Shown here: positions 1 to 64,000 of the stretch, piece after piece
How positions within the stretch are numbered: position 1 is the stretch's first letter
Layout of the letters: each line of letters begins with the position of its first letter
Assembly (NCBI GenBank): GCA_951406725.2
Contig: OX597826.1
Coordinates: 5,022,001 to 5,086,000 of the forward strand
DNA: 64,000 bases
Origin: Octopus vulgaris
Lineage: Eukaryota
Reading direction: 5' to 3'
Position numbers and translations under genes: made by a program
The notes under the pieces: model-generated
What the model saw: only the letters and a program-made list of their open reading frames with translations
The model's database searches: none
Told to the model about the DNA's origin: nothing

Positions 1-700
1 CTCCCGCTACTCACGCGGTCCTTATTTTCTTTCTTTTCCCTTCTACGCCAATTGCAATAAAAAAAATCCACCCTCCATTTTTACTATTGACCTATTTTTA
101 CAACATCTGGCTTTTCAACCTCTCAGTTGCTTCAACTTTTTCCATGGATTATACCTGTTCATGGGACACTTCTTTGAAATCTGATAAATTCACTGGACTT
201 TTGTTTACTATTTTTGCGCATTTTCACTGAATTCTTCTATTTTCTTTCCCTCTACAGAACTTAAGCATTTCTCACTCATTTTCAAATTTTATGGCAACCT
301 TCCCTCTGTTAAAATATTTTCCCACCCTTACGTACTTTAGTCATACACATGCAGTCATCGGTGACAACCGCAACCTTGCTCTGGCCTTACCATGTAGTTC
401 ATCAATGCGTTTATTCCCTCGCTCGCATAATCTCGTCACTCGTACACATACAATCCACTCCACATTATGCCACCTTCAAAACAATTACAGTGAAACTTGC
501 ATTCATTCATTCCTTCTTCGGGTTTTTAATTCCCACGAATAGAACAGAATCTTCACCTGGTTTCTACCTGCCACTTACTTTTCTCTATTTATCTTTGATC
601 ATTTGTGTCTTTTCTTACGATGTAAGTCTAACATCCGAAACGCTAACACTCTGCATTAAACCGTCCAATCTACATAATATTTGACCAACTTTATTCTTCC
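1..700 (+). mobile_element. Possible highly decayed Penelope-like element 3' region
   Basis: Pyrimidine-rich non-microsatellite sequence with a weak 'FPRSHNLVTR' resemblance to the PLE C-terminal region, followed by a degenerate hammerhead-like motif at 605-649 (gtgt..cttacga..cgaaacgcta-acac). Confidence 0.3.
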
Positions 701-1214
701 TGTACTATCTGTACTGTATTTAGAAATAACACATATTGTGATGGAGCCTGTTGATTTTTTTGTATGAAGAGTTACATCATTGTGTTATTTGGTCAAGAGG
801 TTAGTAAACAACTTTTTTAATGCTAGAATGTCATTATTTCAACTTGTAAGCAGTGAATATCTGAGATTGGAACTTCACGCTTCATTAATCCAATTAGAAA
901 GAACAGCTTTCATTCAGCCCGTTTTCTTATTGACAAGGTATACGTTGCCATTAATTTAAGGTGCACATATAAACATTCATTATATATCGCTAATATGCAA
1001 CGTAAGACAGATGGCGTTTGATCTATGTACCTAAAATCAAAATGACAAACGAAATATGCATAAAAAAATATACGCAAATCAACGTGCTTATACACACAAG
1101 CATACATACATGTGTGCATAACGAGATGATGTGTGTCTAAGATTACACACACTCAAACACACGGGGACACACACACACACACATATATACATGTAGGAGC
1201 ACAGATCCAGCCAG

Positions 1215-1249
<35 letters not shown>

Positions 1250-1319
1250 TGTGAGAGAGAGAAAGAGATTCTAGGTCATATATACAAATAGATATAAATA
1301 ATAATATAACTATATTTTA

Positions 1320-1414
<95 letters not shown>

Positions 1415-1629
1415 CATACGTACACACACATTGGCATGTATATTTGTCTATACGAAATAATCTAAATATATTTATTATCATATAAACATACATACACATA
1501 CGCAAATACTCTCGTGTGCTGGCTGAGATACCTAATTATGTATGCATACGTGTGTTGCTCTGAAATGTTCGCAATCACGTGATTATTCGTGAGAGCGGGA
1601 GGAATAAGAAAAAGAGAGGGAGAGTGAGG

Positions 1630-1661
<32 letters not shown>

Positions 1662-2273
1662 GAGAGAGATGGGTGTTGAGAAGATGCGTGCGTATGCGTT
1701 TATCTGTATATATTTGTGTATGTGAGTATAATACATTAAAAACTGAAGAGAAGGAAATACACCGTTACAGCAGGTGCATAAACAATAATACATCTTAATG
1801 AATACAAAATAAACTTGAAAACGTCCCTGCAGATATAATGGAAAATTTGGGTGAAGCAAGACAAACAGAACTGTCAGACGTCCATGGAAGTTTTCTTTAA
1901 GGAACATCCTGTCATTACAACCAATTCACTGAGTGATATCTCCCGAAAAATCACCTGCAACCCCCGCACACTGTATATATCATGTCTTTCAATATGAATC
2001 CTTCTTTCTTTCTGGTCTGCCTTCGAATTTTCCTATCTTCTCTTGTTGATTATCACATTCTCCCGCCTTTTCCTCTCTGTTCTTTAACTAAGTACACATG
2101 CGAGAACAAAACTAGGAATCAACGATATGATATATACACATATGTTTATATGTGTGTACATACGAATGAGTAAGTGTAAGTACATATGTGTGTGTATGTA
2201 CACGTGTGTTTGTGCGTATGTACATATGTGTGTGTGTAACATGTATATATTTACGCACATAAACACACATATA

Positions 2274-2338
2274 CAGATAGATAGATATATAGATAGATTA
2301 ATAGATAGATAAATACATAGATAAACAGAGATATAGAT

Positions 2339-2433
<95 letters not shown>

Positions 2434-2470
2434 TACAGACAGACAGTTAGATAGATGGATATATATATAT

Positions 2471-2568
<98 letters not shown>

Positions 2569-2570
2569 GA
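2274..2570. repeat. (GATA)n/(GACA)n microsatellite
   Basis: Direct reading. Confidence 0.97.
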
Positions 2571-2869
2571 ATGGATTCGTGCTTGCATTTGCACACGGTT
2601 AATTCCATGTTCATGTCGCACGCTATTAACAAACCCATATAAATGCATGTATTTTATTTTTCTCTGAAAGCTACTCTCTCTATTCACACCCGTATATTCA
2701 CCAACACAAATGCAAAACACACTTAGGTATCCTAACCACATACACACTCAAGTGCGAGCATCCATGTCTGTCTTGATTTAGAGAGCTTATTGTTAAAGCG
2801 TTAAGCAAGACAGAGATTGCTGTACACACACAGATATATACATATCAGTGTTAAAATGTTTCTTAACTT

Positions 2870-2874
2870 ATCTT

Positions 2875-2956
<82 letters not shown>

Positions 2957-3040
2957 TTCTTCTTCTTCTCCTCCTCCTCCTCCTTATTCTTCTTCTTCTC
3001 TTTCTTCTTCTTCTTCTTCTTCTTCTTCTTCCTATTTCTC

Positions 3041-3093
<53 letters not shown>

Positions 3094-3130
3094 TGTTATT
3101 TATTATTATTATTATTATTGCTGCTGCTGT
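2870..3130. repeat. Compound trinucleotide microsatellite (TCT/TAT/CCT/GCT)
   Basis: Direct reading; explains the poly-S/Y/L/I ORFs. Confidence 0.97.
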
Positions 3131-3222
3131 AGTGACTTATCTCAGCTTAGATCTGACTCGTTCAGGAATGTAAACTTTTCTCTGACTAAAGCTTATTAAT
3201 GTTCTCTTTTCTTTTCATAACT

Positions 3223-3273
<51 letters not shown>

Positions 3274-3283
3274 TACAATAATG

Positions 3284-3494
3284 TTTTCAAATTTTGCCTC
3301 AAAGACAACAAATTTGAGTGAGGGGATAAGTCGATTACATAGACCCGAGTGTTCAACTGGTACTTATTTTAGCGACCCCGAAAGGATGAAAGGCAAAGTC
3401 GACCCAGGCGGAATTTGAATTCAGAACATGCAGACGGACGAAATGCCGCTAAGTATTTCGCCCGGCGTGCTAACAGTTCTGCTAGCACACCACC
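3284..3494 (-). mobile_element. tRNA-derived Deu/Nin-domain-like SINE, older-tail copy
   Basis: Reverse complement has a B-box-like GAATTCAAATTCC followed by GCCTTTCATCCTTTCGGGGTCG...AAGTACCAG; homologous to many other copies in the window. Confidence 0.85.
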
Positions 3495-3744
3495 TTATAA
3501 TAATAATAATTTCAAATTCTAAGGCTAACATATTAGGGATGGGTGCCTTGACTAGTCGATTAAAATGACCTCAGAGCTCAATTAGTACTTATTTTATCGA
3601 CCCCGAAAGGGTGAATGGCGAAGTTTAAGATGGATAACTACCTTTTCGGCTAAGCTTACTTCGCATAGGAAAGACTTGTTATTCCCCTGGTTAAACATAT
3701 TTTGTGAGATGTAATACCCCTGTACTTAGCGACATGTCTTCCAG

Positions 3745-3890
3745 CTTTGCACTCTTGGTTCAAATTCAGCTGAGGTCGACTGTATCTTTCATCGTTTTGG
3801 GCTCCATAAAATACGTACCACTGGATATGATGTAATCGACTGGTTCTTCTCCAAATTTCAGGACTTGTGCCTATATAAGAATGTTATTTC
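3745..3890 (+). mobile_element. Deu-like SINE, decayed
   Basis: ggttcaaattcagctgaggtcgactgtatctttcatcg...gtaccactg...gatgtaatcgact. Confidence 0.7.
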
Positions 3891-4666
3891 TAGCAAAAAC
3901 ACGAGTAGTAATGTCATGAATATTTTGTTATTGCAAAAGTTATATAGTCTGTATACTCGTTACTTCTTAATATTTGATTTTCTTTTCCTTTGTTTGTTAT
4001 TTTTTTCATTGTTTTTGTTTCTCCACAGTCGCCGATTTCATTTTCCTTTTCTAATTAATTATGTATTTTGTTTAGAGAAACATAATACCCACGAGGAATG
4101 TTCGCCATCAAAACCTTTATATAACACAAAAAGCTAAACCTACGTAGTACACTCAGAAATCCATTATTTACATAGTCTAAAACATATATACATACACATA
4201 TACATATATATATATCTATCAACATTTCTTTACCTTTTGTCTCGGCCGTTTGTGTGTGTCTGTGTGTTGCGTGTAAACTCATTATTCTTGTGCGTATATC
4301 TAAACAAAATCCAACATAGGTTCCCTATTCATATAATTGATTTAAAATTCGTTTATCCCTCTATTCTCCCCCTTGTATCCTTTAATATTTTTTTATAACT
4401 AGCTCATGGTATTTGTACGCTTTGTATTATCACGTTGCCATTTTATATAAACTAAACAGTGAATCCAGTTTTCAGAACATTCTTTTTACGTGAATGAAAC
4501 TTAATATACCTTGTTACTTGCTTGTTTTACACTTATTTTATATAGGGGAGCAATACTCTACGTACATACCTTTAATAAGGATTTTACTAAAAGGGTCCGT
4601 TACAAGATATAACAGTGCGTTATGTAATTGAACTTTTAACTAATACGATTATAGACCCAATATTAA

Positions 4667-5097
4667 TTTCAAATTTTGTCACGAGGCCAGCAATGTCAGA
4701 GTAGGTGGGTGTTAGTCGATTACGTCACCCCCAGCGTTCAACTGGAACTTATCTCATCAATCCCGAATGTATCTAACACAAAGTCGCGCTCGACGGAATT
4801 TGAACTCAGAACGCAAACACGGACGAAATGCCGTAAATCATTTCGCCCGGTGTGCTAATGATTCTTATTTCTTTATTGCCCACAAGGGGCTAAACATAGA
4901 GGAGACAAACGAGGACAGACATAGGTATTAAGTCGATTACATCGACCCCAGTGCGTAGCTGGTACTTAATTTGTCGACCCCGAAAGGATGAAAGGCAAAG
5001 TGGACCTCGGCAGAATTTCAACTCAGAATGTAGCGGCAGACGAAATGCCGCTAAGCATTTCGCCCGGGGCGCTAACGATTATGTCTGCTCACCGCCT
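4667..5097 (-). mobile_element. Compound Deu-like SINE: young copy (~4863-5097) fused to the head of an older-tail copy (4667-~4862)
   Basis: Two successive copies of the core; junction gctaatgattct|tatttctttattgcccacaagggg. Confidence 0.9.
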
Positions 5098-5124
5098 ACT
5101 TGTATTTCAATATTAGAACCATAA

Positions 5125-5213
5125 TTACGTTCTGAGTTCAAATTCTGCCGAGGTCGACTTTCATCCTTTCGGGGTCCATAAATTAAGAGCAATTACGTAC
5201 TTGAGTAGAGAAG
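5125..5213 (+). mobile_element. Truncated Deu-like SINE insertion with 16-bp TSD
   Basis: AATATTAGAACCATAA is directly repeated at 5109-5124 and 5214-5229 around tacgttctgagttcaaattctgccgaggtcgac... Confidence 0.85.
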
Positions 5214-5575
5214 AATATTAGAACCATAACTCAAGGGGCTTACAGAAGGATCTTAAAATATTACGCACAGATGTGTCCTCCTATAAACGAATACTTATTT
5301 TTAACATACAAGTAATTACGAGTTTAATACAGAAAACTTATATATTGTAGTCTGAGAATTATTACATTCATAATCTGAGTTAATATTAGTTTGTCAACGT
5401 ATTCTTCAGCATTTGTATAAAAATTCTATGCATCTTGAACACGGGTTTTGTTATGGGGCCAAGTTTTACTTTCTGTAACTTGTCTCCATTTCATAAGCTG
5501 AAGTCTGTATTGTGATGTATTTTGATTTGTGTCTTGAGAGAATACTGAATTTCTGACACACACACACTTACACAC

Positions 5576-5655
<80 letters not shown>

Positions 5656-5791
5656 GCTCTCTCTCACATTCGTGAATACACGCTTATACACACACACATA
5701 CACACATATATATGTGCACATGCTTATATATACATTTAATTATATAATGATATATATGTACATATACAAAATATGTATATCTATTCATAAA

Positions 5792-5825
<34 letters not shown>

Positions 5826-5857
5826 CATGTATATATTTTTATAAATATATGTGTGTG

Positions 5858-5896
<39 letters not shown>

Positions 5897-6503
5897 TTGT
5901 ATAAGTATATGTGCGTGTATATATGTACATATATATGTGTGTTTATATATATATATCTGTACACAAACACACACATATATATGATCATAACAATGAAATG
6001 TACGAAACTAAAAAAACAAACAAATCATTTAATCAAAATCAAAATAATAAACAAAATATCAATGTCAGTAGAAAAATTAGAATAAACAGACGAGATAGAG
6101 AGATAGATAGAGAGAGAGAGAGATAGAGAGAAAGAGGAGAGGTAAGTGGGAGGAGTGAGTTGAAAGAGAGTAGAATAATGAAGGCAACCTTCCAGAGATT
6201 CTTTGAAAAAACTCAAGGATGAAAAAATATCAAAAAATTTTTTCATGACCTTCTATGATTATAAGTAAAATTCTTCTAGGGTTTGGCATATTTTTCAAGA
6301 ACGAATAATGAAAAGAAGAGAAAAAAGAAACTGCTTAAACTAGAGAGCTGTTATGTGTGTTTGCATATGTATACATACGTAGGTATGAGTATATACGTAC
6401 ATAATGTACACACATATGAGTATGAATATATATATGTATATATATATATATGAACACACACACACACATATATGGTGTGTATATGTATATATATAATAGT
6501 ATT

Positions 6504-6558
<55 letters not shown>

Positions 6559-6746
6559 TTGTATTTATGTCTGTATATGAAGAGAAAGAGAGGCAGATTT
6601 AGACGTATGCATGTGTATGAATATATGGATATCTATAATTTGTCAGCGTGCATCCACACTCACACAAATATGCATTGTGTGTTTATATGCTTATTAATAA
6701 TATACAAGATTTATATAATGATGGAGCAAAAAAATAAGTAGAGAAA

Positions 6747-6791
<45 letters not shown>

Positions 6792-7396
6792 CCTATGAAT
6801 GTGTATGTATATCTATATATGAGAGAGCGAGGTGGGGTGAGAAAAGAAAGAGAGAGATCATATATATGTACATGGAGAGATGAGAAATGAGAACTTGCTA
6901 TGACCTTTATCGAATGCCTGTTGCTTTGGTGGGATACTTCGACATAAGATAAACGTATCTTGGCATCTTTAAAATTTTCCTTCCAATAGTTGACAGATCA
7001 AAAGAAACGTTTCACATCTGATGTGAATGATATTTCCATACGTTCATATTTTCAGATTCATCCAGAAAGATATTCTGAACTATTCAGTTGCATACGCTTT
7101 ATGACAAAAGGTTTATTACGTATGCTTTATTCTTGTTTTACGTACTCTTACACATTCTGTGTATATGTTTTTCACACGTTTTCATATAGCACACGTTATT
7201 TATTACTCTCGTAAGCCTGAACGTTGTAAACAACATTATTCCAGCGTATGGTTACATGTTGTATATATGGATATGTTGACGTTGCCGCTCACAATATCCG
7301 ATATTATCTACGTAAGTATTATGTGATACGTATTATTTCAACGCGCGTACTCGAACCTTTCATCGATTCCATATTTCGTCTCACAGTACATATTAG

Positions 7397-7742
7397 TTTC
7401 AAATTTTGGTACAAGGCCAGCAAAGTCGACCTCGGCGGAATTTTGGTACAAGGTCGGCAAAGTCGGCCTCGGTGAAATTTGAACTCAGAACGTAGCGGTA
7501 GACGTAATACCTATTTCTTTACTACCCACAAGGGGCTAAACACAGAGGGGACAAACAAGGACAGACAAACAGATTAAGTCGATTACATCGACCCCAGTGC
7601 GTAACTGGTACTTAATTTATCGACCCCGAAAGGATGAAAGGCAAAGTCGACATCGGCGGAATTTGAACTCAGAACGCAGCGGCAGACGAAATACCGCTTA
7701 GCATTTCGGCCGGCGTACCAATGTTTCTGCCAGCTCGCCGCC
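7397..7742 (-). mobile_element. Compound Deu-like SINE (young full copy fused to an older copy's head)
   Basis: The minus strand has the head GGCGGCGAGCTGGCAGAAAC, a B-box and the core; junction at ~7510 gtaatacc|tatttctttactaccc. Confidence 0.9.
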
Positions 7743-8005
7743 TTTTCCATGAAATATATTGGCATATGAATAAGCATAGACAGATAAATCAAATATTACT
7801 AACACCAAATGAGTAATTCATATATTTGTTTTGACTGCAACTAGTAACGTCGAATTCTCGCTCACATATGAGTGTATATAAATGGTAATTTTTTATTTTA
7901 GTGTCTATAAAAATATATTGAAGAATGAAAAACACTTGGAAGATAAATTTTAAACGAAATGTTTATAAGCAAAGGAAATTCGTCATTTTACTTGATACAA
8001 ACCCA

Positions 8006-8049
<44 letters not shown>

Positions 8050-8488
8050 ATCGATATTTATATCCTAAAACCATTAATGTGCCAATAGAAACGACAGAAG
8101 ACTTCTTCGTGTAGTGTTGTAAACTATTATTAGGGTAGAGCCCGTCCTTCCGCAAGCTTCACAACAGAGGAGTGAATTCAGTTATTGCAAAATGAGGATA
8201 CACGCACATCTTATGGCAGAACTAGTTCCAGCTACATCCTATCTCTTTCTACGTCCATGGAATGAGTTAATGGAGAACTTTTTGGTCATAAACGCTTGAA
8301 TGCAGTGGAGGTGATAAGACAAGTTATTCCTTTATTGCAGTTTATTCTAAGTTATCCTACGTTCTGCATTATCTTACGTAGCCTCGAGCTTATTGTTAAG
8401 TGGATAATAACGTAAGTTAAATTACTTCCACCATGAGATTATGTACAGAAACAGAGTATATGTGATATCAGAGAAGATCTCCCTCCCA

Positions 8489-8536
<48 letters not shown>

Positions 8537-9317
8537 ACACTTATCTCGGCAAATAATAGGCATATACACACGAACGTAGCTATAATGCACATATATACAT
8601 AAGGGCGTACACACCTACATACATATATACATGTGTATACACATAATCCTTGGACTTCCTTACAGTTTCTGAGCTCTAAATTCCACAAGAGAAGGCAGTT
8701 TTTAAAGTGGAATTTTTTGATGGAAAATGCCAATCCAATGTGCCAAACAGTTAAATAAAACCCAAGAGAATGTGACAGTGAAGCAAACTTGTTAACCATT
8801 CAGGCATTCCATTTCTCTGCTAATTAAAAATCAAAACAAACAAAACCCTAATCAAATTAAAGCTGGCTTCCTGTACAGAAAATAATCTACATTTACATTA
8901 CTGTCAAACAATGGAAGGTTAATGTTTTATCAATATACACACACACACACACACACACTAAGTAGACAAGATGAGAGTCAGTGTGTGGAACAACGCAATA
9001 ACAAGTACACGATATTTAAAAAAAAATAATAATAAAAAAGGTAAATATATTTACCTTATAACATCCCTACTCATCTGTGTTACAGGTTTTACGATTCAAA
9101 TACATGCTAATGCTAAAACAAGCTTAATCCACTTACATTGCAACGAAGCAAATAATGCAAGTCCAAGATGCGCATCAAAATTAATTTCTTCAGCAAAGAA
9201 TGTTTTTTTGTCCTTTTTTCTTTTTATTTCTTTCCTCTGTTCCGGTTCGTTTCTTAATCTTTTGTTTCGTTTATTAGAGCGAAAGAAGAAAAAAAAAAAG
9301 AAGGTCGGAAACGTAAA

Positions 9318-9323
9318 ATAATG

Positions 9324-9378
<55 letters not shown>

Positions 9379-9635
9379 TAATAATAATAACTAATAATAA
9401 TAATAATAATAATAATAATAAGAGCTACAACGACAACTACAACAACAACAACAACAACAATAATAATAATAAAAATAGCCACAACGACAACAATAATAAT
9501 AATAAAAATAGCTACAACGACAACAACAGAAACAACAACAACAACAATAATGATGATGATGATGAATAACAATGATGATGATGATGATGATGATAATAAT
9601 AATAGTAATAGGAACAACAACAACAGCAACAACGA
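9318..9635. repeat. Compound (AAT)/(AAC)/(GAT) microsatellite
   Basis: Direct reading. Confidence 0.95.
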
Positions 9636-9888
9636 GAAAATAACAAAAGCAGAACTAACAAGCCATTTATTCGTCTGTTTTAGGATCTGACGGACCCTGC
9701 TTCCTTTCCAAGTTGCAAACTATAATCCAGTTTAGTCATAACAGACAAACAGATAATATAGACGCCATGTTTTTATACATGTACCAACAAGATAGGTTGT
9801 TGATTCCACATACGCTACACACGCATACTCAAAGAAAAGTACATAAATACATACACCCATACATACAAATAGATAGATAGATACATAT

Positions 9889-9941
<53 letters not shown>

Positions 9942-11215
9942 GGGAAGATAGATAGATAGATAAAGGATAAATAGATAGATAGATAGCTAGATTGATAGAT
10001 AGATAGATAGATAGATAGATGGATGGATGGATGGATAGATAGACAGACAGATAATGGATAGATAGACAGATAGATAGATAGAATGACAGATAGCTAGATA
10101 GAAGCATGGATGGATGGATGGATATTTAAACTTTGATTTTGGAGTTAGAAAGTCTTAGTTCAATTTAGTGCTGTTTAAATACCGAATAGAAATATGGATT
10201 AAGTTAAATCCTTCGGAGCATTTAGCTGGTCATTCTCATCTTTTGAACATGTCGTCTCCTTATCCCAAACATAATTTATTCATTATTGCTATAAGATATA
10301 CAAGATACAGTAAACTTTGGCTGATATATTCTGACTCATACAGACTGAGTTCTTGTCATCTAAATAACAACGTAACGTTGACCGCCCACAGAAAAGCATG
10401 TAAAATTATAAAATTAATAATAATACGAACAATATTGGGCTATCGGTCATGACCGAAAAACTTACTCATCGTATAATAATATGTCACAGGAAAAACCCTT
10501 AATTAGAGTTATGTCTTGACGAAGACTTAGTCATCGAATACTGTGCCAAGACTAATTCCTTCTCAAACCTACTGATTATGGTCAGGAAACACGATTAGAT
10601 AGTAGTGCTCTCATACGTATTAGCATGAGTTAAGAAAAATGTCTTGAAACAGTCTAAATTATGAAAGATACTAGTAGTAACAAACTAACGTCTGAGGAAG
10701 GACGCTTAAAGCTTTTAACTAAATCAAAATCAGGTAAGATAACTTAAATAAGATCAGTCGATTGAAACAGACGTGGACTAAACGAAATGAACTTGTACGA
10801 CTACTCGTCTTGCTAAATAATTATCACTCTACTACGGTTGCTATACACATATGCAAGAGCATTTTCCCTGATTGTTAACAGCATCAGTATATAATCACAA
10901 TATAATCTTCATATTTTTGCAGATGGAATAGCAGGCGGCTAATAAGACTATATATTTCAATCACGTGTGCGGTATCTTACTTAGAATTTCAAAAGCAGAC
11001 AAAAATAATATATAAAAACAAAAACAAAAACCAAATAAAAAAGTAATAGTATCGCGTTTGCTGAAAACTGTCTTTAAATTTATTTGCGTCACGTTTTCAT
11101 TTAATAACATAATATGGCGAATTTAACTTCATGTTAGGTTTTATGTATTTCCGGCAACCTTCTAGTATAATAACTACTGCAAGTCACTCGCTAATAGTTT
11201 CTCGTTTTAGTGGAA

Positions 11216-11259
<44 letters not shown>

Positions 11260-11350
11260 TATATTTATATTTATGTAATTCATATATATATATTTATATC
11301 TATATCTATATATATATATATATATATAATATTATATATTTATATTTATG

Positions 11351-11432
<82 letters not shown>

Positions 11433-12325
11433 GGTATGTATGTATATATATATATATTATACTATATTCACTCAGCAATTATTTGAAGATAAATAAATTG
11501 AAAATATGTAATGGAAATCTCATTATCAGAGTGGGCTTGCTGAGCGTTAGGTTCAACACCAACGCCATCACATCATTACCAGTAGCAAAAATTATCAACA
11601 TACTTGAGACAAAAGATATGGTCGACTATAAGTCGTACGACCTTCTAGAAATAACAGCCAAATCTCACTCATATAACACCTTATCCTTTTAAGAAAATTC
11701 GATACAGGATGCAAGTTACCTTAAATTAAACAACTGGTCGATCATGGATGGAACATTGATTATCAAAGTTCAGCTCAATAATCAATTTTTATACTTGTTC
11801 CTTATGTTTTGTCTGTATTTTTACAATCATCATCATTGTCATCGTGTCCAATGTCGTCGTCACTTGGATCTTTAACACCTAGATCCTCTTTACCACCATC
11901 GCCATTGCCATCTTTGTCTTGAGTTTAAAATGTGGTGATGGCTGAAGTGGGGTTAGTGGTAGTGTTGTACGATGATGACGATGGCCAAATTGAAGTTACT
12001 AACTGAGAAATAAAACACAAATAAATACTATAATACTGCATGGTTTGTGTGTATATGTGTATATATGTGTGTAAATGCGCGTATATGCATGTGCGCACCC
12101 GCGTGTGTGAGAGAGAGATGAGAGAGAGAGAGAGAGATAGAGAGAGAGTGATAGAGAGAGAATTAAATGATGGAACCTTCTGATTTAACATTTCCTCATA
12201 TTATGTCAAAACGACGAAGCTGTCTATCAGAAGGGTTGCTATACCGCCAATTAGTGGTGAATGCGTTAACAATATTTATAAGATCCGATATATATATATG
12301 CATTGCATATTTTATTCAATATGTA

Positions 12326-12357
<32 letters not shown>

Positions 12358-12391
12358 CAACTGCATATCTATTAACTTTATATATATATGT

Positions 12392-12435
<44 letters not shown>

Positions 12436-12986
12436 GTATATATGTGTTTGTGTTGCAGTTTTTTTTTTTTCGAAGTGTTAAAGTACATTACCCTCCAAGG
12501 ATCATCCAATTAGTACTATTGTCATTGGTTGTTGAAATCTATGAACGATTTAAATTCTTGAGATTTCATCCTAAACATTCTCTAGTTAAAAGTATTATGA
12601 AGTTTTTTTTTTTTTTACCTCCTCAACGTCATGTTTGAGACGTGGAAGATTTTTTTAAGGGTAATCCGTTTGAAAGAATAAGGAATCAATAGGAAGAGTC
12701 GTATATAATACGGATTGTAAGGAATGCGTTGGTGTATATATATGTGTGTACATACAGGCAATCTGTGTATTTTGTTGTGCGTGTATGCGTACATATGTGT
12801 CTATGCATTGATTTGCGCGTGCGTATTTATTACACTACTTAATATATGTATTTTCATTCAATAGTATTTGTGGGAAATGACACATATTTTGAAGTGGTTT
12901 TGAGAAAATATTATTAAATTTTTCAAGAGAATACTACGTACATTAACACAAAGTTATGCTTCTATTACTGTAATAGTCGTGGTTGG

Positions 12987-13110
<124 letters not shown>

Positions 13111-13119
13111 CTTCTGCTC

Positions 13120-13450
13120 AAGGCTTGAATTTTGATGGGAGAAGACTAGCCGTTTCACTGGTACTTAATTTATCGACTCCGAAAGGATGAAACGTAAAGT
13201 CGATCTCGGTGGAAGTTGAACTTAGGACGTAACAGCAGACGAAATATTCTTTTCTAATATAGGCACAAGGCCTGACATTTGGGGGAAGGTTATAGTCGAT
13301 TACTTCGATCCCAGTGTTTCACTGGTACTTAATTTATCGACCCCCGAAAGATGACAGGATAAAAAATCAACCTCTGCAGAATTTTTAACCCAGAACGTAA
13401 GGTCGGACGATGTGTTTCTAAGTATTTTGGTCGGCGTGCTGATGATTCTA
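13120..13450 (-). mobile_element. Compound Deu-like SINE with a different tail subfamily
   Basis: Two core copies; junction gacgaaata|ttcttttctaatataggcacaaggcc at 13246/13247. Confidence 0.8.
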
Positions 13451-13649
13451 AGTCCTAATTCTAGAATATCAGAACTTTAGCATAAACTTGACCACAATAT
13501 CTGCAACGGCCAAAAAGATTTTGCAGTTTCGAGTATATTTTACCTGTTCATGTTCTTTCCTTTTTAATTCTCCTTGTAATCTTTTAAGTCACCAAAATGC
13601 AATGCTCTCCTTTTATTTATCTAAATTCATTATATTTCTTTCGTTGCAG

Positions 13650-13758
13650 ATACATGATTTCTACGCCAGCGAAGGCTTATTAGCAATGTCAATCGATGCC
13701 AGTTGTCAAGGCCCGCAGTCGCCTCAAGTTGGACCATTTACTATGGAGTTACAGCGAA
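13650..13758 (+). CDS. Internal coding exon (109 nt, phase 0 to 1) of a Cys-patterned protein, resembling the C-terminus of a DUF7042-like repeat
   Basis: Acceptor tatatttctttcgttgcag| and donor |gtaagt. Only one frame is open: IHDFYASEGLLAMSIDASCQGPQSPQVGPFTMELQR. Ends with one spare base (A), matching the phase of the next exon. The family call is from recalled similarity to an 'SxDAxCxGxxSPxxGxxTMxL' pattern. Confidence 0.75.
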
Positions 13759-15492
13759 GTAAGTGATGTCGGGTTATATCCATTTTATTACTGGCTTCAA
13801 AAACTTCAGGCTACATGCATACATGTGTATATATATTCATATACACGGATGTATGTAGATTTGTGAATATTAAGTCTTCTGCTGTTAATCCTGTAGCCAG
13901 AATACCCAGTTTCATGTTCGGCTACCCTCCAATAAACGGAAAATTATAGTCTAGAGTTTAGCTCCTCTTTAAACCATTCTTTGGCTATTATCTACAATAC
14001 ACCGAACGTCTGTTCACTGATGTCTACATCACAATGTCACGTGTACCGGTAAAAATTTTCATCAAAATATGTCACATAGCGTAGCTATGAACATCTAAGA
14101 GATAAACAGGGGTGTTGAAAGGTGCAAGTAATTATCAGATTTCAAGGCATGAAACACCTTGTTATTTTTTTTCCAGAAAAATTTCTAACCTCTTGCTTTC
14201 GTACATATACTTAGCATCAGACGTTACATTTCCTGATAGAATATGATATAGACTTTAACTAATGAAATCATGTATATAAACACATATACACAGGTATGTA
14301 TATATATATATGCACATACGTATATTGCTTATATTTTGAGGTACGTGTGAGTGTGGTGTGTAATTAAATTCGTCGGAGAAAAAAAGGTTAACGCGAAAGG
14401 GAAATTAATATTAACACGGTAAAATTCAATCTAGGATGAAAAAAAAAATTATATTTTCTTATTTGGTTCTTATAGTTATCAAAAACTAACAATATGATTT
14501 GATAAAATAATTTATAAAATAAAGTGAACGTATTATGAAAGAAAAAAAAATGATGTGATTAGCTATATATAAGAATTTTAATTTCCTTTGTATTTAATGA
14601 GGTTGAAAAAAAGCTTAGGAAATACAGATGCACATAGGGTATTGAAAAGTATACTGAATATGATAGGGAGATATAAGAGAGACAGTGGCGAGAGAAGGAA
14701 GAAAGAGAGAGAGAGACGATAAGAAAGTGAGTGATAAAGAGAGTCTGAGGATAGTATGGGGGTGAATTAATTAAAAATGGTAAAACACGTATATAGTAAG
14801 GTTTAGGAGTATATATTATATATAAATGTATAAGTATACGTAAATAATATACTTATCTTTCGCTTGTTATTTTCATAACAATTGTGTCTCTTTCTTAAAG
14901 TCATTTTCTTTCCTGCGCGCTCTCTCTCTCTATCTCTGTATCTCCTTCACTCTTTATATATATATATATATATGAATATATATATATATATATACATACA
15001 TGTATATATATATATATATATATTCATATATATATAAACGCACTCACATGTACTCATACAGCTACAAACACACATTTATATGACACACAGGGAAACTAAT
15101 ACATCTACAGGTGAGTGTGTGTGTGTGTGTATACATATATATGTATATAAATGAGAAAGAGACAGAGTCAGAGATGCAGAGAGACATAGATAGAGACGGA
15201 TAGACAAATGACTTATGCGCAAAGTGCCAGCTACATTTAATGGACAGGTTGACCAAAATGATCAAATAATGCAACAAATGCATAGTATATAGACGCTAGT
15301 CTCCTGGAATCTGATCAATATTTAATTAGGTCTTGCATATTTCTGAGGTCAATCAAGGTCCTTGGCATATGTGGTCGGACTTGCTCTGTTACTTGCTAAT
15401 ATTCTCTGTTTTACGCACACTCACACACAAGCATTATTACATTCATTTTTATATCTCCGACTCACTCCACTCTCTCGACATCTATTGCCCCT

Positions 15493-15527
<35 letters not shown>

Positions 15528-15593
15528 CGTTCATACTATCTCTCTTTCATCTTCAGCTTTTAATAATACTGCATATAGTTTTTCTCTGTAACA

Positions 15594-15630
<37 letters not shown>

Positions 15631-15782
15631 GCTCTCTCTTCTCTCTTATCAATAATTCTCCTTAATCCTTGATCACGTAGAACAAGTTTATTGCAGTTGC
15701 CAAAATCATTCTACAAACGCCATCAATAACATATATCAATTTCTTCTTGCAACTCATCAGAAATGCATTTCCATCGTCTAGC

Positions 15783-15838
<56 letters not shown>

Positions 15839-16036
15839 TAATAATAATAATTGCGAACGGCGGGAAAGTTGATAGGAAATGTTAATCTCTATGTTTGCCA
15901 GGGCTGGTGAATTTTAAGACTATGACCCCTCTTAGCAGGTTCTGTTGGCGCTGGTTCATGACTTTCGTTTAAGAAGTGTATATGCGTGCGTATATGTATA
16001 TATATATATATATATACATACTTTCTATATGCGACT

Positions 16037-16083
<47 letters not shown>

Positions 16084-17217
16084 CTCACACACACACATAT
16101 ACTGAGTCGCATATAGAAAGTAAGGTATGTATATGTGTATGAGTGTGTGTGTGAATGTATGTATGTATGTGTTTGTGTGTGTGTGTGTGTGTGTAACATA
16201 TATGCTTGCATCTACATGACTGCGTGTGTTTATGTACTGATAAGTCCACGCAGGCTTATATTTATTATATATGCATATGAACACGATGAAAATGTGTGTA
16301 TCATTTTAGCTGGTTATGGTATGGTGAACCGGCTACAAAGATCAATGTGATGTGAGAATATGTGTGTGTCTGCACGCCCAGACACACACGTGCATAAATA
16401 CATACATATATGTATGTATGTATATATGTATGTACGTATGTATGTATGTATATATGTATGTATGTATGGCTGATAATCATTCATCAGTAATGTCGACGTT
16501 GTTGATGGAATGGTATCGTGGCGGGAAAACGTTGTGTGGTACGTGGATGACTAAGATATCTGGTGGGTGTTGAAGAAAGAAATGCTGAATGGTGATGGTA
16601 GATGATTGGGGTGAGAGAAGCATGGCTTCGATAATTTGATGCAATTTGAATTGAAAATTACTTTTACGCTTTCCATGGCGATGCCCCAACGAATGTATAT
16701 GAATACATACATGCGTATGAGTATGTGTTTAAACTTTTGAAGACATATAAGTCAATAGATTATCTTATAACCAGAAAGTACGAAATATTAAAATCGTATA
16801 CATCTACACAACATGCAAGCACACATTTATCCATTCATACATGCATACCTGTCTACCTATCTAATTATATGACAGGTTCTCGCGTATTTGAGAAGAAGCT
16901 TTGATAAACTGAAATTTTTCAATCAATCAGTAAACGATATTTAACGTTGTTTAAGAAAAGCATGTAGGGGAGATAACTCAACTAAGATCCGCTGACGGAA
17001 ACTTTTGTACAACAGAGACAAACTATACTAATGTTGACGTGATCTATAAAACCAACTTTTGAAAACAACTGACCTATTTTGGTACTACTACATCTCCACA
17101 GCGCGCATACACACACATACACACATATATATACGATTACAGGTATTTTCTCCAGATGCTTACACTCTGAGCTCTAATCTCGCTGAGTCAAATTCGCTTT
17201 TTGCGTCCCACCAGTAT

Positions 17218-17467
17218 GTTCCTTCTCGAGCCATGCCAGGCTCATAAGGGCAGGTTTCTCGGTTTCAGTGGCGTAGAAATTCCCCCACCTGGACGGGACG
17301 CCGGTCCGTCGCAGGATTACTCGTTTTTGCCAGCTGAGTGTGGACTGGAGCAACGTGAAATGAAGGGTTTTGCTCAAGAACATAACGCATCGCACGCTCC
17401 AGGAATCGAAACCACAACTTTACGATCATAAGTTCAACACCCTAACCACTAAACCACGCGCCTCCAC
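17218..17467 (-). mobile_element. tRNA-derived SINE (CORE/V-like) with 12-bp TSD, nested in an old Deu-like SINE
   Basis: Head GTGGAGGCGCGTGGTTTAGTGGTTAGGG...GGTTTCGATTCC (A and B boxes); V-like GCGACGGACCGGCGTCCCGTCCAGG; TSD TCCCACCAGTAT at 17206-17217 and 17468-17479. Confidence 0.9.
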
Positions 17468-18187
17468 TCCCACCAGTATCGATCCACTCAAATACCAGTG
17501 TTGATTTATTCGACTGATCATTTCTTTCTAAACTGCTGACCGTGTACCCAAATCAGAAGCCATTATCGATAAAATAAAGTTCTAGTCAAGTCCTGGAATC
17601 AATGGAATCGAATTTTACCCAGAGTTCGAAATTGCTGGCATTGTGTCAAAATTAGAAAAACATTATTATGGCTATTAACATTTTTGTTCGGTAAAAGTGA
17701 TAAAATGACTCAAGAGACGAGAGTTTCGTACATGCTACTTAATGAGTTCTATCTTATTTGTGCTACCAAACCTCCCATGCATGCATACACACACGCACGC
17801 AAGCACGCCCATGCGCGCCCGGGGACACTCATTTCACGGAATAGACTCTCATGCACAGAGATACAATTCTGCAATAGTACTCCTTTCAAATATATGCAGA
17901 AACCCTGAAATTTCTGATGACAAATAAGTCGATTAAAGCCACCCGCACACCCCTGTGCTGAATTGGTCCTTATTTGATCGACTTCAAAGACACAGTCCAC
18001 CTCGGTGGAATTTGAACTAAGAACGTAAAGACGGAAGAAATGCCGTGGTGCTAACGGATGCTGTAAGCTCTCCGAATCGTTTGTGATATTTGCGCTGGCA
18101 GTTTTTAAAGGAGAAAACTTTGGTATGGACGCTTGAATTTGAGCGTTTTCTATAATATCGACCATCGAGCCCGAAGGATGAAAGGGA

Positions 18188-18910
18188 AAACTTAGGATTC
18201 TCTGATAAGTTAATAAGTTAAATGAAACAGACTGCGTGTGTGTGTGAAGGGCCGTGTGCATATGCGAATGTACATAATGCACGGCGAAATAACAGAAGAT
18301 CAGGATCTTTTCGGTTTGAACGGCATTTTTTCTTGCGGTGTCATATGAAATGGTCACCCATAATTATGACCCTAGTATCGCTCTATTGCATTTCAATGTT
18401 TTAGGGTTAGGGTTAGTTAGGGTCGGTTAGGGTTAGGTTTAGGGTTAGGGGTGGAGGAAGGGTATCTTTTTTTCTTCAGAAATGTAAATAAACCCAATCT
18501 GTTTCTTAAACGAGGGACATATTCTTACGGCACAGAATGTTTTCACCTCAATAGACGTCATTGATTGGTTGAAATTTCTGAAATTGAAGAAAGAAAAAGA
18601 TGTTTTATAAACACATTCTATCAGTATACGAAGTTTAAAAGTGTTTAGTTACGTGGAAATTATTTTTAAAAACTGCCGTTCAAACCGGAAAGATCCGAAG
18701 CTCACTCAAATATTCTCTATTACAACCATCTCCATTCTACCCTAAAACAAAAAAGACAAAGTAAGACAAAAAATAGTAAAATAATTAACTTAAATGAGTT
18801 GCGTTAATTGTATTCTACTTGAAATACGAACCACTTCCTTCGCATTCATTCTCTTGGCTGAAACAGTCTGTTTCATTTAACTTATTAACTTATCAGAGAA
18901 ACATAAGTTT
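18188..18910. mobile_element. Outer TIR element (37-bp perfect, ~47-bp imperfect TIR) hosting a nested Merlin-like MITE
   Basis: ttctctgataagttaataagttaaatgaaacagactg (18198-18234) is the exact reverse complement of 18864-18900. No clear TSD. Confidence 0.7.
18303..18696 (-). mobile_element. Merlin-like MITE copy 1 (opposite orientation to copies 2-4)
   Basis: TIR GGATCTTTTCGGTTTGAACGGCA...TGCCGTTCAAACCGGAAAGATCC; TSD GAAGATCA/GAAGCTCA; internal (TTAGGG)n-like tract at ~18400-18450. Confidence 0.88.
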
Positions 18911-20058
18911 AAACACGCATCTCCTCTCACACATACACACACACAACGCTACATAGAAGAAAAACCGACTTACAGCTTTTCCTAGATGAGAGACTACATG
19001 AAATAAATGAATTGTATAGTGAGATTTATAAGCACGCGTATTAGGAACAGTACCGTTAGTTTTATTTCTTATTTCTGCTCACCGGATGAGCAATTTCACA
19101 GAACAATGCGTTATATATTCTACTTTAGAACTTAGTTGACTCATCTTCAATTTGATTCGACTTGTTATAAGTCAATCCAGTGCTTTACACTCTTAGCGGT
19201 GAGAATAGCTAATGTAAAGTCTATTTCAATATCACATTGCGTTGACTATGCAGCTTTTCATTTAAACATCAGGTAGACTCACGAACGAACAATTAATACG
19301 TGAATCTTAACAGGATCTCTTTTCGGATTGTTTTTTTTTTTTTTTTCATACACGTTGAACGAATGAACAGTAGTATGCCTTTGACTGTTGTTCGGAGATC
19401 AATTTCTTTTTTTTATAGTGTAGGCAGGTAATCCATAATGTTGTATCAAAACACCATAGATATAAGTCAGACCGACCGTCGTTCAGAACAACAGAACAAC
19501 AGAACAACATGGTCGTAGTGCCAGCTTACACTTCTTTTTTGTTCTCTTGTTGTGTCTTTAGATTGTGTTTCATTCATTTTGTTTCATTAAAAACATCAAA
19601 GCAACTCATGCACACACAGACACAAAACACACACACACACACATACACACACAAGCACACACACACACATACACAAACACACACACACACACACGTGTAA
19701 GTTCCTCAATGCATCTCCCACTCTCAATCTATCTATCTCTCCATCATATATATATAAAATATCTATGTATAATATATATGTATATATATTTAAGATATAT
19801 AAGTATATATATATATATATAATATATTTGTACATATAATATATATATGCATATATATATATATATAAAATATACATGTATATATATATATAATATATAT
19901 ATATATATAAAATGTACATTATATATGTATATATATATAATATGTGTACATATATGTATATATATACATATATATGCGTGTATATATATATATACATATA
20001 TATACATATATATATATATATGTATATACACACACACACACATATATACACATATGTG

Positions 20059-20098
<40 letters not shown>

Positions 20099-20395
20099 AA
20101 GAGAGAAAGAGAGAGGAGGTGTGATCGTGAGAATTCATCCATTAATGCTTCCGCTTCCTACTCTATTGTTCTGTGACCATCCATTACGTTTACATACACA
20201 CGTATTGCGTACGCATAGACACACTGATTCGCCGCTACACATGTTCTATTTATCTCTTAATCTAGTTATCCATATTGCAAACTTTATATCTGTCAATCAG
20301 TAAATGTAGTCTCATCTCTTTGTATATGAGTATATAAGCACTCGCGTAGATTTGTAAAGAGAAGTCCATGGAAAGAGACAGATAAACGATATGTG

Positions 20396-20436
<41 letters not shown>

Positions 20437-20847
20437 GACGGAAAGAAAGAAGTATTGGGGCGCGGTGCTAATCGAACAAGCTGTAGATAGATAGTCAGAC
20501 AGATAAATAGATAGATGGATAGACAAACAGACATCGAATCTCCTAACGAGGATCGGAGATCTATTTTTGACCGTTTTGTTCACCTTATGCATTTGCACAC
20601 TTACACACACACTTACACACACACACACACTCACACACACACACACACACACTCACACACAACTTATGAATATATATTTTTATGTATGCGTGTATATATA
20701 TATATATATAATGTATGTATCTCTCTCTCTCTCTGTTTATATATATATATATATAGTTTATGTATGTATATATATTATGTATTTGTGTTTATATATACAT
20801 ATATATAGTTTATGTATGTATGGGTATATCTATATATATAGTTTATG

Positions 20848-20886
<39 letters not shown>

Positions 20887-20929
20887 TTCATCTTGATAGT
20901 GGTCCCACTAACACACACACACACACACA

Positions 20930-22580
20930 AGCTTCATCGTAACAGATGGTAACCGTCCCATCAACGCACACACCACAGCACAGTTTCTCCGTTGATGAAC
21001 CCTCAGATGACTTTTAAGACCAGCTGCTGACTGACAAAGTTTAAAACACGAGTGACAGCTATGCAAATTTCGTCTACATCTTTGCCTGTTGGAATCCAAT
21101 TCTGAGGGAATGGGTTTTTTTTTTGTGTGTGTGAACTAACATGTATTTTAAGTCCAGATATTGTCTAACAAATGTTGTGATATATAACCCAAGTTGCAAG
21201 AAGTGGTTGCGGCTCAAGATTATTACCTACTTTTGGACATTTCGATTTTCATGTGACTTTATATGATTCACGAATCCTGCTTTGGACAACAGAAGACGAT
21301 CTCATACAATACATACACAATATTCACTGTTGGTTTCAGTTCCAATTGTTCCATTCTGACAGGATCTTTTAAGCTCAGAGCGCTGAACCATCTTTCCTTC
21401 CCAACATTTGCAACCCTTCCTAACAGCACCTCTCCACTTGTTCCGATCCAGAGCATCCATTTCTCAATCACTTTTGTTCATATCTAGTTTCTTCAGGTTT
21501 TTCATCACACAGTCATTATTCCTTCTTCCTCGGCTTATGTTGTGATCGCTTATGTTGTGTGTTGAGCTTACCGTAAAACGGCGCTTTGACAATCGCTCAT
21601 CTTTCATTCTAATAACATGCCCAACCCATCTCATTTGAGCCAAGATGACATGTTGTTCAACTGAGCAACAACTTGCCATGCAGAAAATATATGTATCTGT
21701 TATGAAACATTCCCACTTGATCTCAAGATACGTCTGAGGAACTTTTAATGAAATCTCTCCAGCATTTTCATATGACCATTGTAAGTAGTCAATGTCTCCC
21801 TCGAATACAGAAGTGCAGTTAATACACACGTTTTATAGACACTGATTTTTGTCTGCAAGGAAATACCTCTATCCGCCCTTGCTCGGGCTTTCCGAATGCT
21901 ACACTTCCCTAGCATATGTCTTTTAAGTCCAGATATTTATTGTCCAACAACTTTTGCGATGTATGACACAAGTTGCAAGAGATTATTAACTACCTGGACA
22001 TTTCGATAGTATATTTCAGCATCAAGACCACCATCTCTTGACAGTATACTTCTAAGGTAAACAAAAGTTTACCTTGTTCTGTTTACGAAAATGTTTGATT
22101 CAGAATATGTTTGTTCTGGCGCGGGAGTAAATATTACTTCGGTTTCCCCAAGACCAATTGTGAGTCCGATATGTTCACATGCAGTGGAAAATCTGTCCAT
22201 TATGTGTTGCATATCCTCCCCTGAGTGTGCCAACAAATCAGCACCATCTCAAATGAGATGGGCTGGACACGTTATTAGAATGAAAGATGAGAGATTCTCA
22301 AACCGCCCTTTTACGGTAAGCCCAATTCTCTCTGAGAAATGCTTTGAAAGTCTTTGCTTTGCAGATAAACCGGCTAAGATAAAAAATGCGACCATATATC
22401 CAAAATCTTATTCCAATTTCTCTGTTGCCAGCCTTGAAAGCGTACCAAAGCAATACAGCATAATAAATAGAGAAAACGCAGAGACAGGAATATCTCCCTG
22501 TTTGACACCGTTGTACACCGAAAATTCGTGAGATAGCTCACCATTAAAGTCTACCTGAGCTAATATGTTTCTGTAATGAG
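20930..22580 (-). pseudogene. Decayed, rearranged RTE-clade LINE (RT domain to C-terminal zinc finger)
   Basis: Minus-strand peptides: FSVYNGVKQGD; GIRFWIYGRIFYLSRF...FLRE; DLLAHSGEDMQHIMDRFSTAC; RGISLQTKISVYKTCVLTALLYS; QMRWVGHVIRMKDERLSKR; CHSCFKLCQSAAGLKSHLRVH. Contains frameshifts and stops. Confidence 0.92.
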
Positions 22581-22599
22581 AAAAGCAAGATAACTAGTA

Positions 22600-22865
22600 C
22601 TATGTTGACTTCAGGTTTTATATTGGATTACCTTCTCCTAGGCTTTTCGTCAAAAGGAGACTACAATCAGTAGTGGTAAATCAATTTAAATTCAGGGTTT
22701 TATTCTCCTATATTGGTGTCCTAATCACGGTTTCGTTCCAAATGAGGAGCCCAATCTATCCCATCACACATTCATAGCTTTCATAATGCAGCTAATTAAG
22801 AGGACTGTCAGAGTCTCCTCCTAGAAGAGTTCCCTTTACCACGCCTAACGAGCTTCATCTACCCC
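22600..22865 (-). mobile_element. Partial repeats resembling an RTE 5' UTR motif
   Basis: Two or three degenerate copies of tcagagt..ctcctaga..gtt.cc.ttaccac.gc.taacgagc, in the same orientation as the adjacent RTE ORF. Recognition-based. Confidence 0.4.
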
Positions 22866-22967
22866 CCACACACATACAAACAATCCATATATATATGTAC
22901 ACATATAAAAAAAAGATATGAAATTTTAAAAAAATTAAAATATAAAAAAATTAAAATATATTAAAAA

Positions 22968-23038
<71 letters not shown>

Positions 23039-23248
23039 TATATGTGCACATATTGTTGGGTGGACGTTACCTACTGATTAACTCTTCCACCCTTTGACAG
23101 GTCTTGGTTTCGACCTGTAGAGTGTCCAAAAATCACACTCCTCACCAAGCAAACTTGTTGGGGTTGCCGGTTTAGTCGCCGACAACAAGACCATGCAACA
23201 GGTTGTACAGGGTTACATGTTACCAGTAGCGTTCAAGAGCGACCTCAC

Positions 23249-23299
<51 letters not shown>

Positions 23300-23303
<4 letters not shown>

Positions 23304-23445
23304 TTAGGGAGAAGTCACAAGAAAACAAAAAATGAAGACAGGTGGTGTAGACAAACAGATATTTTAGTTTAACTCTCGAGAAGTGACAAAAGTTTTTAAC
23401 ATTTCGAGCCTACGCTCTTCCACAGAAAGGAACACAGAAAGATTA
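23300..23445 (-). mobile_element. Penelope-like pLTR fragment with degenerate minimal hammerhead (23397-23425)
   Basis: Minus strand reads CTGTGGA-A-GAGC-gtag-GCTC-GAAA-TGTTA; adjacent to (TA)n. Confidence 0.5.
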
Positions 23446-23515
23446 CTTATGCATGTGTGTATATGCATATATATATTTATATATGTATATATATGAAATA
23501 TATATATATATATGC

Positions 23516-23558
<43 letters not shown>

Positions 23559-23633
23559 TGTATATATATGTATATATATATATATATATGTATGTATATA
23601 TATATGTATATATATATATGTATATATATAGTT

Positions 23634-23673
<40 letters not shown>

Positions 23674-23706
23674 TATGTATATACTATATCTATCTATATA
23701 TGTGTG

Positions 23707-23747
<41 letters not shown>

Positions 23748-24365
23748 AATTTAAGCATGTATGTGTGTATATGTGTCTGTGTGTATGTATGTATGTGTAT
23801 ATATATATATATAATTCTTGTATGTATTTACACGCTTGGTAGATGTTTATGCGTATACGTTTATAGCCACGACTTTTGTAGTCTTTACAATTGTAAAGAA
23901 TGTAGTCATGTCTGAGAACGGGAAGTAAAGGTTACTGTGGGTGGCATGCCTATAACAAATTGTGTACTGCACCCTTCATCATGAAGCAAGAGAAGTCACT
24001 GTCCTGACAGGAAGCCATTAGCTGCATTGATGCGGATGTCATCACTAATGCGTGCTGTCAACACGCACAATACTTGACGTCTTAGCAGTACCTTTAGAAG
24101 GCCAGTACAAGAGTAGGACAGAATACAACATACACAGGATAAAGTGAAATAAACGGAGAGAGAGAGAAAGAAAAAGTATAAGAGGGAGAGAGATAGAGTG
24201 AGAGAAAAAGAAAGAAGTTAAAGAGAAGCGGACTAGCAATAGAGTGATGGAGGAAGAGAGAAACGGGAATCAGAAAGAGAAAAAGAAACTACTTTAGCGC
24301 TGAGTTAAGCATTCCTGAAGATATGAATGTATGTACGTGCATGTAACACGCATGCGTGTATCTGA

Positions 24366-24405
<40 letters not shown>

Positions 24406-25859
24406 TTATATACATTACATACATACGCAGACACATACACACACATATATACAAACACACACATAAAATGTAATGATTGATTAGAGGCCAATGTGTGCTC
24501 ACGTTTGTGTGTACAGGTATATGTGTGTTACTATGTACGATAGAAAATTTATTAAAATAAAAGAGCTGATTTAATAAAGAGATATGTAATGTATCTACCT
24601 TTCTATATGTCTGTCTTCAACCACCTCATTATTTTCATCTATTCTCTCACTTTCTCCTTCTGCACCTCCTTTTATACTGCACCCATACTCTACTCTCATG
24701 GCATGCTTATATAATCACTTTTTCATTTCATAATACTTAAAATTGACATAAGCATTGATATGGTCACATATACACACAAACACACAGCCTACTCTTGCAC
24801 GCGGCTCTTTCCACTTCTGCAGTTGTCCACCATTTTTGCTCTACACAATTTTGAATGTAAAATAAATAATCCGTTAAGAAAACGGCTTTGTATAATAATG
24901 CCCCGAAACAGTACGATAGATAATATACCAGGTTACTGACTGATTATTCACGATTTCCTATGCCATAGTGGCTGTAGTAATAGTTTTACTAATCTTATAG
25001 TAACGCAAGGTACAAGAGATGGTGTTACTTTCCTTCATGACCACAAAATAGATCAGAATTAGGTATTTATCTTTGTTCGGAGAGCGTTCTGTCCGTCATT
25101 TATATAACTCGTCAATTTTGGAGAATATTTAGAATATAATTATATGCGTTAAGAGTACCATGATCGATTTATCTAATCAATCAGAAAGACTGTGCAATAT
25201 CCATAAACTTCGAGCTCCTCATCATATTTGATCGAATCCCTACCCGAATCATCAGCTGATCGATATTTATAGGGGAAAATACGAGCTGATAAAGAACCGG
25301 TTGTGTGATCCAAACCTTTGCAATACTAAATATACAAATATAAAAAAACTTTGTTAAAATTACCCACTGACTATTTGGTGATGCTTTAGCTTTTGGCATC
25401 TCTTTAGGCCTACTAAATCTAGTATTATCTAGTATTTGCGTATGAGTGGGAGTATCTCTATGTGTATAGGGATGTATATGTATGTACGAAAGACAAAAAC
25501 TAATCACTCGTAGTTTATCCAGACCAGATTGGCTTTTCATTCGTTGAATCATATTGAATCCAGAGGTATCATCCTTGTAATCAGTGTGTGTGGGAAATTA
25601 CATATAAGAACCTCAAGTGATATACGTATGCACGCACGCACGTGTGTGTGTGTTTGTGTACGTACTGTCTTCACTACTGATTATGCAATTATACTTTTGT
25701 CTAATGAGTGACAGATTTATAATATGTCTAATGATGTATCGTGTGATTAACTTTGTCTCATTTAGCCTTACGGTTCATTGGTTAATGCATTCCCTGGGGA
25801 TTTCTATAAAACATTATGAAGAACTAACGCTGAATCCAGTTAGACACGTGGGTAAGTGT

Positions 25860-25963
25860 GTAGGCGTGGAAGTGCTGTGTGGAAAGAAGCGTGCTTCCAA
25901 ACCACATGGTTCCGGGTTCAGTCTCACTGCGTGGTACGTTGGGCAAGTGTCTTCTATCATAGC

Positions 25964-26060
<97 letters not shown>

Positions 26061-26215
26061 TTCCGTGTTTGTCCTCCTACCATCGCTTGACAACCGATGT
26101 TGGTGTGTTTAGCGGTTTGTAACAAGACACCGATAGAATAAGTACTAGGCTTACAAAGACTAAGCCCTAATGTCAATTCGCTCGACTATACACGGTGTTC
26201 CAGCATGGCCGCATT
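25860..26215 (+). mobile_element. tRNA/CORE-like SINE with internal microsatellite
   Basis: gtaggcgtgg..gctgtgtgg..aaccacatggttccgggttcagtc..ttgggcaagtgtcttct, then (TA)/(TG), then gcttgacaaccgatg...ccagcatggccgca. Confidence 0.85.
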
Positions 26216-26511
26216 TGAAACCTTACCTTTTACAAAGTGGAAACACTGACAGGCAATGTGGTCGAGTATTTCCTATATATGAATAAAGTATGATATAATC
26301 ACAACTTATTCGCCATTGTTTATACGTATGCTCAACAGCAACAGCAGCAACATCGACTTATAAACATATCTGGGTCTGGAGATTTACATCAAAATAGCTT
26401 CACGAGGTTAACTCATTTTTCTTATCTCTCATTCTTTTTCATTTACATCAAAATTACTAAAATGCAGTTATTGTTATCTAACTCATATGTTTTGTTATTT
26501 TTGTTCATCAG

Positions 26512-26815
26512 ATAACGAAGCTACAAAAGCTTACAGACAAAGACAACCATGCCGGTTCCTCGAAGAATTTGCTAGCATCCATAAGTGGAAGGATTTGACT
26601 GGACGTTATATTATTGAAGTGGAAGACAACATGAACGTCTTCCGAATTAAGGATAACATTCATGGACTTAGTGAGGTGCCGCGGGACTGTAGCCACGGTC
26701 CGAAAGCTTTCCCATATGAAGTTCGGAGGTCTGAAATTCGACTGGTTTCACGCTGTGTATCACTGAAGGAGGGGACAAAAAATACATTCCTCACTTACAC
26801 TACCAACGACTCTTG
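26512..26815 (+). CDS. Internal coding exon (304 nt, phase 1 to 2) of the same gene, DUF7043-like (CxF...W...G.Y)
   Basis: Acceptor ttttgttatttttgttcatcag| and donor TG|gtaagt. High-complexity open frame (N)NEATKAYRQRQPCRFLEEFASIHKWKDLTGRYIIEVED...RCVSLKEGTKNTFLTYTTNDS(C/W). A+AT gives AAT, splicing in frame with exon 13650-13758. Confidence 0.85.
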
Positions 26816-26887
26816 GTAAGTTTATTGTCTTATTATCATATCATTCCCTTTGTATTTCATCCTTTCGGGGTCGTTGAAAATTATACT

Positions 26888-27084
26888 GAATCCAGGCAAA
26901 AATGTCACGGTTATAAAGTCACATGAGTTATGTCTGGGGGCGGTTCCGAGGGGGCTTTGTCCTTGGAGTTCTTGCCCGGAACCCATAAATTAATTGTGAC
27001 TTCTTTTCCTGTGACAATTTTCCTAGCCAAAATTGTAACTTTATTTCTGTGAATTTTTTTCCTGTGACTGTATTACGGGTAACC
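26888..27084. mobile_element. Foldback (MULE-like) DNA transposon remnant interrupting a Deu-like SINE
   Basis: Subterminal repeats aaagtcaca on the left and tgtgact-tttt-cc repeated on the right; the SINE core breaks at ~26885 and resumes at ~27087. Confidence 0.45.
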
Positions 27085-27539
27085 ATTATATCACCTGAAC
27101 ACTGGAGTTAATGCAATTCACTAACTCCTGTCTGCCAAAATTTCAAGACTTGTGCTTACAATAGAAAGAATTGTATTTTCCACACTGTCTGTTGCGTTTC
27201 CATTCTACTACGTTTCTTTGAAAATCATCTCATCTACGTTAATCGTCATCGTCTGGTCGTGCAAATTGCCCGGACAAGTATCGAAACTTGATCTAACAAT
27301 CTAACAATCACTTTTCGACATTTTCATGTGTTTTTACTGTATGATATTACTGTTGATTTACACATACCTTCATCAGAAGGTAAATAGGCCAGTCAGGGTT
27401 AGAAAACCTTAGGTAATAAACTTATTTAGCTAGCTATATCATAAAACTGAGCTACAACAGTTGAATATTTTTGGAAAGTCACGCACGGGAGGTAAATTTT
27501 GATGTAAAAGAAAAACATGAATCTGAAAGTAAAGAAAAT

Positions 27540-27942
27540 GGATCTTTTCGGTTTGACCGGCAGTTTTTTTTAAATAATTTCCACGTAACTAAACACTTTT
27601 AAACTTCGTATACTGGTAGAATGTGTTTATAAAACATCTTTTTCTCTTGGCTTTATTGAGAAAATTCTATAGTTTGTAAGATATTTGGGTTTTTTTTTCC
27701 AATTTCCGCATTTTCAACCAATCAATGACGTCTATTGAGGTGAAACCATTCTGTGCCGTATGAATATGTCCCTCGTTTAAGAAACAGTTGGGTTTATTTA
27801 CATTTCAGAAGATACCCTTCCCCCCACCCCTAACCCTAAAACAGATTGAAATGCAATAGATCGATACTAGGGTCATAATTATGGGTGACAATTTCATATG
27901 ACGCCGCTAGAAAAAAACTGCCGTTCAAACCGAAAAGGATCC
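27540..27942 (+). mobile_element. Merlin-like MITE copy 2
   Basis: Same TIRs as copy 1; TSD AAGAAAAT/AGGAAAAT; internal CCCTAACCCTAA. Confidence 0.9.
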
Positions 27943-28608
27943 AGGAAAATCTACAGTCATCAGAGGAACTCGATGGATTATTCGTGCATTATTACAATAA
28001 ATGTAAACGGCTCGAATCCGTAATTATTTATAAGCCAACAGAGATATAAACGTCAACAATAAAGTAAAATACATTTGGCAATAGAATATTGTTAATGAGT
28101 TTAATAATATAATACCTGGGTTAAATACAACAACGGTGAGGATAACATCGATATACAAGTGAGACGGTGTATTTCTAGCGTCAGCACATGGTGTTAGGAA
28201 TAATTTATTAAATCGAACTTAGTACGTAAAGGACAGTGATTTTATCGACTGTAAAATGATGAAATGTAATATCGGCTATCGCAGGATAAATCAGTATGAT
28301 ACGTACGGCAGTATGATTAAAAGGCTTGCTTCGCAATCAAATTGTTTAGGGTTGGATCCATCCGGGTAAAATGGACGGAAACGGTCACGAGGAAAATATA
28401 CAGATAAAATTGTCACTGAAAAGTGCATCTTATTATATTTAGATTTGATAAATAATGCAGATGGGGCTGAAGTAATTAAGTATATAACGTTATTAGTCAT
28501 TTATTAACTGGGAATACGTGTATTGAATATGTTAACGACGGAGTTTATACAATGGTTATGTTTATCAACGTTTCTCATTTTACACAATGTCAAAATGGGA
28601 GAGCGTTT

Positions 28609-29027
28609 GGATCTTTTCGGTTTGAAGGACAGTTTTTTTTACATAATTTCTAGGTAACTAAAAAATTTTAAACTTCGTATACTGGTAGAATGTGTTTATA
28701 AAACATCTTTTTCTCTTGGCTTTATTGAGAAAATTCTATAGTTTGTAAGATATTTATTGTTTTTTTTCTTCAATTTCTGCAATTTCAACCAATCACTGAC
28801 GTCTATTGAGTTAAAAAACATTCTGTGCCGTATGAATATGTCCCTCTTTTAAGAAGCAGATTGGGTTTATTTACATTTGTGAAGAAAAAAAAGATACCCT
28901 TCCCCCACCCCTAACCCTAACCCTAAAAGAGATTGTAATGCAATAGATCGATTCTAGGGTCATAATTATGGGTGACAATTTCATATGACACCGCTAGAAA
29001 AAACTGCCGTTCAAACCGAAAACATCC
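28609..29027 (+). mobile_element. Merlin-like MITE copy 3
   Basis: Perfect 8-bp TSD GAGCGTTT (28601-28608 and 29028-29035); GG...CC termini; internal (CCCTAA)3. Confidence 0.92.
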
Positions 29028-29646
29028 GAGCGTTTATATTTTTCTGTATGTCTGTTTATTTCAGTGTGAACTTTAAAAAAATTATCCCGCTTTTTAAGCT
29101 CCATGTACTTTTCCTATAATCTCGCTACCATAAACGGTAGCCATATTGCAAAACGAATGTTTGCAAGCATTTATATATAGAAGAATATCTCTAAGTATGA
29201 AACATTTCTTCTGCCCCATAGTTGTAGGATTGAAGCTGAAGTTTTCCGTTTTTGGGGAAAATTCCAATGTTTCTGAGAACCCTGTCACAAACGCCCTTTT
29301 ATCATTACCGACACCACCCCCCCCAGAAAAAGAAAAAGAAATGGTTCTGATGGAGATAAAAAAAACTCAGTAATTTTAAGAGGAGATATTATCGACTACA
29401 GTACCTGACAGGTATTCTGTTTTATCGAACCTGAAGGGTGTAGAGATAAAAATCAAACTTGACATCGACATGATTTGAACTCAGAGCGTGAGAGGCAGGC
29501 AAAATATTTTTATCATGCTCTAACGATTCCTCCGATCCACCTCCATTGTGATATTGGTAGTTTCTAATTTAGAAATAAGAGTTGGCATACATGACTGGTA
29601 CTGAATTTATCGACCCCGAAGAAACCAATCAAACAGAAGACACGGG

Positions 29647-30062
29647 GGATCTTTTCGGTTTGAACGGCAGTTTTTAACATAATTTCTAGGTAACTAAAAA
29701 AATTTTAAACTTCGTATACTGGTAGAATGTGTTTATAAAATATATTTTTCTTTTGGTTTTATTGAGAAAATTCTATAGTTTCTATAATATTTGTTGTATT
29801 TTTTCCATTTCTGCAATTTCAACCAATCAGTGACGTCTATTGAGGTAAAAAAACATTGTGTGCCGTATGAATATGTCCCTCGTTTAAGAAACAGATTGGG
29901 TTTATTTACATTTCTGAAGAAAAAAAGATACCCTTCCCCCCACCTCTAACCCTAATCCTAAAACAGATTGAAATGCAATAGATCGATTTTAGGGTCATAA
30001 TTATGGGTGGCAATTTCTTATGACACCGCTAGAAAAAACTGCCGTTCAAACCGAAAAGTTCC
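29647..30062 (+). mobile_element. Merlin-like MITE copy 4
   Basis: Same TIRs; TSD GACACGGG/GACACGGA. Confidence 0.9.
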
Positions 30063-30567
30063 GACACGGATAATTGTAGTTAGAAACTCTCTTAGAATTG
30101 GGCCAGATCGTCACCTTATTTCACGTTGAATTCTTGTTACACTTGAACTCTAAGCATAACACATATTTAGATACACACAATATATTCCTAATTCTTCTCC
30201 TCTACATCAAACCAGAAATAATAAAGATAACAGTATATGTTCCGTCAGCATCGCATACATTCAAAGCAAAGAGAAAATTCTAGAACTTGCAACTCTACAG
30301 AGCGTTAATTCAAACGAATTAATTACACTGTGACCATTGTCGGCGCGGGGAGAATAAAAACGAAAGTAATTATGGCTTTGTTTCAGTTAGATATCCAGTT
30401 TTCCGGGAAATAAAGTAAATTGTCCTCAACTCACTTATCTTTGAGATTGAGTTTTCATTTTTAAAATGTAATTCGATCCCGTAACACCATCAATAGCCAC
30501 CGGCATGTCAAAGTCAATTAGCAGCGGCGTTTTCTCTTTCTCTAACTAAACCCGAAAAATGTATGTA

Positions 30568-30634
<67 letters not shown>

Positions 30635-30649
30635 ATATATATATATATG

Positions 30650-30711
<62 letters not shown>

Positions 30712-31124
30712 TGCATATGTCTGTGTGATGATGCTTTTATTTTTTAAGAATCAAAAATTAGTTGAGAGGTTAGTTGCTACAATCATTTTTAATTTACCGT
30801 CATCGAATTGATTTCGGAATACGAAGAACACACACACATACGCACACACCAAAATATACACTCTGAATGCCTTAGTAATATTTACGATAGTTCAACCTCG
30901 ATCAAATTCAGCTAGTGCTGCCGTTTCACGTTCCATCCTGTTTTTCTTTCATTTCTTTTTTTTACTTCCTTCCTCACCCCACTCCAGTAACTTTGTCTAG
31001 TGCAATGCCTTTAATGTTCTCTCATCTTCAATCACTTAGGTTAGCTTTCATTCTTTTAATCTCTTACTTTCATGTCTCTTTCTCATATATATATATATAA
31101 GGTTTTTGTTTTATATTTATACAT

Positions 31125-31197
<73 letters not shown>

Positions 31198-32294
31198 TTG
31201 TACGTACGGAGAGAGATAGAGAGTGATCACCATGAAACAACAGCATTAAAGAAAAAAAAACAAAATGGTGTGTATCAATTTTAACTACTGAAAAATTGTA
31301 TTTTGAAGTTGATACTGTATCGTACAAAATACTAGTTTATAAATGTGTGGTCTACCCATTTTATCTTTGAATTTTAAATACTTGTTTGTATTTATCGTCT
31401 CCGTCATTCTTTGATGTTATTTTGAAAGGAAAACATAAACACACATTTATCAATGCGTGTGAGTATCTATATATATATATATATAAATACATATGTATAT
31501 ATGCACGCAAATACACACACACTACATACATTCGTAACGGCACGAGCACATTCGGCTGACACATAAAAATATTGTCGACAATGTTTAAGTACATCTTCGC
31601 CATCTTATATCTTAGTGTTAGAAACACTATGATAGGTTGTATATGTAAGCTTTCAACGGTCTTCCAAGCCAAACTATTAATTTTTATTCTTCAACGATAT
31701 CATTCACAGCAGTTAGACCCATAAATATATAATAACCGCTGTAATAAAGAAAACTGTGAATGAAATAGTGACAACAATAGATTTTTGATAAATAATCACC
31801 AGGCCTCATCTAAGTTAAATCAAGCTGGATAGACAAATGTACTCTCTTCACTTTTCTTATAACTTCGAATGATATTCAGAGAAAGAGCCATTGTATGTCA
31901 TTCCATATATTTGAAGTCAAAAGTGAGCAGTTGGACGGATAAAAAGCATTAAACAAACTCTATTGGAAATGACTGATCCAGATTCTCATGTTTGCGGGAA
32001 TAAATATTTAAGGTAATAAATGTTAACAATAAAAACTAATCACAAACTAATTACGATTGTTTCTTGTTGAGGAACAAAGCTATAAACATTAATGGGAGAA
32101 AGTTGTTGATGGAAATCATATTGCCAATTTTTAACTGCTACTCTATGTTTATCGAGTCCGGAATTATTAAAAGCAATGTTAACTCCGGCATTAAATGAAG
32201 TCAAAACGTGTAAAGCCGAAACAAATATCACAAGTCATTCTGCTTAGTGGTCGAATGGTTGTGCCAAATTGCCGTCCATGAAAGTAGTAATCTT

Positions 32295-32641
32295 TTCTAC
32301 ATCAACTCCAGTGTTCAATTAGTACTTATTTTATCGACCCCGAAAGAATGAAAGGTAAAGTCGGCCTCGGGGCATTTTTGAACTCAGAACGTAGCGAAGG
32401 GAGAAATACCTATTTCTTTACTACCCACAAGGGGCTAAACACAGACAGGACAAACAAGGACAGACAAACGGATTAAGTCGATTATATCGACCCCAGTGCA
32501 TAACTGGTACTTATTTAACCGACCCCGAAAGGATGAAAGGCAAAGTCGATCTCGTCGAAATTTGAACTCAAAACGGAGCGACAGGTGAAATACTGCTAAG
32601 AATTTCGTTCGGCGCGCTAACAATTCTTAAAGCTCGCCGCC
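32295..32641 (-). mobile_element. Compound Deu-like SINE
   Basis: Junction gaaatacc|tatttctttactacccacaagggg at 32410. Confidence 0.88.
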
Positions 32642-32924
32642 TCAGTAATAATAATAACGACAACAGCAACAATGATAAATGCCAGTGGCCCTCATGGCTT
32701 CTGATCTTAACTGATTGGATGTGTTATCATTGCACATTGTTTTGTCTTGGTATAAAAGATGGGCTGCAGCAAATATTCTGCTCAATATCACAGATTTGCT
32801 TGTCAGTTGTTTGAGCTTAAACAGTTGAGCATGTCCCTTAGTGGCTGACGATATGTTCATCCCTGATCGCAAGCAGGAGTAGTGGGGGAGCATCGTAGCC
32901 ATGTGTTGAGAGGAATTCTTTGGG

Positions 32925-33121
32925 TGCTAGATTCCCTTGTTCGAAAATATAAAGACACAGATCATGTCGTTATAGCCAGCTGGAGACGATGTCTCCTGGG
33001 GCTAAATGACAGCAACATTCGTCCTAAGATAGGACTGCCATGTTATGTTGGCAAACAATCCTTACTACAAAGTACTATTGCTGAATATCCCAAGTCGTGA
33101 GATTTAAAAATAGTAATTTTC
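32925..33121. mobile_element. 197-bp insertion with 12-bp TSD, probably within an unclassified interspersed repeat (~32680-33415)
   Basis: GAATTCTTTGGG at 32913-32924 and 33122-33133. Confidence 0.6.
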
Positions 33122-33414
33122 GAATTCTTTGGGGTTCGGATAATTCACCTTTGAAAACATGGGTGTTTCGTTCAACAGCCTTAAACATCCCTTATTCAGG
33201 GAACTTTTAAGCAGGATGGGTTTATCAACCTGAAGAAAATTCTAACTGGGCCCACCTGCAAGGTCATGTGCTGTTTATCTTGATACCAGATTACCACATC
33301 GTGTACATATGGTTGTGATGCATGTGCCTGGTGTACCCTTATCAGATGATGGGTATACTAGGCTTCGCATATTTTACCCCAGTGTCAACTTGATGGCATA
33401 CACTGCTCTCTCAC

Positions 33415-33453
<39 letters not shown>

Positions 33454-33462
33454 GTAATAATA

Positions 33463-33526
<64 letters not shown>

Positions 33527-33939
33527 TAACAACAACAACAACAACAATAATAATAATAATAATTTCCACTCAAATGGCTTTGGTCGGCCAGAGGTTATAG
33601 TAAAACACACTTGCCCAAGGTGCCACGTAATTTGACTGAACCCGGAACCATGCGGTTGGTAAGCAAGCTACTTACTATACTCCTGCACCATATATATATA
33701 TATATATATATATATTTAAGCCTGGCTCCACAGATTTTGAATAGGGCTTGAGTGGAATTGTTAAAGCGTCAGACAAAATTCTTCAGAACATTTCCTCCAA
33801 GGTCGTCTTTGCCTGTCATTCTTTTTTCTACTTCTTTTCGTTAGGGGTGGGGGAGATTAAATACGTACCAAGCACTGGAGCCGATGTAATCGATAATCTC
33901 CTTCCCTCAAAATTGTTAGCCTTGTACCAAACACTAAAA

Positions 33940-34005
<66 letters not shown>

Positions 34006-34356
34006 GTTATTATCATTATTATTATTGCATAGCAATTAACAAGTGTAGATAAAACCTTATCAGATAGTGACGTTAACTATTGCTTTTAAGCACTGATTAT
34101 AGGTTATCGATTTTGTTAGCATACTATGATAATGTTTTCAACTTTAAGCCTTATCAATTGATTCCTTATCAAAATTATCTGCTTTCTCTGTAATAAAGAG
34201 TATATTTGGACAACATAGGTATATATAAAACTATACACAAATATATTTGTGTGCGAATGGATAAGTGTGTAAGTATTTAGGACAGAACAGAAAAAAATCG
34301 ATTTAGATAAATAATATTGGATAATAAAATTATATAGATATATATGTAGATATATA

Positions 34357-34660
34357 GGCGCAGGCGTGGCTGTGTGGTAAGAGACTTGCTTCCCAACCAC
34401 ATGGTTCCTGGTTCAGTCCAGCTGCGTGGCAACTTGAGCAAGTGCCCTCTACTATAGATTCATTCCGACGAAAACCTTCTTAGTGGATTTGGTAGACGGA
34501 AACAGAAAGAAGCCCGTTCTCTGTGTGTATGTGTTTGTCCTCCAGTCATCGCTTGGCACCCGATGTTGGTGTGTTTAGTTCCCTGTAAACTTGTCCTGGG
34601 GTCGATTTTTTCGACTAAAGGCGTTAAATGAGTAAATCAATTAAAAGACCAAAAGAATGA
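34357..34660 (+). mobile_element. tRNA/CORE-like SINE
   Basis: GGCGCAGGCGTGGCTGTGTGGTAAG...GGTTCAGTCC...TTGAGCAAGTG...GTGGATTTGGTAGACGGAAAC. Confidence 0.88.
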
Positions 34661-34662
34661 AA

Positions 34663-34710
<48 letters not shown>

Positions 34711-35022
34711 ATTTATTAGATTGAAATTGAAAGAAGCACGTCGTGTGCGTGTTTATGTACCCTAATACCGCTTGACTACCGGTTATGGTTGGTTTTCGTA
34801 CCCGCAAACTACCATTTCGGCAAGGGGCCGATGGAATAAGTACCTGGCTTAAAAAAAAGTAAGCCCCAGCATGGCCACACTATAATGGCTGAAAGATAAA
34901 ATATTAAAGAATATATGTAATATAATATACATAAATGGATATAAATGTATTTATATATATATTTGCATGTTTGCCTCTATATGCGATTATATATATATAT
35001 ACATACATACATACATACACAC

Positions 35023-35102
<80 letters not shown>

Positions 35103-35368
35103 GAAGCATATCAAAGACAGAAGACATAGAGAGTTGAAAGGTAAATGGACTTTCACCTTGGACTGATCATTTCAAGTCTAATGCAGAACATCAGATGAAT
35201 TTGTGGCAGGATACTTAAATAGCACAGATCATCGATATATCGAGATTAGGTGGGAAATGAACTGGCAGTAATTTATTTTAAGATAATGTATTTTGAGATA
35301 GTGTATCAGTTCAAATGTTCTATGTGGTTGTTTATGTGCATATCGATACAACTATTTTGCACATCTAC

Positions 35369-35402
<34 letters not shown>

Positions 35403-35616
35403 AGTGTGCGTGTGTGCATGTATGTGTTTGTTTTCTCGTTCTATTATATGTTTGTCTGTTTGAAAAATATGACTACAATCACAAATATCTGGCTAACAAA
35501 TCTGTTTCGAAACCACATGTTTACGGGTTCAATGACACTTCACCTCACCTAGTTTGCATATATGTAAATATACATATCTAAATGTGTGCATTTGTGTGCG
35601 TGTGTGTGTGTGTATG

Positions 35617-35652
<36 letters not shown>

Positions 35653-35798
35653 CTAAATTATTGGTATGTTGTTCTTGTGTGTAGGCACTGTTAAATAGAC
35701 ACATCGTAATGTATGGGTTCTTCAACTTATACAGTTTTTCATTAAAGTTGAAAGAAACTATCAGATAAAGAAGTCAATCAACAGAAGGCGAGACATAT

Positions 35799-35828
35799 TG
35801 ACATATTTCGCCGTAGTGTCATCATCAG
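35799..35828 (-). ncRNA. Degenerate Penelope-type minimal hammerhead motif
   Basis: CTGATGA-TGAC-acta-CGGC-GAAA-TAT-GTC; stem II is imperfect and no stem I was found. Confidence 0.35.
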
Positions 35829-36582
35829 GCTGAATTCAGCGAAGCATATTGCAAATGCTGTACGTCTCTGCCACTTCGGCGAAGTATGTGTGCTCGCGTG
35901 CACATTCAGCATCACTTTGCTTCTGTATATTATGCTAGCATAGGTTGGGCGGTTTCACAGATTCGGATATCTTTGAAGACTGTGTGATTCAAATGTCTGT
36001 TTTTGGTTTGTTTTCTACGCTTGACGCCGTTCCTAAGTCAAAACTCTTTACAGAATCCCTAATGTACTTCATGTCACTCGCAGTTGTTTGATCGTCAAGC
36101 AGCATGCAAAACAAGAAACCTTGATTCACAGGGGTATAGTTTTGAGTGAGATGGTTTACGTCAGGTGTTGAACTGCAAGATTTTCATTGAATTCTTGGAT
36201 CAGATGTCCTGCTATAAAGGGGATAATGGCTACTCCAATTAGACAACAATATTTGGGTAAATTTTAAGTACGTTTAAGGTATATGAGGGTGAATGTTGGG
36301 GATGGATTTAGAGGAGCAGGAGAGTGGGATACACTCTGATTGCGGGAGTATGAGATGAACGAGAGGTAGTTAATGGTTAAGGAAGTTAGAAGCAAGATCA
36401 ATAGCCAATATCAGTTTAGGGAAGGGTGAAAGAAACAGGGGTGACCCATGGAAGAGGAACTGATATGTAGCTACACATGACAATGTGGGGTGGGGAGTAG
36501 CATTATAATAAATCCGTACAGCCAAGAAATAGGCAGGCGTAAACTATGGAGGAAAGGATGGGTACTCGGTGCTATGCACGAG

Positions 36583-36634
<52 letters not shown>

Positions 36635-36796
36635 AGAGACAGGGTGAGAGAGAGAGAGAGTGAGCGTGAGAGAGACAGACAGAGAGAAGAACAATGGTGG
36701 AGGTTCGATGCCTGATATGAAACGGTGTTCAGATGTGGTGTGAGGTGAATTGAAAATGTACGATGGGTGACATGGAAGGAGACTCGTTGCATGTGC

Positions 36797-36866
<70 letters not shown>

Positions 36867-36945
36867 TAGAGAGAATGACATAACAAAGCCAAGACTGTGA
36901 GGAGTTTTCAGGAAATTTATAAGGAAATAGTCTAGGATAACTTCG

Positions 36946-37025
<80 letters not shown>

Positions 37026-37555
37026 ATATATATATATATATGTGTGTAAAGCTGTAATGTATGTGAAATCATTCAATTGATAGAATTCAACATCTCAAAG
37101 ACAGTTCTAAATGCATTTAATCAGAATTTTGAATATTTATTACACCGAAAAGTTTCGTTGCGACTATGAAGATTCGTCGGTGAACGATTTTCCAAACTGC
37201 AGCATGGGTGAGATACAGAATTTGACGACCGTGCTGGAAGCCAATCACCAGTGTAACTTTGAAGTCACTATCAACCTGTTGCTCGTAAAAATAAATTTAA
37301 TATTCTACTTAAATATATCCTGAAAAATTTATACACCTCTGAGCTATTGACGTTTGAACATTCCCCACATCTTTCCTCGCCTTTCTTTTCACTTTAAAAT
37401 TTGCTTTTTATTTTTCCTTTGGTAAGTCTATCGTCCACATTTCTCTGTATGTGGCTGTGACAGTCCAAATCCAAGCACTATATATATATATATATATAAA
37501 TGTACGAGAGGAGGCCAAATGAAGATACAATATGTTATATATTTATATATGTGTG

Positions 37556-37609
<54 letters not shown>

Positions 37610-37614
37610 GTATA

Positions 37615-37692
<78 letters not shown>

Positions 37693-37762
37693 TATACAAA
37701 TATATATATATATATTATATGTATATATTATATATATATATATATATAAATATATATATATA

Positions 37763-37811
<49 letters not shown>

Positions 37812-38377
37812 GTGTGTGTAGGATTGAATCTATTTATCCACCAATACATGTTAGCAGAGTTGCGTGCGTGCGCGTAGCAGCTGATTTACAGTACATTGTT
37901 GGTTTATAGCTCAATTAATGACAAATAAATATATCTATATAGATATCGCATACATCTCAATTTTCTCTTAACAACAAACGGTTTATGAAGTCGATCTCTC
38001 TGTCTCTGTCTGTTTGTCACTCTATCTCTCTTTCTCTCTCTCTCTCTCACACACACACACATAAATGTATATATCTTATGAATTCTTTGTTTATGGTTTT
38101 TGTTATATTTTTACTAGTTTTCTAATCTTTTCTTCGATTAGTTAAGCAATTTGTTTTATGTGTAAGTGAGTGTGGACTGAATGAAGTAACTTTTACTTTA
38201 AGATAGTTACTCGCATCTCGGATGGAATTTAACAATTTCACTAATTCGTTTTTATCTAGTTTTTATATTCTTCACCGAATAATGCAAACTTTTTTTTACT
38301 TATTTTTTACATAGTAATTTTTTTCTGTTATCTATATATTTTGGTTTTGTCTTCGATTAGATGATTTATATTTATAT

Positions 38378-38440
<63 letters not shown>

Positions 38441-38545
38441 GGAATATATATAACACTGAATTCGCGTACTATATATATATATATAGAAACATATGTCAGT
38501 ATGTATTTATATATATGTGTGTATGTATATCTATATATATGTATA

Positions 38546-38682
<137 letters not shown>

Positions 38683-38685
38683 GTT

Positions 38686-38764
<79 letters not shown>

Positions 38765-39401
38765 AACATATGGCCGGCTTCTTGAAACCAATACAACTCT
38801 TTCGTGTTTCCTGTACGAAATTTCTCGTTTCATTTCTTTTTATTTTGTATTTCTTAATGTATATTTTTTTTTTGGTTTTTTTATATTTGTTCCTTCGTTG
38901 TTGCTATTTCTGTCCTTCTGTTTTCCTCTCTTTCTTTTCGTAGTTCACATTTATTGTTTCATAACAAAAGCAATATCGACAAACAACAACTACAACCCTA
39001 TAAGCAAGCAAACCTTGTAGCCAGAAGATTAATAGTAACGTAGCATTAGCATCACGAATATTTGTGAACAATAAAATACGTTCTTGACTTGTGATATTTT
39101 CGTTGCTAGGTGATAAACCTACTTCATTGACTACTCGATTTCAAAATAACCTATCCAAAATTGTTTGCCATATGCATAATAGATAGACAGATAGATAGAT
39201 AAAGAGATAGATAGACAGATAGATAGACTGATAGATAGATAGATACATAGAGAGGGAGAGAAAGAAAGAGGCAGAGAGACAGGTAAGTGACGTTCATCAT
39301 GTGTGGGTTGATTATCTGTACGTAAATCGTGTATTTGTACGTATTATATATGAATACAAACTCAGATATATATATCCGTCAATGTATGTATATATATATA
39401 C

Positions 39402-39455
<54 letters not shown>

Positions 39456-39464
39456 CAATGTATG

Positions 39465-39527
<63 letters not shown>

Positions 39528-40261
39528 GTATATATATATACATATATGTCTATACATATATATACAATGTATGTCTACGAATATATATTTGTATACATAA
39601 TGGGGTTTTGAGTAATCCGCTCTTCTGAAAAACCAACAACAATATGCAAACAATATTATATCAGCAAGGAGATACAAGTGAATCTGTAAATAATTAATAA
39701 AAAATATATAACTATATGTATCTAATTAATTACTCTCAGTCATATAAGTTCTAGTTTAGATTAGACGCAGATCGAAACCTGAACTTCTTTCTGCTTTCCT
39801 ATTGTGAGAATAATACCATACAAAATACTGCTACGTTGCGCATTAGTTTCAAGTTTTAGACAACAAGCATGAAAAAGAATGAAGAATTGAGTTAATATCG
39901 ATTCTGTGAGCATTGTCTTCTATATAAAGCCATCAAATGGTAATAGATGACCAATAATCCATAAAGATTGACCGCCATTTTCCAAGTCCTTTCTACGCAT
40001 GTTCAACGCGTTCTCAGTTGTTGTTCGCCAAAAAAAAAAAAAAAGAAATAAAAGAAAAAAAGAATGATACTAATAAATAAATAACTAAAGCAGAAATAAA
40101 ATAATATAAAACGAAGCTATGCAATCAGCTACAATATTGAGATTACTGCTTAAGTATCATGCCGCGCTCTTTGAAATAATCAATATTGATGCTATCATAA
40201 AATGCAATGGAAATAATATGTGAATCGTTCCCCAAAAAGCAAATGACGCTACAACGCCGTG

Positions 40262-40319
<58 letters not shown>

Positions 40320-41577
40320 GCATCGTCATTATTAATAATACCATTATTATTACTTTGGTGCTTTAACAAGTTTTTTCTTCTCATGTCGATGTTTATTGCC
40401 TTTCCAAAGGAAAGATTTATGTTCAACACAAATCTACTAATGCAGGTTGCTTAATATCAGTTTGTTTTGAATTAAGGACAAATGTCCAGTGTTTTAAGTG
40501 AAAGACGAATGGAAACGCACGCCGTTCGCGCTTTTATAGTGATGCATTATTAGCGCATGTCTAGTGATATCACTTAAACTAAGGATAGAAACCGCATCAG
40601 TGTTTCATACCAGTGAGAACGGTAAAAGATATTCCACGAATTGAGAACAGGATTCTAAATGTCTCCTATAAGTTTCAAGTGTAATGAAACCTTATAGTAG
40701 GTGCCTTGGATGGATACAGCTTTATAATTACGATCTCAATTATTCAGTATGAAGTATTGTCATAGACATGGGTATAGAAATGTGAGAATGGAAAAAAAAT
40801 CGGTTCTCCTGGCAGGGTGAGAAGTTCCCAGAACTGCTTCAAAAGGAGCAGGGTGAGATTCGCTGAATACACCCAATTTGCCAGTGGTCTGCCATCTTGC
40901 AGACAGCAGACTTATTCCATCCGACGAACAAAGTCTGTGATCTCTCACCTCTCCACAGATTTAGTCCGCCCAACGAACTAAGTCTGCAATCCCAGGAAGG
41001 TCGTAGCAGGATATGAACTCAGAACTCAAAGGCCTGGAAAAAATACTACAAAGTATCTAGTCAAGTTTTCTTATGATTTCTCCATCTCCTACCCTGGGTT
41101 AATACATATTTTTATCAATCCCAAAAGGATGAAAAGCTATTTTGACCTGGATGTGATTTGCAAGTCAGAATGAATTAGGCAAGGAATTCTCCCCAACCTC
41201 TAACGACTGTCACTTCGCCTAGTGCATTGCGTTAGCAACTTTATCACTGACTTTCAGCAGCTTTAGGAAGTATATTCTGCTGTTTCTGTTCCTTTCACTC
41301 CGTTTTCTTTTATCTTTTTTGGCCAGTTTTACATTCAGGCATTTTGTGTCGCATAGAATTTTGGATAGCCTTTCTCTTTTATAAATATATTTTTTAGATA
41401 GTTTTCACCCACTACTACGCTGCAAATGTTTATATGATAAATCTCACTATGTGAATTGGTTTGAAACTCGTTGGTAGGGACAATATACAATGAATAAACA
41501 GTTTATTGTTCGCAGCATTTTATAAAAATTGGCTTTAAAGAATTATCACTCTACGATTTTTGTTATGAAAATTCATC

Positions 41578-41620
<43 letters not shown>

Positions 41621-41825
41621 AAAGAAGGATAGAGTGTGTGTCATTATGATGTTTAATTTCGTCAAGTAACAAAATAAATTTTGGCCTACACTTGTTTCTG
41701 AATTAACCTCTTAAATTATTGTTTGTCCCGGATACTCCAAGCACTTCACAGTTGCAGCCCCATATATTTCGTACGAAAGATTTGATAGCATACACACACA
41801 CACACACACACACACGCGCGCGCGC

Positions 41826-41915
41826 GCGAGGGGGTGTTGAAAAGTTCATGGTTTTAAAGGTATCGCGAAAGGCCTGATTGGAGGTCCAACCTTACGATTT
41901 CTTTTATAGGGATTA
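41826..41915 (+). mobile_element. mariner-like terminal fragment
   Basis: CGAGGGGGTGTTGAAAAGTT resembles mariner TIRs; no partner TIR seen. Confidence 0.5.
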
Positions 41916-41975
<60 letters not shown>

Positions 41976-41980
41976 ATATA

Positions 41981-42291
41981 CATATTATAGGGGAAGACAC
42001 TATGTGGACACCCTTATGCTAGAAATAGATCCGCTATGGTATTACCGCTAAATAATGTTCTCTAGAAAAATTTAGCAAAACAACCAAAACGTAATCGAGC
42101 AAGACAAAAGAAAAAGTAATAAAAATAGGGATTATTCGCATACATGTTTGACTATTAACATATTACGTAATTTTACTTACATAAATATTTTACTTGCATA
42201 AATTTTTCTTGAGAACATTTCTGAGTTGTAAAACCATAGCGGATCTATTTCTAGCATAAGGGTATCCACATAGTGGTTTCCCTCTAATATG
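41981..42291. mobile_element. TA-flanked MITE with ~95-bp imperfect TIRs
   Basis: catattatagggg..cactatgtggacacccttatgctagaaatagatccgctatggt pairs with accatagcggatctatttctagcataagggtatccacatagtg..ccctctaatatg; TA on both sides. Confidence 0.85.
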
Positions 42292-43393
42292 TATATAATA
42301 CAATTTTTCCTGAAACTTCAGCTTTTGTATGTGCTAGACCACTGGTGTGAAATCGATGTTAATTAAATTAATATCTAATTTCTCACCCTCATTTAAAATT
42401 TATATATGTATATATAATACACATTTTAAGCTTGATAATCTAATAATTCTTTCAAACTTTCTCTTGCAGTGTATCAAAGTACCAATGCGTGAAAATTGAA
42501 CTGATTGCTCGGTCATTCTTCAAAATGGTTATAGGTATGTATATCCTGTTGCCTATACACACATCCAGTCGCTGTATCATTATATTTATTCGTGTATGTT
42601 TGTGTGTGTGTGTATGTGTGTGTGTAAGCGGCTGCTTCCCAACTACATTTGTGCACACAGACACCTGCATGTATAATTTTGTTTTTATACAGCATGGTGT
42701 CTGTATGTATTAATGTATTAACCTTTTTACACCTTCTTTATTATACATCACTTTTTTTATCGCGGTATCTGTAAATACATGTTTAGAATATTGACATTTT
42801 TGCTTTTAATATTTAAATAAGTAAAACCAATATAATTCAACAATAACACTCGAATACATCATATCTTTCATGTTAAAGACGATATGGATGTGCAAGTCAA
42901 CTGGTACCGTTAAAAACTTCGCAAATCATGAGGAAAGCCTTATTTATTTTTCCTTAATTTAAGCTATCGTTTCAAATCTCTAATTTTATTTTTCCGAATG
43001 TTCTACATTATTTCATTATAGAAATTTACCCAGTGGCAGTATATATTGAAGACAGAAAATTATTATAATTAGATGAACGATTCCTTTGGTGAATAACGCA
43101 ACTACTTTCTTCTGACAATATTATCAGAGCAAATTTGTAATAAAATGTTGTCGAAACGAATTAACGGTTGCGTTTCAAAGGCAATCACACTTTAATGAAA
43201 ATTTAGTATTAAATTAAAACCAGTAATGTTTGCAAATGTCTCACTGGTAGAAACTTAGATATCACTTTAATACAGAACACTGTAATCAAGTATCCTACTG
43301 TTACTTTATCAATCAACGATGAACAGCAAGTCGACATGGGATCATCTACGCAGTTCTTCTGCATGCTGGATATAGCAGTTAAATTTACTTCTT

Positions 43394-43628
43394 TTTTGCT
43401 CTCTTTATTGCCCACAAGGTGCTAAACATAGAGGGGACAAAGAAGGACAGACAAAGGGATTAAGTCGATTACATCGAATCCAGTGCGTAACTGGTACTTA
43501 ATTTATCCACCCAAGGGATAAAAGGCAAAGTCGACCTCGGCGGAATTTGAACTCAGAACGTAACGGACGACGAAAAACGGCTACGCATTTCGCCCGGCGT
43601 GCTAACGTTTCTGCCAGCTCGCTGCCTT
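43394..43628 (-). mobile_element. Young full-length monomeric Deu-like SINE
   Basis: Complete head, core and tail; approximate TSD aaattt(a/c)cttctt at 43381 and ~43635. Confidence 0.9.
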
Positions 43629-43911
43629 ACATTAAAATTTCCTTCTTATCAAACCTCACCGTTTTAAGAAAAGAAATAGGTTATTTCTATTGAGGCCGAG
43701 TCGGGGTGGAAGCGTAGCAAGGGTGGTGAATGAAGGAAAGCTCTACCCCATGCGATGCTGTATAGGAGCAGTACTTTTAGGTATAATGTATAAGCCTGTA
43801 TAGGCTGAGGTTGAGAGGCGGCAAACTCAAAGGCTGCCCCGGATGTCACATTCTCTTGGTAAACAACAACAGCAACAAATACGATAATACTATAAGTGTC
43901 TGTGGAATTGT

Positions 43912-44319
43912 ATACTCTTTCACTTGTCTCAGTCATTTGACTGCAGCCATGCTGGAGCACCGCCTTAAGTCGAGCAAATTGACCCCAGGACTTATTCTTT
44001 GTAAGCCTAGTACTTATTCTATCGGTTTCTTTTGCCGAGCCGATAGGTTACGGGGACTTAAACACATCAGCATCGGTTGTCAAGCGATATTGGGGAGACA
44101 AACACAGACTCACAGATATATATATATATACATACATACATACATATATATGCATACGACAGGCGTCTTTCAGTTTCCGTCTACCAAATCCACTCACAAG
44201 GCTTTGGTCGGCCCGAGGCTATAGTAGAAGACACTTGCCCAAGGTGCCACGCAGTGGGACTGAACCCGGAACCATGTGGTTGGTAAGCAAACTACTTACC
44301 ACACAGCCACTCCTGCGCC
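43912..44319 (-). mobile_element. Well-preserved full-length tRNA/CORE-like SINE
   Basis: Reverse complement reads GGCGCAGGAGTGGCTGTGTGGTAAG...GGTTCAGTCCC...GGCACCTTGGGCAAGTG...GCTCCAGCATGG...GAAAGAGTA. Confidence 0.92.
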
Positions 44320-44776
44320 TATATGATATGTATATGTATTAAATTTTGTAAACATGAATATTTATTACATCAGTAGGAATAAACAATATAATTATTTTAG
44401 ATAACACGCTGTATTCTCATTTGGAAATGAAACGGACTATCAATACAAATGAACATACACATGCACACACACACTTATAAGTATATGTATGCTCATTCAT
44501 ATTAATTTTCCATTGAAGTACATTCAATAACTTGTCAATACTTATGCTATGGTAATGTTATCTAATTCAATAGACCATGTTGTATTGATATGTGTTTTAT
44601 TTCCCGTGAAATATTACACTCTGAAACAAAAGGGATTGATAGTTTTAATGTCATGGTATACTGAAATGTTTTGTCCTATAGATAAGATTTTGCTGTTAGA
44701 TACAAGTTCATTCCGCATTGAGAAACTACACAAGAAACATATTGTTGTTGCTATTAATATTATTAATATCATTAAC

Positions 44777-45228
44777 GCGGCGAGCTGGCAGAAGCGTTAG
44801 CAGAACGGGCGAAATGCTCAGCGGTATTTCGTCTGCAGCTACGTTCTGAGTTCAAATTCCGCCGAGATCGAATTAAGTACCAGTTATGCGCTGGTGTCGA
44901 TATAATCGACTAAAATCCGTTTGTCTGTCCTTGTTTGTCCTCTCTGTGTTTAGCCCTTTGTGGATAGTAAAGAAATAGGTATTTCGTCTGCCGCTACGTT
45001 CTGAGTTCAAATTCTGCTGAGGTGGACTTTGCCTTTCATCCTTTCAGGGTCAATTAAATGAGTACCATTTACACACTGGGGTCGATATAATCGACTTAAT
45101 CCGTTTGTCTGTCCTTGTTTGTCCTCTCTGTGTTTAGCCCCTTCTGGGTAGTAAAGAAATAGGTATTTTGCCAATCTTTACGTTCTGATTTCATATTCCG
45201 CCGGTGTTGACTTTGCTTTTCATCCTCC
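44777..45228 (+). mobile_element. Trimeric Deu-like SINE (units 44777-44977, 44978-45161, 45162-45228)
   Basis: Two identical junctions AAGAAATA|GGTATTT; the third unit is the most diverged. Confidence 0.9.
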
Positions 45229-45331
45229 AATTAATTTCGGCTTGACAAAGCTTTGCACACAACAGCAAATATATTGTTTGCTGTATATATTAGAATGGCA
45301 GTTCTTAATGAGCCGTGACAGAAGAATTTGG

Positions 45332-45380
45332 TCTATGTAGATGATGAAGCATAGCAATGTTGAAACACGTGTCATACAGA
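45332..45380 (+). ncRNA. Minimal type I hammerhead with a C3-to-A core mutation (probably inactive)
   Basis: tctatgt-ag-ATGATGA-AGCAT-agca-ATGTT-GAAA-C-acgt-GTC-atacaga; palindromic stem III ACACGTGT. Confidence 0.6.
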
Positions 45381-46167
45381 CTTATGGTATCATCCTTGGT
45401 CCAACTTCATTTTTTAAAAATTTTGTGTGCACATTGTCTATGAGGACAATCTCTCTCCTGAGAGAGTTTCCTTAGTGAATAAAGTCCATTCTACCTTTGA
45501 TTATACACGCCTATATTTTAATCATCAATAGTTAGTACACCTCTAACAAACACACACAATCAAACACGCACTCATATTAATATATATATATTATTTCATG
45601 TATAGAATAACAATAAGAGCTACAGATAATTTCTTGCTATGAAGACACGTGGCTAGGTAGAAGTTTATAATGCGATTTGTGTCTCCAAGCAATCTTGAGA
45701 CTCTGAACCTTTGAAAATCAAGAGGCCGGTACATGAGAGGCCAGCGTTCTATTTTCAAATAGAACAGGTCATGTGCTCAGAACTTGAATCTGTCTAGCCA
45801 GGTTTCTTCGTGACAAGAAACCATAAGTAGCTCACACCTCCATACCTTAAATGATATTTATCGCTCCCTGACTGAAGGGAGTAAATTTTTGTTGATCTTA
45901 CCTTAACGAAACTGTAAACTATGAATATGCATATGTATTGGATCATCCCATTAATAATGCAGTTATATATATATAGTTGTTCATGTTATTGATGTGGTAT
46001 ATCAGTGCGATACATTGAAATTATTGTAAGACTTAAATAAAGGTGCTTGAAATTCATTTTATTCTCTAATAGATATTTTCAATGTCCTAACAACCGGTTA
46101 ATCACATATCAGTTATTATCCTGCGACATACGACCATAAGCATTCCATCCGTTCCCTGCCTATCCTT

Positions 46168-46222
<55 letters not shown>

Positions 46223-46300
46223 GCACAGCAAGCTTTTCGACAAACGCTCACGAGGAGCCCATGGAATGCTGTGCATTTTGTTGGAGGATTAAGTTCCTGG

Positions 46301-46339
<39 letters not shown>

Positions 46340-47384
46340 AGTATATATATATATATATATACCTTATTGAAGTGTATATAAAACACACTTTTGTTTCCTA
46401 GTAACTGTCCCATAAATTACCCTGTAAATTTGGGCTTAATGCATATTTATTTCCTGAATATGCGCAGCAGAAATTTGGGTCTAATGTGTTTGTTCGCCTT
46501 TTATGTAAGTAAATACGGTATTATAACAGACATCCTAGCCATGACCATCCTGTTCAATGTAGTTTCTCCATTTTCAAGTGAGTAGAGTGTGATTGGAGGG
46601 ATATTTTTTTCTGTGATGTCTATTGAGTCAGTTGACTCTGCAATGGATTCTCTATCGACTGTAAGTGTTAAATGTCTCATCTACTGAGAATAGTAGTTAT
46701 CGGTTTCACTTTACACAGACATTAGTCGGCACAATTTCGAAACCATTTTTCGATTCCGCAATCTTGACCAATATTGCTTTTCGAATACTTCTTGCGCATA
46801 CACAACTTAAACACTTATTCTGATAATTCAGAAAGTAGAACAATAATATTATCTAATTTGTGAATTTCCCTTTGGTCTTTTATGAAATTTTCTGGAGATC
46901 TCTGTAAAAGCCATCCACAGGAGACATATAATTTGCATACAAAACTAAAGTGATAAATGTTTTATCGGCCTTCATGTGTATGCAACTGTTGACAATAATA
47001 AAACGTTAAAGTTCGCAGTAATATCAAGTTACTGCGACTCTCGACAGTTATATTTCCTTACCATCAACTATAATATTTAAAACGGAATGTTAGCAGTAAA
47101 CTTTATATGCATACCACTCTCCTGAGTATATGCTATTAATTTTTAGTCACGTTCTGGTGACCGCAGTATAGCACGAGGCAAAAATCATAGCGAGTAGTTA
47201 AAAGTAAGACATACTTTCGTTTTCTTTCAGTATATTTGCTTCGGCAGCAGAAAGAGCGGATCTCATCTCCTACGTATGAGTTTACTAATGGTTTCTCAAT
47301 ATATTACTGCATTCACAGACTCTTAGTACACTCACAGATTTATGAAAATTCTTATATATTTTTTAAATTCATATTCCAATATAA

Positions 47385-47770
47385 GCGCAGGTATGGCTGT
47401 GTGGTTGAGAAGTTTGTTTTCCGAGCAGTACCCTAACCAAGCGTCATTTCTTGCAGTCCCAACCCAACTAAAACCTTGTGAGTGGATTTGGTAGACGGAA
47501 GCTGCAAAAACCTAGTGCTATATAGATGTGCGCGTGCATGTACTTTGATATCATGTGATGGTTGTAAACGACTGTCACCATTATACCAGTGGTGGTGTTC
47601 GTTTCCAGTTTCCCACGAGTCATATCCAGCTATGGGGAAGTATTACCGCGATTGGAAGCAAGTGGTGTTTGAAGACAAGAAGGTTCTCTGACCGAGAAAG
47701 AAATCTGTGTCAACGAATTATGTCTGTCCCATGCAAGCATGGAAAAGTGGTCGTTAAATGGTGATGATGG
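47385..47770 (+). mobile_element. Decayed CORE-like SINE variant
   Basis: gcgcaggtatggctgtgtggttgag...gtgagtggatttggtagacggaa; divergent 3' half ending in (gat)n. Confidence 0.6.
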
Positions 47771-47817
47771 CTCCACTATAAAAAAAATGGGTCACTTCAG
47801 AAAGTAGTGCTCTTCTT

Positions 47818-48266
47818 ATTTCTTTACTGCCCATAAAGGGCTACATACAGAAGGGACAAACAAGGCCAGACAAACGGATTAAGTCGATTACGTCGACCCC
47901 AGTGCGTAACTGGTACTTAATTTATCGACTCCGAAAGGATGAAAGGCAAAGTCGACCTCGGCGGAATTTAAATTCAGAACGTAACGGCAGACGAAATACC
48001 GCTAAGCATTTTATCCGGCGTGCTAACGGTTCTTATTTCTTTACTACTCGCAAGGGGCTAAACGCAGAGAGGACAAACAAGGATAGACAAACGGATTAAG
48101 TCAATTATATCGACACCAGTGCGTAACTGGTACTTAATTTATCGACCCCGAAACGATGAAGGGCAAAGTCGACCTCGGCGGATTTTGAACTCAGAACGTA
48201 ACGGCAGACGAAATACCGCTAAGCATTTCGCCCGGTGTGTTAACGTTTCTGCCAGCTCGCCGCCTT
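47818..48266 (-). mobile_element. Dimeric young Deu-like SINE inside one 14-bp TSD
   Basis: GTAGTGCTCTTCTT at 47804-47817 and 48267-48280; junction gctaacggttct|tatttctttac at ~48033. Confidence 0.93.
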
Positions 48267-48819
48267 GTAGTGCTCTTCTTGACAACCACTCACCTACGTA
48301 GCGTAAAGTAATATAACCTAACATTTAGCTTCATAGGTAGCTGGTTTAGGAGAAAGAAGTAAAAACTTATCGAACTTATTCTATGAACTAGCTAGGATCC
48401 TTGCTCGAGCGATGTGTAGAATTCGAAAGGATTTCATAAAGGAAGGAAAAAGAAAAAAAAGGAAGTTATTTGTTAAAACTACTGTCAGAAGCTGTTTTAT
48501 TTTAGATATACCTATTAAAATACTCAGTGTTACCTCCCCTTGAGAAACAGTTCCTTTATCGAAACGACTTTGTCTAAAAAGCAGTTGGATCTTGAGCCTA
48601 GAGGGAACAGTTGACTGCATGCCGAAGTATGTACTTGTGTTATTGTACCTATACGTCCCGTGTATTTATACTTGTGAAAGTATCCCTAACAGGAAGAACA
48701 ATTTCATATAAACTCTAATAAGTAACTGAGTGTCCATATACAGTTGATACATGGGTATGCTGCCCTTGACTCTACCTTGGTGTCCTTAAAATTCCTAGAT
48801 TCTATTGGATCCTGCAAAT

Positions 48820-48891
<72 letters not shown>

Positions 48892-49634
48892 TAAGATTGT
48901 TGTGTCAGCAAGAAGTAATTAAGATGAAGCTAGATGTTGATTGAAAAAACAATATGGTATATCGGGAATTTGTTAGCAATAACAACCATAATCTATTTGG
49001 GATTAATTGCTACAGTCCAGTTGCTTATCGCTTGGTTTCCATGACCACGAGACATTTAAACTTCGTCGCTCCCTCATTTATATTAAACTTTAATGTTGAA
49101 AATATCACAAAAGGTCTTTATTACATTAATACAATTTCTCTTTATACTGTGTTCGATTTACATAAAACGTCATGCATATACAACGCATCGTATGTTCAAT
49201 TGTTTCAATGCGCATATATTTGTCCTTATCACATCTAATATTTCATCCGTAACTATATCTTTGAATATCTATTAGTAAAGATGTAACTATTTCTGGCTCT
49301 GTGTATTCCGTTATTTCGAAATGACATGATCTGCGACATTTAAACACGTTCAATAAATTGCATAAATGATGAAGAACAAAACAAAAGGCAAAGAAATGAT
49401 AAAAAAAAAGTAACAACAACAACAACTACATCAACACAAAACTAAAACTGAATTTCTTGCCAAACATCACATGGAAACAGTCCATGAAATTATCCATAGT
49501 GAACGATTAACTTAGTTACATATATGCTAGTTATAAATGTCTGTCTCTCTGCTTGCTTGTATGTCTGATTGCTTCTGTTGTATGTATGTAGATGTAACTC
49601 TGAACCAGTCACTGTAAATATTCACATTTGTCTG

Positions 49635-49676
<42 letters not shown>

Positions 49677-49678
<2 letters not shown>

Positions 49679-49793
49679 TCTAGGGAGAGTCATGCAGAAA
49701 CTATATATATATATCGTTGTGTCTAGGGGGAATGATTATGCAAAGATGATATATATATGTGTGTATTGTTGTATCTAGGGAAGTCATTATGCA

Positions 49794-49843
<50 letters not shown>

Positions 49844-49884
49844 GTTTTTGCATAATGGCTGTCCCTAGATACAACAATACACAC
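49677..49884. repeat. Three direct copies plus one inverted copy of a ~35-40-bp unit, separated by (TA)n
   Basis: Unit ttgtatctagggaagtcattatgcaaaaa at 49677, 49716 and 49759; inverted copy at 49841-49884. Confidence 0.85.
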
Positions 49885-49952
49885 ACATACATGTACATTA
49901 TTTAAAGTTTCTTGGCTGTATAAGTTCACCACGCCAAATGTTCAGAGACTGT

Positions 49953-49986
49953 CTCCAATATTCTGATGAGGAGGGTATGTCATATG

Positions 49987-50023
<37 letters not shown>

Positions 50024-50188
50024 AAGAAAGGGAGAGAGAAGAGAGATCATTGTTAAGAGCGTATCAAAACATGATTGTGGCAGCGTGTTTGGCGTACCAA
50101 TAACGGCACATACAAGCAAACACATCTATCTAGAATTACAACCAGTGCACGCATATAACGGTAGTATCCGCCAAAGCAGTAGGATCAG

Positions 50189-50252
<64 letters not shown>

Positions 50253-50733
50253 AAGCGAAACCAGAGAATGTAACAAAGATCAGTGAGCTCGAACAAGAAA
50301 ATATTGCGTGGAGTGGAAATTTTAAAGATGGAAATGAGATGGTGAAATACCGTAAAACATTTCATATATCGATTTTTTGACGGTGTCATGTCCTGACATC
50401 AACGTACTGCCACGAGCCTCACAAACTCATCGATTTTCATCAAAATTGGACAAAAAATGCAGAAGTTGTAAGAAAAAATAAAATCGTTATGGGAATTTCC
50501 ATTCAAACGCCCGATTGAGCTCACATAATCAATGCCAACTGAGTATTATCGAGTTTTCAAAAGATTCCGGCCTTATCTGAACTTCAGGGCATGTGATCTA
50601 CCTCTGTGCTAAAAATCATTAAAATTTGTTGCACGGTGTGGGAGGAGTTAGAGTAACCCGAAACACACAGACAGACAGACACCATTACACATTTATGTAT
50701 ATAGATTACTGTACCCTGAAACGGCCGTTGGAG
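49953..50733 (+). ncRNA. Penelope-type hammerhead split by insertions in loop II
   Basis: 5' half ctcc..CTGATGA-gg-AGGGTA (49953-49977); 3' half TACCCT-GAAA-CGGCCG-TT-ggag (50712-50733). Confidence 0.55.
50272..50705 (-). mobile_element. Non-autonomous Helitron/HINE-like element
   Basis: Minus strand starts A|TCTATATACATAAA followed by (TGTC)n, like the other two Helitrons; the 3' end is non-canonical (..gatctttgt). Confidence 0.6.
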
Positions 50734-51057
50734 CTCCACAACCAAATTATTTAAACTGGACTACCTATATTATTTACGGAGATATATTTTTATTCTTTAA
50801 TGATTTTAACATCGCTTTTAATCTAATAATATTTATATATAATTTTATACATCAACATTTTCATACTTAATTTGATTTTTCTATTATGTTTGTATATATT
50901 TATGTATTCATAAATGTTTAATATGTTTGAATATTTTAATGACTGATACCTTAATATATTTTATTAACTGATATACATCGATTTATGGCTGAATATGTGT
51001 TTATACTAAGTGTTGAACCTACTTGAAATCTCCTCTTGAATATTTTTTTATTATATA

Positions 51058-51423
51058 CTAGCACTATGACCCGGTGTTGCCGGGTCATAGTGCTAGTGCA
51101 TGCACATACTGCTTCGTGCCTGCGCACATACACGCGAGTATTGTCCAAATCTCTGACCAATCACATAAAACTAGCTGGCATTCGATTGGCGTATCAAATT
51201 TCAGGCATTTTTATTGGGTTTTGGATAGAAAATTTTTTTTTAAAAGTCACTTCTATTGATTTTTTAATCGCTTTACGGGGTGACTGGGGAAATGTAAAGA
51301 TGTGCACGACCACCCTTGGATGAGTTTGAATGACCATAGAAAGTGCGAGCCCTCTAACTGAAAAATTGAGGATTTGTATAAAGGACACGCACACAGACAT
51401 TTTGCCGTTTATATATAGAGAGA
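51058..51423 (-). mobile_element. Non-autonomous Helitron
   Basis: Minus strand has a 5' A|TC, a 3' hairpin and CTAG|T; no TSD. Confidence 0.85.
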
Positions 51424-51754
51424 TATGTATCAACTCACACAAACACACACATAATATACACAATAATTCCTATTTGTCCTGGAGTATCCTGTGGTTCTAT
51501 ACACAAGCACCTATGAATGAGTTTACATATACGATTGTGTGTGGTTCAAAGTACAATAAACAATACCATAAATATTTAGATTATAATATGATTGTAATGC
51601 GTTTGTCTTCTTTCATTTCTCTCAGGCTCACCTTACCATAATGACAAAGATGCCTGCAAACACATACAGTTGGTGAAAGCCTCCACGTTGTATTTGTTAC
51701 GTAAGTAATATTTTGAAATTTAACATATCTATGTCTGTATATACTTATTCTCCT

Positions 51755-51897
<143 letters not shown>

Positions 51898-52689
51898 TAT
51901 ATAAATATTTGTCGTTTATGGAGACATGCGTACGCAACTACACACACGCCTGTACTATATATATATATAGTACAAAGTAAGAAACAGCTGTAAGGAGCAT
52001 TTTATTTGTATCATTCTTAGGGTATTATTAATTTGCATATTGATATATATTGTTTTGTTCGATTTTCATGTTCCTATTTATATAGTTAATAAATAATATG
52101 AAATGGTAATATCTGTAAGTTGATGATTGAAATGAATTTGTTCTTCCATTTCCTTATTTGTATTATATATATATATTGTTGTGTTTCGGGCGGATGGTCA
52201 TTGTTAACAATAATAAGGATTTAAAAAATGAAAGTGAAGAACGAATATACAGTGCGAGTGTTTAATTGTAAAAAAAAATACGAGAGAATGATAATCCGAA
52301 ATATAACAATATTTGTTTTAACCCCCGATTTCTCATTAGGAATTTTGAAAAATAAATTCAGATAGAATGTAAAATTTTTTTTCTTTTAAATTAAAATTTT
52401 TCTTAAAAAACATCTTCTATCGCCCCCTCCTCAGCTCTTTCTACTTTCCAAAGTCAAAACCACCTGATGTTTTACATATAGGATAAAGTGGGGATTGTAA
52501 TAGTGATCGCTGATTTCCCATTTTTTAAAATTCCCCAACGCTTCTCCCATCATAAAAACATGCGTGTAGTGCCAAAAAGAAATGGCCAAAATTTGTAAAA
52601 AAGAGGTTGGAGAGGGGCATTGAAAAAATTAATACATTTCCAAATCCCCACCCCCACCGAAAAGAGTCTCCCATTGTTTTTAAGTGTGT

Positions 52690-52972
52690 TAACTGGCATT
52701 CCGTCGGTTACTACGACGAGGGTTTCAGTTGATCTTATCAACAGCTTGCTCCCCAAACACGTGTGCCCTTAACGTAGTTCTCAGGGAGATTCAGCGTGAC
52801 ACAGAATGTGACACGGCTGGTCCTTTGAATTACAGGTAATACCCATTTTTGCCAGCTGAATGGACTAGAGCAAAACGATAAAGAGTGTCTTGCTAGGCAC
52901 AACGCGTCGTCTGGAATTGAACCAACGACCTTACGATCGTGAGCCCAATACGCTAACCACTAAGCCACGTGC
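52690..52972 (-). mobile_element. tRNA-derived CORE-like SINE (head related to 17218-17467, different tail)
   Basis: Reverse complement reads GCACGTGGCTTAGTGGTTAGCG...GGTTCAATTCC...CAAGACAC...GTCCATTCAGCTGGCAAAAATG. Confidence 0.8.
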
Positions 52973-53271
52973 TTTAAGTATATTGCGCAAAAAATAAAAA
53001 TGAATAGGTCGAGAAGGAGGGTCATAAATTTTCAAAACTTTTTCTCAAAAAGTTACCCCTCCACCTCCACCCATCATTTCTAAGGTTTTGGTTGAATCAT
53101 CCCTGTCAAAGCTGAGCAAATCCAAGACATGAGGGTTTGCTATTCTGGAGGTCTGCCAAAGTGGTTCTATTGTGCAAGTTACCGGGTGACGATGGGATAT
53201 TCAGCTTGTATAATGTACACACTCACACACATGCATACATACGTGCGCACGCGCATGCTCACACGTGTAAG

Positions 53272-54210
<939 letters not shown>

Positions 54211-54228
54211 ACACACACACACACGTGC

Positions 54229-54281
<53 letters not shown>

Positions 54282-54369
54282 GATAAGGGTAGAAATTGTT
54301 ATTAATCAATTAAAACCAGTGGCCTTGCATATTTAAAAAATTCCGAAGATTAAAAATTTTTTTTACATG

Positions 54370-54602
54370 CAAAATTTATAGGATTGCCCACTAAAAGTGG
54401 ACAACTTGTATGCTAGATCGCCATTTTCCACGGAGAATGTGTTCTCAAAAAAAAATTCAGCAAAATACCAATGCATAAAAATAAGCAAGACAAATGAAAA
54501 TATACGAAATAAAAAACGATTTTTCCGTGGAAAATGGCGATTTTGACGTCTATATCTAGCATGCAGGCTGTCCACTTTTAGTGGTCAATCCTCTAAATTT
54601 TG
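54370..54602. mobile_element. MITE with long imperfect TIRs, related to 41981-42291
   Basis: caaaatttataggattgcccactaaaagtggaca pairs with tgtccacttttagtggtcaatcctctaaattttg; inner inverted repeat atcgccattttccacgga/tccgtggaaaatggcgat. Confidence 0.85.
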
Positions 54603-55604
54603 TATATATATATACAAATACATATAGATAGATAGATATACGTGTGTTTGTGCGTATACAGAAAGACATACAAAACCGAGAGAGAGGAAAGAAACCATGG
54701 CTATGGTTTTATCTGTTGTCATAACCTAACATAGTATTCTACACTTGTTACTACACGTGCCTGTACAATAGCTACAGCTTGTCCGATGCTGCTAGCGGTG
54801 CTTTCTTCTGAAGCTATTACTCCACCCTCTCCTCCTCACCCTCCCACTCCATGTATCTTTTTAATGATTTATGGTATCCTGCATTCTGTGTCGGAGATGA
54901 ATTTAATGTAAAACATATAAATATATTACCGAAGACGTATCATATCACCAACCCCCGACTCCGTTTCTATAATCAACCACCAACCATCTCTGGTGCCCCC
55001 TCATTCCCTTCTTCCCAATTGGCATTATGATTATCATCATCATTATCAACAACAACTAGAAAATACGACATCTGCTACAGTAATGGTTGCCACTTTAGAT
55101 CCCATACGATTAACCAAGTCATGTTGAAATGTACTCTACTAGGCGAATGTATAGTATATCTGGGGTTATTGATCTCTGGATTGTAACGAAGTCATATGTC
55201 AGTCTACTTAGCATGCATAAGGGCTGCAAGTAGCTCTATGCAAAGAAATTCATTGTTTCCACCAACAACACTCCCATAAACCTCATCATCATCATCATCA
55301 TAATGATTTGCATTATCACTGCCGGCAAAAAGTCCATATGTCCATCATAATAATCATTGCTATCATCGTCAGTAGGACCACCATGACCATCATCATCGTT
55401 ACCACTACTCTATAGCTGCAGTTTAATAGCTAACCGGTTTTCACTTATCATAAACATCATCATCACTGACAATATATTATTAGTAGATGCAGTAGTGCTA
55501 TGATTATTAAAGTAATAGTCTAAGAGTGTGTGACTCAAAATGCTTTGCACTATTTGTTCCTGCTCTTTACTTTCAATTTCGTCATCCTAGTATTTGTATA
55601 TTGA

Positions 55605-55815
55605 ATTCAAATTTTGGCTCAAGGCCAGCAATTTCGGGTGAGGAGGTAAGTTGGTTACATAGACTCCAGTACTCACCTGGTATTTGACCTATCATTATTT
55701 CAGGGTTGTTTACCGACCCCAAAAGTATGATAGGCAAAGTTGACTTCGGTAGAATTTAACTTCAGAACGGAAAGATGGACGAAATACCGCTAACGGTTTT
55801 GCCACCTCACCGCTC
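55605..55815 (-). mobile_element. Old Deu-like SINE
   Basis: ttcaaattttggctcaaggccagcaat...gaccccaaaagtatgataggcaaagttgac...gaaataccgctaac. Confidence 0.75.
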
Positions 55816-55859
55816 TGGCTTCTTGGCTTCATGCTCTTGCTGGAGGTCATTCTAACTTA

Positions 55860-56120
55860 GTGGCCCCATTGGCGTCATCATGCTTAGAGCTGAGTCATGC
55901 CTACCAGTGCTCTCCATCGCTGGCGGTCACGTAGCCGCTCCTCTGCATCCTGAAAGGTGACATCGAGACCCCAGAGATTTTCCCCAGTCACATCCAGCCA
56001 TCTGGTGCGGAGCTTATCACGAGGCCTCTTCCAGGCCGTAACTGCTGCGGCGAATGAGAGTCAACCTCTGGTAGGATGATCTAGCGGAGATGGAGGACAT
56101 GTTCGTACCAGCATAGAGCC
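55860..56120 (-). pseudogene. RTE/RTE-X LINE 3' ORF fragment
   Basis: Minus strand gives LCWYEHVL, DHPTR and WKRPRDKLRTRWLDVTGENLWGL...RDRQRWRALV, matching the RTE C-terminal 'RWFGHV..KRPRGRP..RW.D..DR..WR' pattern. Confidence 0.85.
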
Positions 56121-57249
56121 TTGAAAAACCATCGAAAATATCAGATGATACCATTATGTTCTCAACAAACAACTACATGCGCACACGCATTATCACCCTT
56201 AAAAAACACCAGTATATTAACAGGATTATTACAATTGACTCATCCCTCAACCCTTAAATTTGTGGCCAAGTCTAGGTTAAATATGATTATTATTCATAGT
56301 AGCAGAGGGCAGAAGATTAGTAAAATCAGTAGCGCGGGTGTGAAAATACTATGCGATATTTGGAACGGTCCTTCGGTTCATTATGTTCTTAGTTGAAGTC
56401 TCACTAGTGTCAACCAACTTACCCTTTCATCCTTCCAGGGTCGAAATAATAAAAGTACCATTGGAGTATTGAGTTTTGGCTTCCATATAATCGTATTAGT
56501 AAATCTCCGGTTTTGTGCCTATGATACAAACGATTATTAATCGTAGCGACAATGGCGGCGATAGTCATGGAGCAACGCTTTGTGTTTGTTGTTACTGAAA
56601 ATTCTTGTGGTATGAGCAGCCTGCAGCATGCATACGATGTGATTGCCAAAATATAATAATAAAAAATGATTAGTTAAATGTGCAACAGCTTTAACACCAA
56701 CAAAGGCAACACTAATCACCACCACTAACAACAACAACGTAAATACTAACAACACAAACAACCAAACGGGACAAATGGTAATGCTAAATCAATAGTGTGT
56801 ATGATTTATAGGTGCCTATAACTTTATCTGTGATTATATGGTTAGAATTCCTCCATAAATTATAGATCCTATCTCCAAAACAGTTCACTCCTTGGAAACA
56901 CTGCAAAGACTGGCATAAGTTCAAATTGTCCATTAAATATTGCTGTAGTATTTATTAAGAGGGCGGCTGGTTTATACAACAACAAAAATTACAAAAACAA
57001 CTATCACAAAAACTGATAACCTTAATAATGTTATTTCTGTTGTTATTGGTATTTTTGTTATTGATGGTGGTGGTGGTGGTGGTGGTGGGGTTGGGCTTTA
57101 TCCTTGATGTTGATTTTAATGTTGATGGTATAGCTGTTGCTGTTGCATTCTGCTTTTCTTTATTTTTGTTTAGTTATTTTGCAAAAGTCCATGTTAAGTG
57201 TTTTTGTTTTTGTTCCATCTGTTGGTTCCGATAAAAATAATTATTATTT

Positions 57250-57452
57250 AAAATTTTGGTGTGCGGATCGTAATTTTATTGAGGGTGGAGAAGTCGATTA
57301 CATCGATCCCAGTGCTCGACTGGCACTGATTTTCTCAATCCAGAACGGATAAAAGACAAAGGTGACCTCGACGGATTTTGAGGTCGCGACGCAAAGAGTC
57401 GGAAGAAATACCGCTAAGCATTTTGTCTGACGCATTGGACAGTTTAACGCCT
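57250..57452 (-). mobile_element. Old Deu-like SINE
   Basis: gtcgattacatcgatcccagtgctcgactgg...gaaataccgctaagcattt. Confidence 0.75.
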
Positions 57453-57626
57453 TAATAATAAAAATAAAAATGATGGTAACGATGAATGCATCGAGGATGA
57501 TTTATTTGCCATTAAGGCGACGGATGTGGGGTGGACAATTACGAAGACGTAAAGCTTGGTGATTTGCAAAAAAATTATCAAATTTAAAAAAAACATAAAA
57601 TGCTCTAATAAATATTTTAAAAATTT

Positions 57627-57915
57627 TATGCGTCCTTTTCAAGCTTAGCCGGTTTCTATGACGTATGTGCCCCCCCCCCCCACCAGCCGGACGGGACGCC
57701 AGTCTATCACAGCGTTACTCAAGAAACAGAAAGAAAGAGTGAGAGAAAGTTGGGGCGAAAGAGTACAACAGGGGTCGCCACCTCCCCCTACCGGAGCCTC
57801 GTGGTGCTTTAGGAGTTTTCGCTCAATAAACACACACAACGCCCGGTCTGGGAATCGAAACCGCGATCCTCCGACGGCGAGTTCGCTGCCCTACCCACTG
57901 GGTCATTGCGCCTCC
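57627..57915 (-). mobile_element. tRNA-derived SINE with V-like domain
   Basis: Reverse complement reads GGAGGCGCAATGACCCAGTGGGTAGGGC...GGTTTCGATTCCC...GATAGACTGGCGTCCCGTCC; possible TSD TAATAAATAT at 57606 and 57917. Confidence 0.85.
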
Positions 57916-58526
57916 ATAATAAATATATAGTTTAATAAATAATGAAGGGTGCCTGAATGGGATATAATGGCGTTCACCTGATAACATTGTGGATGTGAGG
58001 CTTTTGTTAAGGTCCTCGCTTCATCCAGGACTACAACTACAGGGAGATGAGCTACATGAAGACATTTCACACCAATGGTAACAACACGAGTACTCCGTAA
58101 AGAAACCTCTACTCCTGGTGCCGCTGCAGTATGGATCTGTGCCAGGCATGCCTAACACAATGCGGATGGTGGTGGCAGCAGATAGAACGCCAGACCAGTG
58201 GGAAAGCAGTCCACCCGGAAGACAGAATAGAAGACGCTTCAATCTGATACTCTTGTAACCGGGGATAAACATGTCAGTCAAGTTCCAACAATAATACAGG
58301 GGATGAGATATTTGTCACCACTACCCGTCCTATAAAACACGTCTTAGGTAATTTTTGTAAGTGAAGCGAAAATGCGGTAAAAGTTTTAACACAGTGCAGT
58401 TAGAGACGTAAGTAAAAAAGGGCAAATAAGTATGTTTTAAATAACACTCAAATACATGGCAGTAGCCATTCTGGGTGTTTTACCTTCATACCACTACGTA
58501 CATGTGTGTGTGTGTGTGTATGTATG

Positions 58527-58602
<76 letters not shown>

Positions 58603-58611
<9 letters not shown>

Positions 58612-58970
58612 GTGTACATTTAAGCACAAGAGAAAACTACATTTAAAAGGTAATTTTTACACGCCTGAAGAAGCACGGTTACTGATGAGAATTCGCTTAG
58701 CAAATTATTTTATTTGCAGAAGAAATTCGAAACCTAGGTATAACCGCCAAAAATAACAAAGTAAAAGTTTTTATTTTTCATTCCCGTCGAAAATTACTAT
58801 TAGAATGTGGTTTTGGTCGTTTTGACTGCTTCTTCAAGCGTGTAAAAATTACCTGTTAAAGGTAGTTTTCTCTTGTGTTTAAATGTACACTATTTTATAA
58901 TGAGAATATGTTGTCTATTGACTATTTATACATTCTAGGCCACTGGTGGTGATATTTCTAAGAATATTCG

Positions 58971-58976
<6 letters not shown>
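58603..58976 (+). mobile_element. Small non-coding Penelope-like (pLTR/retrozyme-type) element inserted in (TA)n
   Basis: 73-bp inverted repeat 58603-58675 / 58827-58899 (4 mismatches) enclosing a hammerhead; (TA)n on both flanks. Confidence 0.7.
58676..58746 (+). ncRNA. Intact minimal type I hammerhead ribozyme
   Basis: Stem I CGGTTA/TAACCG; core CTGATGA; stem II GAATT/AATTC extended by CTT/AAG and GCAAAT/ATTTGC; GAAA; stem III C-ctag-G within palindrome ACCTAGGT; GUA cleavage site after 58740. Confidence 0.9.
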
Positions 58977-59034
<58 letters not shown>

Positions 59035-59523
59035 TACACACAAGTATGTATATAAATGTATATATTTTTATGCAGATACATATGAATATATATTACTTCT
59101 GATTCTAGTTTCCTCTTCCTCCTCCGCTTCTCTTTCTACGCCTATTCGTTCACCATTGCCTATTCCTCCAACAGACTATCGATACAAGCAAGCAACAGAT
59201 CAGCTCAGACAGATTTGTGCATAAGAAGAAAAAAAAGTAAAAGAAATTAAGCAGCGTATAACCATCATGCATCATCATCATCATTATTATTGTTATCAGG
59301 TCCACTGCCACCGATACCCAGTATATCTCCTACTACCACCACTTTAACTCCTTCAGTGCAATGGCCGATAAAATTAATCTCGGAGACAACACCAAAGAGA
59401 TAAAACTGATCGAACGTAATATAGAGAAGAAGAAGAAGAAAAAACTTTGGAAGAAAATAAAATATTAAATGTCAGAATAAAACAACTACTTCAACTACGG
59501 TAACTACTTCTGATGATGATGAC

Positions 59524-59556
<33 letters not shown>

Positions 59557-60054
59557 AATGGTTACAATGTGATTAATAATAATATAAAAAAATGTACATT
59601 AATCATATTCATGATGATAGTGAAGATCATAATGTTGGTGATATAACGATGGCAATGATGATGATAGGCACAATGATTATTTCTCTCTCTCTCTCTCTCT
59701 CACTTCTTGTATACACACACACACACACACTACTCCATTATTGAAAAAACTATGGAGCCAACCAAGCAACTTCACTAAGATGAATATTAAAAGCATATAT
59801 CTTTCAGTGACCTTGGTTTGGTGTACTAAGGTCAGAGGTATAGCATGGCTTTTTATTCCCCGTTTGCTGCCATTGTTATAATGTACAGACATGATTGTCC
59901 CAATCGGACGTCATCCTGGCGGATCTCACGCTTGATTCTAGCGAAATTACGTTTGAAGTAGTTTCTGTATGAGTTGCATCGATTGTATTTGTATGAGACT
60001 TATATGAGTATTGTAGAGCAGATCATATATTTTTACAGTAGATTATTGATCTTC

Positions 60055-60086
<32 letters not shown>

Positions 60087-60940
60087 ATACATACATACGT
60101 AAGTATTCGTTTTAAATGAAAAGAAAACAGATATACATATAGGAAAGAATAATAATGTTGCTATGAATACACTTGAGTTGTATTCGATATTTTATACCAT
60201 ATGACTAGATTTCCTGATGTGATCTTGTTGATTTCTACTTTAAAATACACTACATAGAAAAAACTAAAGATGGTAAAAGAAATAAGAAGAAAAATAAGAT
60301 AGAAAAAAAATTCACCTGAACAGACATATGTGAATGATGAACATAAGGATATTTTCTTTCTGGTGAGATTTAGATGTGGTTTTATATAATGTCCTACTTG
60401 AGTATTCCTTTTAGAAGACATAAGATTAGCGAGAAGAGGCGGCATTTCATTTCTAAAAAAATATGTTCCCAAAATACATTTACATTTAAAATGTTAAACT
60501 TTTGTCATAATATTTTCTATATTATTTATGTGATCAAGTGTGTATACGCATGTGTGTATCGGGTGAGTGTCGGAGCGGGGGAAGAATTAATATGGCCGCT
60601 GTCGAACAGAATAACAACGTGTTGTTTACTACTCGTTTACGTTGTAAGTTTAAATCCTGCTCTGGTTGTCGTTGCTTTCCGTCTTTCTGGAGCCGATAAC
60701 AAAATAAATAAAATAAAATAAAATAAAACAAAATAAATAAAAGTACCAATCGATTACTAGAGTAAATTTAATCGACTGTTTCCATAGCCTGCATTTGTGA
60801 ATTAAAATAGATTTCAAATGGGTGGGGGAATGAAAACCGCTCGAGCGCTCGACATACAGGTAACATAACCACATGTATTTCAATTCCAGACTTTTATAAC
60901 TCTTTTGATCTCCGAATAAAACTTGTAAAATCCATGTCGG

Positions 60941-60989
<49 letters not shown>

Positions 60990-61000
60990 GTATATTATAT

Positions 61001-61033
<33 letters not shown>

Positions 61034-61045
61034 CGTATATTATAT

Positions 61046-61320
<275 letters not shown>

Positions 61321-61332
61321 TGTAACGTCATA

Positions 61333-61382
<50 letters not shown>

Positions 61383-61406
61383 CGCAGGTGTTACATATTT
61401 ATAGAT

Positions 61407-61790
61407 GCAGGCGTGGCTTTGTGGTGAGATACTTGCATCTCAATCACATGATTCCAGGGTCGGTCCCCTTGCGTTGTCACCTTCCCAAATGTCCTCTATT
61501 ATAAGCCTCATGTCGACCAATGACTTGTGAGTGGATTTTGTAGACGGAAACTTAAATTAACCCGTCGTATACATATGTGTATATATATGTGTGTTTGTGT
61601 GTGTCTGCGTCGTTTGTATCTATCCGCCCTCACCTCTGATTGACAACAGCAGTTGGTGTGCTTACGCCCCCGTAACTTAGCGGTTCGGCCTAAGAGACCG
61701 ATCGCATAAGTATGTCCGGCTTTTAACAAAAATTAATTTGGGGTTGATTCATTTGAACAAAAATCTTTTGAAGCTGTGCTAAAACAATGC
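61407..61790 (+). mobile_element. CORE-like SINE, decayed
   Basis: gcaggcgtggctttgtggtgag...gtgagtggattttgtagacggaaac...cccgtaacttagcggttcgg. Confidence 0.82.
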
Positions 61791-63064
61791 GAAGCGTATT
61801 GTGACCAACGATGTGTAGCAATATCTGATAGCCTGCTCGGTCACGGTGATCATGGGTATATTTGTTACTACATAACCGTTGGAATATGCAGAAATAGCAG
61901 CCAAATCTCTCAAATTACATTCTACGCTCTCCTTAGAAAAGAATTAGTGACACTATATTTCGTTATGCAACTATAAGTATATGCAACTATAGAGTATATT
62001 TAACGTTTTTATAAAGCGATACCGTGTTCTACTGTGTTAGCAGTGCACTTTCATCTGGTGTCTCCGCATACGAAACATGGTAACCAAATCAGTGCTGGCT
62101 TTAACACCTGTTAAAATTCTGTAGAGATAACCCTAACCATTCTTTTAGAAAAATGACGGATGTCTTCGTATATTTGCATCCAAGAAAATGACAGGAGAGG
62201 AGCAGCTGCAACAGATTTGATTAATAGGTGTGTTCAATCAACACTAACTTGAAGTGAAACTACTTGTAGCCGCGGTTTCATTGGGGAATCTTTCATTGTG
62301 TGGTTTAGTTCTTATCAGTGTTGTAAAAGACGTCATCGCTTTTGAAATTAGAACTGATAGTGACGATTAAGTATATACGGAAAGAACAAAAGAGAAAAAC
62401 ATTCTAATTTTGTCATTCTTTTTAATTTCTAATGAGCACGTGTAGAAAATAGCTATGATCAGTGGTCAGTCTATGCTGTGCACATATTCGCTTGCGCACA
62501 TTTTACAAAATAAGAGAAAAATACGTGCACACAAGGTTTCTAAGACAAAATCGAACCTTCTTTTAATCGAACAAATTTCAACGATGAATGTGCACACACT
62601 TTCCAAAGAAACACAAAATGTTTACACAATGAAAATTTTGTTCATTCTCATAGCAAGGAATTAGATGGAACGTTCATTAAGAGAGGGCATAAGTATATTA
62701 ATCGCTATCATCCTGTCCTTTTATTAGTCTCTAAGACAACATTATCTGACGTGTCTATTCTTTATTTAAAATGACAGAGAGAGATATTTAAGGGAGCCAT
62801 AGTTGTTTTTCTTTTCTTGTTGGTCGAGTGATCAAGTGTACGCTACATTGCTTGTTTGTAAAGCAGTATAGCAAACTGGTAAGATTTAAAATGTCAATAT
62901 TTAATTAACGCGTAATTAATGCGCTTTTAATCCAGATGATATTTAGTTAGTGTCATCTGTGTTTACATAAAGCATTTGCTACTCAGCTTCAGGATTTACA
63001 TGTTTCAAATTTAATTACTTAAAACTAACAACACACTTATGTAACGAAACGAAATTAGTATTTA

Positions 63065-63464
63065 CTAGCAGTATCGCCCGGCGTTGCTCGGGTTTGTAAG
63101 GGAAATAACTATATGAGAATTTTTAGAGATGTAAAGTATAATAGCCATCTCAATATGGCTAACCACAAAGGTGGGGTGTTACTGTAGCTTTTTACGTTCT
63201 GAGATTTAATAATACATTTTTAGAGAGTTACTTCCCTTATATAATAGCAAAAAAAAAATGCATTAAAAATGGGAAAAAATTATGGTAAATTTTTTTTTCA
63301 AATCGTAGACTCATCGTAGACGCGCGCTAATACCCAGAAGGGCTCGATATGAATCACGACTATAAGATACCCGCTTTTGGTTACACTGCACCGCAAAATG
63401 TGGGAGTAGTTAGGAATCTAAATCGTAGGAGACAGACACACAACTTCACTTATATATATATAGA
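63065..63464 (-). mobile_element. Non-autonomous Helitron
   Basis: Minus strand reads A|TCTATATATATATAAG...CCCGAGCAACGCCGGG hairpin-CGATACTG-CTAG|T. Confidence 0.9.
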
Positions 63465-63614
63465 TTTCCATTACATATTTAAGGAAAATTGAAATGGTCA
63501 CGTGATATGTGAAACTATAACAGAGTGAGATGGCTGTTAATTCTTTGGAATTTTTGCGAAAAGCACATCAGTAATGTCTTAAAGTAATTGCGCATGGAAG
63601 CATATAATTATTAT

Positions 63615-64000
63615 TGGTGTCTGGCACAATCGTTAGCACGCCGAGCACAATTCTTACTAGCATTTTGTCCATCTTTAGGTTCTGAGTTCACATTCCGCCG
63701 AGGTCGACTTTGCCTTTTATACTTTCGGGGTCGATAAAATAAATACTACTTGAGCACTAGGTTCGATGTAATCGATTCATCCCATCTTCCTGTCTTACTA
63801 GCCTTGAGCCAAAATTTAAGCTCAATTTTTGCTAATAACATTATTTTAATATTTGAACTGTTGGAAATATCAATGCGTCAGGCAAAATGCTGTGTAGTAT
63901 TTGTTCCAGCTCTATACGTTCTGAGTTCAAATTCTGCTGAGATCGAATTCACCTTTCATTTCTCTTGGGTTGATAACATTAAAATACCAGCCAAGTACTG
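63615..64000 (+). mobile_element. Two successive older Deu-like SINE copies (63615-63825 and ~63860 to window end)
   Basis: ctggcacaatcgttagcacgccg...gttctgagttcacattccgccgaggtcgactttgcc; second core gttctgagttcaaattctgctgag... Confidence 0.85.

Follow-up and report, generated by a model that had tools for sequence, protein, structure and literature searches.

In this study, we explored the origin of a hammerhead ribozyme motif in the Octopus vulgaris genome, within a 64-kb stretch of DNA (hereafter the window). Our findings favor, with a high degree of confidence, a model where the motif belongs to an old, 5'-truncated, two-armed copy of an ORF-less hammerhead family with a monomer of ~470 bp, likely inserted into (TA)n by a Penelope-like element (PLE) acting in trans; cleavage is predicted for the dimer only, and the copy itself is likely inert. 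In window coordinates, the copy and its surroundings are composed of the following features.

58519 to 58606: left (TA)n tract, the likely target site, whose last TATA overlaps the end of the inverted arm.
58603 to 58675, reverse strand: inverted arm, a second partial copy running from monomer position ~393 back to ~320 and ending at the short 3' site, B.
58673 to 58675: head-to-head junction of the arms, a 3-nt microhomology (GCA) common to both, as read from the sequence.
58673 to 58976, forward strand: direct arm, a 5'-truncated monomer copy (positions ~165-470 of ~470 bp) ending at the long 3' site, A.
58676 to 58746, forward strand: type I hammerhead motif, with a 6-bp stem I, a full core, a 40-nt stem II and a palindromic stem III.
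58827 to 58899, forward strand: the direct-arm segment to which the inverted arm is complementary, with site B, the short end of the family, as its 3' boundary.
58900 to 58976, forward strand: the "tail" between sites B and A, measuring ~77 nt here and as much as ~90 nt in certain other copies, and with a homologue in the tail of a sister family.
58945 to 58975, forward strand: conserved hairpin directly preceding site A, for which the sister family shows compensatory changes.
58977 to 59024: right (TA)n tract, whose first TA units also fit the next letters of the element itself, which blurs the boundary.

The canonical hammerhead parts recognized in an earlier note on this DNA (core, stem I, palindrome and GUA) are all in place. 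On reading the sequence, CGGUUA (58676-58681) and UAACCG (58741-58746) pair at six of six positions to form stem I, the core comprises CUGAUGA (58682-58688) and GAAA (58729-58732), and the stem III palindrome, ACCUAGGU at 58732-58739, leads to GUA and a predicted cut at 58740/58741. Stem II fills the 40 nt from 58689 to 58728; the three helices previously attributed to it appear in the MFE structure of the window copy, but most copies of the family form two. A type I descriptor matched once in the 64-kb window (58676-58746) and never in 30 local shuffles (0 matches in 30/30). The Rfam search put forward in the earlier note matched no hammerhead model at either of the two thresholds tried (27 matches at E<=1 over 10 kb and four at E<=10 over 367 nt, none of them a hammerhead), likely because stem II is so long, and the 111-nt hammerhead region folds no more stably than shuffles (z -0.20). 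The hammerhead call thus rests on the core, the pairing and the comparison among copies. The 73-bp inverted repeat is confirmed (58603-58675 against 58827-58899; 73 nt, 95% identity, four mismatches), as are the absence of an ORF (the longest stop-free frame of the copy has 52 aa) and the position between two (TA)n tracts (58519-58606 and 58977-59024). Other parts of the initial description need revision. The supposed ~370-bp unit is a monomer of ~470 bp that, in the window copy, lacks its first ~165 nt, and the inverted repeat, taken as an enclosure of the ribozyme, is a second arm of the insertion, inverted and of a different extent in each copy. The left arm does end at 58675, immediately before stem I, but this is a mere junction position, and head-to-head junctions in other copies range from monomer position 54 to 400. 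Overall, the window copy is an ordinary fossil: an old, damaged, truncated, two-armed insertion.

As anticipated, homologous copies exist elsewhere in the genome (2.8 Gb in 227 contigs), and they were retrieved both by DNA search and by exact patterns. The former gave at least 117 matches (40 of 2073 candidates scored), the best other copies being 85-92% identical, and two exact patterns gave 35 and 52 matches, with none for the reversed controls. The second pattern is exact in five of 26 independently picked copies, and the first in eight of 28 copies that are biased towards it; a rough extrapolation from the pattern matches yields ~270 segments and at least 120 ribozyme copies, and we place the family at roughly 100-300 copies. 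The analysis covered 72 places of these few hundred (90 loci minus 18 duplicates, with 1.5-kb flanks), a sample biased in its first 30 loci, which were chosen by likeness to the window copy. Full monomers measure 457-477 nt, with 30-35% GC, and the one tested for coding capacity (L012) has no stop-free frame beyond 42 aa; with at most 52 and 42 aa, respectively, neither the window copy nor this monomer carries the RT plus GIY-YIG ORF of an autonomous PLE. A search for a tRNA-like head, able to detect heads that have not decayed, found no tRNA gene in nine of nine loci. Direct head-to-tail junctions, where the 3' part of another copy precedes a monomer, occur at 15 of the 72 places, and 5' ends are spread along the whole monomer (n=113). 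At the 5' edge of stem I (monomer positions 158-172) lie about 10 of these 113 ends, perhaps through a mild RT stop or junction preference, with the ribozyme-based choice of loci as a confounder. A genome search restricted to exact matches found no pair of cores 454-484 nt apart, and thus no intact cis-dimer source; one locus (L105), though almost two monomers long, is decayed and interrupted.

The element had also been described as recent, a label that its divergence contradicts. Over 71 segments the mean distance from the column majority is 6.4%, the window copy lying near the mean at 5.7%, and pairwise identity averages 89% and peaks at 96% (2203 pairs). Octopus insertions have been termed recent at <=2%, and a distance of 0.065 has been equated with 18 million years (PMC13282606; here and below, published sources are cited for the portions available). 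Should that scale apply to this genome, the family would be up to ~18 million years old and the window copy, judged by its arms, ~8 million years old.

Among 60 distinct ribozyme copies, 25 keep the core, the palindrome and at least five of the six stem I pairs, although 13 of these 25 had been picked for an exact 5' half. In a stem alignment of 53 of the 60 (seven truncated or stem-I-broken copies were left out), 95.6% of 1166 stem cells are paired, with a single both-sided change, located in stem II: pair 10.2-11.2 (n=53) is G-C in 34 copies, A-U in 17, G-U in one and unpaired in one. This covariation is probably one subfamily change inherited many times, and pair-count covariation measures do not beat shuffles (416 and 390 of 500). 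A non-autonomous sister family, found at L059 (3272-3865, reverse strand) and at further loci (L142-L161), is more informative. The search for it returned at least 69 matches (40 of 266 candidates scored). Its monomer has ~480 bp, its tandems, two 3' ends and tail hairpin are as in the window family, and its copies are 70-84% identical to the query, the sister family being the older of the two. Its tail is homologous to the window tail (0/1000 shuffles), a result that served as the positive control of the tail comparison. Its hammerhead, in five motifs listed from 19 loci, has other letters in all three stems, a different 8-nt palindrome and GUU as the cut triplet. These rebuilt stems are stronger evidence for a ribozyme than the subfamily change in stem II. 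The stem covariation sought by the earlier note is hence found at two levels: stem II varies between subfamilies, and the sister family rebuilds all stems and the palindrome. The hammerhead was likely kept through selection on source elements, not on the window copy. At least two further hammerhead families were met by chance in flanks (L128, L139, L133, L135), one of a short-stem-II type and another with a long stem II, and the genome seems rich in unannotated hammerheads. A tail-only fragment, ~80% like the element tail (L137, oriented 2134-2250), perhaps represents a third related family.

The architecture of the insertions points to their mode of mobilization. The combination of 5' truncation, partial tandems, head-to-head inverted arms and two ends is a PLE insertion signature. 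The 113 terminal 3' ends fall into 49 at site A, 50 at site B and 14 elsewhere, where site B is the outer edge of the inverted-repeat arms and site A lies ~77-90 nt beyond it. A (TA)4 follows 37 of the 49 site A ends, 37 of the 50 site B ends and two of the 14 others. The suspected preference for (TA)n is thereby borne out, with 74 of 99 A or B ends against a background of 9-13% in the outer flanks. Of 31 head-to-head junctions 21 could be classed, and 19 of these join one end of each kind (A+B), the remainder being one A+A and one B+B, with 10 junctions unclassed; in loci picked by pattern, A+B is seen in 12 of 13 (binomial p ~0.002 at even odds, calculated by hand). Eleven two-armed copies of the sister family, sorted by eye, comprise eight A+B and three unclassed, and across both families A+B accounts for 27 of the 29 classed two-armed copies. 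The window copy fits this rule: its inverted arm stops at B, its direct arm at A, and the two are joined over GCA. In a test of whether both arms derive from one RNA, arm-to-arm identity was 0.909, against 0.896 to other copies, and was the higher of the two in 15 of 20 cases. In the hairpin directly before site A, pairing extends to 93.2% of cells in the family tails (59 of 60) and to 87.5% in the sister tails (31 of 32), with exchanges between G-C and A-U from one family to the other; the hairpin is likely an RT recognition element. The short, noncoding character, the 73-bp inverted repeat and the TA flanks of the window copy would also suit a TA-targeting DNA transposon bounded by terminal inverted repeats, of MITE or fold-back type. 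Yet the right arm stops 77 bp before the element end, most copies have no inverted arm, arm extent varies where one is present, 5' ends fall along the whole monomer, and tandems and a conserved ribozyme are not MITE features. The variable arms refute this reading, whose probability we consider negligible.

We propose instead a PLE-mediated route, its steps, from transcription to joining, being inferred from PLE papers and from the counts in this genome. A tandem source copy would be transcribed as an RNA of more than unit length. The RT/GIY-YIG protein of an autonomous PLE, acting in trans, would bind the tail region and cut both strands of a (TA)n tract, and reverse transcription would start from the two freed 3' ends, at site A for one and at site B for the other, each with the help of a few bases of pairing between UAUAU and (TA)n. 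Both cDNAs would stop early, and head-to-head joining by microhomology (GCA here) would then create the inverted repeat. The template would be an uncleaved or re-circularised RNA, because the cut site is crossed without a break in 72 of 128 segments. Clustering of 5' ends at the cut was rejected, as only 3 of 113 lie within 8 nt. Read-through together with so few 5' ends argues against a cut linear monomer as template; as far as the copies reveal, it is an uncut multimer or a circle. A tail, an inverted copy and a partial tandem are PLE features (PMC8557442, PMC3846280, PMC11167929), and the PLE tail lies between two RT start sites (PMC11167929). We file the family as a non-autonomous, PLE-mobilised hammerhead element, retrozyme-like in kind, which upholds the proposal of a non-autonomous PLE-linked ribozyme retroelement through its copies, covariation, (TA)n bias and dimer-type stem III.

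A classic circular-RNA retrozyme, in which dimeric hammerheads cut a tandem transcript, monomers are ligated and RT copies the circle for more than one turn, differs from this route in the template only and is compatible with it. The seamless read-through of the cut site in 72/128 segments, the stability of the monomers, which exceeds that of 25 shuffles in five of six copies (z -3.5 to -5.3), and the abundant circles formed by mollusc retrozymes of 350-390 nt (PMC7229834) all suit such a cycle. Nevertheless, the copies are dispersed and mostly under two monomers long, no exact double-core array occurs, the predicted folds are local hairpins (59-63% paired) rather than rods, and the PLE studied in PMC11167929 could insert without cleavage and yielded no RNA reads with ends at the cut; on balance, we treat the circle as possible but somewhat doubtful. 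Rather unlikely, though conceivable, is an asymmetric integration complex of two RNAs, of which the strict pairing of A with B ends would be a record and in which the stem III palindrome would act as an RNA dimerisation signal and a dimeric PLE protein would prime one RNA per start site at the two ends of a (TA)n cut. In five families of this genome the palindrome persists while its letters differ, and a dimeric PLE protein has been predicted (PMC11167929); against this, Naiads, which lack canonical hammerheads, make the same structures (PMC8557442). If true, the hammerheads of PLEs and retrozymes would be kept for RNA pairing as much as for cutting.

Mobilization in trans calls for an autonomous partner with RT and GIY-YIG, for which the earlier note suggested a search. 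Such PLEs exist in the genome, but none of those tested shares sequence with the element. In a GIY-YIG scan of the genome, 16 of 148 matches fall within frames of 781 aa, which additionally encode an RT (E 1e-6, slightly short of the Pfam cut-off) and a CxxxxCxxC linker, a motif of Neptune/Nematis type (PMC8557442). With copies mostly 96-99% alike, this PLE family is younger than the element. At their (TA)n boundary its copies have either a short end or a ~35-nt tail, the same two-end habit as in the element, and one locus (L049) has one of each. In this young family (L046:430-5735; L047-L053) an overlapping frame of ~479 aa, with no Pfam match above cut-off, precedes the 781-aa frame (intact at L046:2245-4587), and a putative U3-A8 hammerhead variant lies near the 3' end. 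By eye, putative hammerhead variants with palindromes are seen in three autonomous families. BLASTN of three element queries against 31 GIY-YIG loci gave no match to the PLEs' own repeats, and none of 30 comparisons of 3' ends with autonomous PLEs was significant (all p>=0.1); none of the four autonomous families tested shares element sequence or a homologous 3' end. At one locus (L088:1750-2160, reverse strand), the 3' end of an older RT/GIY-YIG PLE family is joined directly to a partial tandem of the element. Copies of that PLE family are 84-91% alike, which makes it about coeval with the element, and the join could be a template switch or a nested insertion, a lead only. A motif seemingly common to the tail of that family and the element tail was discarded, being not significant after microsatellite trimming (p 0.11-0.68). 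The same locus bears on the notion that the copies are simply truncated pLTRs of an autonomous PLE with ORF-bearing copies unsampled, so that no separate non-autonomous element exists. PLE insertions are mostly 5' truncated and hammerheads sit in pLTRs (PMC4209133), and the element at L088 is immediately preceded, in matching orientation, by a GIY-YIG C-terminus and 3' UTR. However, at 15 of 15 tandem places it is the element's own 3' end that precedes a full monomer, the monomer tested has no frame >42 aa, the L088 piece stems from another family whose other copies carry their own 3' ends, and tblastn of two PLE proteins on the family loci found remnants at only three places (L088, L114, L120). 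We judge this notion improbable, and retain mobilization in trans of an ORF-less family.

What the ribozyme of the window copy can do was approached by folding. Whatever the context tried, the active fold of the monomer is placed 4.8 kcal/mol above the ensemble (P ~0.0004), and two copies cofold, unconstrained, into a double hammerhead (-38.0 kcal/mol). From these folds, which favor the dimer and not the monomer, cleavage is predicted for the dimer alone, in agreement with the dimer type assigned earlier to the palindromic stem III; modeled in this way, the lone window copy is likely inert. In published work, a single minimal motif did not cleave and dimers cleaved at low level (PMC4209133), and cleavage was seen in one of nine dimer elements (bioRxiv 10.64898/2026.07.22.740005). 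Given a lone copy and dimer-only predicted cleavage, the cutting of a host pre-mRNA, once suggested for this copy, is unlikely. A search for the two host exons mentioned in the earlier note did not identify them: none of 35 selected window frames reached the Pfam cut-off, and the best candidate, 304 bp at 26512-26815 on the forward strand with favorable splice signals and 100 aa of open frame, has no Pfam or Atlas match and lies 32 kb upstream of the element. That the copy was co-opted by a host gene, or interferes with one, through pre-mRNA cleavage appears very improbable. It does keep the core, the palindrome and all of stem I, as well as a canonical G10.1-C11.1 pair present in only two of the 53 aligned copies, and in modeled transcripts stems I and IIa would be kept in place by the long inverted repeat with P 0.4-0.9. 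Yet 25/60 copies are equally intact by the same test, a distance of 5.7% from the majority is close to the mean, and stem III would need a second molecule. A host effect of the window copy is unlikely.

Three further features of the window deserve mention. Fragments at 21270-22590, in which two frames were scanned without a Pfam match, have translations that we take to resemble a LINE reverse transcriptase. A short degenerate TTAGGG array lies inside the contig at 18401-18450, and an abundant SINE-like repeat forms tandem arrays of two copies each (184 and 217 bp) at 44876-45226 and 47813-48250.

No account of a hammerhead or retrozyme family from octopus turned up in the openly accessible literature. 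The term "ribozyme" has 0 occurrences in the available text and supplement of an octopus repeat annotation, whose library may hold the repeat unlabelled (PMC13282606), and 235 Hammerhead_1 matches are listed for the giant squid (PMC6962438). The family described here joins the non-autonomous PLE/retrozyme kind as a new member, distinguished by the unusual length of its stem II and its tail. Co-occurrence and pLTR homology have served as arguments for PLE mobilization of animal retrozymes (PMC7229834; bioRxiv 10.64898/2026.07.22.740005), the latter work, in its available part, sampling no mollusc. In octopus, an ORF-less hammerhead family itself carries the PLE insertion signature, countable across dozens of copies. 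Moreover, the rule of one long and one short arm, together with the tail hairpin, leads to concrete predictions for the formation of PLE inverted repeats and tails, which the young intact PLE frame in the same genome allows to be tested.

How does the family compare with known systems? With the metazoan non-LTR retrozymes (PMC7229834; bioRxiv 10.64898/2026.07.22.740005) it shares the lack of an ORF, a low GC content (30-35% here), head-to-tail repeats, one type I hammerhead with palindromic stem III per unit and coexistence with autonomous PLEs, by which mobilization has been proposed there. Unlike them, it has a monomer of ~470 nt, compared with ~170-400 nt in the invertebrates of PMC7229834, a stem II of 40 nt instead of the canonical 4 bp, and dispersed truncated copies in place of dimers to multimers with complete ribozymes. 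In addition, no pLTR homologue was found here, whereas 24 of 57 Xenopus families matched known elements. EN+ PLEs of Neptune/Nematis type, with a CX2-5CxxC linker (PMC8557442; PMC3846280), resemble it in 5' truncation, partial tandems, a head-to-head inverted copy, a tail at one end, (TA)n targeting and a hammerhead near the 3' end. The element departs from them in having no RT/GIY-YIG ORF, a tail of ~77-90 nt, about twice the 30-40 bp described for PLEs, and no sequence likeness to the autonomous families tested in this genome. Chlamys elements such as MRC1 (PMC8557442) are non-autonomous PLE passengers too, with pLTR-like and head-to-tail insertions and a microsatellite bias; yet, according to the available account, such non-autonomous elements generally resemble their own autonomous family at the 3' end, and canonical hammerheads are absent from most Chlamys. 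The Poseidon element PAc of Anolis (PMC11167929), which is autonomous and has been assayed in vitro, has start sites reported as not homologous to the cut DNA, whereas sites A and B coincide with UAUAU-like stretches that could pair with (TA)n. Still, both have a stem-loop in the tail region, an AT-rich target and templates reading through the ribozyme, and the two 3' ends of the octopus family would correspond, as in PAc, to internal RT start sites flanking the tail.
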